64,000 bases of DNA from an uncultured Actinomycetota bacterium (GCA_963708885.1 CAVPUF010000003.1:1042303-1106302), one strand, 5' to 3'. Shown: positions 1-64,000, counted from the first letter of the stretch. Program-made: numbers and translations. The notes: a model not told the origin generated them from the sequence alone.

Positions 1-202
1 CGCTCGTGCTTGCCGGGGCCGACCACTGCGACGTGCTCACCGCGCAGCGGCCCGCGTGGACCCGGTCTCCGACCCGCGCTCGGACTGGTTCGTCCGTCGC
101 CTTCCGGCGGCCGTGGAGGACACGATCCCGGGGTGACCCCGATTTCCTCAGGCGTGTCGGAGCGATGGCACCGAGGCCGCGGCCTCGTGACAGACTCGCC
201 CC

Positions 203-757
203 ATGCAGGGTCTGAAGGAGGCGATCGACCGGACCGGGCTACTACCCGGAGGTCGTGGCCGACGGCGTGATGAGGGCGGTCGCGGGCGAGGACGTCGTGT
301 CGTTCTTCGTCCACCACGAGCCGACGTTCGACCGCGACGAGGTACGTCGCCACCTGACGGTCGTCGTCCTCACCCCGAGCCGGCTGATCCTCGCCCACAC
401 CGACGAGCACGAGGGCGACGACATGCTGCCCGACGCCCTACACGTCGACGTCGACGGAGGCCATCTCCCTGGCGTCGGTCAAGTCGGTCGTCGTCACCCG
501 GATGGTCACCAACCCCACCGACGGTCCGACGCCACCGGCCGAGGCCGTGCTGACGATCGGCTGGGGCGGGGTCTCGCGGCGTCGACCTCGAGCCGGCCAC
601 GTGCGGCGACCCCGAGTGCGACGCCGACCACGGCTACACCGGCACCCTGGCCGCCGACGACTTCTCGATCCGGGTGTCCGCGGCCGCCGACGGGCCCGAC
701 GCGGTGCCCAACCTGCTGTCCTTCGCGGAGTCGCTCTCGGCGCGGACCCAGGGGTGA
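203..757 (+). pseudogene. DUF5998-family protein; reading frame broken by three +1 shifts (true pseudogene or assembly indels)
   Basis: Joining three frames gives one continuous protein: MQGLKEAIDRTG / YYPEVVADGVMRAVAGEDVVSFFVHHEPTFDRDEVRRHLTVVVLTPSRLILAHTDEH..MLPD / PYTSTSTEAISLASVKSVVVTRMVTNPTD..TIGWGGVSR / VDLEPATCGDPECDADHGYTGTLAADDFSIRVS..ARTQG*. Shifts lie near 236, 435 and 580. Stop is TGA 755-757. Family assigned from memory. Confidence 0.6.
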
Positions 758-818
758 GCACGCCCACGCCCGCGCAGCCCTGGTCTCGACCCCGAGGGAA
801 CGCCGCACGTCCGACCTC

Positions 819-1957
819 GTGGAGCCCGCCTACGGGTCGCGGTCGCTCGCGGACGTGCTGCCCGCCGTCTCGGTCGCGCTCGGGCTGCCGGCGGCGCGAC
901 CGGTCCGCCGAGACGTCGGACCGAGCTGACGGCACCACGGCACTGAGCCTGCCCGAGGCGCCGGCCTACGTCGTCTTCCTGGTCGACGGGCTCGGGGCCG
1001 ACCTCCTCGAGGCGCCACGCGCACGCGGCGCCGTACCTCTCGTCGCTGCTCACGGCGGAGACCCGCGGCACGGCCGGCGTCCCCTCGACGACGGCGACCA
1101 GCCTGACGTCGCTCGGCACCGGCCTGCCACCCGGTGCGCACGGCGTCGTCGGCTTCACGTCGCGGGTGCCTGGGTCGGACCGCCTGCTCAACGCACTCTT
1201 CTGGGACAGCGACGTCGACCCGGTCCAGTGGCAGCCGCACCCCACGCTCTTCCAGACGCTCCAGGCCGCGGGCGTCCACGTCACCTCCGTCAACAAGCGC
1301 GAGTTCCGCGGCTCCGGGCTCACGGTCGCCGCCCACCGCGGCGGCGAGTGGGTCGACGCCGACCGGGTGGGAGAGCGGGTGGCCGGCACCGTCCTGGCGG
1401 CGGCGTCCCGACCCTCCCTCACCTATCTCTACGACGGCGACCTGGACTGGACCGGGCACCGATACGGCGTCGCGTCGGCACAGTGGCTGCAACAGCTGGC
1501 CATCATCGACGCCGAGGCGGAGCAGCTCCGCGACGCCCTGCCGAGCCACGCGCGGATGGTGGTCGTGGCCGACCACGGCATGGTCGACAGTCCGGACCAC
1601 CATCGGGTGGACCTCGACGAGGATCCCGCCTTCCGACAGGGCGTGGTGCTGCTGGGGGGCGAGGCGCGGTTCCGCCACGTCTACTGCTCCGCCGGCGCGG
1701 TCGACGACGTGGCCTCGAGCTGGCGTGAGCTGCTCGGCCCGCGGGCCCTCGTCCTCACCCGCGACGAGGCGATCGCGCGCGGCTGGTTCGGAGCGGTGTC
1801 GGCGTCGGTGCTCCCACGGCTCGGCGACGTCGTGGTCGCGGCCCGTGACGACTGGGGGTTGTTCTCCTCGGTCGACTTCCCCTACGAGCTGCGGCTCGTC
1901 GGGCTCCACGGCTCGCTGACGCCGGTGGAGATGCGGATCCCGATCCTCGTCGACTGA
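819..1957 (+). pseudogene. alkaline phosphatase / nucleotide pyrophosphatase family protein; 5' quarter broken by two +1 shifts
   Basis: Frame 0 reads VEPAYGSRSLADVLPAVSVALGLPAA. Frame 1 reads TALSLPEAPAYVVFLVDGLGADLLEA. Frame 2 reads HAHAAPYLSSLLTAETRGTAGVPSTTATSLTSLGTGLPPGAHGVVGFTSRVPGSDRLL and continues as the intact 263-aa ORF 1166..1957. Shifts lie at about 895-935 and 1015. The GTG 819 start is tentative. Confidence 0.6.
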
Positions 1958-1984
1958 CCGGCGTCCCGGGTCGTATGCTCCGTC

Positions 1985-2224
1985 GTGAGGCGCCATGGTG
2001 GCGCGCTCATGGGGGGCATCGACGTGACCACCTTCCTCGTCATCGGCGGCATCGCGGCACTCATCGGCGCCTACCTCGCACTCGACTGGTGGCTCGCGGG
2101 CCGCAAGAGCAAGCGCATGATGGTCCGGGCGCAGGATGGTCAGGTCGGCAACGCCGGCGTCGACTACGCCGTCATCGAGGCCCAGGCGACTGCGACCCAG
2201 CACCAGACCTGGACCGGGATCTGA
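1985..2224 (+). CDS. small membrane protein (hypothetical)
   Basis: 79-aa ORF with one clear hydrophobic helix (IDVTTFLVIGGIAALIGAYLALDWWL) followed by basic residues. Sits in a gap between confident genes. Internal ATG at 2009 is an alternative start. Confidence 0.4.
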   Translation: MRRHGGALMGGIDVTTFLVIGGIAALIGAYLALDWWLAGRKSKRMMVRAQDGQVGNAGVDYAVIEAQATATQHQTWTGI

Positions 2225-2242
2225 GGCTGTCCGGCCCGGGCG

Positions 2243-3151
2243 TCACCCGCTGACGGTGAAGCGGTCCTGGGCGCTCGACCCCGCGAGGGCGGCGTTGCCG
2301 AGGTACGTGCCGACGATGGAGTACCTGCCCCGCTGAGTGATCCCCTTGAAGGTCGCGCTCGCGACGCCGTTCCTGTCCAGCGTGGCCCTGATCGTCTTGA
2401 CCGGGTGCCCGCCGTTCCGCAACGTGAACGCCGCGCTGCCCGCGGGCCTGAGGCCGAAGTGGGACGTCACCCTCACGGTGCCGGTCGCCTGCTTCCGGGC
2501 GGCCGAGTGCGCGACCGTCAGCCGGGTCACCGTGGTGTCCCTGACGACCTTGACGGTGACCGCGCCGCCGCCGGCGCTCGTCACGGTGGTGGCGCCCGCG
2601 TCGTCGGTGCACGGACCGAAGCTGCCGGGGGTCGGGAACGTGACCGGCTCCTGGGGCTGGTCGCCGGCGTCGAATCCGTGGAGAACGGCGGTGCCGAGCC
2701 GGCCGAGCCGAAGCGTGTAAGCGCCGGCTGAGGTGGGGCGGATCACGACCGTGCCGGACATGGGGGCATTGGTCGTCCCGCTCGGGCCGTTGCCCAGGAC
2801 GGTCTTGGCGATGGCCAGGTCGAGGCCGGCCCTCGACCCGGACGGAGTGGTCGTGATGGTCCCGTCGAAGGAGGTCCACCCGAAGGCAGCCTGAGCCAGA
2901 TGGGTCGTCGCCGCGTCCAGGGCGAACGTGGCCGTGGCGCCGAGCCGGACGCTCTGGCCCGCCACCATCGTGCTCGGCGGCTGGCTGATCAGGTATCTCG
3001 CCGCCGGACGCGCGTCGCCGAAGGGAGTGGTGCAGGTGTAGCCGACCGTGGCGCTGACCTCGCCCGCCGCCCGAGCCGGCGAGACGGCCGCGCCGGTCAC
3101 CAGCCCGACGACGACGGCGCCGGTGAATACCCGGACCCAGGGGACTCTCAT
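2243..3151 (-). CDS. secreted protein with N-terminal signal peptide and beta-rich, Ig-like C-terminal region
   Basis: Start at MRVPWVRVFTGAVVVGLVTGAAVSPARA (signal-peptide-like, AxA site). T/S/G/V-rich beta-type composition. The upstream extension of the 355-aa ORF is Arg/Pro-rich junk. Confidence 0.6.
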   Translation of the reverse strand: MRVPWVRVFTGAVVVGLVTGAAVSPARAAGEVSATVGYTCTTPFGDARPAARYLISQPPSTMVAGQSVRLGATATFALDAATTHLAQAAFGWTSFDGTITTTPSGSRAGLDLAIAKTVLGNGPSGTTNAPMSGTVVIRPTSAGAYTLRLGRLGTAVLHGFDAGDQPQEPVTFPTPGSFGPCTDDAGATTVTSAGGGAVTVKVVRDTTVTRLTVAHSAARKQATGTVRVTSHFGLRPAGSAAFTLRNGGHPVKTIRATLDRNGVASATFKGITQRGRYSIVGTYLGNAALAGSSAQDRFTVSG

Positions 3152-3297
3152 GCCTGGAGAACGGCGGCGGCGTCCTCCGGGTTCAACCTCCCCGTCTCGA
3201 CGCCGCCCGCCCGGTGGTGCCGGGCGCGGCGCCCCTCTTGCGTGGTGCGGAGTCGAGCTGAAGTGTGGGAGCCAGCGTGATCGAGTGAGGAGGCCTC

Positions 3298-4011
3298 GTG
3301 GCAGGCACACCCAGCAGCGACGGAGACGGAACCCCAGCCGTAGGGGTGGTCGACCGCGGTCACCTGCTCCTGGTCGGCGCCGGCCCGGGCCTGGGCATGG
3401 CCATCGCCCGCCGTTTCGCCGTCGGCGGCTATCGGGTCACGTTGGTCGCTCGGAGCGCAGACCGACTGGGTGACCTCGCGGGAAGCCTGTCCGACACGGG
3501 CGCCGAGATCCGCACGATCGAAGCCGATGCGGGCGACCCCGACGGTCTGGGTGCCCGCATGGCCGAGCTCTACGGCCAGGAAGCGGCGCCCGGGGTCATC
3601 GTCTACAACGCGGTCATGGGCGCGCCGGATCAGCTGTTGAGCGCGAGTGTGGCGCACCTGCAGGCCGCCTACGCGGTCGACGTGATCGGCGCCATCGTGG
3701 TCGCGCAGGTGGCCGCCCCCGCCATGAGGGCGGCGGGGTTCGGCACCATGATCGTCACCGGTGGTGGGTTCGCGGATCATCCGATCCCGGCCCTCGCGAC
3801 CGTCTCCCTGGGCAAGGCCGCTCTCCGTTCCGCCGCGACGATGCTCAGCGCCGACCTGGAGCCCGACGGCGTACGAGTGGCGACGCTCACCATCGCCGGA
3901 CAGATCGTCGCCGGTACGGCCTTCGACCCCGCGCGTATCGCCGAGCGCTACTGGGAGGTCGTCCACGGCGAGGGCCCGTGGCAGGCGGAGTTCCGCTTCA
4001 CCGGCGAGTAG
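3298..4011 (+). CDS. SDR family oxidoreductase
   Basis: 237-aa ORF with a Rossmann motif (LLLVGAGPGLGMAIARRF) and classical short-chain dehydrogenase layout (NAV...GG..A....K). Confidence 0.8.
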   Translation: MAGTPSSDGDGTPAVGVVDRGHLLLVGAGPGLGMAIARRFAVGGYRVTLVARSADRLGDLAGSLSDTGAEIRTIEADAGDPDGLGARMAELYGQEAAPGVIVYNAVMGAPDQLLSASVAHLQAAYAVDVIGAIVVAQVAAPAMRAAGFGTMIVTGGGFADHPIPALATVSLGKAALRSAATMLSADLEPDGVRVATLTIAGQIVAGTAFDPARIAERYWEVVHGEGPWQAEFRFTGE

Positions 4012-4180
4012 GGGCAGGACCGGGACGCGACGGTCTCCGCGGCGTCCACGACGTGGTGACCCGCTCCCTCGACCGGGAGTCCCGTGCCGTGGCCCCGCCC
4101 TTGCTGCACGATCGGTGGAGCGGGCAGCATGGATGGCACAGGCACGTGAGTGACAGCGGAGCCGACAACTCGCTCAGCCT

Positions 4181-5653
4181 GTGGGTGAGTGGGTCGAGGA
4201 GAGCGCGATGTCGGTTTCCGATGGGGCGGGGCGGCCGCGGGCAGCACTCCGACGGGCGCTGCTGCCGCTGGCGTTGGCGCAGTTCATCTGCAGCTTCGCC
4301 GGCTCCAACATGAACGTGATGATCAACGACATCAGCAAGGACCTCGACACCACGGTGCAGGGCGTCCAGCTGGCGATCACGCTCTTCCTGCTGGTGATGG
4401 CGGCGCTGATGATCCCGGGCGGCAAGCTGAGCGACAAGTTCGGTCGCAAGCGCTGTTTCCTGGTCGGTCTCGTCGTCTACGGTGTCGGAGCCCTGATGAG
4501 CGCCGTCGCGCCGGGGCTAGGGATCCTCATCGTGGGCAACTCGATCCTCGAGGGGGTCGGCACCGCACTCCTGATCCCGCCGGTCTACATCCTGACCACG
4601 CTGCTGTTCACCGAGATCACCTCACGCGCCCGGGCGTTCGGGGTGGTCAGCGCGCTCGGCGGGATCGGTGCCGCCGCCGGTCCGTTGCTCGGTGGTCTCA
4701 TCACCTCCGCGATCAGCTGGCGAGCCGCCTTCGTCTTCCAGGCTCTCGTGATCGCGGCGATCATCTGGTTGAGCCGCGAGCTCAAGGACCCGCTCCCGCC
4801 GGATCCCACGCGACCGTTCGACGTCGGCGGCTCCGTGCTCTCGGCCGCCGGGCTCATCCTGGTCGTGATGGGCATCCTGGCGGCCGACCAGAACGCGGCC
4901 CTCATGGTCGCGCTGATCGCCGCCGGTGCCGTCGTGCTCACCTGGTTCTTCCGGTCGATGCGGGCGAAGGAGCGGGCAGGTCGCGAAGCCCTGTTGTCGC
5001 CCAGCCTGTTCCGCGACCACACGTCGAACCTCGGCCTGATCACCCAGAACGTCCAGTGGCTCCTGCTGACGGGCGTGTCGTTCGTGGTGTCGGCCTACCT
5101 CCAGGTCGTGCGTGGGTACGACGCCATCCAGACCGGTGTCATCTTCACGGCGGTGACCGCAGGGCTGCTCGCGTCGTCGCTCGCTGCCGAGCGCTTCGCG
5201 AAGCGGCGCTCGCAACGCCTCCTGATCCTGACCGGGTTCGTCGTCACCCTCTTCGGGATAGGCACCCTGCTCGCCCTGGTGATCGGGACACCGAACGTCT
5301 GGGCGTTCGCGCCCGGTCTGCTGTTCATCGGACTCGGACTCGGAATCATGCTGACGCCGTCCGTGAACCTGGTGCAGTCGAGCTTCGCGGACGACATGCA
5401 GGGTGAGATCTCGGGCCTGTCGCGGAGCGTGTCGAACCTCGGCTCCTCGCTGGGTGCAGCCATCGCCGGGACGGTTCTCGTCGCCGGGATCACCTCCACG
5501 CCCGAGCGCGCCTACGGGCTCGCGATGACGGTCCTGGCCGCCTTCGGCCTCCTCGGCCTGGCGGCAGCGATCTTCCTTCCGCGCACCATCACACCTGCGA
5601 ACGCCTCCGCGTCCGCGGCCGCACGTCCCCCCGACGCGCTCGGTACGACGTAA
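4181..5653 (+). CDS. MFS transporter, 14-TM drug:H+ antiporter-2 (EmrB/QacA-like) type
   Basis: 490-aa polytopic ORF with MFS motifs (GKLSDKFGRKRCF; LGGLITSAISWRAAF). ATG 4208 is a possible true start. Confidence 0.85.
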   Translation: MGEWVEESAMSVSDGAGRPRAALRRALLPLALAQFICSFAGSNMNVMINDISKDLDTTVQGVQLAITLFLLVMAALMIPGGKLSDKFGRKRCFLVGLVVYGVGALMSAVAPGLGILIVGNSILEGVGTALLIPPVYILTTLLFTEITSRARAFGVVSALGGIGAAAGPLLGGLITSAISWRAAFVFQALVIAAIIWLSRELKDPLPPDPTRPFDVGGSVLSAAGLILVVMGILAADQNAALMVALIAAGAVVLTWFFRSMRAKERAGREALLSPSLFRDHTSNLGLITQNVQWLLLTGVSFVVSAYLQVVRGYDAIQTGVIFTAVTAGLLASSLAAERFAKRRSQRLLILTGFVVTLFGIGTLLALVIGTPNVWAFAPGLLFIGLGLGIMLTPSVNLVQSSFADDMQGEISGLSRSVSNLGSSLGAAIAGTVLVAGITSTPERAYGLAMTVLAAFGLLGLAAAIFLPRTITPANASASAAARPPDALGTT

Positions 5654-5671
5654 CCCGGCCCGCTCTCCTGC

Positions 5672-5721
5672 AGGACGTCATACGTTCCGGCTGCCCGGGC
5701 GACCATTCCGCATGACGTCCT
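5672..5721. terminator. hairpin between convergent genes (candidate bidirectional terminator)
   Basis: AGGACGTCAT (5672-5681) pairs with ATGACGTCCT (5712-5721). Lies between the MFS stop (5653) and the sulfurtransferase stop (5735). No T-tract, as is usual in high-GC actinobacteria. Confidence 0.45.
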
Positions 5722-5734
5722 CCTGGAGCCCCGC

Positions 5735-6604
5735 TCAGGGGCCGATCGCGACCGGATGGGTCGCCTCGGAGATCCAGCCGCTCCAGCTGCCGGGATAGAG
5801 GGCCGCGGGCTCCGCGAACCCGGCCAGCCGGAGGGCGAGAACGGTCTGGCAGGCCGTGACGCCGGAGCCGCAGTACGCCGCCACGTCCCGGCCCGCTCCG
5901 GCTCCTGCGGCGAGGAACCGCCGGCGCAGCTCCGGCGCGGGGAGGAAGCGTCCGGTGGTGTCGGTGTTCCCGGCCAGGGGTGCGCTGACGGCGCCGGGGA
6001 TGTGCCCGGCGACCGGGTCGAGGGGTTCCTGCTCCCCACGGAAGCGTTCCGCGGCCCGGACGTCGATCAACAGGCCTTCCCGCGCGGTCGCCGGAACACC
6101 GTCGGCGTCCACGGTCGGAAGCCGGCCCGGCTCGCCGGACCAGTCGCCGGGCTCCGGCGAGGCCGGCTCGGTGGACAGCGCCCGGCCGGCGGCCGTCCAG
6201 GCGGCCAGGCCGCCGTCGAGCACCAGGACGTCACCCCTCCCGTCGGAACCGTGCCCGTAGTGGAGCAGCAGCCACCACAGCCGCGCGGCTGCCGTGGCCG
6301 GACCGTCGTCGTACACCACGACGGTCGAGCCGCGTCGCAGCCCGGACCGGCGCATCGCCGCGACGAAGGCGTCCGGGTCGGGCAGCGGGTGACGACCGCC
6401 CGGCCCGGGGGGAGTCGTGGGGGCCGACGAGAGGTCGGCGTCGACATCGACGTAGACGGCGCCGGGGAGGTGGCCCGCGTCATAGCGCTCACGGCCGGGG
6501 GGCCCGGTGAGCGCGAGTCGCGTGTCCAGCAGGACCACGTCACCGCGCTCGTCCGCCAGGCCGTCGAGGTCGGCCACCTCGACGAGCAGGCCCGGCCGGA
6601 TCAC
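5735..6604 (-). CDS. rhodanese-domain sulfurtransferase (thiosulfate/3-mercaptopyruvate type)
   Basis: Two rhodanese halves with the active-site loop AAYCGSGVTAC and the C-terminal motif YPGSWSGW. GTG start at 6604 overlaps the tdk stop (GTGA). Confidence 0.8.
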   Translation of the reverse strand: MIRPGLLVEVADLDGLADERGDVVLLDTRLALTGPPGRERYDAGHLPGAVYVDVDADLSSAPTTPPGPGGRHPLPDPDAFVAAMRRSGLRRGSTVVVYDDGPATAAARLWWLLLHYGHGSDGRGDVLVLDGGLAAWTAAGRALSTEPASPEPGDWSGEPGRLPTVDADGVPATAREGLLIDVRAAERFRGEQEPLDPVAGHIPGAVSAPLAGNTDTTGRFLPAPELRRRFLAAGAGAGRDVAAYCGSGVTACQTVLALRLAGFAEPAALYPGSWSGWISEATHPVAIGP

Positions 6605-7257
6605 GAGCCGAAGGGGAGCGGCTCGGGGGAGACGGCGACGGCCTGGGCGCGGGCGGCCGTGAGCCGGCGGCGGTGGTGCTGGCGGCACAGCACCTCGTAG
6701 GCCACCTCGGCAGGGGCACCGCCGGGGGAGTCCACGTCGCCGACCACGATCACCTCGCCCTCGATGACCATGACGCCGTCCTCCGTCCGAGCGTTGTGGG
6801 TGGCTCGCTTGCCGCACCAGCACAGCGCCTCGACCTGCAGCACGTTCATCCGGTCGGCGAGCTCGACCAGCCGGGCGCTCCCGGGGAAGAGGCGGGTCCG
6901 GAAGTCGCTGAGGATCCCGAACGCGAACACGTCGATCTGGAGCTCGTCGACGACCTTGGCCAGCTGGTCGATCTGCGCGGTGGTGTAGAACTGCGCCTCG
7001 TCACAGATGAGGTAGTCGATGCGGGCACCCGCCGTCAGCGAGTCGACGACGTAGCGCCAGAAGTCGAAGTCGTCGGCCACCTCGATGGCGTCGTGGGTCA
7101 GCCCGAGCCGGCTGGACAGGATGGCCTCGCCCGCCCGGTCGTGGGTGGTGAAGATCCGGCCCACGCGGCCGCGGGCTGCGTGGTTGTGGTTGGTCTGGAG
7201 CGCGAGGGTGCTCTTGCCCGAGTCCATGGTCCCGGTGAAGAAGTGCAGTTCGGCCAT
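6601..7257 (-). CDS. tdk: thymidine kinase
   Basis: MAELHFFTGTMDSGKSTLALQ (P-loop), DEAQF, and zinc-ribbon cysteines CWCGKRATHNAR...YEVLCRQHH. Confidence 0.9.
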   Translation of the reverse strand: MAELHFFTGTMDSGKSTLALQTNHNHAARGRVGRIFTTHDRAGEAILSSRLGLTHDAIEVADDFDFWRYVVDSLTAGARIDYLICDEAQFYTTAQIDQLAKVVDELQIDVFAFGILSDFRTRLFPGSARLVELADRMNVLQVEALCWCGKRATHNARTEDGVMVIEGEVIVVGDVDSPGGAPAEVAYEVLCRQHHRRRLTAARAQAVAVSPEPLPFGS

Positions 7258-7473
7258 CGGGCCGGATTCTGTCACGCCCCGTCGACGGTGTCCGAAGGGC
7301 TCGGCCTCCCCGTGTCGGTCGAGCCCCTCGGCGTCGGGTGACCTCTGCACACCCCACGGTCCAGAGATTCAGGACTGTGACGCTAGGGGTCCCCGCCGAC
7401 GGGCCGTCGGACTTCGTCGGACAACGGACCGTTCGGTCGGTCGGGCCTAGCCGACCTGGGTCAGGCGTGAGGG

Positions 7474-7499
7474 TCGGATGTCACACGACGGACATCCGA
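7474..7499 (-). terminator. hairpin just downstream of the acyl-CoA reductase stop
   Basis: TCGGATGTC (7474-7482) pairs with GACATCCGA (7491-7499), loop 8 nt, 7 nt past the stop at 7506. Confidence 0.45.
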
Positions 7500-7505
7500 G
7501 GAGCC

Positions 7506-9509
7506 CTACCAGTGGACGCCCTTGAAGACCTTGGCGAGCATGATCTGCTCCGACTCGCGGGTGCCCGGGGAGCCCTCGCCCTTCGCGGCCGCCGAGTCCG
7601 GGAACACGTGGTAGGCCATGTTCAGCACCCGGAACGCGAGCTTCGGTGCGAGCGTGTGGGCCACTGCACCGGCGTTGCCCAGCAGCGTGTTGATCTCGTG
7701 CGGGCGCTCGACCATCGCCTCGATCACCAGGTCGGCAGCCTGCGCCGGCGAGATGGTGGGGAACCTGTCGTAGATCTTGGTCGGCGCGATCATCGGCGTC
7801 CGGACCAGCGGCATGTGGATGCTGGTGAACGTGATCCCGTCGCCGACCAGCTCGGACGCCACGACGTTGCTCCAGGCGTCGAGCGCCGCCTTGGACGCGA
7901 CGTACGCCGAGAACCGTGGCGGGTTGGTCTGGACCCCGATCGAGGAGATGTTGACGATGTGGCCGCGGTGGCCCTCGCGCATCTTCGGGATCAGCCCGAT
8001 CACGAGCCGGATCGCGCCGAAGTAGTTGAGCTGCATGGTGCGTTCGAAGTCGTGGAACCGGTCCTGCGAGAGACGCAGCGAGCGCCGGATCGAGCGCCCG
8101 GCGTTGTTGACGACGAAGTCGATGCTCGGCAGGTCGGCGGTGAGCTGCGCGCAGAGCGCGTCGATGGCCTCGAGGTCGGAGAGGTCGCACGCGTAGACGT
8201 GCGCCGTGCCTCCGCGGCTCTCGATCGTCATGCGGGTGGCCTCGAGCTTGTCCTTGCCGCGGGCCACGAGCACCGGGATGCCGCCGGCCTGGGACACCTT
8301 GAGCGCCGTCACCTGGCCGATCCCCGAGGAGGCGCCCGTGATCACGACGTACTTCCCGGTGAGAACCTCACGGGCCGACGCGTCGTGGGCGGTCGACCGG
8401 TCGAGGTGGTCCTCCCAGTAGCCCCACAGGGTGCGGGCGTAGGACTCGAGGTCGGGGACGGCGATGCCGGACCCGGCGAGCGCCTTCTCCGTGCGACGCG
8501 AGTCGAAGACCGGTCGGAACGACGTGTGTCCGAGCACCTCGGCGGGGATGCCGAGCCGCCCGATCGTCAGGTCCAGCAACAGCTGCACCGGCGCTGTGCG
8601 GACCAGCGTGTTGGTCAGGCGCAGCGGACGGAGCGCAGCGGGGAGCAAGGCCAGCAGCCCTCCGGTCGTGCCGCGGTCGACGGGGGTGGCGAACCGCGGG
8701 GCACCGGCGGCCGCGGAGAAGGCGTTGAGCATCTCCACCACGGGCTGGGGCTCGGGGTTGACGAGGTGGAAGGCCTCACCGTCGTGCCCCTCGAGGTGCG
8801 CGAGCTGGTCGATCGCGGCGGCGACGTAGTCGACGGGGACCACGTTGGTGTCGCCGAGGTCGATCCCGACCAGGGGCAGCCAGGAGGGAAGCGCGTCCCG
8901 CAGCATCTTGAGCACCGGGAAGAAGTAGTAGGGGCCGTCGACCTTGTCCATCTCGCCGGTCTCGCTGTGCCCGACCACGATGGCGGGGCGGTAGACCCGC
9001 CAGGGGACGGTCGCCTCCTCACGCACCAGCTTCTCGGACTCGAACTTGGTGCGGTGGTACGGCGACGGGAGGGCCTGGCCCTCGTCGAACATCGTCTCGT
9101 CGAACGGGCCGTCGTACTCCCCGGCGACCGCGACCGAGCTGACCTGGTGGAAGCAACCGGCTCCCAGGGCCTCGGCGAGGCCGAGCGCGTTCCGCGTGCC
9201 GCCGACGTTCATCGCCTCGTTGGCCTCGTCGTCGGCGGTCATGTCGTAGATCGCGGCGAGGTGGAAGAAGTGGTCGATCCCCCCGCGGTGCTCCTCGACC
9301 CAGGCCTCGTCGACGCCGAGCCGGCTCGCCGCGAGGTCGCCGACGACCGGGACCACGCGATCGGTGCCCCAGAGCTCGACCATCGCCTCGATCCGGGGCA
9401 GCGACGCCTCGCGGACCAGCACGAAGACCGTGCCCTCGCGATGGTCGAGCAGCTCCTCCACGAGATGGCGGCCGATGAACCCGGTGGCGCCCGTCACGAC
9501 GTACGACAT
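7506..9509 (-). CDS. two-domain fatty acyl-CoA reductase (NAD-dependent epimerase/reductase domain plus SDR domain)
   Basis: 667-aa ORF. N-terminal MSYVVTGATGFIGRHLVEELL with YHRTK. Second Rossmann domain KYVVITGASSGIGQ with SAYVASKAAL. Architecture recalled from mycobacterial Acr/Fcr-type enzymes. Confidence 0.85.
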   Translation of the reverse strand: MSYVVTGATGFIGRHLVEELLDHREGTVFVLVREASLPRIEAMVELWGTDRVVPVVGDLAASRLGVDEAWVEEHRGGIDHFFHLAAIYDMTADDEANEAMNVGGTRNALGLAEALGAGCFHQVSSVAVAGEYDGPFDETMFDEGQALPSPYHRTKFESEKLVREEATVPWRVYRPAIVVGHSETGEMDKVDGPYYFFPVLKMLRDALPSWLPLVGIDLGDTNVVPVDYVAAAIDQLAHLEGHDGEAFHLVNPEPQPVVEMLNAFSAAAGAPRFATPVDRGTTGGLLALLPAALRPLRLTNTLVRTAPVQLLLDLTIGRLGIPAEVLGHTSFRPVFDSRRTEKALAGSGIAVPDLESYARTLWGYWEDHLDRSTAHDASAREVLTGKYVVITGASSGIGQVTALKVSQAGGIPVLVARGKDKLEATRMTIESRGGTAHVYACDLSDLEAIDALCAQLTADLPSIDFVVNNAGRSIRRSLRLSQDRFHDFERTMQLNYFGAIRLVIGLIPKMREGHRGHIVNISSIGVQTNPPRFSAYVASKAALDAWSNVVASELVGDGITFTSIHMPLVRTPMIAPTKIYDRFPTISPAQAADLVIEAMVERPHEINTLLGNAGAVAHTLAPKLAFRVLNMAYHVFPDSAAAKGEGSPGTRESEQIMLAKVFKGVHW

Positions 9510-9571
9510 GCCGCGACCCTACTCGCAGGTCACCGGCCCGGGCGGCGTCGTTCGGACCGGTCCCGACCCGC

Positions 9572-9925
9572 ACCGCTCGCGGGGCTCGCGACCCTCGCCA
9601 GAGGAGCCGCGCTAGCGCGGTCCGGTGGGCCATCGGTCCGACGCCGTCGCGACCTCGCAGGCTCGGTCGCGGGGCTCGCTCGACCTCCTCGCCAAAGGAG
9701 CCCGCGGCTACGCGCGGTCCGGTGGGGCTCATCGGTCTCGACACGCCCGTCGCGACCTCGCAGGCTCGGTCGCGGGGCTCGCTCGACCTCCTCGCCAGAA
9801 GGAGCCCGCGGCTACGCGCGGTCCGGTGGGGCTCATCGGTCTCGACACGCCCGTCGCGACCTCGCAGGCTCGGTCGCGGGGCTTGCTCGACCTCCTCGCC
9901 AGAAGGAGCCCGCGCTACGCGCGGT
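9572..9925. repeat. tandem repeat array, unit 103/104 bp, about 3.4 copies (first copy degenerate)
   Basis: Unit starts at 9646, 9749 and 9853 (GTCGCGACCTCGCAGGCTCGGTCGCGGGGCTCGCTCGACCTCCTCGCCAGAAGGAGCCCGCGGCTACGCGCGGTCCGGTGGGGCTCATCGGTCTCGACACGCCC). A diverged partial copy lies at 9572-9645. Each unit carries two GC-rich inverted repeats (CGCGACC..GGTCGCG and GAGCCC..GGGCTC). Confidence 0.9.
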
Positions 9926-10931
9926 CTCCTTCGCTCGGACCCCCGAACATGATCTCGTCCCAGCTCGGCACGGAGGCCCGGCCCCTGGTCTTCTTGACCG
10001 GCTTGCGCGAGGGCGGCTCGTGGGGGTGGTCTTCGTCGCGCCCGTCAGCGTCGTCGCTGTCGGTGGAGTCGCTGTCGGTGGAGTCGGAGTCGGCGGCGGG
10101 CACGACGGGCGTCGTGGCGGTGTCGTCGAGATCGTCGAGGTAGGCCTCGACCGGGGTCTCGGCGCCGAGCGCGGCGTTCTCCTCCTGCCGGGCGCGCGCC
10201 GTCTCGGGCTCGGGGTCCTCGCTGACCAGCTCGATGGCGTCCTCGCCGAGCGGCAGCTCGTCGGGGGGCACCGACGACAGTCGCCGGCGGCGGGCGGTCG
10301 AGAGGTCGTCCTGGGGCTCGACCGCGGCCTGCTCGGGTGCGTCGGCCACCTCTCCGAGCAGCCAGTGGGCGTCTTCGTCGTCGGCGACGACGTAGTTGCC
10401 GGGCCCGTCGAAGGAGTAGTGCGCGGCGCCGACCCGGCCGCTGGTGGTGTAGGAGGCGGTGAGGGTCCACCGGCCGTCCTCACGCCGCCAGGCGTCCCAG
10501 CTCACGGTCTCGGGATCGACGTTCCGCGAACGCAGGTGGCCGCCCACGGCGTCGCCGAGGGTGCGGGCCGACGAGCCGGGCGCGGTGCCCTCGCTGGGTC
10601 GGCGACGGATGGACGCGCGCTGGGCGCGCTGCGCGACGTGTGCCCGCTCGGCCAGCACCGGGGCGGCGTACGGCATCACCTTGTCGACCGACGTGCCGGC
10701 GACCTGGGCGACCGTCTCGGGGCTCTCCCCGGCCCGGATCCGCGCCTGGATGTCGCGCGGGCGAAGCGTTGAGTCCATCTGCATCTCCAACTGGACGAGC
10801 CGTGCCTGGTCGCCGCGAAGAGCGGCCCGGAGGCGGTCGTCGACGTCGACGGTGAACTCCACCCCTGCGTCGCTGACGAGCAGCAGCTTCGCGCCGTCCT
10901 CGCTCACCCCGGTGAGTCTGAGGTGCACCAT
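9915..10931 (-). CDS. sepH: septation protein SepH (DUF3071)
   Basis: N-terminus MVHLRLTGVSEDGAKLLLVSDAGVEFTVDVDDRLRAALRGD and an HTH-like ESPETVAQVAGTSVDKV. Acidic low-complexity middle, basic C-terminal tail. Confidence 0.8.
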   Translation of the reverse strand: MVHLRLTGVSEDGAKLLLVSDAGVEFTVDVDDRLRAALRGDQARLVQLEMQMDSTLRPRDIQARIRAGESPETVAQVAGTSVDKVMPYAAPVLAERAHVAQRAQRASIRRRPSEGTAPGSSARTLGDAVGGHLRSRNVDPETVSWDAWRREDGRWTLTASYTTSGRVGAAHYSFDGPGNYVVADDEDAHWLLGEVADAPEQAAVEPQDDLSTARRRRLSSVPPDELPLGEDAIELVSEDPEPETARARQEENAALGAETPVEAYLDDLDDTATTPVVPAADSDSTDSDSTDSDDADGRDEDHPHEPPSRKPVKKTRGRASVPSWDEIMFGGPSEGDRA

Positions 10932-11050
10932 GGGTCGCTTCGCTCCTGCCCTTCCTGCTCCGGTGCGGTCGAGCCTACGCCAGCGGGGCGCCTCGGCCCC
11001 GTTGCCGCCACGGCGCGCCTCGGCCCCTCTGACCTGCCTCGATCCTGCGT

Positions 11051-12361
11051 TCAGTCCCCCAGCACGCGACGCAGATAGGGGTTGGCGAACACCCGGTCGG
11101 GGTCCATCCGTTCGCGCAGGGCGAGGAACTCGCCGAAGCGGGGGTACGCCGGTGCGAGGTCCTCGGCCGTCCGGGTGTGCAGCTTGCCCCAGTGCGGCCG
11201 CCCGTCGTGCTCGCGCATCACCGCCTCCATCGCCTCGAGGTACGCCGTGTGGGTGCGCCAGTCGGAGCGGTGGTGCGTGTGGAACGCCAGGTAGAAGGAG
11301 TCGCGTCCGTAGGCCGTGGAGAGGGGGACGTCGTCCGCCCGTGCGACGCGGATCTCGACCGGGAAGCTGATCCGCCAGTCGGAGGCGTCGACGACGCGGC
11401 GAGCCTCGCGCAGCGCGTCGAGGCCGGCCTCGCGTGGCACGGCGTACTCCATCTCGCGGAAGACCACACGCCGCGGCGAGGTGAAGACCCGGTGAGCCAC
11501 GTCGCTGTAGGTGCGCGCCGAGAGGGCCCGCGCCGACACCTGGTTCATCCGCGGGATCACCCGCGGAGCCCGGTTCGCCGCGGCCGTGAGCGCGCCGAAG
11601 ACCGTGTTGGACAGCAGCTCGTCGTCGAGCCAGCCGCGCACCCGCGAGAGGGGCCGGGCCTCCGCCGGGTCGGCGTCGAGCCGGGTGTTGCGCTTGGCCA
11701 GCATCCGGTCGGTGTGGGGGAACCAGTACATGTCGCAGTGGTGGCTGGTCGCGACCATCTCGTCGAACGAGCCGAGGGCCTCGTCCCAGCTCATCGGCTG
11801 CTCCTCGGCCTCGAGCAGGAACAGGGGCTCGACGGCGAAGGTGACCGTGGTCAGGATCCCCAGCGCGCCGAGGCCCACCCGGGCGAGGTCGAAGACGTCC
11901 TGGTTGGTCCCGGGTGACGCGTCGAGGACCTCGCCGGTCCCCGTCACCAGCTGCAGCCCGGCCAGCTGGGCGGCCAGCCCGGCGGTCACCCCGCCGGTGC
12001 CGTGGGTCCCCGTGGAGACCGCGCCCGCCAGGGTCTGCTCGGCGATGTCGCCCATGTTGTGCAGCGACAGCCCGAGCCGCTCGAGCTCGTGGTTGAGCTC
12101 GCTCAGGCGCGTCCCCGCGAACGCGGTCACCGTCAGGGCCTCGCGGTCCACGGCGACGATCCCGCTCAGCTGCTGGGGGAGCAGCAGCGCGTCCTCGGGA
12201 GCCGCGATGCCCGTGAAGCTGTGGCCGCTACCGACCATCTTCACGGTCGAGCCACCCCGCTGCGCCGCGGTCACGGCGTCCACGACCTCGGCCACCGACC
12301 GGGGACTGCTCACGGAGCGGGGCTCGGTGGACTCCAGTCCCGACCAGTTCTGCCAGTGCAC
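11051..12361 (-). CDS. FAD-linked D-arabinono-1,4-lactone / L-gulonolactone oxidase family
   Basis: 436-aa ORF: NWSG..., VKMVGSGHSFT (FAD-binding PCMH type), C-terminal HWGK..., ALO-domain layout. Confidence 0.85.
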   Translation of the reverse strand: MHWQNWSGLESTEPRSVSSPRSVAEVVDAVTAAQRGGSTVKMVGSGHSFTGIAAPEDALLLPQQLSGIVAVDREALTVTAFAGTRLSELNHELERLGLSLHNMGDIAEQTLAGAVSTGTHGTGGVTAGLAAQLAGLQLVTGTGEVLDASPGTNQDVFDLARVGLGALGILTTVTFAVEPLFLLEAEEQPMSWDEALGSFDEMVATSHHCDMYWFPHTDRMLAKRNTRLDADPAEARPLSRVRGWLDDELLSNTVFGALTAAANRAPRVIPRMNQVSARALSARTYSDVAHRVFTSPRRVVFREMEYAVPREAGLDALREARRVVDASDWRISFPVEIRVARADDVPLSTAYGRDSFYLAFHTHHRSDWRTHTAYLEAMEAVMREHDGRPHWGKLHTRTAEDLAPAYPRFGEFLALRERMDPDRVFANPYLRRVLGD

Positions 12362-12371
12362 GCGTCGTAGC

Positions 12372-13580
12372 CTAGAGAGACACGCCCTCGGCGGGTGAGG
12401 CGGATGGCTCGGTGCGGAGCGCGAGGGCGGCGATCGCCGCGACGACGCCCGCGCCCAGGGCCACGAGGTACGACGCGGAGGCGCCCCTGGCGTCGATGAC
12501 CAGGCCCGCCAGCGCGGCGCCCGGAGCCAGGCCGGCGGCGATCCCGGTGTGCATGATCGCGATGCCCTCGGTGAGCCGGGGGGCCGGCACCATCTGCTCG
12601 GTGGCCGCCATGGAGGCGATCAGCGTGGGAGCGATGGCGAACCCCGCGACGAACAGGGCGAGACCCATGACCGGCATCGAGCCGACGAAGGACATCGGCA
12701 GCATCACGAGGGCGAGGCACACCGTGCCCACGCGAACCCGGTACGACGGTCCGCGCCGCCACCGGAAGGTCCCCGTCACCAGGCCCGCGATCAGGCTCCC
12801 CAGAGCCCACAGCGCCAGGAGGACGCCGGCGTAGGCCTTGGCGTGCTGCTCGCTGGAGAAGGCGACCGTGCTCACCTCGGCCGCGGCGAACATCGACCCG
12901 AGGGCGACGCACACGACGGCGAGCGGGACGACGGTGGCCCAGGGCATGCCGGGGCGCGCGCCGGTCACGTGGTCGGGAGGGTGCGGATCCGGCTGCGTGC
13001 TCCGCTGGGCGGCGAGGGCCAGCGTCCCGACCAACCCGGTCAGGAGGGCGAGACCGAGCCCCGCCCACGGGTGCCAGGTGGTCGCGAGCACGGTCGCCAC
13101 CGTGGGGCCGATCATGAAGATCGCCTCGTCGATCACCGACTCCAGGGCGTACGCCGTCTGGACCTGGACGGGGTGGCCGGTCAGCACGTGGGACCAGCGG
13201 GCGCGGACGCACGAGCCGATCGGCGGGTACGCCGCTCCCGCCAGGGCAGCGCCGACGAACGCCACCAGGTCTGGCCACCCGGACTCGAGGGACACGACGA
13301 GGAGGACGATCGATCCGGCGAAGACGGTGGCGGCCACCGGCAGCACCCGGGCCTGACCGAGCCGGTCCAGCAGTCGGCCCTGCACGATCGCCAGGCCGCC
13401 GTTGGCGATCGTGTACGCCGCGGAGAGCGCGCCGGCGAGCCCGTAGGAGCGGCCGAGCCCGCTCACCAGCAGCACGATCCCGAGGGTGTCGATCGAGATG
13501 GGCAGCCGCGCCAGCATGGCGGTGGCGCTGAACCGCAGGGCACCTGGACGGCTCAGAACGGCGCGGTAGCGGGTGAACAT
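12372..13580 (-). CDS. MFS transporter (12-TM)
   Basis: Only the C-terminal 402 codons of the 776-aa ORF (from [17 protein letters not shown]) are hydrophobic and MFS-like. The upstream part is antisense to ferrochelatase. Confidence 0.8.
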
Positions 13581-13610
13581 GGCCTCGCGAGCGTAGGGCA
13601 CGATGGACGC

Positions 13611-14690
13611 ATGGATCGCGCCGACGTCACGCCGTACGACGCCGTCCTGCTGGTGTCGTTCGGCGGCCCCGACCGTCCCGAGGATGTCGTCCCCTTCCTG
13701 GAGAACGTCACCCGCGGCCGGGGGATCCCCCGCGCGCGTCTGGAGGAGGTGGGGGAGCACTACTTCCTGCTCGGCGGGAAGTCGCCGATCAACGACCTCA
13801 ACCGCTCCCTGATGGACGCGATCCGCGCTGACCTCGGCGCGCACGGCATCGACCTCCCGGTCTACTGGGGCAACCGCAACTGGGACCCCTACCTGACGGA
13901 CACGGTCGCCGCGATGGCGAGGGACGGGGTGACCCGGGTGGCCTGCTTCACCACGAGCGCCTACTCGTCGTACTCCTCGTGCCGGCAGTACCGCGAGGAC
14001 CTCGCCGACGCGGACGTCGAGGGCGGCCCGCGGCTCGACCGCCTCCGGTCGTACTACAACCACCCCGGCTTCCTCGATCCCGTCGTCGACGCGGTCGTGC
14101 GGGCGACCGAGGACCGGCCCCGGGCTCGGTTGGTGTTCGTGACGCACTCGATCCCCGAGGCCATGAACGACGCCAGCGGCCCCCAGGGAGGCGCCTACCT
14201 CGCCCAGCACCGCAACGCAGCGGCGTACGTCGCCGCGCGTGCGGCGGTCGCGGGCGGCCGCGACCTGGAGCACGACCTGGTGTTCTGCTCGAGGTCGGGG
14301 CCGCCCCAGGTGCCCTGGCTCGAGCCCGACGTCAACGACCACCTCGAGAAGCTGGCTGCCGACGGTGTCAGGTCCGTGGTGATCGTCCCGATCGGCTTCG
14401 TCTCCGACCACATGGAGGTCGTCTACGACCTCGACACCGAGGCGATGGCCACGGCCGCGCGGCTGGGGCTCGACGCGGTGCGGGTGCCCACCTCCGGGAC
14501 CGACGCCCGCTTCGTGGCCATGGTCCGCGAGCTCCTGGTCGAACGCGCGGCCGTCGAACGCGGCGAGGATGTCGAGCGGGTGGCCGTCGGAGGTGACCCG
14601 GCGTGCTGGGACCTGTGTGCGGCCGGCTGCTGCCCCAACCCGCGCGGTCCCAGGCCGGCCCTCGGCGGCACACCGGGCGGACCCGCGTGA
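13611..14690 (+). CDS. hemH: ferrochelatase (actinobacterial coproporphyrin type with Cys-rich C-terminus)
   Basis: [46 protein letters not shown]-terminal [11 protein letters not shown] cysteine cluster. Confidence 0.9.
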
Positions 14691-15517
14691 CGCCTCCCAC
14701 ACCGGACGAGCTCAGGGACCTGGGGCTCGCCGTCGCGCGCGAGGCCGGCGAGCTGGTCGTCCGCCTGCGCCGCGACGGCGTCGAGGTCGCGGGCACGAAG
14801 TCGAGCGCCATCGACATCGTCACCGAGGCCGACCGTGCCTCCGAGCGGCTGGTCCGCGAGCGGCTCCTGGCAGCCCGCCCCGACGACGGGATGGTGGGGG
14901 AGGAGGGGAGTGAGCTCACCGGGACCAGCGGGGTCGTCTGGATCGTCGATCCCATCGACGGCACGGTGAACTACCTCTACGGACTGCCCCACTTCGCCGT
15001 CAGCATCGCGGCGGAGCTCGACGGGGACGTCGTGGCCGGCGTGGTGGTCGCGCCGGTGCTCGGCCTCGAGTACGTCGCGACCTCGGGCGGCGGCGCCACC
15101 TGCAACGGGCAGCCGGTGCACACCCGCCCCGTCGTACCCCTGGCGGAGCGGCTGGTCGGAACGGGCTTCAGCTACGAGCAGCCGGCGCGCACCCGGCAGG
15201 CGGGGTACCTGGCACAGCTCCTCCCACGGATCCGCGACATCCGACGGCTCGGGTCCTGCGCCCTGGATCTCTGCGCCGTGGCCTCCGGGCTGCTGGACGC
15301 CTACGTCGAGGAGGGAGCCCACATCTGGGACCACGCGGCGGCCGGCCTGGTGGTGGCCGAGGCCGGAGGGACCCTCGAGGTGACCCGCTCCCCGGTGGGC
15401 AAGCGGCTCCTGGTCTGCGCCCCGGTCGACGGCTTCGACGAGTTCCGTGCAGCCGTCGTCGATGCGGGATTCGTCCGCGGTGAGGGACCCGATCGGGGTA
15501 CGTACGTGGGGGAATAG
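14687..15517 (+). CDS. inositol monophosphatase family protein
   Basis: [28 protein letters not shown] motifs. GTG start overlaps the hemH stop (GTGA). Confidence 0.85.
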
Positions 15518-15649
15518 CACCGGTTCACGCGCTGTTCATGAGACACAGCGCTCCAGAAGGTGCAGTCCGTACGGGCATGGTGCACAATCTGGCGCGCCGA
15601 CGAGCGGCGCCGGGTGAGACCGGCGCAGGATGGGGAGAGAGCACACCGC

Positions 15650-15940
15650 ATGGCCACCGACTACGACGCACCTCGCAAGAACGAGGAAGACCAGTCCGAA
15701 GAGAGCATCGAAGAGCTCAAGGCGCGTCGGCACGACAAGAACTCCGGCAAGGTCGACGAGGACGAGGCGGAGGCCGCCGAGTCCTTCGAGCTGCCTGGTG
15801 CCGACCTGTCCCACGAAGAGCTGGCCGTCGAGGTGATGCCGCGCCAGGAGGACGAGTTCACGTGCATGAGCTGCTTCCTGGTCCATCACCGCAGCCAGCT
15901 GGCGGACGCCAGGAAGCTGATCTGTCGCGACTGCGCCTGA
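15650..15940 (+). CDS. DUF4193 family protein
   Basis: MATDYDAPRKNEEDQSEESIEELK...EFTCMSCFLVHHRSQLA...ICRDCA, a characteristic actinobacterial small protein. Confidence 0.8.
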   Translation: MATDYDAPRKNEEDQSEESIEELKARRHDKNSGKVDEDEAEAAESFELPGADLSHEELAVEVMPRQEDEFTCMSCFLVHHRSQLADARKLICRDCA

Positions 15941-15945
15941 AACAG

Positions 15946-15971
15946 GCCGGCGCCTGACCTCAGGCGCCGGC
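15946..15971 (+). terminator. perfect 12-bp-arm inverted repeat after the DUF4193 gene
   Basis: GCCGGCGCCTGA (15946-15957) and TCAGGCGCCGGC (15960-15971), 5 nt after the stop. Confidence 0.55.
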
Positions 15972-15988
15972 TCCGAGAGGCACCGACG

Positions 15989-16033
15989 CACGACGAGTGA
16001 GCCCGCCCGGAACACCGGGCGGGCTTCGTCGTG
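15989..16033 (-). terminator. long GC-rich hairpin downstream of the DUF4235 gene
   Basis: CACGACGA-(GTG bulge)-AGCCCGCCCGG, loop AACA, CCGGGCGGGCT-TCGTCGTG. About 19 bp paired; lies 22 nt past the stop at 16055. Confidence 0.55.
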
Positions 16034-16054
16034 TCCGGGCGACGTGGCCCGGGA

Positions 16055-16342
16055 TCAGTCCTTCTGCAGCTGAGGGGGCAGGTGACCGGCCGACTTCTCG
16101 TAGTAGCCGGCGGCCCGGCGCTGGGCCAGCATCCGGGCCAGGGCGACGAAGGTGCCGCTCACGACCGCCCACGCGACGGCCTCGCCCATCTTCACGTCGG
16201 GGTCGGCGGGGTTCTCGGGCGGGTGCTTGCCGGTCGCGGCCTTCCAGCCCGCGTCCAGGGCCTTCTTGGCCACCGCCGCCGCGGCGAGCGCGGAGATGAG
16301 GGAGAAGACGGTCCACAGCCTGCTGGAGCCGGAGTCAGCCAT
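16055..16342 (-). CDS. DUF4235 domain protein
   Basis: 95-aa ORF MADSGSSRLWTVFSLISALAAAAVAKKALDAGWKAATGK.., two amphipathic/hydrophobic helices. Confidence 0.7.
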   Translation of the reverse strand: MADSGSSRLWTVFSLISALAAAAVAKKALDAGWKAATGKHPPENPADPDVKMGEAVAWAVVSGTFVALARMLAQRRAAGYYEKSAGHLPPQLQKD

Positions 16343-16351
16343 GCGGGCAGG

Positions 16352-16858
16352 TTACCGCGAGCCGCCGGTGCCTGAGATCACCCGGATGGCGGCGGCGAGG
16401 TGCTCGGGGTCGCGCGTGCTCAGCAGCCAGTACGGCGCGGGGTCGCGGTCGTCGCACACGGTCACCCGCACCGCGCGCTTGAGGTAGGGGCGGATCAGGA
16501 GGTAGGCCCGGGCATCGGCGTCGGGACCGGCCACGCGTCGCGTCGCCGCCGGGTCCAGCGGCTCGGCTCCGCCGAGGAACTCCCCGGGGATCCGGGCGCG
16601 GCCGGCCCGGAGCCAGCCGTCCTCCACCTCGACGCGAGGGGACCCGTAGCCGCGGAACAGGGCGACCATCGCCAGGACCAGGACAGCCGTGGCCGACCAC
16701 GCGACGACGGCCGGCGTCGCCACCACGAAGGCCAGCCAGAAGGTGGCGATCAGCATCGTCCCCTGCACCCACCACCGCAGCGGCACGCTGAGCCGCTCGT
16801 GATGGCCGACGGGCTGTCCCGCCCCGAGGTCGGCGCGGGGTTCGGAGGTGTCCGGCAC
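16352..16858 (-). CDS. DUF3093 domain protein (membrane)
   Basis: 168-aa ORF with two N-terminal TM helices, then [21 protein letters not shown]...AYLLIRPY. Confidence 0.7.
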
Positions 16859-16910
16859 AGGGCACAGCCAACCATCCGGCTCCGGGCCGGCTCGGGATAG
16901 GGTCCGGCAC

Positions 16911-17405
16911 GTGCCAGATCACGCCGCGGAGCCCGGCCTGCCGGTCGCCGTCGTCCGGCTCGACCGTGGCCTTCCCCTCCCGTCGTACGCCCACCCGGGC
17001 GACGCGGGGGCGGACCTGATGACGACCGTGGACCTGACCCTCGCTCCCGGCGAGCGGGCCCTCGTGCCGACCGGTGTCTCGATCGCGCTGCCCGAGGGGT
17101 ACGTCGCCCTGGTCCATCCGCGCTCGGGCCTCGCGGCTCGGCACGGCCTGTCGATCGTGAACACCCCGGGCACCATCGACGCGGGCTACCGCGGCGAGAT
17201 CAAGGTGCTGTTGGTCAACCACGACCGCACCCAGCCGGTCGAGCTCCGCCGCGGTGACCGGGTCGCCCAGCTCGTCGTGCAGCGGTTCGAGCGCGCGGTG
17301 TTCACGGAGGTGGACGCCCTGCCCGAGTCCGTCCGCGGCGCCGGGGGATACGGTTCAACGGGAGTCGAGAGTCCCGCAGAGGTCGAGAGCTGGGAGACGC
17401 ACTGA
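16911..17405 (+). CDS. dut: dUTP diphosphatase
   Basis: [42 protein letters not shown] motifs. GTG 16911 chosen as start. Confidence 0.9.
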
Positions 17406-18034
17406 TGTTCCGCCGGAGGTCGCGCGAGGAGCCGGACGAGCCCGAGGAGGCCGCCGTCCCCGAGGGCGAGGAGCCGGAGGCACCGGACCAGGGACCGTGG
17501 GACTCCGACGACGTCCCGGACGACGGGTACGACCGGGTCGACCTGGGATCGCTCCGAGTCGCTCCCATCGAGGGCGCCGAGCTGAGACTCCAGGTGGACG
17601 AGCAGACCGGTGAGGTCCAGTCCGTGATGCTCGCCGGCGAGGACGGCGGGATCGAGCTGCGCGCGTTCGCCGCGCCCCGCAACGGGGACCTCTGGGCCGA
17701 GGTGCGTCCCCAGATCGCCGCCGACGTGGCCCAGCACGGCGGCACCGCGACCGAGCGTGAGGGGCGCTGGGGCGTCGAGCTGGTGTGCCAGATGCAGGTC
17801 CTGATGCCCGACGGCACCCAGGCCATGCAGCCGTCCCGGATCGCGGGGGTCAACGGCCCGCGCTGGCTGCTCCGGGCCACCTTCCTGGGCCGGCCGGCCG
17901 TCGAGCCGGACGACGCCCAGGCCTGGGAGGACGCGCTCGCCGCGGTCGTCGTACACCGCGGGGGACATGCCATGCCCGTCGGCGACGCCCTGCCCCTGGT
18001 GCTGCCCGACGACGCCCAGCAGCTGCCGCAGTGA
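17405..18034 (+). CDS. DUF3710 domain protein
   Basis: 209-aa ORF. Acidic N-terminus, GPWDSDDVPDDGYDRVDLGSLRV, LRAFAAPRNGDLWAEVR. ATG overlaps the dut stop (TGATG). Confidence 0.75.
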   Translation: MFRRRSREEPDEPEEAAVPEGEEPEAPDQGPWDSDDVPDDGYDRVDLGSLRVAPIEGAELRLQVDEQTGEVQSVMLAGEDGGIELRAFAAPRNGDLWAEVRPQIAADVAQHGGTATEREGRWGVELVCQMQVLMPDGTQAMQPSRIAGVNGPRWLLRATFLGRPAVEPDDAQAWEDALAAVVVHRGGHAMPVGDALPLVLPDDAQQLPQ

Positions 18035-18110
18035 CCCGCGGCCCGTATTCCTGAGCACGTCACACCGGCCGGGGATACGGCACGGCGCCCTTCCGGCCTA
18101 GGCTGGAGAC

Positions 18111-18473
18111 ATGGGCGAGAAGAGCAAGCTGCGGCGATCCATCAGCAAGTGGGCCAACGCCGACGACATGCACGCCCGCGAGCTGCGCCAGACGACGCGT
18201 GCGGGGCAGTGCGACCTGATCGCCGACTGTGAGGACCGCAAGCCGGTCCGGCTGCGCGGCACGCTCAAGACCGTGACGCTCCGGCCGCGGGGCGGCGTGC
18301 CGGCCCTCGAGGCGGAGCTCTTCGACGGGTCCGACACCCTGGTCCTGGTCTGGCTCGGCCGTCGCGAGATCGCGGCGATCTCGCCGGGGCGCTCGCTGGA
18401 GGTGCAGGGCCGGATCGGTCGCCACGGCGGAGACCGGATCATCTACAACCCGCGCTACCAGCTTCTCCCATGA
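18111..18473 (+). CDS. OB-fold nucleic-acid-binding domain protein
   Basis: 120-aa ORF with VRLRGTLKTVTLRPRGGVPALEAELFDGSDTLVLVWLGRREI.. Conserved neighbour of DUF3710/DUF3159 genes. Confidence 0.7.
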   Translation: MGEKSKLRRSISKWANADDMHARELRQTTRAGQCDLIADCEDRKPVRLRGTLKTVTLRPRGGVPALEAELFDGSDTLVLVWLGRREIAAISPGRSLEVQGRIGRHGGDRIIYNPRYQLLP

Positions 18474-18522
18474 GCACCCGACGACGCTGCTCGCTCCGCT
18501 CGCACCGCCGCAGGGACCCCGC

Positions 18523-19230
18523 GTGACGGGTACGGCCACGACGGACACCGTCGAGTCCCTCGTACGACGACAGCTCGGCCAGGCGCTCGGCGGCCGACGC
18601 GGCATGGTCGAGGCCGCGGTCCCGACCCTGACGTTCACGATCTGCTGGCTGGTGACGCGCGACCTCCGGATCGCCCTGGTGGCGAGCGTCGGCGTGGCGG
18701 TGCTCGAGCTGGCCGTGCGGCTGGTCCAGCGGTCGACCGTGAAGTTCTGCGTCAACGCCCTGATCGGCATCGCGATCGGGTGGTTCTTCGTGCACCTGTC
18801 CGCGAGCCGCGGCGGCAGCGCCGACGACCAGGCCCTGGCCTACTTCCTCCCCGGGCTGCTCTACAACACGGCGTACGCCGTGGTCATCGGGCTGACCTGC
18901 GTGGTCCGGTGGCCGCTCGTCGGGTTCATGATCGGCAGCGTCACCGGCGACCCGACCGCCTGGCACGCGGACCGCCAGGTGGTGCGGCTGTGCACGCGCC
19001 TGACCTGGCTGCTGGTGCTGCCGTGCGCCGTCCGGGCGCTGGTGCAGGGCCCGATCTGGCTCGCCGGCCACTCCGGCAGCGTCTCGGCGAACACCGCCGT
19101 GGCGTCGTTGGGGGTGCTGAAGATCGTCATGGGCTGGCCGCTCCAGCTCGCGGCCCTGGGGGCGATGTCGTGGGTGCTGGGACGCAACCACACGCCGCTC
19201 GAGGTCACTCCCGCGGGCGATCCGGGCTGA
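18523..19230 (+). CDS. DUF3159 domain membrane protein
   Basis: 235-aa polytopic ORF in the conserved position between the OB-fold gene and trkA. Confidence 0.7.
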   Translation: MTGTATTDTVESLVRRQLGQALGGRRGMVEAAVPTLTFTICWLVTRDLRIALVASVGVAVLELAVRLVQRSTVKFCVNALIGIAIGWFFVHLSASRGGSADDQALAYFLPGLLYNTAYAVVIGLTCVVRWPLVGFMIGSVTGDPTAWHADRQVVRLCTRLTWLLVLPCAVRALVQGPIWLAGHSGSVSANTAVASLGVLKIVMGWPLQLAALGAMSWVLGRNHTPLEVTPAGDPG

Positions 19231-19876
19231 GCAGCTCCTCGAGCTCGTTCTCCACGTCGGCGGACACCACGAACAGCAGCTCGTCGCCGGCCTCGATCGG
19301 CTGCTCGCCGTCGGGGGGGTAGACCTGCCCGTCGCGCAGGATCGTCACCAGCGCGGAGTTCTCGGGGAACGGGATCAGGCCCGACGGCTTCCCGACGTAC
19401 GGCGAGTCCTCGGGCAGGGTGAGCTCCACGAGGTTGGCGTTGCCCTGGCGGAACGTGAAGAGCCGCACCAGGTCGCCGACCGTGACCGCCTCCTCCACGA
19501 GCGCGGACATGATCCGCGGCGTGGACACGTTGACGTCGACGCCCCAGGCCTCCGTGAAGAGCCACTCGTTGTTGGGGTGGTTCACCCGGCCGACGGTGCG
19601 GGGGACCGCGAACTCGGTCTTGGCCAGGAGCGAGGTCACCAGGTTGGCCTTGTCGTCCCCGGTGGCGGCGATGACGACGTCGCACTGGTCGAGGTGGGCC
19701 TCCTCGAGCGAGGACAGCTCGCAGGAGTCCGCGAGCAGCCACTCCGCGTCGGGCACGCGCTCGGGCTTGATCGCGGCCGGCTCCTTGTCGATCAGGAGGA
19801 CCTGGTGACCGTTGGTGATGAGCTCGCGGGCGATCGAGCGACCGACCGCGCCGGCCCCGGCGATGGCAACACGCAT
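19205..19876 (-). CDS. trkA: TrkA-type K+ uptake regulatory protein (RCK N and C domains)
   Basis: MRVAIAGAGAVGRSIARELITNGHQVLLID (Rossmann) plus a C-terminal TrkA-C-like region. Start overlaps the stop of the upstream trkA copy by 1 nt. Confidence 0.85.
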   Translation of the reverse strand: MRVAIAGAGAVGRSIARELITNGHQVLLIDKEPAAIKPERVPDAEWLLADSCELSSLEEAHLDQCDVVIAATGDDKANLVTSLLAKTEFAVPRTVGRVNHPNNEWLFTEAWGVDVNVSTPRIMSALVEEAVTVGDLVRLFTFRQGNANLVELTLPEDSPYVGKPSGLIPFPENSALVTILRDGQVYPPDGEQPIEAGDELLFVVSADVENELEELLSPDRPRE

Positions 19877-20538
19877 CAGGACTCCTCCGGGCCTTCGTCG
19901 ATGACCTTGTAGGCCGCGGCGGCGTTCTCCTCGCGCATCACCAGGTGGAGCAGGTCGCCCTCCTGGATCACGCTGTCGATGGTCGGGAGCATGCCCTCGC
20001 CGAGGCGGTCGATCCAGGCGATCCGGGAGCGGGTCGCGGACTGGAACTCGACCGTGCGGTGGCCCACCCACGCGGTCGGGGCCGGCACCTGGTCGACGCG
20101 GATGGTGCCGGACGGGTCGCGGAAGTCGGGCTCGGCGCCCGCGGGCAGCAGCCGGCGCAGGATCTGGTCGGACGTCCACTTGACCGTGGCGACCGTGGTG
20201 ATGCCGAGGCGCTGGTAGACCTCGGCCCTGCCGGGGTCGTAGATCCTGGCCACGACCTGGTCGATCCCGAAGGTCTCGCGCGCGACACGCGCGGCGATGA
20301 TGTTGGAGTTGTCGCCGCTCGAGACGGCCGCGAACGCGTCGGCGCGACGGATGCCCGCCTTCTCGAGGACCTCCTGGTCGAAGCCGTAGCCGGTGACTTT
20401 GTCCCCGTTGAACCCGGGTCCGAGCCTCCGGAAGCTGTCGGGCTCGCTGTCGATCACCGAGACCGTGTGGTTGCGCTCCTCCAGGCTGCGCGCCAGGGTC
20501 GAACCGACCCGGCCACATCCCATGATCACCACGTGCAC
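19876..20538 (-). CDS. trkA: TrkA-type K+ uptake regulatory protein, second copy
   Basis: VHVVIMGCGRVGSTLARSLEERNHTVSVID... These are the last 220 codons of the 908-aa ORF; the rest is antisense to the APC permease. Start could be 20538, 20532, 20529 or 20523. Confidence 0.85.
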   Translation of the reverse strand: MHVVIMGCGRVGSTLARSLEERNHTVSVIDSEPDSFRRLGPGFNGDKVTGYGFDQEVLEKAGIRRADAFAAVSSGDNSNIIAARVARETFGIDQVVARIYDPGRAEVYQRLGITTVATVKWTSDQILRRLLPAGAEPDFRDPSGTIRVDQVPAPTAWVGHRTVEFQSATRSRIAWIDRLGEGMLPTIDSVIQEGDLLHLVMREENAAAAYKVIDEGPEES

Positions 20539-20562
20539 GGGTGAACCGTATCCTGTTCGCTC

Positions 20563-22614
20563 GTGGGTGTAAGCGACGTCTCCAAGCGGATCCTCCTGGG
20601 CCGGAAGCTCAGGAGCTCCCAGCTCGGGGAGACCCTGCTGCCCAAGCGGATCGCGCTCCCGGTCTTCGCCAGCGACGCCCTCTCCTCGGTGGCCTACGCC
20701 CCGGACGAGATCTTCATCATGCTGTCCCTGGCCGGCGCGTCCGCCTACGCCTACTCGTGGAAGATCGGCATCGCCGTCGCGATCGTGATGCTGACCGTGG
20801 TGGCGTCGTACCGGCAGAACGTCCACGCCTACCCCAGCGGCGGCGGCGACTACGAGGTGGCCACGGTCAACCTCGGCCAGACCGCGGGCGTCACCGTGGC
20901 CTCGGCCCTGCTCGTCGACTACGTGCTCACCGTGGCCGTGTCGGTGTCCTCCGGGGTGCAGAACGCCGGCTCGGCCATCCCCTGGGTCGCCGGCCACGCG
21001 GCGCTGGTGGCGGTCCTCCTCGTCGTGGTCCTGGCGGCGCTCAACCTCCGAGGCGTGCGCGAGTCGGGGGCGTTCTTCGCCCTGCCGACCTACGGCTTCA
21101 TGATCGGCGTCATCGGGATGGCGGTGCTGGGTGCCCTGCGGGCGGCCCACGGGACCCTGCCCAAGGTCGAGAGCGCGAACCTCACCATCATCCCGGCGCC
21201 GGGCTACTCGAACCTGACCGGCCTGGCGCTGGTCCTGCTCATCGCCCGGGCCTTCTCCTCGGGCAGCGCGGCGCTGACCGGTGTGGAGGCCATCTCGAAC
21301 GGCGTACCGGCCTTCCGCAAGCCCAAGAGCAAGAACGCCGCCACCACCCTGCTGCTCCTCGGCACGATCGCGATCACGATGCTGCTGAGCATCATCGTGC
21401 TCGCGAACAAGATGGGCCTGCGGTACGTCGACCCGGCGGACACCTCCCGGCTGCGCACCGCCTCGGGGCACCCCCTTCCGCCCGGGTACAACGAGCCCAC
21501 GGTCATGGCCCAGCTGTCCAAGGCGGTCTTCGACGTCTTCCCGCCGGGCTACTACTTCGTGCTGGCGATGACCGGGATCATCCTGATCCTGGCCGCGAAC
21601 ACGGCGTTCAACGGGTTCCCCGTCCTCGGCTCGATCCTGGCTCGCGACGGCTTCATGCCCCGGGCGCTCGGCTCGCGCGGCGACCGGCTCGCCTACAGCA
21701 ACGGGATCATCGTGCTGGCCGGCTTCGCGGTCGTGCTGATCTTCGCGTTCGACGCGCAGACGACGCGGCTCATCCAGCTCTACATCGTCGGCGTGTTCGT
21801 CTCGTTCAACCTCAGCCAGCTCGGGATGATCCGGCACTGGACGCGGCACCTGAAGACCGAGACCGACCCCGCCAAGCGGCGTCACATGATCCGCTCCCGG
21901 GTGATCAACACGTTCGGTCTCGGGATGACCGCCGTCGTCTTCGTGGTCATCCTGCTCACCAAGTTCCTCGCCGGCGCCTGGATCGCGATCCTGGCCATGT
22001 GCATCTTCTTCGCGATCATGAAGGGCATCCGCCGCCACTACGACAACGTGACGCGTGAGCTCGCGGCGGACGACGAGGACCGGATCCTGCCCACCAAGGT
22101 GCACGCGGTCGTGCTGGTGTCGAAGCTCCACAAGCCGACCCTCCGGGCCCTGGCCTACGCCAAGGCGACCCGGCCCAACGTGCTCGAGGCGGTCTACGTC
22201 GGCTCGGACGACAAGACGACCCAGGCGCTGGTCCGCGAGTGGGACGAGCGCAACCTCGGGGTCCCGCTCAAGGTGCTGTACTCGCCCTTCCGGGAGATCG
22301 TCCGGCCGATCATCGACTACGCCAGCCAGATCCGGCAGGCCAACCCACGCGGCGTGGTCGCGGTCTACATCCCCGAGTACGTCGTGGGCCGCTGGTGGGA
22401 GCAGCTCCTCCACAACCAGACGGCGCTGCGGCTCAAGGGGCGGTTGCTCTTCACCCCCGGCGTGATGGTGACCTCGGTGCCCTACCAGCTGCACTCCTCG
22501 CAGATCGCCAAGGCCCGCGAGGAGCGCGAGAGCACGCGGGTCAAGGCCGGCGACCTGCGACGCGGCACCGTCGGGCGCAGCCAGGAACCCGGCCGACGGC
22601 AAGTGCCTCGGTGA
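20563..22614 (+). CDS. APC-family permease with large C-terminal cytoplasmic domain
   Basis: 683-aa ORF. 12 TM segments (ALPVFASDALSSVAYAPDEI) then a soluble roughly 200-aa tail. Conserved next to trkA genes in actinobacteria. Confidence 0.85.
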   Translation: MGVSDVSKRILLGRKLRSSQLGETLLPKRIALPVFASDALSSVAYAPDEIFIMLSLAGASAYAYSWKIGIAVAIVMLTVVASYRQNVHAYPSGGGDYEVATVNLGQTAGVTVASALLVDYVLTVAVSVSSGVQNAGSAIPWVAGHAALVAVLLVVVLAALNLRGVRESGAFFALPTYGFMIGVIGMAVLGALRAAHGTLPKVESANLTIIPAPGYSNLTGLALVLLIARAFSSGSAALTGVEAISNGVPAFRKPKSKNAATTLLLLGTIAITMLLSIIVLANKMGLRYVDPADTSRLRTASGHPLPPGYNEPTVMAQLSKAVFDVFPPGYYFVLAMTGIILILAANTAFNGFPVLGSILARDGFMPRALGSRGDRLAYSNGIIVLAGFAVVLIFAFDAQTTRLIQLYIVGVFVSFNLSQLGMIRHWTRHLKTETDPAKRRHMIRSRVINTFGLGMTAVVFVVILLTKFLAGAWIAILAMCIFFAIMKGIRRHYDNVTRELAADDEDRILPTKVHAVVLVSKLHKPTLRALAYAKATRPNVLEAVYVGSDDKTTQALVREWDERNLGVPLKVLYSPFREIVRPIIDYASQIRQANPRGVVAVYIPEYVVGRWWEQLLHNQTALRLKGRLLFTPGVMVTSVPYQLHSSQIAKAREERESTRVKAGDLRRGTVGRSQEPGRRQVPR

Positions 22615-23771
22615 GCCCGGGACGCAAGGCGTCGTCGCGCCCGCAGTCCGGTCAGCCGCGGCCGAGGGCCGCGCGCGGAGCGTCCCGCGTGGGCGAGCGG
22701 TTCGAGGCGGAGGTCGGCCCCGTCGCTCACGGCGGCCACTGCGTCGTACGCCGCCCCTCGACGGCGGAGCCAGGTCGTGACCGGGTGGTCTTCGTCCGTC
22801 ATGCCCTTCCCGGGGAGCGCGTCGTGGTCGAGGTCACGGAGGGCACCGACGGCGACGCCTTCTGGCGCGGCGACGCCGTGTCCGTCCTGACGCCCTCGCC
22901 CGACCGGGTCGAGGCGCCGTGCCCCTACGCCGTCCCCGGCGGCTGCGGCGGCTGCGACTTCCAGCACGTCGCGCCCGCGGCACAGCGCGAGCTCAAGGCC
23001 GCGGTGGTCGCCGAGCAGCTGTCGCGTCTGGCCGGGATCCAGCGTGAGGTCGAGGTCGAGGCCGTGCCGCCGACGGTGAGGTGGCGCTCCCGGATGCGCT
23101 ACGTCGCGCTGCCGGCGGGCCGCCGCGGGCTCCATGCGCACCGCTCCGACGAGGTCGTCGAGATCGAGGACTGCCTGATCGACGCCGGGACCGGCGACCG
23201 CTCCCGGGAGACCGTGGCCACGTCGTACGGCAGCCGCAGGTTCTCGGTCGATCCGGACGGCTTCTGGCAGTCGCACGTGGACGCGCCGCGGGTGCTGGTC
23301 GAGGCCGTCCTGCGGATGGTCCGGCCGTTGCCGGGGGAGCGGGTGATGGATCTCTACGCCGGCGTCGGGCTGTTCGCCGCGTTCCTGGCCGATGCGGTCG
23401 GGCCGACCGGCCGGGTCGTCGCGGTCGAGGGCTCGCGCGTCGCCTGCGAGCACGCGCACGCGAACCTGCCCGTGGACGTCCGCGTCGAGCACGGACCGGT
23501 CGAGCGCGTCCTGGCCTCCTCGTACGACGAGCCGTTCGACATCGTCGTCCTGGACCCGCCGCGCGAAGGGGCTCGCCGAGGAGTCGTCCAGCAGATCGCG
23601 GCCCGTGCTCCGCGCGCGGTGGCCTACGTCGCCTGCGATCCCGCGGCGCTCGCGCGCGACGTGGCGACGTTCGCCGAGCACGGGTACGCCCTCGGCGAGC
23701 TGCGGGCGTTCGACCTGTTCCCGATGACGCACCACGTGGAGTGCGTTGCTTTGCTGGAAAGGGGCTGCTGA
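22611..23771 (+). CDS. class I SAM-dependent RNA (uracil-5) methyltransferase, TrmA/RumA family
   Basis: TRAM-like N-terminus, Cys cluster CPYAVPGGCGGCDFQH, SAM motif DLYAGVGLF, DPPREGA, C-terminal DLFPMTHHVECVALLERGC*. GTG start overlaps the permease stop. The last ~25 nt use AT-ending codons (see island finding). Confidence 0.85.
   Translation: MSPGRKASSRPQSGQPRPRAARGASRVGERFEAEVGPVAHGGHCVVRRPSTAEPGRDRVVFVRHALPGERVVVEVTEGTDGDAFWRGDAVSVLTPSPDRVEAPCPYAVPGGCGGCDFQHVAPAAQRELKAAVVAEQLSRLAGIQREVEVEAVPPTVRWRSRMRYVALPAGRRGLHAHRSDEVVEIEDCLIDAGTGDRSRETVATSYGSRRFSVDPDGFWQSHVDAPRVLVEAVLRMVRPLPGERVMDLYAGVGLFAAFLADAVGPTGRVVAVEGSRVACEHAHANLPVDVRVEHGPVERVLASSYDEPFDIVVLDPPREGARRGVVQQIAARAPRAVAYVACDPAALARDVATFAEHGYALGELRAFDLFPMTHHVECVALLERGC
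23718..23749 (+). repeat. left copy of 32-bp direct repeat (putative attL core)
   Basis: TTCCCGATGACGCACCACGTGGAGTGCGTTGC; 30/32 identical to 33749-33780, same orientation. Confidence 0.85.
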
Positions 23772-24214
23772 CCTTCGGAAGAGCAGCGGCGATGCGCGTC
23801 GCGCCGGTGATCGAAAGCGCGCTTTGGGCTCAGATTGGATCCGTGACACAGCGGCCGACAGCGCCGGCAGTGCGCGTCCCTCACGCGGGACCAGATGTCG
23901 TAGTTCTGACTGCGCATGCGGCCTGAACCTGCGGGAACCTTCTAGATCTGAGTTCCTGGGCCGCGGTCGGGGCGCACGGGACTGACAGGGGATACAAAGT
24001 CTCGCGACGCGCTATCACCGCCGCGCAGCCGGCTGCCTCCCGGCTGTTCTTGCGCCGGACCGACGCCTGACTCGAAGAGGCTTCAACCTGACCGGCGACG
24101 ATGGTGGGACTGAACGACACTCTGGCTCCTCGGGTGGATCCGGGAGGGATTCGTGTGCGCAGGTGGTCACTGCAGGCGGAGTGGGTGCACTCTGTGAGCC
24201 AGGACTGGCGTGCA

Positions 24215-25528
24215 ATGGGAGGCGTCGTGCACGAAACCGGCACTCGCGACTACCTCAAGGGGGCGCTCTGGGTCATGCCGGCGGGCGCGGTTGTCATCGC
24301 GCTGCTGGCAGGATCCCTGTTGAGCATGGTCGACATCGGCCCGGACGCGCCGATCTCTCCGCTGTTGTTCCAAGGCACAGCGGACGACGCGAGAACGCTC
24401 CTGATCGGCATCTCCGGGACGATGATGACGGTGATCGCCCTGGTGCTGGGACTCACGCTGGTTGCGCTCCAACTGGCCTCGACCCAGTTCTCGCCGCGCC
24501 TCCTGCGGTTTTTCCTGCGTGACCGGGTCAACCAGATCACCTTGAGCGTGTTCGTTGCCACCTTCGTCTACGCCACGGCGGGGCTCTATACCGTCGGCGT
24601 CAGCCATGGGGAGCGCGTCGACAGCTACCCGCGCCTGGCGGTGACCCTCGCGCTGGTGCTGATGTTCGCGAGCCTCGTGGTACTGGTGTACTTCGTGCAC
24701 CACATCTCGCACTCGATCCAGATCGACGAGATCATGCGAGGCGTCGAACACACCACCCTGTTCGTGATCGAGCACGAACTCCCGACCCACGGCGTGGACG
24801 TCCAGCCCATGCCCGAGACGCCGGTGTGGGCGGTGACCGTCGCGGCGTACGCCTCGGGATATGTACAGACCCTGCGGCCAGAAGTGCTGCTCCAGGAGGC
24901 GCTCCGCATGGGCGTCACGTGTGCTGTGATTCCCATGGTCGGCGAGCACGTGATCGAGGGACAGCCACTGGTCCGGGTGTGGCGAACCTCGCCCGAACAG
25001 TCCCCTCCTGTTCCTGAGGAGTACCTCCACGCCGTACGCGCGACGGTTCGAATCGGTTACGAGCGCACCAACGAGCAGGACGTCGCCTTCGGCATCCGAC
25101 AGCTCGCCGACATCGCTGTGAAGGCGTTGTCTCCGGCGGTCAACGACCCCTACACAGGGATGCAGGCGCTGGAACACATCTCGGTGGTTCTGGCGGCTTT
25201 GGCTCCCCGACCGCTGGGCGACCAGGTGCTCAGCGATCCCGACGGCCGGCCGCGAGTGGTGGTGCCGGGACGCGACTTCGCCTACTACGTCGATCTGGCT
25301 ACCGGCCAGATCCGCCGCTACGGCACTAGTGAACCGCGTGTACTCGGTTCGCTACTCCGCGTGCTGAACCGGCTCGGTCCGTTCTGCCGCGACGACCAGC
25401 GGCGCCGCACTCTGGCAAGAACGGCGGCACTCGTCGCCGATGCGGCTGAGCACGGCATCGTTCAGGAGGGCGACCGCCAAGGGGTCACCGACGAGGCACG
25501 TTCGGTCCAGGCGCGGCTTTCTGGCTGA
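24215..25528 (+). CDS. DUF2254 domain membrane protein
   Basis: N-terminal TM helices (LKGALWVMPAGAVVIALLAGSLL; LIGISGTMMTVIALVLGLTLVALQLASTQFSPRLL) then a soluble domain. ORF opens at 24101; ATG 24215 is the likelier start. Confidence 0.7.
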   Translation: MGGVVHETGTRDYLKGALWVMPAGAVVIALLAGSLLSMVDIGPDAPISPLLFQGTADDARTLLIGISGTMMTVIALVLGLTLVALQLASTQFSPRLLRFFLRDRVNQITLSVFVATFVYATAGLYTVGVSHGERVDSYPRLAVTLALVLMFASLVVLVYFVHHISHSIQIDEIMRGVEHTTLFVIEHELPTHGVDVQPMPETPVWAVTVAAYASGYVQTLRPEVLLQEALRMGVTCAVIPMVGEHVIEGQPLVRVWRTSPEQSPPVPEEYLHAVRATVRIGYERTNEQDVAFGIRQLADIAVKALSPAVNDPYTGMQALEHISVVLAALAPRPLGDQVLSDPDGRPRVVVPGRDFAYYVDLATGQIRRYGTSEPRVLGSLLRVLNRLGPFCRDDQRRRTLARTAALVADAAEHGIVQEGDRQGVTDEARSVQARLSG

Positions 25529-25839
25529 CCAGTGCGCGGCTGCCAGCCCTGCGGTGGGGCGACGGCTTTCGCTCCTTGCGATTGAGATCCCTTGGGCGGG
25601 ATCCCCGGGCACGTGCGTGGCGCACCAATTCCCCGATTGTTCGGTGAAGAGGTCGCCGTCGAGGTCAAGGCGGAGCACGTGCCGAGCGACCCCGCCGCGG
25701 TGTTTGTGCAGGTCAGCGCACCTTTCGCAACGAGGAGAGATCTGCTGCGGCGCTTGTTGATGAACAAAGGGGCGCAGTCCAAATCCTGTCAGCCCGACTG
25801 ATGTCAGCCTTGCCGAGCGGCGAGCCGACCCCGTGTGGC

Positions 25840-26283
25840 TCACGTAGCCGCCTCGAGCAACAGCTTGAGGCGCGCCAGGTCCTTCTGGGTAGCCCGACGC
25901 ATCGCCAACGCGAGCATCGGGGCGGTCAGCCGCGAGAAGCCCGACGGGTTGCCTCGGTTGCGCAGCGTCATTCGCGTGGCATGGCCTCCTACGGGCTCAA
26001 ACGTGTAGGTGGTCTCCATCGGGAAGGGGCCGTCGGTTGTGCGCATCACCAGCCTCCTGTAGGGCAGGAGTTCGACGATCTCGTACGTGTAGGCGAGGCG
26101 CCGGCCGAGGAACTGGGCAACGAAGTCCATACGCGACCCCACCCGGATTGTGGGCTGGGTCCGCCAGGCGACAGACCGGATGTTGGCGTACCACTGCGGC
26201 GCATTCGCCGGGTCGCCGGCAAAGTCCGCTACCACCTCGACAGGTCGGTCGATGGTGGTCTCGACCAGCACGTCGACGCTCAC
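25840..26283 (-). CDS. SRPBCC (polyketide cyclase/START-like) family protein
   Basis: VSVDVLVETTIDRPVEVVADFAGDPANAPQWYANI... is a typical SRPBCC N-terminus. The upstream 30 codons of the ORF are Arg-rich junk. Confidence 0.7.
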   Translation of the reverse strand: MSVDVLVETTIDRPVEVVADFAGDPANAPQWYANIRSVAWRTQPTIRVGSRMDFVAQFLGRRLAYTYEIVELLPYRRLVMRTTDGPFPMETTYTFEPVGGHATRMTLRNRGNPSGFSRLTAPMLALAMRRATQKDLARLKLLLEAAT

Positions 26284-26406
26284 GGTGTCATCTTCGCGCC
26301 TGACCTGAAGGCCGGCCAGTCGTCGACGATTCGCGTGAGGTGGGGTTGGCGATCGGCGCCACAACCCCGGCAAGGTTTGTGGGTGTGCCGTTTTGGGGTG
26401 GGCCGT

Positions 26407-27213
26407 TCACCGCGGGACGTCATCGGCTGGAGAGCCTGATGCGGCGGCAGCTCGCTCACCGGCTGTCAGGGTCACGGCGTCGCTCACGCTCATCGACCCG
26501 GTCAGTGTCACCTTGCACCAGACCCCGAACTTCGCGTCGTGGTGACGCGCGAGGGTACGGAAAACGTCGGGGTCGGGCCGCATTCCCGGCTGCTCGCGGG
26601 TCACCATGGTGCACCTGATGCAACCCTCGGTGGGCGCGAGCACAGCCGAACCCGTGTGCAGGGATTGCCCCACCCATGCGTCCTCCACCCAGTCGTCTCC
26701 CGTGGTGTCGACCAGAACGTTGGGGCGGAACCTCCGCGGCTCCCAGCTCCCGGCCGGGTAGAGCTTCGCCGCTGTGCGCAGCGACGCGGTGGTCAGGACG
26801 AGCAGGGCTGCGGCATCGACGTACCTGTGCTCGGGCATCGTCCACTCGATGGCCCGGCTGTTGTCGTCGGTCGCGTCTGCGAAGTACTCCGCCTTGCCGG
26901 GCGCTGCCGAGACCGCGGAGACCAACGACACCGGGCCCTCCAACCACTCGGAGAGCAGGCGGTCGGTCGTCGGCCCGGGTCCTTCGGCCGTACGCCCGTC
27001 GGGCAGGGTGATCACCGGCTGTGCGTCGTGGTAGGACGCGGTGGCATGCAGCAGTACCGGTCGCCGGCGCGCGGTCAGGATCCGGCCGGTGCGTTCGTCG
27101 CGGATGCCCCACCGCCGGTCACCCTCGAGGCCATCCCGCTCGACGACGGTGGTGTCGAGTCGTTCGCCTTGCAGCGACTTCACCGGATAGCGCCAGATCC
27201 CGACGATCTTCAT
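26407..27213 (-). CDS. MOSC domain protein
   Basis: MKIVGIWRYPVKSLQGERL (MOSC_N beta-barrel) and C-terminal EGCIRCTMVT (conserved MOSC cysteine). Confidence 0.8.
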   Translation of the reverse strand: MKIVGIWRYPVKSLQGERLDTTVVERDGLEGDRRWGIRDERTGRILTARRRPVLLHATASYHDAQPVITLPDGRTAEGPGPTTDRLLSEWLEGPVSLVSAVSAAPGKAEYFADATDDNSRAIEWTMPEHRYVDAAALLVLTTASLRTAAKLYPAGSWEPRRFRPNVLVDTTGDDWVEDAWVGQSLHTGSAVLAPTEGCIRCTMVTREQPGMRPDPDVFRTLARHHDAKFGVWCKVTLTGSMSVSDAVTLTAGERAAAASGSPADDVPR

Positions 27214-27360
27214 GTCACCCCTCCACCCGACCCGCTCGGTCACAGCGTGCAGTCCGTAGACGTGCCCTGTCGACCCGAAGGCGTGACGTGCGACGTCACG
27301 ACGTGATGTCCCAGGTCACGCCTCGGTCGGTGACACCACCACACTCACCGAGGAGGAGAA

Positions 27361-27765
27361 ATGCCGAGCGCATCACGAGCGACGACTCCTGTCGCCATGG
27401 ACCTGGAGATGATCGAGGGCCGCTACGCCGAGCTGCACGACCAGACCGTCGGGTTCGAGACCTTCAAGCAGGACCTCGACGCGGCGCCGTACTTCCGCGG
27501 TCTGCCCGGCGACGTCTGCTCGTGCGAGCACCACGGATACGTCACCGCCGGCCAGATCACGTTCCGCTGGCCCGACCCGGACGCCGTCGACGGCGTGCGG
27601 GAGGAGACCTATGTCGAGGGCGACTCGTACGTCGCGGGCCCCGGGCACACGCCGGTGTTCACGGCCGGATCTTCGGTCGTCGAGTTCACCCGGACGGCCG
27701 ACCTCGGCCCGGTCATGGAGGTCGTCGGCCGCAACGTCGCGACGATGCTCGGGACGTCGTCGTGA
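27361..27765 (+). CDS. small cupin-like protein (hypothetical)
   Basis: 134-aa ORF with good coding character (MDLEMIEGRYAELHDQTVGFETFKQD...HHGYVTAGQITFRW...GDSYVAGPGHTPVFTAGSSVVEF). Cupin assignment is from memory only. ATG 27397 is an alternative start. Confidence 0.55.
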   Translation: MPSASRATTPVAMDLEMIEGRYAELHDQTVGFETFKQDLDAAPYFRGLPGDVCSCEHHGYVTAGQITFRWPDPDAVDGVREETYVEGDSYVAGPGHTPVFTAGSSVVEFTRTADLGPVMEVVGRNVATMLGTSS

Positions 27766-28193
27766 CCTCGGCACTCGTCCGGGGCGACCGACTCCAGGGG
27801 GAGGAGGCCCGACTGGCTCGGACCCTCGTCCGCTGGCTCGAGACCGGTGATCGTCCGGAGGACCTCTTCGCCGAGGACGTGTTCGTCGACGTGAGCCTGC
27901 CGCAGTGGCGGCTGCAGAGCGAGGGGGCCGCCGAGGCGTTCGACCTGCGGGCGGGAAGCCATCCACATCCGGGTGACGTCGCGGTTCGCGGCCTGGATCG
28001 CACCTCTCGCGGGTTCCTCATCGAGTTCGACGAGCGATGGCTGACCGAGGGTCAGGAGTGGTACTGCCGGGAGATGATCCACTGCCAGGTCGCGGGCGAC
28101 CGGATCGCGACGATGTGTGTGTATTGCACAGGCGACTGGGACGAGGCCGCCCAACGGCGGCACGCCGAGCAGGTGCACCTGACCCGGCCGTGA
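27762..28193 (+). CDS. NTF2/SnoaL-like fold protein (hypothetical)
   Basis: 143-aa in-frame segment from a GTG overlapping the previous stop (GTGA): LARTLVRWLETGDRPEDLFAEDVFVDVSLPQWRLQSEG...WYCREMIHCQVAGDRIATMCVYCTGDWD. Confidence 0.55.
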   Translation: MTSALVRGDRLQGEEARLARTLVRWLETGDRPEDLFAEDVFVDVSLPQWRLQSEGAAEAFDLRAGSHPHPGDVAVRGLDRTSRGFLIEFDERWLTEGQEWYCREMIHCQVAGDRIATMCVYCTGDWDEAAQRRHAEQVHLTRP

Positions 28194-28208
28194 CCCTAGC
28201 CTGGCGCC

Positions 28209-29997
28209 GTGGCGACATCGGCGACCTCGGCAAGATCCCTGCTGGGCCGGGCCGAGGTCGCCTGGTCGGCCGGCGACGCGGAGGCGGCCGCCACAGCTCT
28301 TCGAGAGCGCGGTCGTGGCGGCGGAGCAGGAGGGCGACCTCGAGACCCGTGTCGCGGCCGTGCTCGGCCTGTCTCGCGGCCAGCGCTACAACCTCACGCC
28401 CGGCAGGCTGCCGGTGCATCTGCACGCGGCGTACGAGGCCGTGTCCGATCCCGGCGTCCGGGCCCGGCTGGCCGCAGCGCTGGCCCGTTGCTGGGCGTAT
28501 GCGAACGAGCCCCGCCGGGCCACACCGTTCGCCGCCGAGGCCCTGGACCTGGCGGAGGCCAGCGGTGACCAGACCGTGATCGCCGATGCCCTCGACGCCG
28601 CGCTGGCCTCGCGCTGGGGTCCCGACGACCTGCGCTCCCGGCGGGAGTGGGCAGTACGACTGGACGACGTCTCGGCGCACCTGCGCGACCCCGAGTCGCG
28701 GCTGCAAGCGGCCCTGTGGGGTCTGAGCGTCGCGTGGGAGGTGCTCGACCTACCGCGCATGCACAAGTCCATGCGAGCGCTGGAGCTGGTGGCCGAGGAA
28801 TCGCCGCGGGGGCGCTTCTTCGCGGCCACCAGACGGCTCCCGTTGGAGCTCCTGCGGGGAAACAACGACGTGGCGACCCTCCTCATCGAGCAAGCCCAGG
28901 CTGCAGCGACTGCCGCTCCGATCCCCGACGCGTTGGGCGTGCTGTGGAGCATGCAGGGGTACGCGGCGTTCTTCACTGGCGACGCCGAGGGGTGTGCCTC
29001 GGTCGCGGCGCTGTTCGAGGAGTACTCCGCCGAGCACGGTGTGGCTGCCGTCCGCGCGGAGGCCGCACTCCTCTGGCTCGGCGCGGCACGACTGGACAAG
29101 TCGGCCGAGGTGATCGGCGCCTTCAGTCCCGAGGTGCTCCACGACCTTCCTCGGGACAGCGACTGGATGCTGATCCAACAGTGCGTTGCCGAGGCGGCGA
29201 TCGCTCTCGGCGACCGAGAGATCGCCGAGAGCGTCGTCGATCACCTCATGCCCTACGCAGGCCGCTCGGTGGTCAATGCCGGAGCGGTGATGTGGCACGG
29301 CGTCACCGACGACACCCTGGGCCGCGCTCTCGAGCTCCTGGGGCGAGCCGACCAGGCCGACCGACATCTGTCCGCGGCGTTGGAGACCTACGAGCGGATC
29401 GGCGCACGATGGTGGCGCGACCGCCTGCGGATGCACGCGACCCCGAGCGTCAGAGCAGCTGACCCCGCCTCGTCTCGAGTCGTCCACTTCCATCCGCAAC
29501 CCGGTGGGCTGTGGCTGGTCGGCACGGCCGGATCCACGTCCGTGCTGCCACGGCTGCGCGGCCTCGAGCACCTGCACGTCCTGCTGAGCAACCCGGACAC
29601 CGACATCGCCGCGCTCGACCTGGCCGGCGGCGGAATCGCGGTGGAGCAGCCCGGGATAGAGGTCCTCGACAACACGGCACGACGCGTCTACACCTCTCGG
29701 GTTGCCGCCATCGACCGCGAACTCGAGCTGACTGACGACCCAGAACTCCACGAGGAGCGGGTAGCACTGCTCGAGCAGCTCGGCCGTGCCACCGGGCTCG
29801 CCGGCCGCGAACGTCGTACCGGCGGCAACAGCGAGCGCGCCCGCGTGGCCGTCCGCAAGGCAATCATCAGCGCGTTGGCCCGCGTTGCCGAACAAGACCC
29901 GCGGCTGGCCCGCCACCTCCACGAACGAGCCCGGACCGGCCATCAATGCCGCTACATGTCGGACCCCGACCACCCGATAACGTGGATCCTCGGTTGA
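28209..29997 (+). pseudogene. TPR-like helical-repeat regulator with conserved C-terminal ERAR...TG..C.Y module; one +1 shift near 28292 (or intact from GTG 28315)
   Basis: Frame 0 VATSATSARSLLGRAEVAWSAGDAEAAA joins frame 1 QLFESAVVAAEQEGDLETRVAAVLGLS as one helical-repeat sentence. C-terminus reads GLWLVGTAGSTSVLPRLRGLEHLHVLLSNPDTDIAALDL...GNSERARVAVRKAIISALARVAEQDPRLARHLHERARTGHQCRY. Confidence 0.6.
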
Positions 29998-30288
29998 GCC
30001 GGTCCGGGCGGAATGAGGCACCTCGTTGGTGTACAACGGCGGCGCGTTTCGTTCTGGCGGGCGTGGCCGTCGGCGCGGGTGGTGAGAACGCCTGTGTGCC
30101 AGGCTATCGACGCCCGGGCCAACCTGATGGCGGGCCATCTGCTCATCGGCCGCGGCGCCGATCTGGACACGCAACCACGGCTGGCAGTGGACGCCGTTTC
30201 GCCACAGAGCGCTGCCACGGGGCGGGACGCAGCCTTCTGATCTGCGTTGCGTACGTAGGGGTCCGTCGATGCGTGGGGTGAATGCCCC

Positions 30289-31005
30289 ATGGCGTCGTTA
30301 GTGAGTCCGAAGCATGGTCGTGGCATGACACGAGTTACGTTCATGAGGCGAATCGCCCAGGCCACCGTCGCTGCGCAGATCTTGTTCGTCCTGGGGTTCG
30401 TGGCGGTGGGGGCCGCTGAGGGTCACGGGTACCAGTGGATGCGGGACGACATCAGCGACCTCGGTGCGCTGACCGCGCACCACGCGACGGTGTGGCGGTT
30501 ACTTCTGCTCGTCACCGGCGCGGTGACGATGGTGTTCGGTCTGCTGGTGGTCGGGCCGGTGTTCGGCTCGCCGGTGGCCGGGGTGCTGGTGGCGCTCTCG
30601 CTGCCGGCCTTCGACAACTTCACGGACGCCTTCTTCCGTCTCGACTGTCGGGCTGCCGATCCCGGGTGCACCGCGTCGCAGGCCATCTCGTCGTGGCACG
30701 GGACTGCCCACATCGTGTGTTTCGCCGTTGCGGCGTTGGCCACCGTGATTGCCCCCTTTGTCCTTGCCCGGGCGATGCGCCGCGAGGAGAGGTGGCGTTC
30801 CCGGGCGCGATCGGTCCAGTGGTTCGGCTTCCTCACCGTGGTCCTGCTGGTCGTCACGGGCGTGGCGAGCGGATCTCCGGTGCAGGGGCTCGCCCAGCGC
30901 GTGGCCGCGACCGTGATCCCGCTCGGACTGGCCGCCTTGGCCTGGCTCGTGGCAGAGCAGGAGCGCCCGGTCACGCGGGTGGCCGATCTGGTCAGGGGCA
31001 AGTAG
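30289..31005 (+). CDS. DUF998 domain membrane protein
   Basis: 238-aa polytopic ORF (ISDLGAL...; six hydrophobic segments). Starts at 30325 or 30343 are also possible. Confidence 0.65.
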   Translation: MASLVSPKHGRGMTRVTFMRRIAQATVAAQILFVLGFVAVGAAEGHGYQWMRDDISDLGALTAHHATVWRLLLLVTGAVTMVFGLLVVGPVFGSPVAGVLVALSLPAFDNFTDAFFRLDCRAADPGCTASQAISSWHGTAHIVCFAVAALATVIAPFVLARAMRREERWRSRARSVQWFGFLTVVLLVVTGVASGSPVQGLAQRVAATVIPLGLAALAWLVAEQERPVTRVADLVRGK

Positions 31006-31007
31006 TC

Positions 31008-31703
31008 ATGCGCCGCGCCCGCATGGTGGTCTACGGCGCCGGAATGGTCGGAAGCCCGCTGCTGCTCATCGCCTACTGGGTGCTCTACCCGGCCTACGGC
31101 GACCTGAGCTCCGCGGACATCGTCTCCGACATCGGGGCGGCGCCCGGCCGTACGACGGTGGCCGACGTGTTCGCGGTCACGGCCGTCTTCTTGACGGTCC
31201 CAGCCTCGTTGGCCTACCTCCGCGCACTCGAAGCGACCGCCCCTCGGCTGAGCCGCATCGGCGCGACGCTCTCTGTGGTGGGCTGGATGGCGGTCCTGCC
31301 CCTCGTCGTCATGGACGTCGTCGCGCGTGAGCTGGCGGCCGAGCCGAAGGTGTTCGGCGCGATCCTCACGAGCGGGCCGGTCGTCGCGCTTTCGGCGGTG
31401 GCCACCGTGCACGTGCTGGGCGGGCTGCTCATCGGCGTGGCTCTGGTCCGCACCCGACTCGTGGCGCGGCCGCTCGCACTGGCGGCAACCGTCGCGCCGG
31501 TGGCACATCTGGCCTCCAACCTCGCCGGTGTGCTGTGGGTGGACGTCGCGTCCTGGCTGGTGGCCGCCGCGACCGGGGTCGCCGTGCTACCCGGGCTCGC
31601 CCGGCTCGTAGCTGCCGACGAGTCCGTGACGCGTCGCGAACAACGTGGCCGCGGCCCGGGTGCCGACACCGATCTTGGCGTAGACGTTCTCGACATGACG
31701 TGA
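31008..31703 (+). CDS. polytopic membrane protein (hypothetical)
   Basis: [30 protein letters not shown]... about six TM segments, ATG 3 nt after the DUF998 stop. The last 117 nt overlap the convergent LuxR gene and may not all be translated. Confidence 0.55.
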
Positions 31704-33218
31704 CACGGTCTTCGGGCTCAGGTCCAGGCGGCGTGCGATCTCCTTGTTGACCAGCCCTCGCGCGAGCAGTGCGAGGACCTCGACCTCGCGGTCGGTGAGG
31801 CCGCTGGGACCCTTGCGCCGCGCAAGCCGCCGATGGCCCGCCGCCTCCAGCACGGCGTTTGCGGCAACCTGGTCGAGGCGGCCCGCGCGTACCTCGCCGC
31901 GAAGCTCCTCGGCGGCGTCAGCGGGTGGGCGTGCGGGTCGGTGCGGCCGCGGCTCGGTCATCGCGTGGTAGACGTCCGCGGCGGCGAGGATGCGGTCGGC
32001 CGGGGTCAGCGCGGACGCCGTGAGACCGGCCGGGTAGCCCGACCCGTCGAGCCGCTCGTGGTGCCGCGCCGCGATCGTCCGGCACCCCTCGAGCGACGGG
32101 ATCCTGGCCAGCATCCGGTCGGTGAGGAACGGGTGCAGGTGGGCGCGCTCACGCTCGAGCGCGGTCAGCGGACCGGGCTTGTCCCACACCGTGTTGGCCA
32201 CACCCAGACGCCCGATGTCGTGCACCAGGCCCGCATGGCGCAACCTGAGACACTCCGCGTCGGCCAGCCCCGCGCGGCGACCAGCCTCCGCGGCGAGCCC
32301 GGCGACCCCCCGCGAATGCCCAGCGAAGTACGGCGACTTCAGGTCCGCCAGGTCTGCCATCGCCTGCAGGACGTCGTCGAGCTCCGCACCCGACACGGTC
32401 CGCGCCGGCGGCCGCTCGGCGGCCAGCACGCCCTCCCACGACGCCGAGTCGTCGAGGTCGGCCAGAAGGCCGTCCAGGTTGCCCAGGAGCGCGGAGGTCA
32501 GGTGTGGGTCGTAGAGCGAGCCCGCATGGCGACCGATCACCGCCCGCAACGAGTCCAGGTCGTGCTGACGGGCCAGCACCTCGACCGGTCCTGCCAGCTG
32601 GACGAGCCGGGCCGCGAGGCTGATCTCCTCCCCGGACCGCCGCCCGGGCACACCCTTGCCGTCCCACTGCTCGTAGCCCTCCGCAGCAGCAGCGGAGACG
32701 GCCGCACCCAGCCCGAGGCGCTCCGCGAGCTGGGAGCCCAGGTCCACGTGCGTGGCGAACCACGACTCCATCGTGCTCTTGCCGACCACCGGAAAGACCG
32801 CCAGCCGGCGCGCGCGCCCCGTGGGCGGACCGTGCGACCAGAGCCGTCGCAGAATGAACGCCGCAACCGCCGGGCCGCTCATGGCGAGCATCCGGAAGCC
32901 TTCCGCCTTCATCTCGATGTCGTCCCCGAACCACGCGGCCTGCTCGGCCGCGTCAGCATGGCAGTAGACGTTCAACAACAGCCCGACGTAGTACGTCGCC
33001 TCACGCTCCGACGCGTCGGCACCCGCCAGATCGCCCAGACGCAGCGCGATCACGGTTCGCCGCAGGCAGTGCTCCAGCGGCTGACCCAGACTGAGATCCG
33101 CGCCATACGACATCGCCGCGACCAGCTCGGCCAACCTGACTCTCGGAGAGCCATCAAACTCCACCCGTCCAGTGTTCCGCCGGGCGTCCCCGCCCGCCAG
33201 CACTCCGACCGGACCCAT
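31587..33218 (-). CDS. tandem HD-GYP-type (one degenerate, one canonical) phosphohydrolase domains fused to a LuxR-type HTH
   Basis: Canonical HD ([10 protein letters not shown]) and [14 protein letters not shown]. Upstream degenerate copy [24 protein letters not shown] without HD. C-terminal [47 protein letters not shown] 33218 chosen; the ORF is open to 33515. Confidence 0.75.
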
Positions 33219-33748
33219 CGACACAGCGTCGAAAGGGTCGAGTCCCCAAACGCGCGGCGCGCGACGATCTCGACGCAGGCGTGGCAACGCGCCGCCGTCC
33301 CATCGGCTCGTTCGACCCGCGTCCTCATGGGCGAGAAGGGCTACGGTCGGACAAGCCCTGGCACCCCCATCTTGGGCATACCGACGGGCGGGGCGCGCTG
33401 GCCCTCCTTGCCTTACCGGGTCTCCGAGTGGGTGAGCATTCTGAGCGCGTCGGAGTTGACCTGCTTCACCCAGACGTGACCTGAGTTCGAGCTCGCAGTA
33501 CCACTGCAAAGCCATAGATCGGCTCGAACTGGTTCGCCGCTGAAGGCGCTCTTTGCGGTCGGCTGCGACCCTCGTAGCCGGCTCCTGGGAGGGGGCGCTT
33601 GGGGCGCGCTTTGAATCGCGGCGGGTCGCAGACAGGTACTGACGCTTCAGGGCGTCGAGGGCCGCAAACCCGCAGGTCAGCGGCCGGTTCTTCGATTGAG
33701 CGCAGCTTTCGGCAAAGAAGCGCCGTCACGCTCAACACCGTCGGCGCC

Positions 33749-33804
33749 TTCCCGGTGACGCACCACGTGGAGTGCGTGGCGTCCTGGAGCGCACCCGCGG
33801 CTGA
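33749..33804 (+). pseudogene. displaced native 3' end of the RNA methyltransferase gene (right direct repeat plus remnant)
   Basis: TTCCCGGTGACGCACCACGTGGAGTGCGTGGC, then G-TCCTGGAGCGCACCCGCGGCTGA. With one base restored this reads FPVTHHVECVALLERTRG*, parallel to FPMTHHVECVALLERGC* at 23718-23771 but with GC-rich codons. Confidence 0.7.
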
Positions 33805-33850
33805 TCCGGCCCCTCGGTGGAGCGTCGGTGGCGTGTGACACGCTCGGCGC

Positions 33851-34201
33851 ATGCCGTGCGACATCCCCGACGCGCGCGAGCTGGTCGGACAGCTCGACGC
33901 GGTCTCGGTGACCGAGCTCGACCGCTACACGAAGCTCGAGGTCGAGGGCCGGACCTTCGGCTACCTCTGGGAGCCCACCTGCACGATCGGGCTGAAGCAG
34001 ACGATCGCCGAGCAGAGGGCGTTGGTGGCCGAGCGGCCGGAGGTGTTCGAGGTGCAGTTCACGGCCTACGGCTTCGGCTGGGTGGTCGTGCACCTCGAGG
34101 GCGTCGAGCGTGACGAGCTGGCCGAGCTGGTCTTCGAGGCCTGGCGGCTCTCGGCCCCGGCCGGGCTCCGCGCGTCTCGGGGCGAACGCCTGCCGGTGTG
34201 A
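33851..34201 (+). CDS. MmcQ/YjbR-like family protein
   Basis: 116-aa ORF: GRTFGYLWEP...IGLKQT...FGWVVVHLEGVERDELAELVFEAWRLSAP. Pattern recalled for the YjbR (DUF419) family. Confidence 0.55.
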   Translation: MPCDIPDARELVGQLDAVSVTELDRYTKLEVEGRTFGYLWEPTCTIGLKQTIAEQRALVAERPEVFEVQFTAYGFGWVVVHLEGVERDELAELVFEAWRLSAPAGLRASRGERLPV

Positions 34202-34235
34202 CCGCCGCGTTGATCGCTCACCTTGACGTCATGTA

Positions 34236-34249
34236 TCTTGATATCAAGA
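34236..34249. promoter_or_regulatory. perfect 14-bp AT-rich palindrome upstream of aconitase (candidate operator)
   Basis: TCTTGATATCAAGA, about 70-80 nt upstream of the acn start, inside the only AT-rich stretch of this intergenic region. Confidence 0.4.
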
Positions 34250-34319
34250 GATCTACCCAGCTACCGGACGCCCGGCGCGCGACGGCAAGATGGGCGGGAG
34301 ACGTTGACTTCACGAGGAG

Positions 34320-37025
<2,706 letters not shown>

Positions 37026-37121
37026 TCCTCCCGGGACCGACCTCCGAGAAAGCTGGTCGTCGGCCCCCTCGTTCCGGCAGTGTCGTCGCGTACTGGTGGG
37101 CGAGGACACGAGGAGGAGCCG

Positions 37122-38394
37122 ATGCCCACGCTGCACGAGACGTTCGCCGAGCTCGCCGAGGAGGCGCCGGACAGCCCGACCCCGGAGGGGATCTGGGTGG
37201 ACGGACGACGTCGAGCGCGCATCGCGCCGGGTGGGGACCGGCGTCGTGGTGGCGCTGACGGTCGTGCTGCTGTCGGCCGTGGGCGGGTGGGCCGTCCACC
37301 GCGACCGCGCGCCCGACCCCACCGGCGACCCCGGCGCGGCGCCGGGGATCCCCACCCAGATCCACCACCCGAGCCCGTGGCTGCCGGGGACCGACGGCAC
37401 CCCACCCGGTCAGCTCTCGACCCTGGTCCCCGGCAAGCGCGGCGGCTGGACCCATTACCACTGGGGCATGGTCGGGATCTCGGCCACGACCGGCGCCTAC
37501 CACTACCTCGACATCCCCGGCTGCATCTCGGTGGACGGCCTGTCTCCCGACGGCCGGCACGTCTCGTGCTTCGCCGGTGCTTCGGCCGAAGCCGGACCGG
37601 AGGACCCCATCGTGGGCGTGGAGATCTACGACACCACGACCGGCCACCTGGACCGATGGAGCGGCACCGGGGCGTTCGGCCTCAACACCCTGACCTGGAA
37701 CGGTGACGACGCCGTCACCTTCCGCGCCGGCGGGACGTCGTACCTCTGGCACTTCGGGCACGGCACTCCTCGCCCGATCGTGAAGCACCTCACCTTCCGC
37801 GTCGGGAACGCGGGCGACGCCGGTCTCTACCTGCGGGGGCACCACGGGTTCTTCTACCTGGACCCGGCTCGCCACCGGCGGGTGGACATCGTCACCGTGA
37901 GCTCCGGAGAACAGCTCACCACTCCCGCCGCCGTGTCTCCTTCCGGGCGACGGATCGCGGTCACCGGCGCGGGCCAGGACCGAAGATGGCTGATGGCGGG
38001 CGACGTTGCTGCCGGCGGCGGGACCACCCATGTCACCCGCGTGCCGGCAGCGGTCCACTCGCCGTTGATCGTGGGCTGGGCGGATGACCAGCACCTGATG
38101 GTGGTCAGCCTGGTCTCGCCGACGGGCACGGGCGCGATGTCCGACCCGGCCGCGCGGTTCGCCCTCGACGAGGTCGACGTCCGCACCGGCCGGGTCACCC
38201 AGGTCGCGGGACTGAGCGACCAGCAGACCGGCTGGGGGGCGACGTTCGCCACCTCGATGCTCGCCGAGCCGACCCGTGACTTCCCGGCCCCGCCGGATCC
38301 GCTGGACCCACGGCTCGCGGCCGCGCTCGCGGTGGGCGTGCTCCTGCTGGGCACGGTCGCCGTGCTGGTCTGGAGGCGTCGTGTCCGGCCTTGA
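37122..38394 (+). pseudogene. sigma-associated membrane protein P1 (N- and C-terminal TM anchors, propeller-like ectodomain); one +1 shift near 37227
   Basis: AGGAGG (37111-37116) precedes ATG 37122. MPTLHETFAELAEEAPDSPTPEGIWVDGRRRARIA (frame 0) parallels paralogue P2. TM and the rest (RVGTGVVVALTVVLLSAV...) are in frame 1 (ORF 37096..38394). Shares PSPWL, LSPDG, DDQH, VDVRTGR and a C-terminal TM with P2. Confidence 0.65.
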
Positions 38395-38929
38395 CCGCGG
38401 GCGGCTCGGCTTCGAGGAGTTCGTCGCGGCTCGGCGGCCGGCGCTGCTGCGCTCGGCGTACCTCCTGACCGGGAGCCAGGCCGACGCCGAGGACCTCGTG
38501 CAGGCGACGCTGCTGCGCGTCGTCCCGCACTGGCGCAGGATCGCCCGCGACCCGGAGCCGTACGTCCGCCGCGTCCTGGCCCGGGAGAGCGTGACCCGCT
38601 GGCGGGGCAGGAGGTGGCGCGAGAGGTCGGTCGCGCAGCTCCCCGAGCGACCGTCACCGGAGCCGGTGAGCGACCGGATGGCGTTGCGCGCGGCGCTCGC
38701 GACGCTGTCGCCCCGCCAACGGGCGGTGCTGGTGCTCCGCTACTACGAGGACCTGACCGAGCCGGCCACCGCGGAGGCGCTGGGCATCTCGGTCGGCACC
38801 GTCAAGTCCCACGCGCGCGAGGGACTGGCGCGGCTGCGGGAGCGCGCGCCCCAGCTCCTCGACGGCGCGGACGAGTGGGCAGGCGAGGAACCGCGCCCCC
38901 TGACACCCGGGGCGCCTCGCTCGAGCTAG
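38381..38929 (+). CDS. SigE-family (ECF-type) RNA polymerase sigma-70 factor
   Basis: FEEFVAARRPALLRSAYLLTGSQADAEDLVQATLLRV (region 2) and LSPRQRAVLVLRYYEDLTEPATAEALGISVGTVKSHAREGLARLR (region 4). GTG 38381 is preceded by GGAGG and overlaps the P1 stop by 14 nt. Confidence 0.85.
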   Translation: MSGLDRGRLGFEEFVAARRPALLRSAYLLTGSQADAEDLVQATLLRVVPHWRRIARDPEPYVRRVLARESVTRWRGRRWRERSVAQLPERPSPEPVSDRMALRAALATLSPRQRAVLVLRYYEDLTEPATAEALGISVGTVKSHAREGLARLRERAPQLLDGADEWAGEEPRPLTPGAPRSS

Positions 38930-39066
38930 TACTGGCTCGCCGAAGGCCACTCGCCGGGGAACGGGTAGCCGTTCGGCGATCAGAGATTTGTCCCATCCGC
39001 ACCCCTCCAAACGCCGGGTCGCGCTCGTGTTGTCGGGTGTGATGGACCGGTGCTCGGGAGGTTGAC

Positions 39067-40347
39067 GTGACCACGCAACTGCCTGAACGTCTGCGCGCGC
39101 TCGCCGACGAGGCTCCCGAGGTGCTGTACCCCGACGAGATCTGGAACGCCGGCACCCGCCGCCATCGGGTCAGGTTGGTGACGTCCCTGGCCGTCGCCGC
39201 CACTCTCGTGGCGGCGGCCGCGCTGCTCGGGTACGGCGACTGGCAGAGCCGGCGGCCCGATCCCGCCGCGCCGCCGCCGACGAGCACGGGCCGGATGGCC
39301 ATCCCGGACCGGTTCTTCGAGCCGAGCCCATGGCTGTCGAGCACCGGCAGGCCCGGTCGCCTCGTGGCGATCATCTCCGCCACCCGAGCCCACTTTCCCT
39401 GGGGATCGAGCCAGTTCCAGATCGTGGGTGTGGCATCGGGATCGCAGCGATATTCGTTCGTCGACCTTCCCGACCGCGCGCCGGACACCAGCGCTGTGCT
39501 CTCGCCCGACGGGCTCCATCTCGCGTACTGGCTTGCGGCGACTCCGCACGACAACCCGGTCGCGGTGGGGATCCTCGACCTGACCAGCGGTCGCGTGGAG
39601 CGGCACCCGGTCTTCGCCCCGCACCGGCTCTTTCGGACGTCGGTGCTGTGGACCGGCGACTCCACGCTCGCCGTCGAGGCCTACTGGATCCGCCGCAGTC
39701 CGAGTGCCTCGGCACCGGGGGAGATAGGCGACGGAGACGTCGGGTTGACGCTCGGGTCAGGTCGGCTGGTCCCGCTGCCGCGCAATTCTGTTGGGGGTCA
39801 GGGGCCGGCCCAGATCGCGCACGGGTTCGTGACCTGGGTCGAGCGGTCTCTCCAGGAGGTCGACCCGCTCACGGGAGACGAGGTGGCGCGGATCCGTCTG
39901 TCCCACTCGGTCGGCTATGCCCCCGCTGTCAGTGATGACGCCACGCGGGTGGCCGCCCTCCGCGCGTGGCGCCCGCCCGGAAGGCTGGTGGTGGCGCGCG
40001 TGCGGCACGGGCGCGCGGACCTCCGACCGATCCCACGTGGGAGGCGATACCAGCCGGATCTGGCCTGGTCCGACGACCAGCACGTGATCGCGTTCCGAAC
40101 CTCTCGCAACGGGCTGAGTTCCGCCATGATGACGGTGGACGTTCGCACGGGGCGCGAGCGATTCCTGTCGAAGGTGGTCAGCTCGCCCGACTTCGCGGCC
40201 GAGGCCCTTCAACATCCGGTGACGGTGAGGGCGCTCCCTCCACAGCAGCCGTGGAACCCACGGCCGCTGGCGGCTTGGTCCCTCGTCGCCCTGGCACTGC
40301 TCGGGTGGGGCGCCTTCCTCGTGCGGTGGTCGCGTGTCCGACGCTGA
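39067..40347 (+). CDS. sigma-associated membrane protein P2 (paralogue of P1, intact)
   Basis: 426-aa ORF with GGGAGG 7 nt upstream of the GTG. N-terminus LPERLRALADEAPEVLYPDEIWNAGTRRHRVRLVTSLAVAATLV (cytoplasmic tail plus TM), ectodomain with LSPDG-type repeats, C-terminal TM LAAWSLVALALLGWGAFLV. Confidence 0.7.
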   Translation: MTTQLPERLRALADEAPEVLYPDEIWNAGTRRHRVRLVTSLAVAATLVAAAALLGYGDWQSRRPDPAAPPPTSTGRMAIPDRFFEPSPWLSSTGRPGRLVAIISATRAHFPWGSSQFQIVGVASGSQRYSFVDLPDRAPDTSAVLSPDGLHLAYWLAATPHDNPVAVGILDLTSGRVERHPVFAPHRLFRTSVLWTGDSTLAVEAYWIRRSPSASAPGEIGDGDVGLTLGSGRLVPLPRNSVGGQGPAQIAHGFVTWVERSLQEVDPLTGDEVARIRLSHSVGYAPAVSDDATRVAALRAWRPPGRLVVARVRHGRADLRPIPRGRRYQPDLAWSDDQHVIAFRTSRNGLSSAMMTVDVRTGRERFLSKVVSSPDFAAEALQHPVTVRALPPQQPWNPRPLAAWSLVALALLGWGAFLVRWSRVRR

Positions 40348-40835
40348 CGACTTCTCCGAGTTCGTGGTGGCCCGCGGCCGAGCGCTGCTGCGGACGGCGT
40401 ACCTCCTCACCGGCGACCATCAGGAGGCCGAGGACCTCGTCCAGACCGCGCTGATCAAGGCCGTGCCGCGGTGGGGGAGGCTCCGGGAGCCGGAGCCCTA
40501 CGTCCGTCGCATCCTGCTGCCACGAGGCGATCTCCCGGTGGCGACGTGGCCGCTGGAGGGAGACGCCGGTGTCGGAGGTTCGCGACGAGCCGATGCCCGG
40601 CCAGGACGCCGACCAGAAGCTGGTCCTGAGGGAGGCTCTCGCCCGGCTCGCCCCAGGACAGCGCGCGGTGATCGTCCTGCGGTACTTCGACGATCTCACC
40701 GAGGTCCAGACGGCCGACGCGCTCGGCATCTCGGTCGGGACCGTGAAGTCGCAGTCGCCGAGACGCGCTGGCCCGGCTCCGCGCCCTGGTGCCCGACCTC
40801 ACGACACGCCAGTGGTGGCCCCGTCAGCGGACTGA
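40334..40835 (+). pseudogene. second SigE-family sigma factor; broken by +1 shifts near 40518 and 40758
   Basis: Frame 2: VSDADDFSEFVVARGRALLRTAYLLTGDHQEAEDLVQTALIKAVPRWGRLREPEPYVRRIL. Frame 0: HEAISRWRRGRWRETPVSEV...LAPGQRAVIVLRYFDDLTEVQTADALGISVGTVKSQS. Frame 1: RDALARLRALVPDL. The 3' end is uncertain (stop at 40835 in frame 0; frame 1 stays open to about 40946). Confidence 0.65.
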
Positions 40836-40862
40836 CGAGGCCACCCTGGGTGGGAAACGGCG

Positions 40863-41684
40863 TTACTTGACCTCGGCGCGGATCACCCGCCGCAGTCCGA
40901 TCGCCAACGGGATCAGCAGCCAGACGGTGCCGGTGACGGCCAGCTGAGCCCAGTCCGTCGCGGTGAAGCCGGCGTCGTACATCCGGTTCTGGTTGAACGA
41001 GAAGTCCACCCAGGGCTGGGCCTTCTCGAACCAGTGCTGGTTGGCGGCCAGGAGCCCGGTCAGCGTCGGGATCACGAACCAGTAGCTGAAGTAGCCCACG
41101 ATGGCCCCGGCCGAGTTCCGCGTGACCACCCCGAGCATGAACCCCACCAGCATCCCGATCAGGTCGGCCCCGATGATGTAGAGGATCGTCGTCGGGGACA
41201 GGTTCCAGACGGTGTCGATGCCGGCCAGGGTCGAGGCCACGAGGTTCCCGATCGCGCCGACCGTCAGGGCGACCACCATCGAGGCCACGCCGACGCCCAG
41301 GGTGACCGCGAGCTTGGCCCGGATCACCCGGCCACGGTCGGGCACCAGGGTGAACGTCGTCAGCCCGGCGCGCTGGCTCCACTCGCCGGTCACGGACAGG
41401 ATCGCCATGACCGGGAGCAGGATCGTCATCGGGACGCCGACGGCGCCCGCGAAGCTGTTGTAGCTGAGTCCGGCGTCGGACGAGAACAGCACCACGGCTG
41501 CGGTCGCGATCACGCCGGCCGCGACGGTCCCGGCCATCAGCCAGAACCCGGATCGGGTGTCGAACATCTTGCGGAGCTCCACCCCGGCCACGGTGTGGAA
41601 GGGGATCGGTGCGATCTCCTTCCGCGACTCGGTGTCGGCGTGGTGCACCGTCGTAGGGGTGTCGATCACTGCGACGGTGTTCAT
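40863..41684 (-). CDS. ABC-2 type transporter permease
   Basis: 273 codons from MNTVAVIDTP..., six TM segments. ATG overlaps the stop of the upstream ATPase gene (ATGA). Confidence 0.75.
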   Translation of the reverse strand: MNTVAVIDTPTTVHHADTESRKEIAPIPFHTVAGVELRKMFDTRSGFWLMAGTVAAGVIATAAVVLFSSDAGLSYNSFAGAVGVPMTILLPVMAILSVTGEWSQRAGLTTFTLVPDRGRVIRAKLAVTLGVGVASMVVALTVGAIGNLVASTLAGIDTVWNLSPTTILYIIGADLIGMLVGFMLGVVTRNSAGAIVGYFSYWFVIPTLTGLLAANQHWFEKAQPWVDFSFNQNRMYDAGFTATDWAQLAVTGTVWLLIPLAIGLRRVIRAEVK

Positions 41685-42577
41685 GCCGCCACTTCCTCTC
41701 GTGCGTTGTCTGCGGTGAGCTCGAGGAACATCTCCTCGAGCCCGGCCCCGTCTGCGGGACGGAGCTCGGTCAGGGGTACGCCGGCAGCGAGCGCCAGGCG
41801 CCCGACCTGGGCGGCGTCGGCGTCCGTCCGGATCCCACCCAGCGACGGGCGGGCGGTGTGGCCGGCGGTGGTCAGGGCCTCCGCGAGCGTGCTCACGTCG
41901 TCCGCGCCGGCGAACGTGCCCGCGGATGCGAGCAGGTCGCCCTTGGTGCCCGAGGCGACGATCCGGCCGTTCCCGATGACGAGCAGGTCGTCGGCGACGA
42001 CCTCGATCTCGTGCAGCAGGTGCGAGGAGAGCAGCACGGTCCCGCCCTGGTTGGCGAAGTCGCGCAAGAGGTCGCGCATCCAACGGATGCCGGCCGGGTC
42101 GAGACCGTTGGCGGGCTCGTCCAGCACCAGCACCTCGGGGTCACCGATCAGCGCGGTGGCGATGCCGAGGCGCTGCCGCATGCCGAGCGAGTAGTCGCGC
42201 ACCCGACGTCCGGACTCCTCCTCGGTCAGGCTGACGAGGTCGAGCATCTCGTCCACCCGCTCGCGGGGCACCCTCATGGTGCGCTGCGCGATGGTCAGGA
42301 TCTCCCGGCCGGTCCGCCCGGCGTGCTGCGCCGAGGCGTCCAGGAGCACGCCGATCTCGCGGCCCGGGTTGGGCAGGTCGGCGTACCTCCGTCCCAGCAC
42401 GGTCGCGGTCCCCGAGGAGGCCGGTGTCAGCCCCACGAGGATGCGCATGGTGGTCGACTTGCCGGCCCCGTTGGGCCCCAGGAAGCCGGTCACCCGGCCG
42501 GGCTCGGCGCGGAAGGTCACGTGGTCGACGGCGGTGAAGCCGCCGTAGGTCTTGGTCAGTTGGTCAACGAGGATCAT
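41681..42577 (-). CDS. ABC transporter ATP-binding protein
   Basis: Walker A GPNGAGKST, signature YSLGMRQRLG, Walker B VLVLDEP, H-loop SSHLL. Confidence 0.9.
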   Translation of the reverse strand: MILVDQLTKTYGGFTAVDHVTFRAEPGRVTGFLGPNGAGKSTTMRILVGLTPASSGTATVLGRRYADLPNPGREIGVLLDASAQHAGRTGREILTIAQRTMRVPRERVDEMLDLVSLTEEESGRRVRDYSLGMRQRLGIATALIGDPEVLVLDEPANGLDPAGIRWMRDLLRDFANQGGTVLLSSHLLHEIEVVADDLLVIGNGRIVASGTKGDLLASAGTFAGADDVSTLAEALTTAGHTARPSLGGIRTDADAAQVGRLALAAGVPLTELRPADGAGLEEMFLELTADNAREEVAA

Positions 42578-42727
42578 GTGGACGACTGTGCCGCGGTCGT
42601 GCCCCGCTCCACATCGGGGAGCCCGCTGACCCGACACCTGGTGCGACCCCCGGATCCCCTAGGGGCTCGGGGTCGGTGACTCAGGGTGCGACGTACGACG
42701 TCGGGTGGCACGTGGCAGGGTGGTCCC

Positions 42728-43051
42728 ATGCTCGTGGCGATCAGCATCAGTCCCTCCGGCGGCGACGAGACCGGCGGCGTCAGCGCCTCGGTGGCCGAGG
42801 CCGTCCGGGTGATCCGCGACTCGGGGCTGCCCTGCGAGACCAACGCGATGTTCACCAACATCGAGGGGGAGTGGGACGAGGTGATGGCAGTCGTGAAGAA
42901 GGCCGTCCTCACCGTCGCCGAGACCTCCCCGCGGGTCGGGCTGGTCCTCAAGGCCGACCTCCGCGCGGGACACGACACCGGGCAGCTCGAGGGCAAGGTG
43001 GCCCGCGTCGAGCAGCGGCTGGCGCAGCCGGAGCCGTTGCATGAGGAGTGA
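42728..43051 (+). CDS. MTH1187/YkoF-like thiamine-binding family protein
   Basis: MLVAISISPSGGDETGGVSASVAEAVRVIRDSGLPCETNAMFTNIEGEWDEVMAVVKKAV is the typical UPF0045 pattern. Confidence 0.75.
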   Translation: MLVAISISPSGGDETGGVSASVAEAVRVIRDSGLPCETNAMFTNIEGEWDEVMAVVKKAVLTVAETSPRVGLVLKADLRAGHDTGQLEGKVARVEQRLAQPEPLHEE

Positions 43052-43445
43052 GACCATCCGGGTCCGCACCGGCGGCTCGGAGGTGGTGCGCGACATCACC
43101 GGCGAGTGCGCCGACTTCGTGTCGGCGTCCGACGACGGGTTGCTCCACGTGTTCGTGCCGCACGCCACCGCCGGGATCGCGATCCTCGAGACCGGCGCCG
43201 GCTCCGACGACGACCTGCTGGCGGCCCTCGCCGACCTGCTCCCCGCCGACGACCGCTGGCGTCACCGGCACGGCTCGCCGGGGCACGGTCGCTCCCACGT
43301 GATGCCCGCGCTGGTGCCTCCGTACGCGAGCGTGCCGGTGCTCCACGGGCGCCTCGCTCTCGGCACCTGGCAGAGCATCTGCCTGGTCGATCTCAACGTC
43401 GACAACCCGGACCGTGAGGTCCGGCTGTCGTTCCTGGAAGGCTGA
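43041..43445 (+). CDS. YjbQ family (secondary thiamine-phosphate synthase) protein
   Basis: GLLHVFVPHATAGIAILETGAGSDDDL...HGRSHVMPALV...LGTWQSICLVDL motifs. Confidence 0.8.
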   Translation: MRSETIRVRTGGSEVVRDITGECADFVSASDDGLLHVFVPHATAGIAILETGAGSDDDLLAALADLLPADDRWRHRHGSPGHGRSHVMPALVPPYASVPVLHGRLALGTWQSICLVDLNVDNPDREVRLSFLEG

Positions 43446-43449
43446 GCCC

Positions 43450-43914
43450 ATGGTGCCGCGCGAACAGCCCTGGTCCGACGACCGGCCGGAGCACGGCCGC
43501 GTCCTCGTGCTCTCGGCCAACCCGATCTCGGCCGCGATCGACGTGATCGCCACCGCGGTCGGGCGCGAGGTCGTGGTCCTCGCCGAGGACGACGACGGCC
43601 CGGGACTCGCCTCGTTGGGTCCGGAGTCCGGCGACGCGGTCGTCCTGTGCGACCACGACGCCCCCGACGCGGCCGGGTTCCTCCGCGACGCCCTGGCCTC
43701 CCCCGCGTCGTACGTCGCGATGATGGCCAGCCGTCGGCGTGCCGAGGGACTGCTGGCCGACCTGGCCTCCGAGGGCGTCCCCGGCCTCGAGAAGCTCCAT
43801 GTGCCCGCGGGCCACAACCTCGGCGGCAAGGCCCCCGGCGAGATCGCCCTGTCCGTGGTCGCGGAGATCGTGGCCGAGTCCTACGACCGGCCCGGTGGGC
43901 CGATGCGCGGCTGA
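43450..43914 (+). CDS. XdhC-family Rossmann-domain protein
   Basis: 154 codons from ATG 43450: YVAMMASRRRAEGLLADLASEGVPGLEKLHVPAGHNLGGKAPGEIALSVVAEIV is the typical XdhC C-terminal domain. Confidence 0.65.
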   Translation: MVPREQPWSDDRPEHGRVLVLSANPISAAIDVIATAVGREVVVLAEDDDGPGLASLGPESGDAVVLCDHDAPDAAGFLRDALASPASYVAMMASRRRAEGLLADLASEGVPGLEKLHVPAGHNLGGKAPGEIALSVVAEIVAESYDRPGGPMRG

Positions 43915-43917
43915 GCC

Positions 43918-44643
43918 TTGGCCGACCTCTCCTGGCAGGTCGTTCTCCTGATCGGCGTCGTGGCGGCCGTGGGTGCTTTCGTGCAGGCCGTCGTCGGCCT
44001 CGGACTCGCCCTGGTGACCGCACCCGTCGTCGCCCTGGCCGCCCCGTCGCTCGTGCCCACGCTTCCGCTGTGGCTGGCCCTGCTGATCGCGGGCCTGATG
44101 CTGGCCGGGGAGCATGCGCACGTCGACTGGCGCGCGATCGGTTGGTCGCTCCCGGCGCGGGTACCCGGCACCGTGCTGGGTGCCTGGCTGGTCGCCTCGT
44201 TCACCGAGCAGCAGATCGGGGTCGTCCTCGCGGTGATGGTGCTGCTGGCCGTGGCGGTCTCGGTGCACACGGTCGTCGTACCGCTCACGCCGACGAACCT
44301 CGCCGTCGCCGGCTTCGTCGCGGGCGCCTCGGGGACGGCGACCTCGATCGGCGGACCGCCCATCGCCCTGCTCCTCCAGCGCGAGCGGCCCCAGCTCGTC
44401 CGCGCCACCCTGTCGGTGTTCTTCTTCGTCGGGGTGCTGATGAGCCTGACCGCCCTCGAGATCTCGGGATCCCTGGACCGGATGGCGTCCGAGCTCGCCC
44501 TCGCGCTCTCACCGGGCGTCGTGGCCGGCTTCCTGGTCGGCACGGCGTCGCGCAACCGCATCGACCAGGTCACGTTCCGCCGAGGCGTGCTGGTGGTGTG
44601 CACGGTCTCGGCGCTGGCGCTGTTGTTCCGTTCGCTCGGCTAG
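43918..44643 (+). CDS. TauE/SafE family sulfite exporter-like membrane protein
   Basis: 241-aa polytopic ORF (TTG start) with AGFVAGASGTATSIGGPPIALLL. Confidence 0.75.
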   Translation: MADLSWQVVLLIGVVAAVGAFVQAVVGLGLALVTAPVVALAAPSLVPTLPLWLALLIAGLMLAGEHAHVDWRAIGWSLPARVPGTVLGAWLVASFTEQQIGVVLAVMVLLAVAVSVHTVVVPLTPTNLAVAGFVAGASGTATSIGGPPIALLLQRERPQLVRATLSVFFFVGVLMSLTALEISGSLDRMASELALALSPGVVAGFLVGTASRNRIDQVTFRRGVLVVCTVSALALLFRSLG

Positions 44644-44692
44644 CCTCCGTTTTCGCCCTGATCGTCCCGCCCGGGCGGCTACCCTTCGCGGG

Positions 44693-45304
44693 GTGTCCAC
44701 CACCACCGACCGAGGGGCAGACCCGCGGGTCAAGCGGGTCATCCTCGCCGTAGGTGTCCTGGTCCTGGTCGCGGTGATCGGGTTCCAGATCTACCGCCTC
44801 CAGCAGCCGCGGCGGGGCGGTGACCCGCACAACCACATCCCGCAGCTGGCCGCCGTGAAGACCTACGACTACGCCGGCGGCGACCACACCACCGACACCG
44901 TGCACTACGCCCAGACGCCACCGGCCGGCGGCCCGCACGACCCGCAGTGGCAGGACTGCGGCGTCTACACCCGGCAGATCCGCAACGAGAACGCCGTGCA
45001 CGCCCTCGAGCACGGCACCGTCTGGGTCACCTACCGCCCCGGGCTCTCGCAGCGCGACATCCAGTCGCTCGGGACCGCCCTCGGTGCGGTCAAGAGCAAG
45101 AAGACGATCCTCTCGCCGTTCGCCGGGCTGCCGGCGCCGGTCGTGGTCACGGTCTGGAACGCCCAGCTCGACCTCACCGGAGCGCACGACTCCCGGCTGC
45201 CGATCTTCCTGGGCTTCTACGGTGACGGTCACACCGCACCCGAAGCGGCGTTCGCCACCTGCGCCGGCGGGGTCCACCACTACGCGACGGCGAGCAACCC
45301 CTGA
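44693..45304 (+). CDS. DUF3105 domain protein (membrane-anchored)
   Basis: N-terminal TM, then YAQTPPAGGPHDPQWQDCGVYTRQIRNENAVHALEHGTVWVTY. Confidence 0.75.
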   Translation: MSTTTDRGADPRVKRVILAVGVLVLVAVIGFQIYRLQQPRRGGDPHNHIPQLAAVKTYDYAGGDHTTDTVHYAQTPPAGGPHDPQWQDCGVYTRQIRNENAVHALEHGTVWVTYRPGLSQRDIQSLGTALGAVKSKKTILSPFAGLPAPVVVTVWNAQLDLTGAHDSRLPIFLGFYGDGHTAPEAAFATCAGGVHHYATASNP

Positions 45305-45337
45305 CGGGAAGCCCGATCTCCGTCAGGCACCTCCTGA

Positions 45338-46129
45338 TCACTCGGACGGCTTGCGCTCGACCATGAGCTGTCGCTCGGAGTCGACGAACCCGACCGAACG
45401 GTAGACCCGGATGGCGAGGTAGTCAGGGTCGGCCACCATGACCAGCGTGTGGGCCTGGAGCTCGTCGAAGCCGTAACGGCTGACCCGGTGGACGAGGGTC
45501 CCGGCGAGGCCGCGACCCCGGGCCTCCGGGTGGGTCTTCACGTGCTGGAAGCGGGCGAGACCGGGTGAGGCGGTGAAGAGCCCCATCGACGAGAGCAGCT
45601 CGTCGCCCTCGAAGGCGCCCCACCACGCGCCGTACCCCTGCTCGACCAGGCTGCGCTCGGCCGCCGTACGCGCCCTGCAGAAGGCCAGGTCGTAGCCCGG
45701 CCCCTCCTCGCCGACCATGCTCAGCTCGAGCTGTCGCTCCCAGTCGTCGTCGGAGGTCAGGGTGCGGAAGATGGCGTCGGCGTTGGGGCGCGGCGGCTCG
45801 TGCACGGCGGTCGCCGTCATCACCGACATCACCTCGCTGTCCAGCTGGAGGCCCGTGAAGGCTGCGGCATCGTCGATGCTTCCGTCCGTCCCGTCCACCC
45901 CGAACGTGCGGTGCCGCGCTTCGGGGAACTCGCGCTCGAAGTCGTCGAGACGCGCCCGGGCCTCGGCCTCGTCCTCCGGTGCCGTGGCCAGGAGCAGGAA
46001 GTTCCCCCACCAGAACGTCGGGTTGTCCGGAGTGCGCACCACGAGGTGGTCGCCGCGGTCCTCGACCCGGCTGCCCGAGTGCTCCAGCATCGCCAGGTCC
46101 GTGCGGAAGGCCAGGGACGCGATCTCCAT
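45338..46129 (-). CDS. GNAT family N-acetyltransferase
   Basis: 263-aa ORF. C-terminal acetyl-CoA motif VKTHPEARGRGLAGTLV.... Confidence 0.75.
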   Translation of the reverse strand: MEIASLAFRTDLAMLEHSGSRVEDRGDHLVVRTPDNPTFWWGNFLLLATAPEDEAEARARLDDFEREFPEARHRTFGVDGTDGSIDDAAAFTGLQLDSEVMSVMTATAVHEPPRPNADAIFRTLTSDDDWERQLELSMVGEEGPGYDLAFCRARTAAERSLVEQGYGAWWGAFEGDELLSSMGLFTASPGLARFQHVKTHPEARGRGLAGTLVHRVSRYGFDELQAHTLVMVADPDYLAIRVYRSVGFVDSERQLMVERKPSE

Positions 46130-46165
46130 GGCCGCACGCTAACCGCGCGTGACAGCATCGGTCGC

Positions 46166-46756
46166 GTGAGTTTCGAGGTGCGTCCCGAGCAGTCCGCCGA
46201 CCGCGAGTCCGTGCGACGCGTGGTCGCCGCGGCGTTCGGGCACGACGATCCGGCCCGTGGAGACGAGGTCGCCCACATCTGGGAGGCCCTGGGCCACCAT
46301 CGCCGTACCGGTCTCGTCGCCGAGGAGCGCGGCGTCGTCGTCGGCCACGTCGGGCTCAGCGGGGCGTGGGTGGACGCCCGCCGGGAGCTCGTGGAGGTGT
46401 GGGTCCTCAGCCCGCTGTCGGTGCTGCCCGAGCGGCAGCACGGCGGCGTGGGCACCGCGCTGGTGGCAGTGGCGGTCGAGACCGCCCGACACAGCGGCGT
46501 ACCGGCGCTGTTCCTCGAGGGCAGCCCGTCGTTCTACGGAGACCGGGGCTTCGAACGTGCCGACCGGCACGGGTTCCTGCCCGCCGCGCTGGAGCGGACG
46601 CCGCGCGCGGCGTTCCAGGTCGCGGTGTTCGGGGGGCTCGAGCCGTGGATGACGGGACAGCTGATCTACCCCGACGTCTGGTGGGAGCACAGCGCGGCCG
46701 GGCTGCGCGACCCCCTGCTGGCCGAGCTGGAGCAGCGGGCCGCGGAGGCGGATTGA
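46166..46756 (+). CDS. GNAT family N-acetyltransferase
   Basis: VSFEVRPEQSADRESVRRVVAAAFG...LSPLSVLPERQHGGVGTALV...FYGDRGF. GTG 46166 chosen as start. Confidence 0.75.
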   Translation: MSFEVRPEQSADRESVRRVVAAAFGHDDPARGDEVAHIWEALGHHRRTGLVAEERGVVVGHVGLSGAWVDARRELVEVWVLSPLSVLPERQHGGVGTALVAVAVETARHSGVPALFLEGSPSFYGDRGFERADRHGFLPAALERTPRAAFQVAVFGGLEPWMTGQLIYPDVWWEHSAAGLRDPLLAELEQRAAEAD

Positions 46757-46774
46757 CTCGAACACCTGTTCGAG
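46757..46774. promoter_or_regulatory. LexA (SOS) box of the Gram-positive/mycobacterial type
   Basis: CTCGAACACCTGTTCGAG contains TCGAAC-N4-GTTCGA exactly. Starts 1 nt after the GNAT stop and ends 14 nt before ATG 46788. An AGAGAGGA Shine-Dalgarno-like stretch lies in between. Confidence 0.7.
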
Positions 46775-46787
46775 AGAGGATGAGCCC

Positions 46788-47153
46788 ATGCTCGTCGCAC
46801 CTCCCGGATGGCCGCGCGAGGTGCGGCCCCCCGACGCTCCGGACTGGGAGCGCACGGCGTGCAACTGGCTCCTCGACCAGTGCCCGCCCGACTACCGCGC
46901 CTACCCGGCCCTTCGCAAGCACGCCGTCGTGCTCGCCCGGTTCGCGGTCCTCCACATCGAGGCCAACCAGGCCGCCTGCCGTCGCGGCCTGAGCGAGGCG
47001 CGTTCCGGGCTGCGCGAGGTGGCCGATCTCGAGATCGTCGAGGCCGCGATCACCACCTGGTCGGCCGAGGAGGCGCGGCTGCTCGGCGTACGCCGTGGGG
47101 CCGGGCTCGTCGAGGAGGCGCTGCGCGGGCGGCGCTACGTCGCGCGGTTGTGA
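46788..47153 (+). CDS. conserved hypothetical protein, predicted SOS-regulated
   Basis: 121-aa ORF with good coding character, directly downstream of the LexA box. No family recognised. Confidence 0.55.
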   Translation: MLVAPPGWPREVRPPDAPDWERTACNWLLDQCPPDYRAYPALRKHAVVLARFAVLHIEANQAACRRGLSEARSGLREVADLEIVEAAITTWSAEEARLLGVRRGAGLVEEALRGRRYVARL

Positions 47154-47172
47154 CCTGTCGACCACTCCGTGA

Positions 47173-48618
47173 ATGCCTGGTCACGGGTGGGTCACGATGC
47201 CCGGATCGCCTGTGGAACAAGGGGATTCGGCGTCCAGCACTGTCGGTGGTGGGTGCTTGGCTGGTTCCATGACGGTGACCAGCACGCCTCCACTGGTCGG
47301 GGTCGACGACCTCGACCCGGCGGGGTTGTTGGCGTGCGTGCACGAGGCCGAGGCGGCGGAGCGGGCGGCGGCGTTGCGCAAGCTGGAGCTCGCGGTGCAG
47401 TGGTGCGTGCTGCACCCGGCGACCGATGAGAGCGGGGCGGCCGTGTGGGGCGACGCCGGGCTTCCGGGGCTGAGCGAGGGCGACGAGACCCTCGGCGGTG
47501 CCGGCTGTCCGCTGGTGGCGTCGTTCGCCCCGGAGCCGTTCGCCGCCGCCCTCGGGGTCTCCACCCTCGCCGGGATGCAGCTGCTCGCCGACGCCTTGGA
47601 CCTGAGCCACCGCCTCCCGCGGACCTGGGCGAGAGTGCAGCGGCTCGAGGTGCCCGCCTGGAAGGCCCGCCGGGTCGCTCAGGCCACCCACCACCTCACT
47701 CCCGAGGCCGCGGCTCGCGTCGATGCCCACGTCGGTGACCGCGTCGGGTCCTGCGGCAGCGTGGTGCTCGACCGGCTGATCGCCCAGGCCGCCGCCGCCC
47801 ACGACCCCGAGGCCCAGGCCGACCGCGAACGGGCCGGCCGCGATGCCTGGGACGTGAGGTTGACCCATCGCACGGACGGCGGCTGGGCCGGCACCTCCCA
47901 CCTGGAGGCCACCGGCGACACCCGCGACCTGACCGGCCTCTACGGTCTGGTCTGCGACCATGCCGCCCAGCTCGCCGCCTTCGGCGACCCCGACTCGCTC
48001 GGCGCCCGCAAGGCCAAGGCCCTGGCCGCGATCGCGAACACCCAGACCGCCCTCGACCTCACCGGCGACCCGAGCGACCGAGCCGTCCAGGTCCGGCGCA
48101 CCCCCCGCACCATCACCCGGTGCTACCTGCACCTGAGGCTGACCGACCTCCTCGGGCTCGACGGTGCGCCGGCGTCGTCCGGGGTGGGTGAGGTGGAGCG
48201 GCTCGGGCCGGCCACGATCGCCAAGATCCGCGACTGGCTCGGCCCCTCGCCGGCCACCATCGTCCCGGTTCTGGATCTGGCCCGCGACGAGGCGGTCGAC
48301 CAGCACGACCCGCCCGCGTGGATGCGCGAGGTCGTGATCCTGCGCGACCGACACTGCATCTTCCCCTGGTGCGGCCGCGACGCCCGAGCCTGCGACCTCG
48401 ACCACATCGACCCCTACGTCCCGCTCGACCGGGGCGGACCACCCAGCCAGACCGCGCCTGCGAACCTCGCACCCCTGTGCCGACGACACCACCGCGCCAA
48501 GACCACCGGCCGTTGGCGCTATCGACGCCGACCCGACGGCACCTATCTCTGGCACGGCCCCTACGGAGCCACCTACCTCGTCACCTCCTACGGCACCCGA
48601 ACACTCCGCGACGCCTGA
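47173..48618 (+). CDS. DUF222 / HNH endonuclease (REP13E12-like) protein
   Basis: N-terminal DUF222-like region (LDPAGLLACVHEAEAAERAAALRKLELAVQW). C-terminal HNH: RDRHCIFPWCGRDARACDLDHIDPY...NLAPLCRRHHRAKT. ATG 47269 (MTVTSTPPLVGV) is the likelier start. Confidence 0.85.
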   Translation: MPGHGWVTMPGSPVEQGDSASSTVGGGCLAGSMTVTSTPPLVGVDDLDPAGLLACVHEAEAAERAAALRKLELAVQWCVLHPATDESGAAVWGDAGLPGLSEGDETLGGAGCPLVASFAPEPFAAALGVSTLAGMQLLADALDLSHRLPRTWARVQRLEVPAWKARRVAQATHHLTPEAAARVDAHVGDRVGSCGSVVLDRLIAQAAAAHDPEAQADRERAGRDAWDVRLTHRTDGGWAGTSHLEATGDTRDLTGLYGLVCDHAAQLAAFGDPDSLGARKAKALAAIANTQTALDLTGDPSDRAVQVRRTPRTITRCYLHLRLTDLLGLDGAPASSGVGEVERLGPATIAKIRDWLGPSPATIVPVLDLARDEAVDQHDPPAWMREVVILRDRHCIFPWCGRDARACDLDHIDPYVPLDRGGPPSQTAPANLAPLCRRHHRAKTTGRWRYRRRPDGTYLWHGPYGATYLVTSYGTRTLRDA

Positions 48619-48750
48619 CCTCGCCGCCGGCACGCCCTGCTGCGCGCCGCCCCGCCGAACGAAGGGGCCGTTCGCGTGCAGATGAGTGACCGAGATCTGG
48701 AACGGATCCCGAGACGGCAGCGACATACTGAGGCCGTCGAAGGGTCCGCC

Positions 48751-49215
48751 GTGCCGAACCGTGTACCGCCACGTTGGTCAGCCGCCGCCGTCCTGGTCGG
48801 GGTGGCGATGTCAGCGGCTGCCTGTTCGGATTGGGGACCTACGCATTCGCACGTGGCGTCAGCCGTCGTCGACCACTTCAGGGGCGCTCCTCAGGGCGTC
48901 TTGCTGGCCGGGTGCGATCTCGCGGTTCAGGCGCAGCAGCCGTGCGTCGCTTGGGCGGATGCCCACTCGATCTACGTCATCACGTGGGGGAGCGGCTCGT
49001 GCCCGATGATCCCCACGTCCGTGCGTGCTGCGGGCTCTCGGGATGTCGTGATCCGTACCGTCGAGCACGACTTCGTCGGGAGCGATACCGCGTGCAGCGA
49101 CGATCTGGCGACGACCACCTCGGTCGTGCGGCTGCCAGCCACGGTTGACGGTTCGAAGACCCTCGTCGTGCACGTCGACGCCGGCTCGATGCACTTGGAC
49201 CCCTTCCCGACGTGA
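48751..49215 (+). CDS. lipoprotein (hypothetical)
   Basis: GTG 48751: VPNRVPPRWSAAAVLVGVAMSAAACSD has a lipobox-like AAAC. Cys-containing mature domain. Confidence 0.55.
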   Translation: MPNRVPPRWSAAAVLVGVAMSAAACSDWGPTHSHVASAVVDHFRGAPQGVLLAGCDLAVQAQQPCVAWADAHSIYVITWGSGSCPMIPTSVRAAGSRDVVIRTVEHDFVGSDTACSDDLATTTSVVRLPATVDGSKTLVVHVDAGSMHLDPFPT

Positions 49216-49232
49216 GACGAGGCGTCCGAGGC

Positions 49233-49788
49233 TCAGGCGAGGTCGGTGCTCGGATCGATCTGCCAATGGTTCGTGCGGAGCTCGCGGCCTGCGGAAAATC
49301 ACCTGGCGCTCGCCGACGAGGGTGAACCCGACGGAGCGGCACAACGCGTTGGACGCGGCGTTGGCGACGCCCGGGAAGGCGTGCACCACTGCCCAGCGCC
49401 CGTCGTCGCGGGCCCGCTCGAGCACGGCGCGCACCGCCCGCCTGGCGTAGCCCTCACCCTGGAACTCCGGCAGCACCATCCAGCCGATCTCCGAGAGCAC
49501 CTCGCCCTCGTCCTCGTGCGACCACAGTGCGACGCTGCCGGCAACGACCTCGGGCGCAGCCGCATCGGGAACGATCATGGAGACCCAGTACTCGTCGGCC
49601 CGGGTCTTGCGGACATCCGTCTCGACCTTGGCCTCGATACCGTGACGGGGGAGAGGGCCGCCGAGCTCGGCCATCATCGCAGGATCGCAACGCATCCGGA
49701 CGTACGCGTCGAGGTCGCCCGGCTCGACATCTCGCAGCAGCACGCTCGACCTCCATCGCGACGTATCGCTCGTCGGTCCAGTGTGCAT
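49233..49788 (-). pseudogene. GNAT family N-acetyltransferase; one extra base near 49290-49293
   Basis: VLLRDVEPGDLDAYVRMRCDP...GWMVLPEFQGEGYARRAVRAVLERA...GFTLVGERQVIF, then after a +1 shift AGRELRTNHWQIDPSTDLA* (stop TGA = complement of 49233-49235). The unshifted frame runs on as Arg-rich junk. Confidence 0.6.
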
Positions 49789-49922
49789 TCCGCGTTCAGT
49801 CGATGAGTGAGCACCCAGGCGTCTCCGTGCCTGCCGAGCATCGGGTACTCGTCGGGCTACCACCGATCGGACCGGCACCTGCCGAGAGTCTGACGGTCCC
49901 CGTGCAGATCTGCCCCAGGTTC

Positions 49923-50267
49923 CTAGGAGTCTCCCGAGTTGAAGAACGAGGAGAAGCTTCCTGCGACCGCGGTGACGACGAAGATGGCCCACACCTCGAG
50001 GCCGACATCCACGATCTTGCCGGCCGCCGTCACCGGGTTCGGCATCGACGACGACACCGTCAGGAGCTGGACGGCGGTGAAGAACGCGGCGTCGCCGAGG
50101 CTGTGGATGTAGCTGCCCTTCTCGTTGTTCTCCGTCAGCCACACCAGCAGCGTGCCGACCACGAACACGACGACCGACAGCCCGCCGGCCAGGATCATCC
50201 GCGCGAGCAGTCGACGGTGCCGCTCCTCGTACGTGAACAGTCTCGCGATCTCTTCTCGGATCACCCA
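49923..50267 (-). CDS. ion-channel-like two-TM membrane protein without a GYG filter
   Basis: 114 codons from GTG 50267: TM1 LLARMILAGGLSVVVFVVGTLLVWL, pore-helix-like DAAFFTAVQLLTVSSSMPNP, TM2 VGLEVWAIFVVTAVAGSF. Confidence 0.55.
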   Translation of the reverse strand, partial: WVIREEIARLFTYEERHRRLLARMILAGGLSVVVFVVGTLLVWLTENNEKGSYIHSLGDAAFFTAVQLLTVSSSMPNPVTAAGKIVDVGLEVWAIFVVTAVAGSFSSFFNSGDS

Positions 50268-50352
50268 CGGCTCCCTTCCACGACGCCTCCGTACCCCGCG
50301 GCGGGCACCCGCACGCTGCCGAGCCGGTCGGCGTCCGCACGGGCCGGACGGA

Positions 50353-50709
50353 TCACCCGAGGCACAGACAGAAGGGGTGTCCGGCAGGGTCGAGGAACAC
50401 CCGGAACGACGTGCCGGGCTGATGCTCGTGCTTGGTCGCGCCGAGGCCGAGCACCGCTGCCTCGCCCGCGTCCAGGTCGTCGACGACGACATCGACGTGC
50501 ATCTGCTGCGGAACCTCCTGCTTCGGCCAGTCCGGCGCCGTGTAGCCCTCCACCTGCTGGAAGCAGATGCAGTCGCCGTAGTCCGCGCGGACCTCGGCCC
50601 AACCGCTGGAGACGTCGACCTTCCAGTCCAGCATCGCGCCGTAGAACGTCGCGAGAGCGCCCGGATCCGGGCAGTCGATGACGAAGCTGGGGAACCGTGC
50701 GATGGCCAT
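50353..50709 (-). CDS. VOC (glyoxalase/bleomycin-resistance fold) family protein
   Basis: MAIARFPSFVIDCPDPGALATFYGAMLDW...QQMHVDVVVDDLDAGEAAVLGLGA...VFLDPAGHPFCL. Confidence 0.8.
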   Translation of the reverse strand: MAIARFPSFVIDCPDPGALATFYGAMLDWKVDVSSGWAEVRADYGDCICFQQVEGYTAPDWPKQEVPQQMHVDVVVDDLDAGEAAVLGLGATKHEHQPGTSFRVFLDPAGHPFCLCLG

Positions 50710-50834
50710 GTCGGGCACCGTACACACGAGTGCGGACGATCGACGTCCGGGTGCGTCCCGACGGCTCCGCCGCGTCGTGCTGGCGCGGTCCACCGCTGTT
50801 CCACGCTGGCTCTGCCCGATCCCGGCTTAGGCTG

Positions 50835-51740
50835 GTGGTCGTGCACACGGGAGGTCCGGCGCCGGAGACGGTGAGCGTTGCCGCCTGGGCGGAGGACGCG
50901 CTGGTGCAGCTGGCCGACCTTCCGGGCGTGCGTCGCGCGGGGTTGGCGCTGGCCGAAGGCGGTGGCCGCAGGCTGCGGTTCACCGCGAGCGACCGCGACC
51001 GCAGCTCGCAGCTGGACTGGTGCGACGTCGACGCCTACGACGACGTGCCGCTCAATGTCGCGGTGCGCACCGGGCGGCTGGTGGTCGGTCCTCTCCACGA
51101 GCTGGCCGCGAGGTTCGCGGAGTTCGTGGAGCGCCAGGAGGGGACGACGACGGTCGCCATCGCGGCGGTCCCGATCGTCGCGCCGGACCGTACCCTCGGT
51201 GCCTTCCTCCTCTTCTTCGACCGCCCGCAGCCCTTCGACTCCTGGCGGCGGCTGGAGCTGGAGCGCGTGGGACGCGAGCTCGGTGACGGGTTGCGACGGG
51301 CCCAGCGCGGCGAGGAGCGGCGCCCCGACCTGGCTCCGTCGGACGACCCGGTGCCCCCCGGAGCGCTCGTCGCCGTCCACGACGTCCGGGCGGATCCGGC
51401 GGCGGTGGGGGAGGCGCGCAGGTTCCTCCGGCACACGCTGGGCGAGTGGGGCGTCGACGAGGACACGGCCGACACGGCGGTGCTGTGCCTGTCCGAGCTG
51501 GTCACCAATGCCGTGATCCACTCGCACGCCGGCTGCCGCGTGCGCGTGCTGCTCGGCGACGGCGTCCTGACGACTGCCGTTCGCGACTTCGGCACCTCCG
51601 ACGCGGCCGCCGTGGAGCCGCTCGACGACCCGTTGCAGGTCCACGGCCGAGGGTTGCAGCTCGTGGACGCGCTCGCCGCCCGCTGGGACTACGAGCTCGA
51701 CCCGGCCGGCACCACGGTGTGGTTCAGCCTCGACCTCTGA
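50835..51740 (+). CDS. GAF-like domain fused to an RsbW/SpoIIAB-type ATP-binding (anti-sigma kinase-like) domain
   Basis: C-terminal VGEARRFLRHTLGEWGVDEDTADTAVLCLSELVTNAVIHS...VRDFG...GRGLQLVDALAARWDYE. The N-terminal roughly 170 aa is GAF-like. GTG 50835 or 50841 as start. Confidence 0.7.
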   Translation: MVVHTGGPAPETVSVAAWAEDALVQLADLPGVRRAGLALAEGGGRRLRFTASDRDRSSQLDWCDVDAYDDVPLNVAVRTGRLVVGPLHELAARFAEFVERQEGTTTVAIAAVPIVAPDRTLGAFLLFFDRPQPFDSWRRLELERVGRELGDGLRRAQRGEERRPDLAPSDDPVPPGALVAVHDVRADPAAVGEARRFLRHTLGEWGVDEDTADTAVLCLSELVTNAVIHSHAGCRVRVLLGDGVLTTAVRDFGTSDAAAVEPLDDPLQVHGRGLQLVDALAARWDYELDPAGTTVWFSLDL

Positions 51741-51750
51741 ACGACTCGAC

Positions 51751-52446
51751 GTGTGCGTCGACAGCGAGGTCCGCCCCGGCCCGATGCCATGCTGGGGCAT
51801 GATCTCCGCCCTCGCGCTGGCACTGGTGGCCGCGGTCGAGCCGCTCGGGATCATCGCGTTCATCGCGGTCCTCGGCTCCCGGGGTGGACGCCGGAACACG
51901 CGCGGGTTCGTCGTCGGTTGGGTCCTGTGCGCCTGCGTGGTCGCGCTCTTCACCGTGCTCGTGTCCGGGCGGAGTCACCCGGGCCACGTGTCCGGGGCGA
52001 TCGGTTCCGCCGGCCTGCTCCAGGTGGCGCTGGGCGCCGTCGCGTTGATCTGTCTCGTGCTGCGACGCCGGCGCGGCCGGGCGGCGGTGCCACGGCCGGA
52101 CGAGGGGTTGGCGAAGGGGGACAACCTCGGACCCGTCGGTGCCGCGCTGATCGCGGTGGCGGTCCAGGGGTGGCCGGTGGTGGCGGCCGCGGTCGCCGCG
52201 GTCCTCGAGTCCGTCGACGGCAGCGGCGGGCGCCTGCTCGGGGTGACGGCCGTGATCGCGGTGGCGTCCTCGACGTACGTCGCGGCCCACGTGCTGGCCG
52301 GCCGCGAGCCCGAACGCACCGACGCCTGGCTCGAGACCCTGCGCCTGTGGATCGAGGCGCACCGCGACCGGGTCATCGACGTCCTGCTGCTGGGAGGCGG
52401 CCTCTATCTGGTCGTGCACGGGTGGCTCGCCCAGCTCGCGGGCTGA
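51751..52446 (+). CDS. GAP-family (DUF2910-like) membrane protein
   Basis: Polytopic ORF. ATG 51799 (MISALALALVAAVEPLGIIAFIAVL) is the likely start. Confidence 0.6.
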   Translation: MCVDSEVRPGPMPCWGMISALALALVAAVEPLGIIAFIAVLGSRGGRRNTRGFVVGWVLCACVVALFTVLVSGRSHPGHVSGAIGSAGLLQVALGAVALICLVLRRRRGRAAVPRPDEGLAKGDNLGPVGAALIAVAVQGWPVVAAAVAAVLESVDGSGGRLLGVTAVIAVASSTYVAAHVLAGREPERTDAWLETLRLWIEAHRDRVIDVLLLGGGLYLVVHGWLAQLAG

Positions 52447-52526
52447 AGCACCTCCGTCGGTCGTGACCGCGGGACGGCGACGTCGTTGTGCCTGACGTCC
52501 GCCCCGCCCCTGACCGGAAGGCTCCC

Positions 52527-53396
52527 ATGCGCCGCCGCACCGCCTCCACCGTGCTCGCCGCCGCCACCCTCGCCGCAGCGTCGCCCCTCCTCGTCGGCAC
52601 GTCCGCCGTCCCATCGCAGGCGGCCGGCCCGCTCCGCTACGTCGCGCTGGGCGACTCCTACAGCGCGGCGTCGGGCGTCCTGCCGCCCGATCCGACGACC
52701 CCGCAGTGCCTGCGTTCGACCAGCAACTACGCCCACGTGATCGCCGGCAGGACCGGCGCACGGCTCACGGACGTCACGTGCGGCGGCGCACAGACCAAGG
52801 ACTACTTCAGCGCTCAGTTCCCGGGGGTGGCGCCGCAGCTGGACGCCGTGCACCGGGGCACCCAGCTGGTCACCATGACGATCGGTGGCAACGACGACAA
52901 CACGTTCATCGACTCGATCGCGGAGTGCGGAGCCGCGGGACTGTCGACGCTGGGGAAGGGGAGTCCCTGCAAGGACAGGTACGGCACCTCCTTCGCCCAC
53001 GACATCCGGCACCGGACCTACCCGGCGCTGGTCAGGGCGCTGAAGGCGGTCCGGGCCAGGGCACCGCACGCCCGGGTCGCGATCCTGGGCTACCCGTGGA
53101 TCCTGCCGAGGACCGTGGGCTGCTTCGACAAGATGCCGGTCGCCCGCGGTGACGTCCCCTATCTGCGCGGGGTCCAGGCGACGCTCAACGACGCGGTCCG
53201 CCGCGCCGCTGCCGCGACCGGCGCGACGTACGTCAACCTCAGCAGGGTCTCCGAGGGGCACGACGCCTGCCAGCCGATGGGCGTGCGCTGGGTGGAACCC
53301 GTGCTCCAGGGCACCAACCCGGTCGTCGTGCACCCGAACGCCCTCGGTGAGGCGCACCTGGCGAGGACGGCGATGCGGGTCCTCGGGCTCCGCTGA
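52527..53396 (+). CDS. secreted SGNH/GDSL hydrolase (lipase/esterase)
   Basis: Signal peptide MRRRTASTVLAAATLAAASPLLVG. Block I YVALGDSYSAASG, block III TIGGNDD, block V HPNALG. Confidence 0.85.
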   Translation: MRRRTASTVLAAATLAAASPLLVGTSAVPSQAAGPLRYVALGDSYSAASGVLPPDPTTPQCLRSTSNYAHVIAGRTGARLTDVTCGGAQTKDYFSAQFPGVAPQLDAVHRGTQLVTMTIGGNDDNTFIDSIAECGAAGLSTLGKGSPCKDRYGTSFAHDIRHRTYPALVRALKAVRARAPHARVAILGYPWILPRTVGCFDKMPVARGDVPYLRGVQATLNDAVRRAAAATGATYVNLSRVSEGHDACQPMGVRWVEPVLQGTNPVVVHPNALGEAHLARTAMRVLGLR

Positions 53397-53401
53397 CCCG
53401 G

Positions 53402-53920
53402 TCAGCCGGTCTCGCCGGTCGCCCCGTCGATCAGCTCGCGGGCGATGTCGAGGTGTCCCGCGTGCCGTGCGTACTCCTGGACCAGGTGCAACAGGATCCA
53501 CTGCAGCTGCGGCGGCGGCTCCTCGCCGCCGAAGCGGCCGCCCGTGGCGGCGAGCTCGGTCAGCTCGTGGGCCTCGACGATGGCCCGGGACCGGGCACCC
53601 GTCTCGGTGAGCCGCCGGACCAGCTCGGCCACCCCGACCTCGGGGGACACCCAGCCACCGTCGGGGTCGTGGTCGCGCCACGGATCCTCGACCGGCTCCG
53701 CGAGGAACCCCCAACGCAGCCAGCGACGCTCCACCTGGGTCAGGTGCTCGACCAGGCCCGCCGGCGTCCAGCCCGACGGCACCACCGTTCCCCGGAGCCC
53801 GTCGTCCGGCAGGCCCTCGATCTTGGCGGCGATGACGGCCCGGAAGTAGTCCAGGTAGTCGAGCAGCAGGCCGCGCAGGTCGGGTGTGGAGGCGGGCTCG
53901 GGGAAGACCGGCGTCGTCAT
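53402..53920 (-). CDS. DinB-family (mycothiol-transferase-like) protein
   Basis: 172 codons from MTTPVFPEP...: LLDYLDYFRAVIAAKIEGL..., GLVEHLTQVERRW, HLVQEYARHAGHLDIARELIDG. Confidence 0.8.
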   Translation of the reverse strand: MTTPVFPEPASTPDLRGLLLDYLDYFRAVIAAKIEGLPDDGLRGTVVPSGWTPAGLVEHLTQVERRWLRWGFLAEPVEDPWRDHDPDGGWVSPEVGVAELVRRLTETGARSRAIVEAHELTELAATGGRFGGEEPPPQLQWILLHLVQEYARHAGHLDIARELIDGATGETG

Positions 53921-53924
53921 CGGG

Positions 53925-55259
53925 TCACCGGTGATCGTCGAGGACCCGCCGCGCCAGGTCGATGTGGAAGCGGGTGGACAGCAGCAGGTCGTCGACATGC
54001 ACGCGCTCGTCGGCGTTGTGGTAGCCGGCCTCCAGGACCTCGACCGGCGTCGCGCGGAAGGGGCTGAAGCCGTACGCGGCGGTCCCGGCGGCCGCGCGCA
54101 GGTAGTTGCTGTCGGTGAAACCCGTGCACAGGACGGGGAGCACCGTCGCGCGGTCACCCTCGTCCGCGAGGAACGCCGCGACCGCGTCCGGGATCGCGCC
54201 CTCGGTCGGCGACCCCGATGCCTCGACCATCTTCTCCGGCCAGTGCAGCTCGTAGGCGATGTCGTCGCCGAGCAGCGAGCGGACGCGGGCCTCGACATCG
54301 GCCGCCGTGGTGCCCGGCAGGATCCGGCAGTCCACCTCGGCCGTGGCGCGGGCCGGCATCACGTTCCGCTTGTTCGACGCCTCCAGCATGGTCGGGGCCA
54401 GGGTCGAGCCCATCAGGGCGGCGATCGAGCCCGCCAGGCTCGGGTGCAGCGTCGCCACCTCGGTGAGGGCGCGGTGGAGATCCGGCTCGTCCCGCCCGAG
54501 CAGCACCGCGAGCATCGCGCTCGTCACCGGGGTCACGGCGGGCTCGGGCATCCCGTCGCCCAGCCGGGGGATGAGCCGCGCGAGCAGCGGTACGGCGTTG
54601 TTCCCCAGGGTCGGGATCGACGCGTGCCCCGCCTCCCCGAGCGCGGTCACCCGCACGGGATACGTGCCCTTCTCGCCGACCGACAGGCACACCACCTCGC
54701 GACCGTCGGTGAGCGGCAGCCGGTCGCCCCCGCCCTCGTTGATGCTGTGGGACGGGCGGATGTCGGTGCGCTCCTGCAGGAGCCACCGCATGCCCACGTC
54801 GGCGAAGCCGTCCTCCTCGTCGGCGACGGCGAGCAGCCACAGGTCGCCCCGGGGCCGGAAGCCGGTGCGGGCCAGCTCGGCCATGGCCACGGCCCGCGCG
54901 GCCACCTCGTTCTTCATGTCGACGGCGCCGCGACCCCAGAGCCAGCCGTCGTCGTCGAGCACGGCCTCGAACGGCGGGTGCGTCCAGTCGCGTGGGTCGC
55001 AGGGCACCACGTCGGTGTGCCCCACGAACGCCAGCGACTCGGCCTCCGGCGACGTTCCCCGGATCCGGGCGACCAGGTTCGCCCGGTGCGGCTCGCGCGC
55101 CACCAGCTCGCACTCGACCCCGTGCCCCGACAGGTAGTCGTGGAGGTACTCCGCCGCCAGCGTCTCGTTGCCGAGCCCGGGTTCCCGGGCGTTCGTGGTG
55201 TCGAGCCGGATCAGGTCGCGCGCGACCCTGACCACCTCGTCGTGCAGTGACTCACCCAT
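53925..55259 (-). CDS. M20/M25/M40 family metallohydrolase
   Basis: VGHTDVVP, GRGAVDMK, ADEEDG, GEAGHAS motifs. ATG 55259 overlaps the ptrB stop region by 8 nt. Confidence 0.85.
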   Translation of the reverse strand: MGESLHDEVVRVARDLIRLDTTNAREPGLGNETLAAEYLHDYLSGHGVECELVAREPHRANLVARIRGTSPEAESLAFVGHTDVVPCDPRDWTHPPFEAVLDDDGWLWGRGAVDMKNEVAARAVAMAELARTGFRPRGDLWLLAVADEEDGFADVGMRWLLQERTDIRPSHSINEGGGDRLPLTDGREVVCLSVGEKGTYPVRVTALGEAGHASIPTLGNNAVPLLARLIPRLGDGMPEPAVTPVTSAMLAVLLGRDEPDLHRALTEVATLHPSLAGSIAALMGSTLAPTMLEASNKRNVMPARATAEVDCRILPGTTAADVEARVRSLLGDDIAYELHWPEKMVEASGSPTEGAIPDAVAAFLADEGDRATVLPVLCTGFTDSNYLRAAAGTAAYGFSPFRATPVEVLEAGYHNADERVHVDDLLLSTRFHIDLARRVLDDHR

Positions 55260-57381
55260 CTCCGGCTCCCAACCGATCGAGGATCCATGCATAGATCTCA
55301 GCTTCGTACCCGAGGTGGCCGGTGCGGCCCGACGGCCCCACGTGCGCCCCGGCACCGGTCTCCACCCGGAAGAGGCACCGGGGCGACCATGCCGGGTCGG
55401 AGTGCCGCAACGCGGCCACCCACTTGGCAGGCTCCCGGACCATCACCCGAGGGTCGTGCACGGCGCCCGTCACGAGGAGGTCCGGACGACCGCCCGCCGG
55501 AGGCAGGTTGTCGTAGGGCGAGTAGGCCAGCATCCAGTCGAACTCCTCCCGCACGCGGGGGTCGCCCCACTCCTCCCACTCGGTGATGGTCAGCGGCGTC
55601 GCCTCGTCGAACATCGTGCTCACCACGTCGACGAAGGGCACCTCCGCCACCACCGCCCGCCACCGGTCGGGGCGCTGGCTGAACACCGCGCCCTGGAGCA
55701 GACCCCCGGCGCTCAGCCCGCGGGTCGCGATCCGGGTCCCGTCGACCAGGCCCTCCCGGTCGAGCCCGTCGGCCACCGCGGCCAGGTCGTCGAAGGTGTG
55801 CTGCTTGTGCCGCATGCTGCCGTCGAGCCACCAGCGCCGGCCCTCGTCACCCCCGCCCCGGACGAGGGCGTGCACCCAGACCACCCCACGCTCGAGGACG
55901 CTCGGCAGGGCCGGGTCCCACTCCGGCTCGTCCACGGCCTCGTACGCGCCGTACGCGTACACCACGGCGGGGGCTGAGCCGTCGAGGACGGTGTCGCGGT
56001 GGCGCAGCAGGATCGCGGGAACGCCGGTCCCGTCGGGTGCGGGGAACCTCCGACGCTCGGTGACGTAGGCGTCCGGGTCGTGGCCCGGGGCCCCGGCCCG
56101 GTGCACCTCCGACGTGCTGCCGGTGGCGAGGTCGACCGCCGACCAGACGGGCGGGTGGAGATAGGTCTCGTCGCGCACGGTCACCGTCGGGGCGTCGTAC
56201 GCCGTGTTGCGGGCCAGGTCGAGACAGCCCACCTCGAAGCGGCTCGTGACGACGATGCCCGGGCCGGCCAGGTCGTCGTGACCGACGATCCGCAGCCGGT
56301 GCCGCCCGTCGGCCCGGTAGGACAGGACCACCCCGCCGGCGAACGCGTCGGCCCGCAGCAGCCGCTCGTCGGGACGCTCCGGTCGGACCTCGGACCAGGC
56401 GCTCGCGTCCTGGTCCACGCCGAGCGGCACCGGGGCCGTCATCAGCCGGAACTCGACCGCGTCGTCGTTGGTCACCACGAGCATCTGCTCCCCGCCGGCC
56501 GACCGGGCGTGCTCGACCCGGTAGGAGACGCCGTGCCGGCGTCCCCCGACGGACCGTGGGGGAGCCTCCGGGTCGCGGGCGTCGACCACCCAGGCCTCGC
56601 TGGTGGACCGGCTCTCGCTCCAGATCAGGATCAGGTCGCCGCTGCGTGAGGGGCGGAGGTTGACCTCGAACCTGGGGTCGAGCTCCTCGAGCACGAGGGC
56701 GTCGTCCGCGGGGTCGGTACCGAGGCGGTGCCGGCGGACCTGCCAGGGCCGGTAGGAGTCGTCGTGGACGGTGTAGAAGAACCATCGGGAGTCCGCGCTC
56801 CAGGCGCCGCCGTAGTAGCTGCGGGCGACCCGGTCGGGGAGGTCGACGCCGGTCCGGAGGTCGCGGAAGCGCAGCTCGAACACCTCGTCCCCGGTCGTGT
56901 CGGCGCTGTAGGCCAGCAGGTCCTCGTCGGGGCTGACGAGCGTGAGACCGACGTCGAGGTGGCCGGTCCCGGCGTCCAGGGAAGCGATGTCGAAAAACGC
57001 ATGTGACGATTCGGATTCGGTTGTTGAACTTCCCTCTGAATCATGATTCAGTCGCCACAATTCGGCGTAGTCGCTGTTCACGGGGTGGCGGGTCCAGTAG
57101 GTGTATCGCCTGCGCGACCAGCGAGCGGACTCGTCGGTCATCGAGAGCCGTGACAGCATCTCCGCCCGCAGGGCGGCCGTGAGGGAGTCCAGATGAACAC
57201 AGGACGCGTCGTAGAAGGCCCGCTCGGCGGCGAGGTGGTCGACGACCGCGGGTCCGTCGCCCCCCAGCCAGTGGTAGGGGTCCGGGCGCGCCACACCGTG
57301 CTCGGCATGCGCGTACGGCGTGCGGGGCGCGGTGGGCGGGCCGAGGGGGGCGTCGCTCGCAGAGGTCGGCACGGCGGTCAC
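55252..57381 (-). CDS. ptrB: S9 family peptidase, oligopeptidase B type
   Basis: 709-aa ORF. N-terminal PPTAPRTPYAHAEHGVARPDPYHWL, propeller region, catalytic GLSAGGLL (Ser), then D and H further on. Confidence 0.9.
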   Translation of the reverse strand: MTAVPTSASDAPLGPPTAPRTPYAHAEHGVARPDPYHWLGGDGPAVVDHLAAERAFYDASCVHLDSLTAALRAEMLSRLSMTDESARWSRRRYTYWTRHPVNSDYAELWRLNHDSEGSSTTESESSHAFFDIASLDAGTGHLDVGLTLVSPDEDLLAYSADTTGDEVFELRFRDLRTGVDLPDRVARSYYGGAWSADSRWFFYTVHDDSYRPWQVRRHRLGTDPADDALVLEELDPRFEVNLRPSRSGDLILIWSESRSTSEAWVVDARDPEAPPRSVGGRRHGVSYRVEHARSAGGEQMLVVTNDDAVEFRLMTAPVPLGVDQDASAWSEVRPERPDERLLRADAFAGGVVLSYRADGRHRLRIVGHDDLAGPGIVVTSRFEVGCLDLARNTAYDAPTVTVRDETYLHPPVWSAVDLATGSTSEVHRAGAPGHDPDAYVTERRRFPAPDGTGVPAILLRHRDTVLDGSAPAVVYAYGAYEAVDEPEWDPALPSVLERGVVWVHALVRGGGDEGRRWWLDGSMRHKQHTFDDLAAVADGLDREGLVDGTRIATRGLSAGGLLQGAVFSQRPDRWRAVVAEVPFVDVVSTMFDEATPLTITEWEEWGDPRVREEFDWMLAYSPYDNLPPAGGRPDLLVTGAVHDPRVMVREPAKWVAALRHSDPAWSPRCLFRVETGAGAHVGPSGRTGHLGYEAEIYAWILDRLGAGDG
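57037..57050. promoter_or_regulatory. perfect 14-bp palindrome in an AT-rich patch inside ptrB (candidate operator for the divergent ABC operon)
   Basis: TGAATCATGATTCA. The surrounding 80 nt (56991-57070) are 38/80 G+C by my count, against about 70% elsewhere. Confidence 0.35.
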
Positions 57382-59256
57382 CGTACCGCCGGGTCCCTGC
57401 TGGTGGCTCTCGGGTTACTGCTCGCGTCGCTGCTCCCCGGCCTGGCCGCGGGGTCGGCGAGCCCGGCCGCGGCCAAGTCCAAGGTGGTCTTCCACGTGGC
57501 GATGCTGGGTGAGGGTGTCGACTCGCTGAACCCGTTCCTCGGGTTCCAGGCGCCGTCCTACGAGATGTGGGGCCTCACCTACGACTACCTCGTCGGCTAC
57601 TCGATGAAGGACATGTCCCCGGAGCCCGACCTGGCGACCAAGTGGACCACGTCGTCCGACGGCAAGACCTGGACCTTCACCGTGCGCTCCGGCGTGAAGT
57701 TCTCCGACGGGGTGCCGCTGACCGCGAAGGACGTCGCCTACACCTACAACCGGGTCCTGAAGCCGGGAAGCGTCGAGGGCACGAACTGGCTGTCCTACCT
57801 CCAGGGCGTGACCTCGGTGACGGCGCCGAACGACACCACCGTGGTGATGAAGCTCAAGAAGCCGATCGCCACCCTGCCTCTGCTGCCGATCCCGATCGTG
57901 CCCGAGCACGTGTGGAAGCACGTGAGCGAGAGCCAGATGAAGAGCTATCCCGCGGCGCCGACGGGAGGGAAGCCGGTCGTCGGCGAGGGTCCCTTCCGCC
58001 TGGTCCAGGGCACCGCCAACGGCACGACCTTCAAGTTCGAGGCCAACCCCACGTACTGGGGCGGGAAGCCCCACGTCGACGAGGTGATCTTCCAGTTCTA
58101 CAAGAACGACGACTCCGCGATCCAGGCGCTGATCAAGGGCGAGATGGACTTCGTCGAGGGGATCACGGCCCTGGAGGTCCAGCACCTCAAGGGCAAGGCG
58201 GGCATCACGGCGCACAACGGTGACTCACCGGGCTTCGACGAGATCGCCTTCAACACCGGTTCGGTCGACACCAAGGGCAAGCCGATCGGGAACCCGAACC
58301 CGGCCGTGCTCGACCCGAAGTTCCGGCACGCCCTGGGCTACGCACTGAACCTGCCGCAGCTGATCACCAAGGTCTACCAGGGCGCCGGCCTGCCCGGGAC
58401 GACGATCGTGCCGCCGACGTACTCGACCTGGCACTGGGAGCCTCCCGCCGGCCAGAAGATGACGTTCGACCTGACCAAGGCGGGGCAGCTGCTGGACGCG
58501 GCGGGCTACAAGAAGGGGTCGGGCGGGCTCCGGACGCTGCCCAACGGGAAGCCGATCGGCACCCTGAGGCTGGCGGCCCGCTCGGACTCGCAGACGTCGC
58601 TGAACACGATGGACTACTTCCACCAGTGGCTCACCGACCTCGGCATCAAGTCGCAGGTCCAGACCTACAGCTCCAGCCAGCTGACCAACGTGATCTACAA
58701 GGGCGACTACGACACCTTCCAGTGGGGTTGGTACGTCGAGCCCGACCCGGACTCGATGCTCAGCTACATGACGTGCGCGCAGCGCCAGCACTCGTCGGAC
58801 TCGTTCTACTGCAACAAGCAGTACGACGCGCTCTACAACGCCCAGCACGTGTCGACCGACAAGGCGCAGCGCGTCCAGCAGGTCATGAAGATGCAGCAGA
58901 TCCTCTACCGCGACTCGCCCTACCTGGTGACGGCGTACTCGTCGATCGGGGAGGCCGTCCGCAGCGACAAGTTCGCCTGCTTCGTGCCCCAGCCCAACCC
59001 GGGCGGGATCTGGCTCGAGCAGTACGGCGTCTACAACTACATCCACATCAAGCCGGCCGCGGACGCCGGCAACTGCGACTCGGCCACGGCGGGCGGCAGC
59101 CTGAGCGGTGAGGTCCAGGCGACCACCGGCGGCTCGAACGGGTCGTCGGTCGGGACCCCGGCCCTCATCGTCGGGGGTGTCGTCGTGGTCGGCGCGCTGG
59201 TCGCCGGTGGCATCGTGATGATGCGTCGTCGGGCCACCACGGCGGACCGGGAGTGA
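57307..59256 (+). CDS. ABC transporter substrate-binding protein, family 5 (peptide/nickel), with C-terminal TM anchor
   Basis: Signal-like LLVALGLLLASLLPGLAAGSASPAAA, family-5 body (KFSDGVPLTAKDVAYTYNR...). C-terminal GTPALIVGGVVVVGALVAGGIVMMRRR. ATG 57307 overlaps the ptrB 5' end by 75 nt; GTG 57403 is the alternative. Confidence 0.8.
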   Translation: MRVRRAGRGGRAEGGVARRGRHGGHRTAGSLLVALGLLLASLLPGLAAGSASPAAAKSKVVFHVAMLGEGVDSLNPFLGFQAPSYEMWGLTYDYLVGYSMKDMSPEPDLATKWTTSSDGKTWTFTVRSGVKFSDGVPLTAKDVAYTYNRVLKPGSVEGTNWLSYLQGVTSVTAPNDTTVVMKLKKPIATLPLLPIPIVPEHVWKHVSESQMKSYPAAPTGGKPVVGEGPFRLVQGTANGTTFKFEANPTYWGGKPHVDEVIFQFYKNDDSAIQALIKGEMDFVEGITALEVQHLKGKAGITAHNGDSPGFDEIAFNTGSVDTKGKPIGNPNPAVLDPKFRHALGYALNLPQLITKVYQGAGLPGTTIVPPTYSTWHWEPPAGQKMTFDLTKAGQLLDAAGYKKGSGGLRTLPNGKPIGTLRLAARSDSQTSLNTMDYFHQWLTDLGIKSQVQTYSSSQLTNVIYKGDYDTFQWGWYVEPDPDSMLSYMTCAQRQHSSDSFYCNKQYDALYNAQHVSTDKAQRVQQVMKMQQILYRDSPYLVTAYSSIGEAVRSDKFACFVPQPNPGGIWLEQYGVYNYIHIKPAADAGNCDSATAGGSLSGEVQATTGGSNGSSVGTPALIVGGVVVVGALVAGGIVMMRRRATTADRE

Positions 59257-59263
59257 CCACTCG

Positions 59264-60304
59264 ATGACCCACCTCATCGCCGAACCGGCGCTGGTCGCGC
59301 AGGCGGAGGAACAGCCCCGGGGGCACGGGTACGCGTCGTACGTCGGGCTCAAGGTGCTGGGGTCGATGGGCAGCCTGCTGTTCATGCTGCTGGTGAACTT
59401 CTTCCTGTTCCGGGTGCTGCCGGGCGACCCGGCCCGCAGCCTCGGCAGGGGAAAGCTCAACACCCCCGCCCAGGTCGAGGCGTTCAACCGGACCTACGGG
59501 CTGGACCAGTCGCTCCCACGGCAGTTCCTGACGTTCCTGACCAGCACGGCTCGGGGCGACCTCGGTCTCTCGCTGCAGTACCGGGTCCCGGTGTCCCAGC
59601 TGATCGGGCAGGCGATCTGGCCGACCATCCTCCTGGTGGGCAGCTCGACGATCCTGGCCTCGCTGATCGGCGTCTACCTCGGGATCAGGGGCGCGTGGAA
59701 CCGCGGTGGCCTCTTCGACCGGGTCTCGACCGGGTCGTCGCTGACGCTCTACGCGATGCCCGAGTGGTGGCTCGGGCTGCTGCTGATCGCCGCCTTCGGG
59801 GTCGGGTTCTGGATCTTCCCCGGCATCTTCCCGACCGGCGGTCTGCACTCGCCCGACGTGAACCCGAACTCCCTCAAGGGCGTGCTCGACACGACCTGGC
59901 ACCTGGTGCTGCCGGTCACCACCCTGACCCTGGCCTACCTCGCCGACTACTCCCTCATCATGCGCAGCTCCCTGCTCGACGAGCTGGGGGAGGACTACCT
60001 GCAGACGGCGCGGGCCAAGGGACTGCGCGACGTACGGGTGCGCAACCGGCACGCCGTCCGCAACGCCCTGCTGCCGACCACGACCGTGGTCGCCCTCAAC
60101 ATCGGGTTCGTGGTCTCGGGGGCGATCACGGTGGAGACGGTCTACTCGATCCCCGGGCTCGGGCTGCTGTCCACCGACGCCATCGGGGTCCCGGACTTCC
60201 CGGTGCTCCAGGGCACCTTCCTGATCGCCAGTGCCGGGGTGATCGTCGCCAACCTGGCGGCGAACCTGATCTACGGCCTGCTCGACCCGCGGGTGCGCAC
60301 ATGA
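59264..60304 (+). CDS. ABC transporter permease (DppB/OppB-like)
   Basis: 346-aa ORF with EAA-loop region LDELGEDYLQTARAKGLRDVRVRNRHAVRNAL. Confidence 0.9.
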   Translation: MTHLIAEPALVAQAEEQPRGHGYASYVGLKVLGSMGSLLFMLLVNFFLFRVLPGDPARSLGRGKLNTPAQVEAFNRTYGLDQSLPRQFLTFLTSTARGDLGLSLQYRVPVSQLIGQAIWPTILLVGSSTILASLIGVYLGIRGAWNRGGLFDRVSTGSSLTLYAMPEWWLGLLLIAAFGVGFWIFPGIFPTGGLHSPDVNPNSLKGVLDTTWHLVLPVTTLTLAYLADYSLIMRSSLLDELGEDYLQTARAKGLRDVRVRNRHAVRNALLPTTTVVALNIGFVVSGAITVETVYSIPGLGLLSTDAIGVPDFPVLQGTFLIASAGVIVANLAANLIYGLLDPRVRT

Positions 60305-61218
60305 GCGCGGCCGGCGCCCCGGTGCGGCAGCCGAGCACGCGTCAGCTGGCGCGACGCCGTCGTACGGCGTCCTGGCGGCGTGGGTGGGCGCAGTTCCGCG
60401 CCCGCCGCAGCGGGATGCTCGGCCTCGGGATCCTGACCTTCTTCATCGCCGTGGCCCTCCTCGCGCCCGTGCTCACGGACCCGTCGGGCCTCGACGTGAC
60501 CCTGGCCAACGGGCCGATCCTGCACCCGCCGACCTCGGGCTACCCGCTCGGCACCGACGAGAACGGCCGGTCCGTGCTCACCCTGCTCATCTGGGGCGCC
60601 CGGATCTCGCTGTTCGTGGGCCTGTGCGCCACGCTGATCTCGATGGTGATCGGCACGTTCACCGGGCTGGTGTCGGGCTACTTCACGGGCTGGGTCGGGC
60701 GGATCACCTTCCGGGTCACCGAGTGGTTCCTGGTGATCCCCTTCCTGCCGCTGGCCATCGCCCTGGCCTCCGTGCTCGGTCGTGGGCTGTTCAACATCGT
60801 CATCGTGATCGGCGTGACCTCCTGGCCGGGCACGGCGCTGCTGATCCGCAGCCAGACGCTCTCGATCAAGGAACGCGCCTACGTCGAGCGGGCCGAGGCG
60901 ATCGGGGCCGGACGCTGGCACCAGCTGGGTCGGCACGTGCTGCCGAACGTGATGCCGATGGTCTTCGCCAACACCACCCTGACCGTGGCCATCGCGATCC
61001 TCTCCGAGACGACCCTGAGCTTCCTGGGCCTGGGCGACCCCACCCGCACCTCGTGGGGCACCATGCTCGACGACGCCTACCACGCCGGCGCGATCACGAC
61101 CGGCTGCTGGTGGTACGTCGTCCCACCCGGCGTGTGTGTCGTCCTGGTCGTGCTCGCCTTCACCCTGATCGGGCAGGCGCTGGAGGAGATCTTCAACCCC
61201 CGGCTGAAGGGCCGCTGA
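60301..61218 (+). CDS. ABC transporter permease (DppC/OppC-like)
   Basis: ATG 60301 overlaps the previous stop (ATGA). PLGTDENGRSVL, IKERAYVERAEAIGAGRWHQLGRHVLPN. Confidence 0.9.
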   Translation: MSAAGAPVRQPSTRQLARRRRTASWRRGWAQFRARRSGMLGLGILTFFIAVALLAPVLTDPSGLDVTLANGPILHPPTSGYPLGTDENGRSVLTLLIWGARISLFVGLCATLISMVIGTFTGLVSGYFTGWVGRITFRVTEWFLVIPFLPLAIALASVLGRGLFNIVIVIGVTSWPGTALLIRSQTLSIKERAYVERAEAIGAGRWHQLGRHVLPNVMPMVFANTTLTVAIAILSETTLSFLGLGDPTRTSWGTMLDDAYHAGAITTGCWWYVVPPGVCVVLVVLAFTLIGQALEEIFNPRLKGR

Positions 61219-62225
61219 TGAGCACGCCCGCGACCACGCCGTCGCCGCCGCCGGTCGAGACCTCGACCCTTCTGCAGCTCCGCGACCTGCACGTCACCTA
61301 CGCCACCGAGGCGGGCCCGCTGGCGGCGGTCCGCGGCGTCGACCTCACCGTCGAGCGCGGGCAGATCGTCGGGGTCGCCGGCGAGTCCGGCTGCGGCAAG
61401 TCCACCCTCGCCGGCACGATCCTGAGGCTCCAGGCGCCCAACGCGACGGTGCGCGGCGAGGTCCTGTTCGACGGTCACGACGTCCTCACCATGCGGTGGG
61501 GCGACCTCCGCGCCGTGCGCTGGTCGGGTGCCTCGATCGTCTTCCAGGGTGCCTTGCACTCCCTCAACCCGGTCTACCGGATCGGCGACCAGATCGCCGA
61601 GCCGATGCAGGTGCACATGCCGGGCCTGGGGGAGCACCGGACCCACGACCGGGTCTCCGAGCTCCTGGAGCAGGTCGGCCTCGACCCGGCCCGCGCGCGC
61701 CACTACCCGCACCAGCTCTCCGGGGGGCAGAAGCAGCGGGTGATGATCGCGATGGCCCTGGCCTGCGACCCCGAGCTGGTCGTGGCCGACGAGCCCACCA
61801 CGGCGCTCGACGTGATGGTGCAGGCCCAGGTGCTGGCGGTGCTCTCGTCGCTGGTCCGCGATCGTGGCGTCGGGATGCTGATGATCAGCCACGACCTGTC
61901 GGTGCTGGCCGACCTCTGCGACCGGATCACGGTGATGTACGCCGGGCGCGTGGTCGAGGAGGGGCCGGCCGACCAGATCTTCTCCGCACCCCTCCACCCC
62001 TACTCCGGCGCTCTCTCGGCGGCGTTCCCGAAGGTCGGCGACCCGGCGGCCCGGTTCGCGCCCTCGGGTCTGCCCGGCGACCCGCCCGACCCCCGCAACC
62101 TCCCCGGTGGTTGCTCGTTCGCGCCGCGCTGCCCGAGGGCGGCCGAGGTGTGCCTGCCGGCCGAGCCCGAGCTGATGCCGTACGGCGAGGGACGGGTCGC
62201 CGCCTGTGTGAGGATCGAGGCATGA
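61218..62225 (+). CDS. ABC transporter ATP-binding protein (DppD/OppD-like)
   Basis: GESGCGKST, LSGGQKQRVMIA, VVADEPTTALD, C-terminal oligopeptide-type Cys motif GCSFAPRCP. Confidence 0.9.
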   Translation: MSTPATTPSPPPVETSTLLQLRDLHVTYATEAGPLAAVRGVDLTVERGQIVGVAGESGCGKSTLAGTILRLQAPNATVRGEVLFDGHDVLTMRWGDLRAVRWSGASIVFQGALHSLNPVYRIGDQIAEPMQVHMPGLGEHRTHDRVSELLEQVGLDPARARHYPHQLSGGQKQRVMIAMALACDPELVVADEPTTALDVMVQAQVLAVLSSLVRDRGVGMLMISHDLSVLADLCDRITVMYAGRVVEEGPADQIFSAPLHPYSGALSAAFPKVGDPAARFAPSGLPGDPPDPRNLPGGCSFAPRCPRAAEVCLPAEPELMPYGEGRVAACVRIEA

Positions 62226-63241
62226 CCGCGACGGCATCCGTCACGACGGGCGCCGAGCTCTCGGCCCGTGGCGTCAACGTGCACTTCACCACCCGCAACG
62301 GCCGGGTCGCCAAGGCCCTCGACGGGGCCGACCTGCTGATCAGGTCCGGCGAGGTCGTCGCACTGGTCGGCGAGTCCGGCTCGGGGAAGACGACGCTGGC
62401 CCGCACGTTGGTCGGGCTGACGCAGCCGTCGGCGGGCGAGGTCGTCTGGGAGGGGAAGGCGCTCAACCGCAGCAGGCGCGGGCTCAAGGCGCTCCGCCGG
62501 CACGTGCAGCTCGTGCTCCAGGACCCCGCGGGCGCGCTGAACCCCCGTCAGACCGTGTACGAGTCGGTGGCCGAGGCGATGCGGATCCACAAGCTGGTCG
62601 GTCCGTCCGGCCGGACCGAGGCCGAACTGGTCGCGGCAGCGCTGTCATCGGCCGGGCTGCGGCCGCCGGAGGGGCTGTTCCTCCGCTACCCGCACGAGCT
62701 GTCCGGGGGCCAGCGCCAACGCGTGCTGATCGCCGGCGCGCTCGCCGTGCAGCCGCAGCTGCTGATCGCCGACGAGCCGGTCTCGAGCCTCGACGCGTCG
62801 ATCCGCGGCGAGATCCTGGCGCTGCTGCTCAAGCTGCGCGAGGAGCTCGGCCTCGGCGTGCTCGTGGTGACCCACGACCTCGGGCTGGCCTGGAACATCG
62901 CGGACCGGATCGCGGTGATGTACCTCGGACGCGTCGTCGAGACCGGGCCGACCGAGGAGGTGCTGACCGCGCCGCAGCACCCTTACACGCAGGCTCTTCT
63001 GTCGGTCGTCCCCGAGATGGAGGGGCTCGAGCCGATCGTGCTCCGGGGCGAGATCCCCGACCCCACGCGGATCCCGACCGGGTGCCGGTTCCATCCGCGG
63101 TGCCCGGCCCTCGCCTCGGGAGAGGCGGCCCACGTCGCCGACGCCTGTCGCGGGACGTCGCTGCCGATCCTGCCCGCCGACCCCGAGGGCCACCGCTGCG
63201 CCTGCCACCTGGTCGCGTCCCGTGCGGAGGTGGCGACGTGA
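62222..63241 (+). CDS. ABC transporter ATP-binding protein (DppF/OppF-like)
   Basis: GESGSGKTT, LSGGQRQRVLIA, LIADEPVSSLD, GCRFHPRCP. Confidence 0.9.
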   Translation: MTATASVTTGAELSARGVNVHFTTRNGRVAKALDGADLLIRSGEVVALVGESGSGKTTLARTLVGLTQPSAGEVVWEGKALNRSRRGLKALRRHVQLVLQDPAGALNPRQTVYESVAEAMRIHKLVGPSGRTEAELVAAALSSAGLRPPEGLFLRYPHELSGGQRQRVLIAGALAVQPQLLIADEPVSSLDASIRGEILALLLKLREELGLGVLVVTHDLGLAWNIADRIAVMYLGRVVETGPTEEVLTAPQHPYTQALLSVVPEMEGLEPIVLRGEIPDPTRIPTGCRFHPRCPALASGEAAHVADACRGTSLPILPADPEGHRCACHLVASRAEVAT

Positions 63242-64000
63242 GCCTGCAGGCGGCGCTGCCGCGCGAGCTGTACGTCGACCCGGCGGCGTGGGCGCGGGAG
63301 CGCGAGCAGGTGCTGCTGCGGGAGTGGACCTGTGTGGGACGGGTCTCCGATCTGGGGCTCGACGCCACCGACCGGGTCGCGGTCGTCGACGTGCTGGGCG
63401 AGTCGGTGGTGCTGACGGCGGACGCCCGGGGCGTCCTGCACGCGTCGTACAACGTGTGCCGCCACCGTGGATCGCAGCTCTTCCCGACGGTCCCGGGCAG
63501 CCCACCGCAGCTGTGCGACGCCAAGTCGATCCGCTGTCCCTACCACTCGTGGACCTACGCGCTCGACGGCTCCCTGCTCCGAGCCCCGCACACCGAGGAG
63601 GGCGACGTCGAGCCGGCCGACTTCCGGCTGCACCCGCTCGGGGTCGAGGTCTGGGGCGGCTTCGTCTTCGTCCATCCCACACCCGACCAGGCCGAGCCGC
63701 TGGACGCGTCGGTGGGGCGGGCGTCCCGCACGCTTGCGAACTACGGGCTCGGGGCCCTGGTCACCGGGCTGACCCTGACCTACGACGTCGCGGCGAACTG
63801 GAAGGTGGTGGCCGAGAACTACAACGAGTGCTACCACTGCGGGCCGGTGCATCCCGAGCTGTCGCGCCTGGTCCCGGCGTTCGCGAGCGGCGGCTCCGGT
63901 CTCGACTGGGACGATGGGATCCCGCACCGCGAGGGCGCCTGGACCTTCACGATGTCGGGGACGACCACCCGCTCGCCGCTGCCGGGACTCAGCGACGCGG
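63238..64000 (+). CDS. Rieske [2Fe-2S] aromatic-ring-hydroxylating oxygenase alpha subunit (5' part; runs off the window)
   Basis: Not in the ORF track because no stop is reached. My translation from GTG 63238: VSLQAALPRELYVDPAAWARE..NVCRHRGSQL...IRCPYHSWTY (Rieske CxH...CxxH), later NYNECYHCGPVHPEL. Confidence 0.8.
   Translation, partial: MSLQAALPRELYVDPAAWAREREQVLLREWTCVGRVSDLGLDATDRVAVVDVLGESVVLTADARGVLHASYNVCRHRGSQLFPTVPGSPPQLCDAKSIRCPYHSWTYALDGSLLRAPHTEEGDVEPADFRLHPLGVEVWGGFVFVHPTPDQAEPLDASVGRASRTLANYGLGALVTGLTLTYDVAANWKVVAENYNECYHCGPVHPELSRLVPAFASGGSGLDWDDGIPHREGAWTFTMSGTTTRSPLPGLSDA

Follow-up and report, generated by a model that had tools for sequence, protein, structure and literature searches.

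A recombinase-free island at the 3' end of an RlmD/RumA-like methyltransferase gene is most likely the remnant of an integrative element

In a 64,000-nucleotide stretch of DNA from an uncultured Actinomycetota bacterium (hereafter the window), about 10 kb of sequence lie between the 3' end of an RNA methyltransferase gene and a second copy of that end, and no recombinase gene accompanies them. How did this island come to lie there, and what was it? A reading made from the window alone (the original prediction) proposed site-specific integration of an element that brought its own version of the gene's 3' end and thereby moved the native end 10 kb rightwards, and called the outcome an atypical island. 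The features of the locus are as follows.

22656..23771, + strand: RlmD/RumA-family RNA (uracil-C5) methyltransferase gene with TRAM and U5-MTase domains (start codon approximate)
23718..23749, + strand: attL direct repeat (exact core 23725-23746)
23747..23778, + strand: gene end contributed by the element (P' side), GTTGCTTTGCTGGAAAGGGGCTGCTGA and CTGACCTTCGG (23768-23778)
23772..24100, no strand: left arm (P' arm), non-coding
24101..25528, + strand: cargo, DUF2254 membrane protein (Pfam E=7.9e-107)
25840..26373, - strand: cargo, SRPBCC/polyketide-cyclase-like protein (Pfam Polyketide_cyc2 E=7.7e-17)
26407..27243, - strand: cargo, MOSC-domain protein (Pfam MOSC and MOSC_N)
27361..29997, + strand: cargo, unit of three genes (134 aa, ~147 aa and 560 aa; ORFs 27361-27765, ~27750-28193 and 28315-29997)
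30289-31005, + strand: cargo, DUF998 membrane protein (Pfam E=1.2e-18)
~30990-31703, + strand: cargo, second hydrophobic ORF (GC3 frame plot)
31587..33218 (approximate), - strand: cargo, fusion of an HD-GYP-type phosphohydrolase and a LuxR/GerE HTH (Pfam HD_5 E=1.1e-41, GerE E=3.1e-18)
33219..33748, no strand: right arm (P arm), non-coding
33749..33780, + strand: attR direct repeat (exact core 33756-33777)
33778..33804, + strand: displaced native methyltransferase 3' end (B' side) with a 1-nt deletion (former stop TGA 33802-33804)
33851-34201, + strand: small YjbR-like ORF, a label of the original prediction to which NCBIfam gave no match; start of the native right flank (33851..37025)
34320-37025, + strand: aconitase, native right flank

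The methyltransferase matches the Pfam families TRAM and tRNA_U5-meth_tr, and scores 177.7 bits against NCBIfam TIGR00479 (rumA), just below the cut-off of 183.55. The 10,031 bp of the island are bracketed by a 32-nt direct repeat, TTCCCGATGACGCACCACGTGGAGTGCGTTGC on the left and TTCCCGGTGACGCACCACGTGGAGTGCGTGGC on the right, in the same orientation and identical at 30 of 32 positions, as had been claimed. With a copy on each side of the island, one of them lying over the 3' end of the target gene, this is the arrangement of a site-specifically integrated island; a repeat analysis found no prominent terminal inverted repeats at the boundary. The exact 22-nt core, TGACGCACCACGTGGAGTGCGT, occurs at just two places in the 64 kb, even with three mismatches tolerated, and its chance expectation from shuffles is 0.00. 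In attL, the core contains an imperfect palindrome, ACGCAC (23727-23732) and GTGCGT (23741-23746) around the 8-nt spacer CACGTGGA, which falls, as read directly from the sequence, in the codons for FPMTHHVECV. Its folding energy did not differ from that of shuffles. The Met codon of the repeat is kept in essentially all the loci compared.

The sequence beyond each repeat bears out the claim of a foreign left end and a native right end. The left ORF terminates at 23771 with gtt gct ttg ctg gaa agg ggc tgc tga (VALLERGC*), this end reading GTTGCTTTG... in the DNA. On the 3' side of the right copy the DNA is gtg gcg tcc tgg agc gca ccc gcg gct gat, where restoring one C yields VALLERTRG* with its stop at 33802-33804. 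This right-hand remnant, GTGGCG-TCCTGGAGCGCACCCGCGGCTGATCCGG, matches the uninterrupted gene of a relative, L001 (GTGGCGCTGCTCGAGCGGTCCGGCGGCTGATCGG), except for the 1-nt deletion, and the match includes bases past the stop. The methyltransferase is a hybrid, native as far as the core (82% amino acid identity to L001 over residues 1-369) and element-derived in its last ~8 codons. The two repeat mismatches tell the same story: with L001 as the reference, positions 7 and 30 of the repeat are natively A and G. The left copy reads A/T there and the right copy G/G, the pattern expected (B-O-P' and P-O-B') if attB and attP crossed over inside the 22-nt core.

As the original prediction anticipated, we found empty or near-empty sites in relatives. 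The order methyltransferase-YjbR-like-acn is seen in L001, L028, L033 and L042. In L001, the closest relative, whose native end is the one matching the attR-side remnant, only ~0.6 kb lie within this interval, and in the other three the YjbR-like ORF follows the methyltransferase immediately. On the 5' side of the methyltransferase, the gene that had been called trkA (683 aa) probably encodes an APC-family permease instead. The call is made by position, from the stored annotation AA_permease_2 of the gene at the same place in L085 and L089, where TrkA genes lie one step further out.

The composition of the island differs from that of its flanks, as also proposed, although the deviation is modest. 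GC is 0.693 over the island against 0.718 in the rest of the window, with GC3 values of 0.855 and 0.914, respectively (Mann-Whitney p=0.0014); the largest tetranucleotide distance belongs to the 10-kb stretch that starts at 24001. Both arms are indeed gene-free and AT-richer, with GC of 0.669 (left) and 0.670 (right). Among the cargo labels originally given, Pfam supported DUF2254, SRPBCC, MOSC, DUF998 and HD-GYP/LuxR, while the cupin-like, SnoaL-like and TPR-like labels found no Pfam, NCBIfam or PHROG match, nor did any of the ORFs at 27361-27765, ~27750-28193, 28315-29997 and ~30990-31703. The three-gene unit is also present in a metagenome contig (L081), at 61%, 44% and 47% identity by tblastn, in an order inverted relative to the window and divergent from an adjoining DUF2254 gene. 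Elsewhere, DUF2254 homologues lie in ordinary chromosomal contexts. No link was found between the cargo genes and any intact ICE examined.

The absence of mobility genes stood up to domain searches: no ORF of the island or its arms carries a recombinase, transposase or relaxase domain, tblastn gave no trace in the window of the integrase described below even at E<10, and the window contains no tRNA gene. No integrase adjoins either att site, and the island encodes none of the integrase, relaxase, coupling protein and VirB4/T4SS genes of an ICE. It keeps attL and attR without integration or transfer genes, as a CIME (cis-mobilizable element) does. We also considered and rejected an AICE of the FtsK/TraB type (TraB/FtsK-like translocase, Rep and integrase domains are absent from the window, and the intact relatives have TraG/VirD4, not TraB), a prophage remnant (PHROG matches are limited to one of unknown function for DUF2254 and to generic HTH ones, with no structural, replication or lysis genes) and a composite transposon or IS insertion (there is no transposase, and the boundary is a 32-nt gene-derived direct repeat).

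The same site in related genomes supplies what the window lacks. In L019, an intact PF00589 integrase lies beside attL, and an integrase occupies the same position in L029, L085 and L089; on two short contigs, L087 and L088, it lies beside a methyltransferase 3' fragment. Intact members encode a tyrosine integrase of 413-417 aa about 180-250 bp past the methyltransferase stop, in the context T4CP-SSB-...-HTH_17-integrase and convergent with the TRAM methyltransferase. With SSB, a coupling protein of the TraG/VirD4 kind and an Xis-like HTH_17 protein next to the tyrosine integrase, the intact members look like T4SS-type ICEs, and in related Nocardioidaceae the family still gives the impression of being active; the intact members were viewed across about 10 kb, within which the coupling protein was the sole T4SS gene identified and no relaxase was identified. 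Relatives of the integrase form about 50 protein clusters with 79-93% identity in several genera, including many truncated forms. Judged by the open-access papers searched, this tight family of integrases and the ICE-like, coupling-protein-bearing element to which it is linked appear to be undescribed. Nocardioidaceae, and probably Streptomyces as well, have a conserved integration site at the catalytic C-terminal motif of the RlmD/RumA-like methyltransferase.

Integrase fragments were found at this site in L004, L024 and L017, and L010 (tandem), L025, L035, L037, L072 and L080 have islets, enclosed by duplicated methyltransferase ends, in which no integrase is obvious. The latter come from a search for duplicated gene ends with a range of 10 kb, which favours small decayed elements, and the Pfam check of islets covered selected ORFs of L035, L072 and L080. 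Such fragments and islets in other genomes make decay at this site routine. Tandem arrays in L010, L035 and L025 indicate that accretion happens there. The cargo gene sets are unrelated from islet to islet. Some islets and arrays at the site carry defence genes, for example a Type ISP restriction enzyme. IS256-type transposases occur in L012 and L017, with no association with the repeat.

The foreign gene end and both arms of the island are homologous to the att arms of this element family, which is common in Nocardioidaceae. The left-hand end, GTTGCTTTGCT...GGCTGCTGACCTTCGG, resembles an end, ...GGCTCTGACCTGCGGTGA ('KTGSDLR*'), that recurs in >15 Nocardioidaceae loci, and looks like a frame-shifted variant of it. 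The loci with an intact integrase (L019, L085, L087-L089) end the gene with LLTK[TS].[SP]DL[RH]*, and the counterpart in L002 is GTTGCTTTGCTCGTTCAAACCGGCTCTGACCTGCGGTGA. In the left arm, a candidate arm-type site, CGCGCTTTGGGCTCAGATTG (23818-23837), lies at the same offset (~+100 nt) as in L004, L012, L016, L019, L024, L029, L037, L085 and L087-L089. A second candidate copy, GGCGCTTGGGGCGCGCTTTG, is at 33594-33613 in the right arm, and the motif C.C.CTTTGGGC.C..TTTG has just two matches in the 64 kb, one per arm. Furthermore, CCGCAGGTCAG (33670-33680, right arm) is the reverse complement of the P' motif CTGACCTGCGG. Thus both repeats and both arms carry conserved family motifs; the arms have diverged from the family consensus, matching it at 16/20 and 10/11 positions of the two P' motifs. 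A ~120-nt unit, at about 23900-24010, aligns between the left arm and L002. The right arm is homologous to L002 11596-11761 and aligns, in L037, L035 and L010, to the P arms found upstream of an attR or a middle att site, its comparison partners among the islands being integrase-less ones. The left arm gave no Pfam or Rfam match, and the right arm no Pfam match and no credible Rfam match; a Pxr match across the arm/attR junction (33713-33802) scored 18.9 bits against a gathering score of 80 bits.

Since the island keeps the att arms of the family, whose intact members have an integrase and which has left fragments and islets in other genomes, the best reading of it is that of an ICE which has decayed to a state equivalent to a CIME. 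We consider it very probable that positions 23747-33777 are what decay has left of an integrative element, most likely a conjugative one, inserted through tyrosine-recombinase site-specific recombination; the island is not an ICE itself but probably derives from one. The proposed course of events is that the element targeted the 3' end of the methyltransferase gene, and that the crossover would have occurred within the 22-nt core, which encodes the conserved C-terminal (P)MTHHVECV and has the 6-nt inverted repeat around the 8-nt spacer. The attP would have borne a mimic of the last ~10 methyltransferase codons, so that the gene stayed intact at attL and its native end was stranded at attR, where it would later have lost one base. 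Integrase, excisionase and transfer genes would then have been deleted, leaving attL, attR, the arms and about ten accessory genes. As the window retains no integrase trace, we infer the former presence of this enzyme from the relatives. Like a CIME, such a remnant would not move autonomously, and its excision or co-mobilisation would in principle be possible upon arrival of the cognate integrase, for example by accretion of an incoming ICE.

Other origins are conceivable. The island could be a non-autonomous, satellite-like cassette with attP-like arms that never had its own integrase and was moved in trans by a co-resident ICE of the family. This is improbable in our view, though the conserved motifs kept in both arms would suit it, as would the lack of a detectable integrase pseudogene in the island, the small islets that lack an obvious integrase and the tandem arrays occupying this site in several other genomes, and a ~1 kb stretch in L002 that is apparently mostly arm-like. 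Against it, the integrase fragments in L004, L024 and L017 indicate that decay by deletion does occur in the family, the 10-kb limit of the duplicated-end search selects small decayed elements, and unrelated islet cargo is what independent decay would give. That there is no att pair at all, the right fragment being a paralogous methyltransferase remnant or the product of homologous or illegitimate recombination with DNA bearing a methyltransferase 3' end, is very hard to sustain. Weak similarity does extend past the 32 nt on both sides (D1 family; downstream codons LLER), but the frame upstream of the right copy is unlike the methyltransferase (AVTLNTVGA vs LGELRAFDL), and the part downstream is the native end seen in L001 rather than that of a paralogue. 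The mismatch pattern also fits a reciprocal crossover, and both arms are homologous to those of an integrase-bearing family.

The window has no recombinase of any kind to settle the enzyme type directly, and in streptococci ICEs and IMEs with serine integrases target rumA (PMC4701971, PMC5704250), so a serine integrase, or else a transposase, unrelated to the tyrosine integrases of the relatives could be invoked. It is highly unlikely: tyrosine integrases typically go with a long identical core containing an inverted repeat, conserved arms with several motifs and a gene restored rather than disrupted, the foreign end and the arms match those adjoining PF00589 integrases, and the transposases of L012 and L017 are unconnected to the repeat.

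A decayed element of this kind has well-described counterparts: att-flanked remnants without integrase (CIMEs, decayed AICEs) and protein-gene 3' ends as targets are both documented (PMC5704250, PMC9513070, PMC4701971). For this reason the label 'atypical' is not supported; the site is used by a tyrosine-integrase family whose gene end and arms match those of the island. The streptococcal CIMEs, remnants of ICEs and IMEs (PMC5704250), likewise lie between attL and attR where a protein-coding gene ends (3'), and their tandem accretion resembles that in L010, L035 and L025; the island differs in being actinobacterial (Nocardioidaceae), in its target gene and integrase family, and in that its origin by decay is deduced from arm homology. 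The pattern across our loci also matches the DAICEs and integration hot spots of Streptomyces (PMC9513070). Those derive from FtsK/TraB-type AICEs, mostly in tRNA genes with one in rlmN, whereas the intact relatives here have a TraG/VirD4-type coupling protein and SSB, suggestive of T4SS-type ICEs, and target an rlmD/rumA-like gene. With the actinobacterial T4SS-type ICEs of Ghinet et al. 2011 (PMC3218068), the intact members share the tyrosine integrase, Xis-like HTH, SSB and VirD4/TraG, none of which the window island has. In that study, 100 of 144 AICEs lie in tRNA genes; Nocardioides is unmentioned, and the mentions of 'methyltransferase' are unrelated to integration sites. Finally, the streptococcal rumA ICEs and IMEs (PMC4701971, PMC5704250) target the same gene family, 23S rRNA uracil-C5 methyltransferases, but have serine integrases, an internal site, 2-21 bp repeats and a gene altered or disrupted, in contrast to the tyrosine integrase of the relatives here, with its site at the extreme 3' end and a reading frame restored by the element.

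The result leaves current concepts unchanged. What seemed an oddity, a recombinase-less island in a protein gene, becomes a probable textbook case of decay whose missing partner can be named, and the result would be of use in annotating genomic islands in actinobacterial genomes; the set of attB, attP and integrase is a possible candidate for a genetic tool. A bolder reading, which we hold to be possible though rather doubtful, is that the methyltransferase 3' end (the FPMTHHVECV codons) is an actinobacteria-wide hot spot where a strongly conserved and hitherto undescribed family of T4SS-type ICEs, with integrases 79-93% identical between genera, deposits, stacks and re-mobilises integrase-less cargo cassettes, and that the island, whose two sets of arm sites are intact, is still functional and mobilisable in cis or trans. 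If so, the site would act somewhat like a slow, ICE-driven gene-cassette array, and the island would not be dead DNA.

The 32-nt repeats on which the original prediction was built were recovered at the predicted coordinates (23718-23749 and 33749-33780), in the same orientation and with 30/32 identical positions. The parts of the locus are listed below.

Features of the island and its target gene
22656..23771, + strand: RlmD/RumA-like RNA (uracil-C5) methyltransferase gene, whose 3' end is the target
23718-23749: left repeat (attL)
23772..24100: left arm (P'), non-coding
23747-33777: island
33219..33748: right arm (P), non-coding
33749-33780: right repeat (attR)

The repeats share an exact 22-nt core, TGACGCACCACGTGGAGTGCGT, found at 23725 and 33756 only in the whole 64 kb with up to 3 mismatches allowed, and with zero matches in 100 dinucleotide-preserving shuffles. 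At repeat position 7 the native base is A (ATG, Met, kept in essentially all loci), the left copy has A and the right copy G; at position 30 the native base is G, the left T and the right G. This mismatch pattern is as expected for attL = B-O-P' and attR = P-O-B' with a crossover inside the 22-nt core. Read directly from the sequence, the core holds ACGCAC / CACGTGGA / GTGCGT, a 6-nt inverted repeat with an 8-nt spacer, an arrangement usual for tyrosine-recombinase core sites. Since the DNA folding energy of this palindrome is not distinguishable from that of shuffles, we take it as a lead, a sequence feature only, and not as evidence.

The left copy continues GTTGCTTTGCTGGAAAGGGGCTGCTGA, and the methyltransferase ORF ends there gtt gct ttg ctg gaa agg ggc tgc tga (stop at 23771), with codons rare for a genome whose GC3 is ~0.91. 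The right copy is followed by gtg gcg tcc tgg agc gca ccc gcg gct gat, and restoring one C gives VALLERTRG* (stop 33802-33804). The uninterrupted gene of the closest relative, L001, ends GTGGCGCTGCTCGAGCGGTCCGGCGGCTGATCGG (VALLERSGG*), and the continuation of the right copy (GTGGCG-TCCTGGAGCGCACCCGCGGCTGATCCGG) is this sequence minus one base, post-stop bases included. At an empty site of the source species the gene would be predicted to end ...GTGGCGCTCCTGGAGCGCACCCGCGGCTGA, with the YjbR-like gene next to it. An origin of the right copy as the remnant of a paralogue was rejected, as no methyltransferase-like coding sequence lies upstream of it. Empty or nearly empty sites are found in four relatives: in L001 the order is methyltransferase, ~0.5-0.6 kb, YjbR-like gene and acn, and in L028, L033 and L042 the YjbR-like ORF starts ~10-25 nt past the methyltransferase and precedes acn. 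Excising 23747-33777 from the window would restore this order exactly. Over 80 loci, acn lies anywhere from 0.1 kb to >10 kb away from the methyltransferase, which makes the junction a variable spot. In L001, positions 11100-11700 hold a small ORF (MGMVPPGNPNSAGFAGGYSPG...) whose C-terminal half is hydrophobic; this ORF is missing in the window as well as in L028, L033 and L042. Tandem repeats stand right after the methyltransferase stop in L014 (CGGCGCTGACGGT x4, 11165-11220) and L051 (GTGAGTTTTTGTCGG x2, 11190-11225).

With one genome taken per species, the best matches of the methyltransferase are from uncultured Actinomycetota MAGs (82% and 77% amino acid identity), followed by Nocardioides and Marmoricola; the source of the window is a Nocardioidaceae-like actinobacterium. 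GC is 0.693 in the island, 0.669 and 0.670 in the arms and 0.718 in the rest of the window, and mean GC3 is 0.855 (9 genes) in the island vs 0.914 (28 genes) elsewhere (Mann-Whitney p = 0.0014). Tetranucleotide distance to the window as a whole peaks in the 10-kb stretch starting at 24001. By all three measures the island can be told from its flanks, as had been anticipated; the difference, although real, is modest, in line with an origin from another high-GC actinobacterium.

Many Nocardioidaceae methyltransferases terminate in a recurrent end, '...LL[TE]K[TS]G[SP]DLR*' (...GGCTCTGACCTGCGGTGA), and in the loci with this end acn is distant or out of range. A peptide search for second copies of the methyltransferase C-terminus revealed three copies in L010 (11042, ~14369 and 18457), which correspond to two tandem islands, and two copies each in L025, L035 and L037 and in two Streptomyces genomes (L072, L080). 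In L010, copies 1 and 2 carry the '...DLR*' end, and copy 3 alone, which adjoins the native flank, has a native-looking end (LLEK*), indicating that the '...DLR*' end is element-borne. The element-borne end reads GTTGCTTTGCTCGTTCAAACCGGCTCTGACCTGCGGTGA in L002 and GTTGCTTTGCTGGAAAGGGGCTGCTGACCTTCGG in the window. The left end of the window is a variant of the recurrent end, apparently with an indel that puts the TGA inside CTGACC in frame. This frameshift-like change, together with the loss of 1 nt from the stranded native end, suggests that the insertion is not very recent.

Many Streptomyces methyltransferase genes (L049, L058, L060, L064, L066, L070, L078-L080) end ...C TGA CCTGCGG, ~60 nt past TTCCCGATGAC, and their CTGACCTGCGG motif is part of the element-borne Nocardioidaceae end in a different reading frame. 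The gene-end mimic of the element may have been captured from a Streptomyces-type host, or CTGACCTGCGG may have a function of its own.

L010 (11042-18500) is a clear case of accretion: no obvious integrase is seen in either tandem island, and the genes are those for a LuxR regulator, a methyltransferase and an FAD monooxygenase in one, and for a lipoprotein and a two-component system in the other. In L072 (11267-16900) and L080 (11258-17800), where either copy may be the native one since the left copies resemble typical Streptomyces gene ends, the second C-terminal coding copy (FPMTSHVECVAILEP) lies 5.5 and 6.4 kb downstream, respectively; the intervals encode a Type ISP restriction-modification enzyme (L072) or a DUF234 ATPase, a regulator and an SDR (L080), and no integrase. 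L035 (11213-13649) and L037 (12696-13691) have a 2.8-kb islet between duplicated methyltransferase ends, encoding an ERCC4-nuclease/Lsr2-DNA-binding fusion nearly identical between both MAGs. An HTH_17 (excisionase-like) protein was confirmed in L035 only, the HTH-like sequence after attL in L037 coming from DNA alignment. IS256-family (mutator-type) transposase genes, assigned by eye from translations, are found inside islands 3' of the methyltransferase in two Nocardioides genomes, L012 (12515-13792) and L017 (11553-12830), and such transposases may contribute to element decay.

The left arm of the island contains CGCGCTTTGGGCTCAGATTG (23818-23837), ~100 nt past the repeat start, which has a motif in common with the family consensus C.C.CTTTGGGC.C.CTTTG, and the right arm contains a second copy (33594-33613); at up to 3 mismatches these are the only two matches within the window. 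The right arm aligns with sequence upstream of the attR or middle att sites in L037, L035 and L010, through the blocks TGCGGTCG.CTGCGACC, GGGC.CGCTTTGA.TCGC, GCAGGTCAG and CACGCTCA, and GCAGGTCAG is the reverse complement of the P' motif CTGACCTGC. Taken together, the motif in both arms, this alignment and the reverse complement indicate that both arms belong to one attP family. In L002, ~1 kb 3' of the methyltransferase (11048-12050; gene end VALLVQTGSDLR*) seems to be mostly arm sequence. It includes two copies of a ~120-nt unit that is present once in the left arm of the window (23900-24010) and, among 89 loci, in these two only. Over 170 nt it matches the right arm of the window (33330-33494) at 71-78% identity, and near 12020-12045 there may be a decayed middle att (…GAGCGTCGAGTGCGTAGC…). 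The ~1 kb as a whole may be an element remnant with almost no cargo.

An integrase does accompany the site in other genomes. L019 (Nocardioides nanhaiensis) encodes a 417-aa Phage_integrase (PF00589, E = 8.5e-13) on the opposite strand, in an ORF that ends ~250 nt past the repeat start. L029 has a copy 82% identical, cut by the contig end, and fragments remain in L004 and L024 (63 aa each) and L017 (22 aa). A large protein collection contains ~50 clusters of this integrase (408-414 aa, 79-93% identity), plus many truncated forms, in Nocardioides, Marmoricola, Dermatophilaceae and Aeromicrobium. This identity, against ~60% for the methyltransferases of the same taxa, fits a mobile gene. Candidates for a complete element are the contigs of Nocardioides hungaricus (BAAGRO010000035.1, ~49.7-60.9 kb), N. 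nanhaiensis (BAABIM010000003.1) and Marmoricola (JBQCHZ010000073.1). One gene module is common to L085 (N. hungaricus), L086 and L089 (a Marmoricola MAG), in the order TraG/VirD4-type coupling protein (587 aa), SSB, three small or unassigned genes, HTH_17 (excisionase-like) and integrase. In L085 and L089 the genes for the integrase and the TRAM/U5 methyltransferase converge, the L086 contig ends ~240 nt past the integrase, and the methyltransferases of L085, L087, L088 and L089 have an 'LLTK..DL[RH]*' end and the P' motif. From its module the family looks like a T4SS-type ICE, as judged from ~10 kb per element, in which no relaxase or VirB4 was identified.

Domain searches of the island and arm ORFs bore out the predicted absence of integrase, transposase and relaxase: no such domain, nor that of any other recombinase, was found. 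Nor was an integrase pseudogene found in the arms by Pfam on the four arm ORFs, by tblastn of the L019 integrase against the window (no match at E<10) or by blastx comparing the arms with 500 ORFs that lie 3' of the methyltransferase across 80 loci. Rfam gave nothing credible for the arms (one Pxr match, 18.9 bits vs an 80-bit gathering score). A tRNA target was rejected because the window has no tRNA gene. Pfam confirmed the DUF2254, SRPBCC, MOSC, DUF998 and HD-GYP/LuxR genes, and four further island ORFs had no Pfam, NCBIfam or PHROG assignment. The cargo is made of ordinary actinobacterial accessory genes. DUF2254 homologues (63-84% identity) are widespread in unrelated chromosomal contexts, the neighbourhoods of the close ones containing neither methyltransferase nor integrase, so the origin of the cargo is uninformative about the integrase; the DUF2254 protein of the window itself has no record in the contig index. 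In the metagenome contig L081 (431-4500), DUF2254 adjoins a divergent 134-aa/147-aa/560-aa trio, and in the window (24101-29997) the trio is inverted relative to DUF2254 and 2 kb away, with the SRPBCC and MOSC genes between. Comparison of the two layouts suggests that DUF2254 and the trio form a conserved functional module, rearranged inside the island. Upstream of the methyltransferase, the 683-aa gene (20563-22614) that had been placed in a trkA block probably encodes an amino-acid permease of the APC family, since its positional counterparts in L085 and L089 (681 and 676 aa) are annotated AA_permease_2, with TrkA_N genes beyond on the other strand.

ICEs, IMEs and prophages integrate as a standard into the 3' end of protein genes with the frame restored, and hot-spot accretion and decay to att-flanked remnants are likewise standard (PMC4701971, PMC5704250, PMC9513070). 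The observation and the mechanism of the original prediction stand, with the repeat, the native end and the empty sites, but the atypical character given to the island does not. Streptococcal rumA elements use serine integrases and an internal site (PMC4701971, PMC5704250) and resemble the present case in the target gene family only. Ghinet et al. described 17 T4SS-type ICEs of Actinobacteria, with Nocardioides not mentioned (PMC3218068). Searches of the open-access literature did not retrieve the att site and integrase family, which is no proof of their being undescribed.

The island has the att sites and arms of the family and none of its genes, and we consider it probable that it is a decayed ICE, the simplest reading. 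The main rival, a cassette moved in trans that lacked an integrase from the outset, is a variant of the same biology and seems to us improbable. For a decayed ICE, the element would have integrated at the methyltransferase 3' end by tyrosine recombination, its own mimic of the last codons would have kept the host methyltransferase intact, and the integration and transfer module would then have been lost by deletion.
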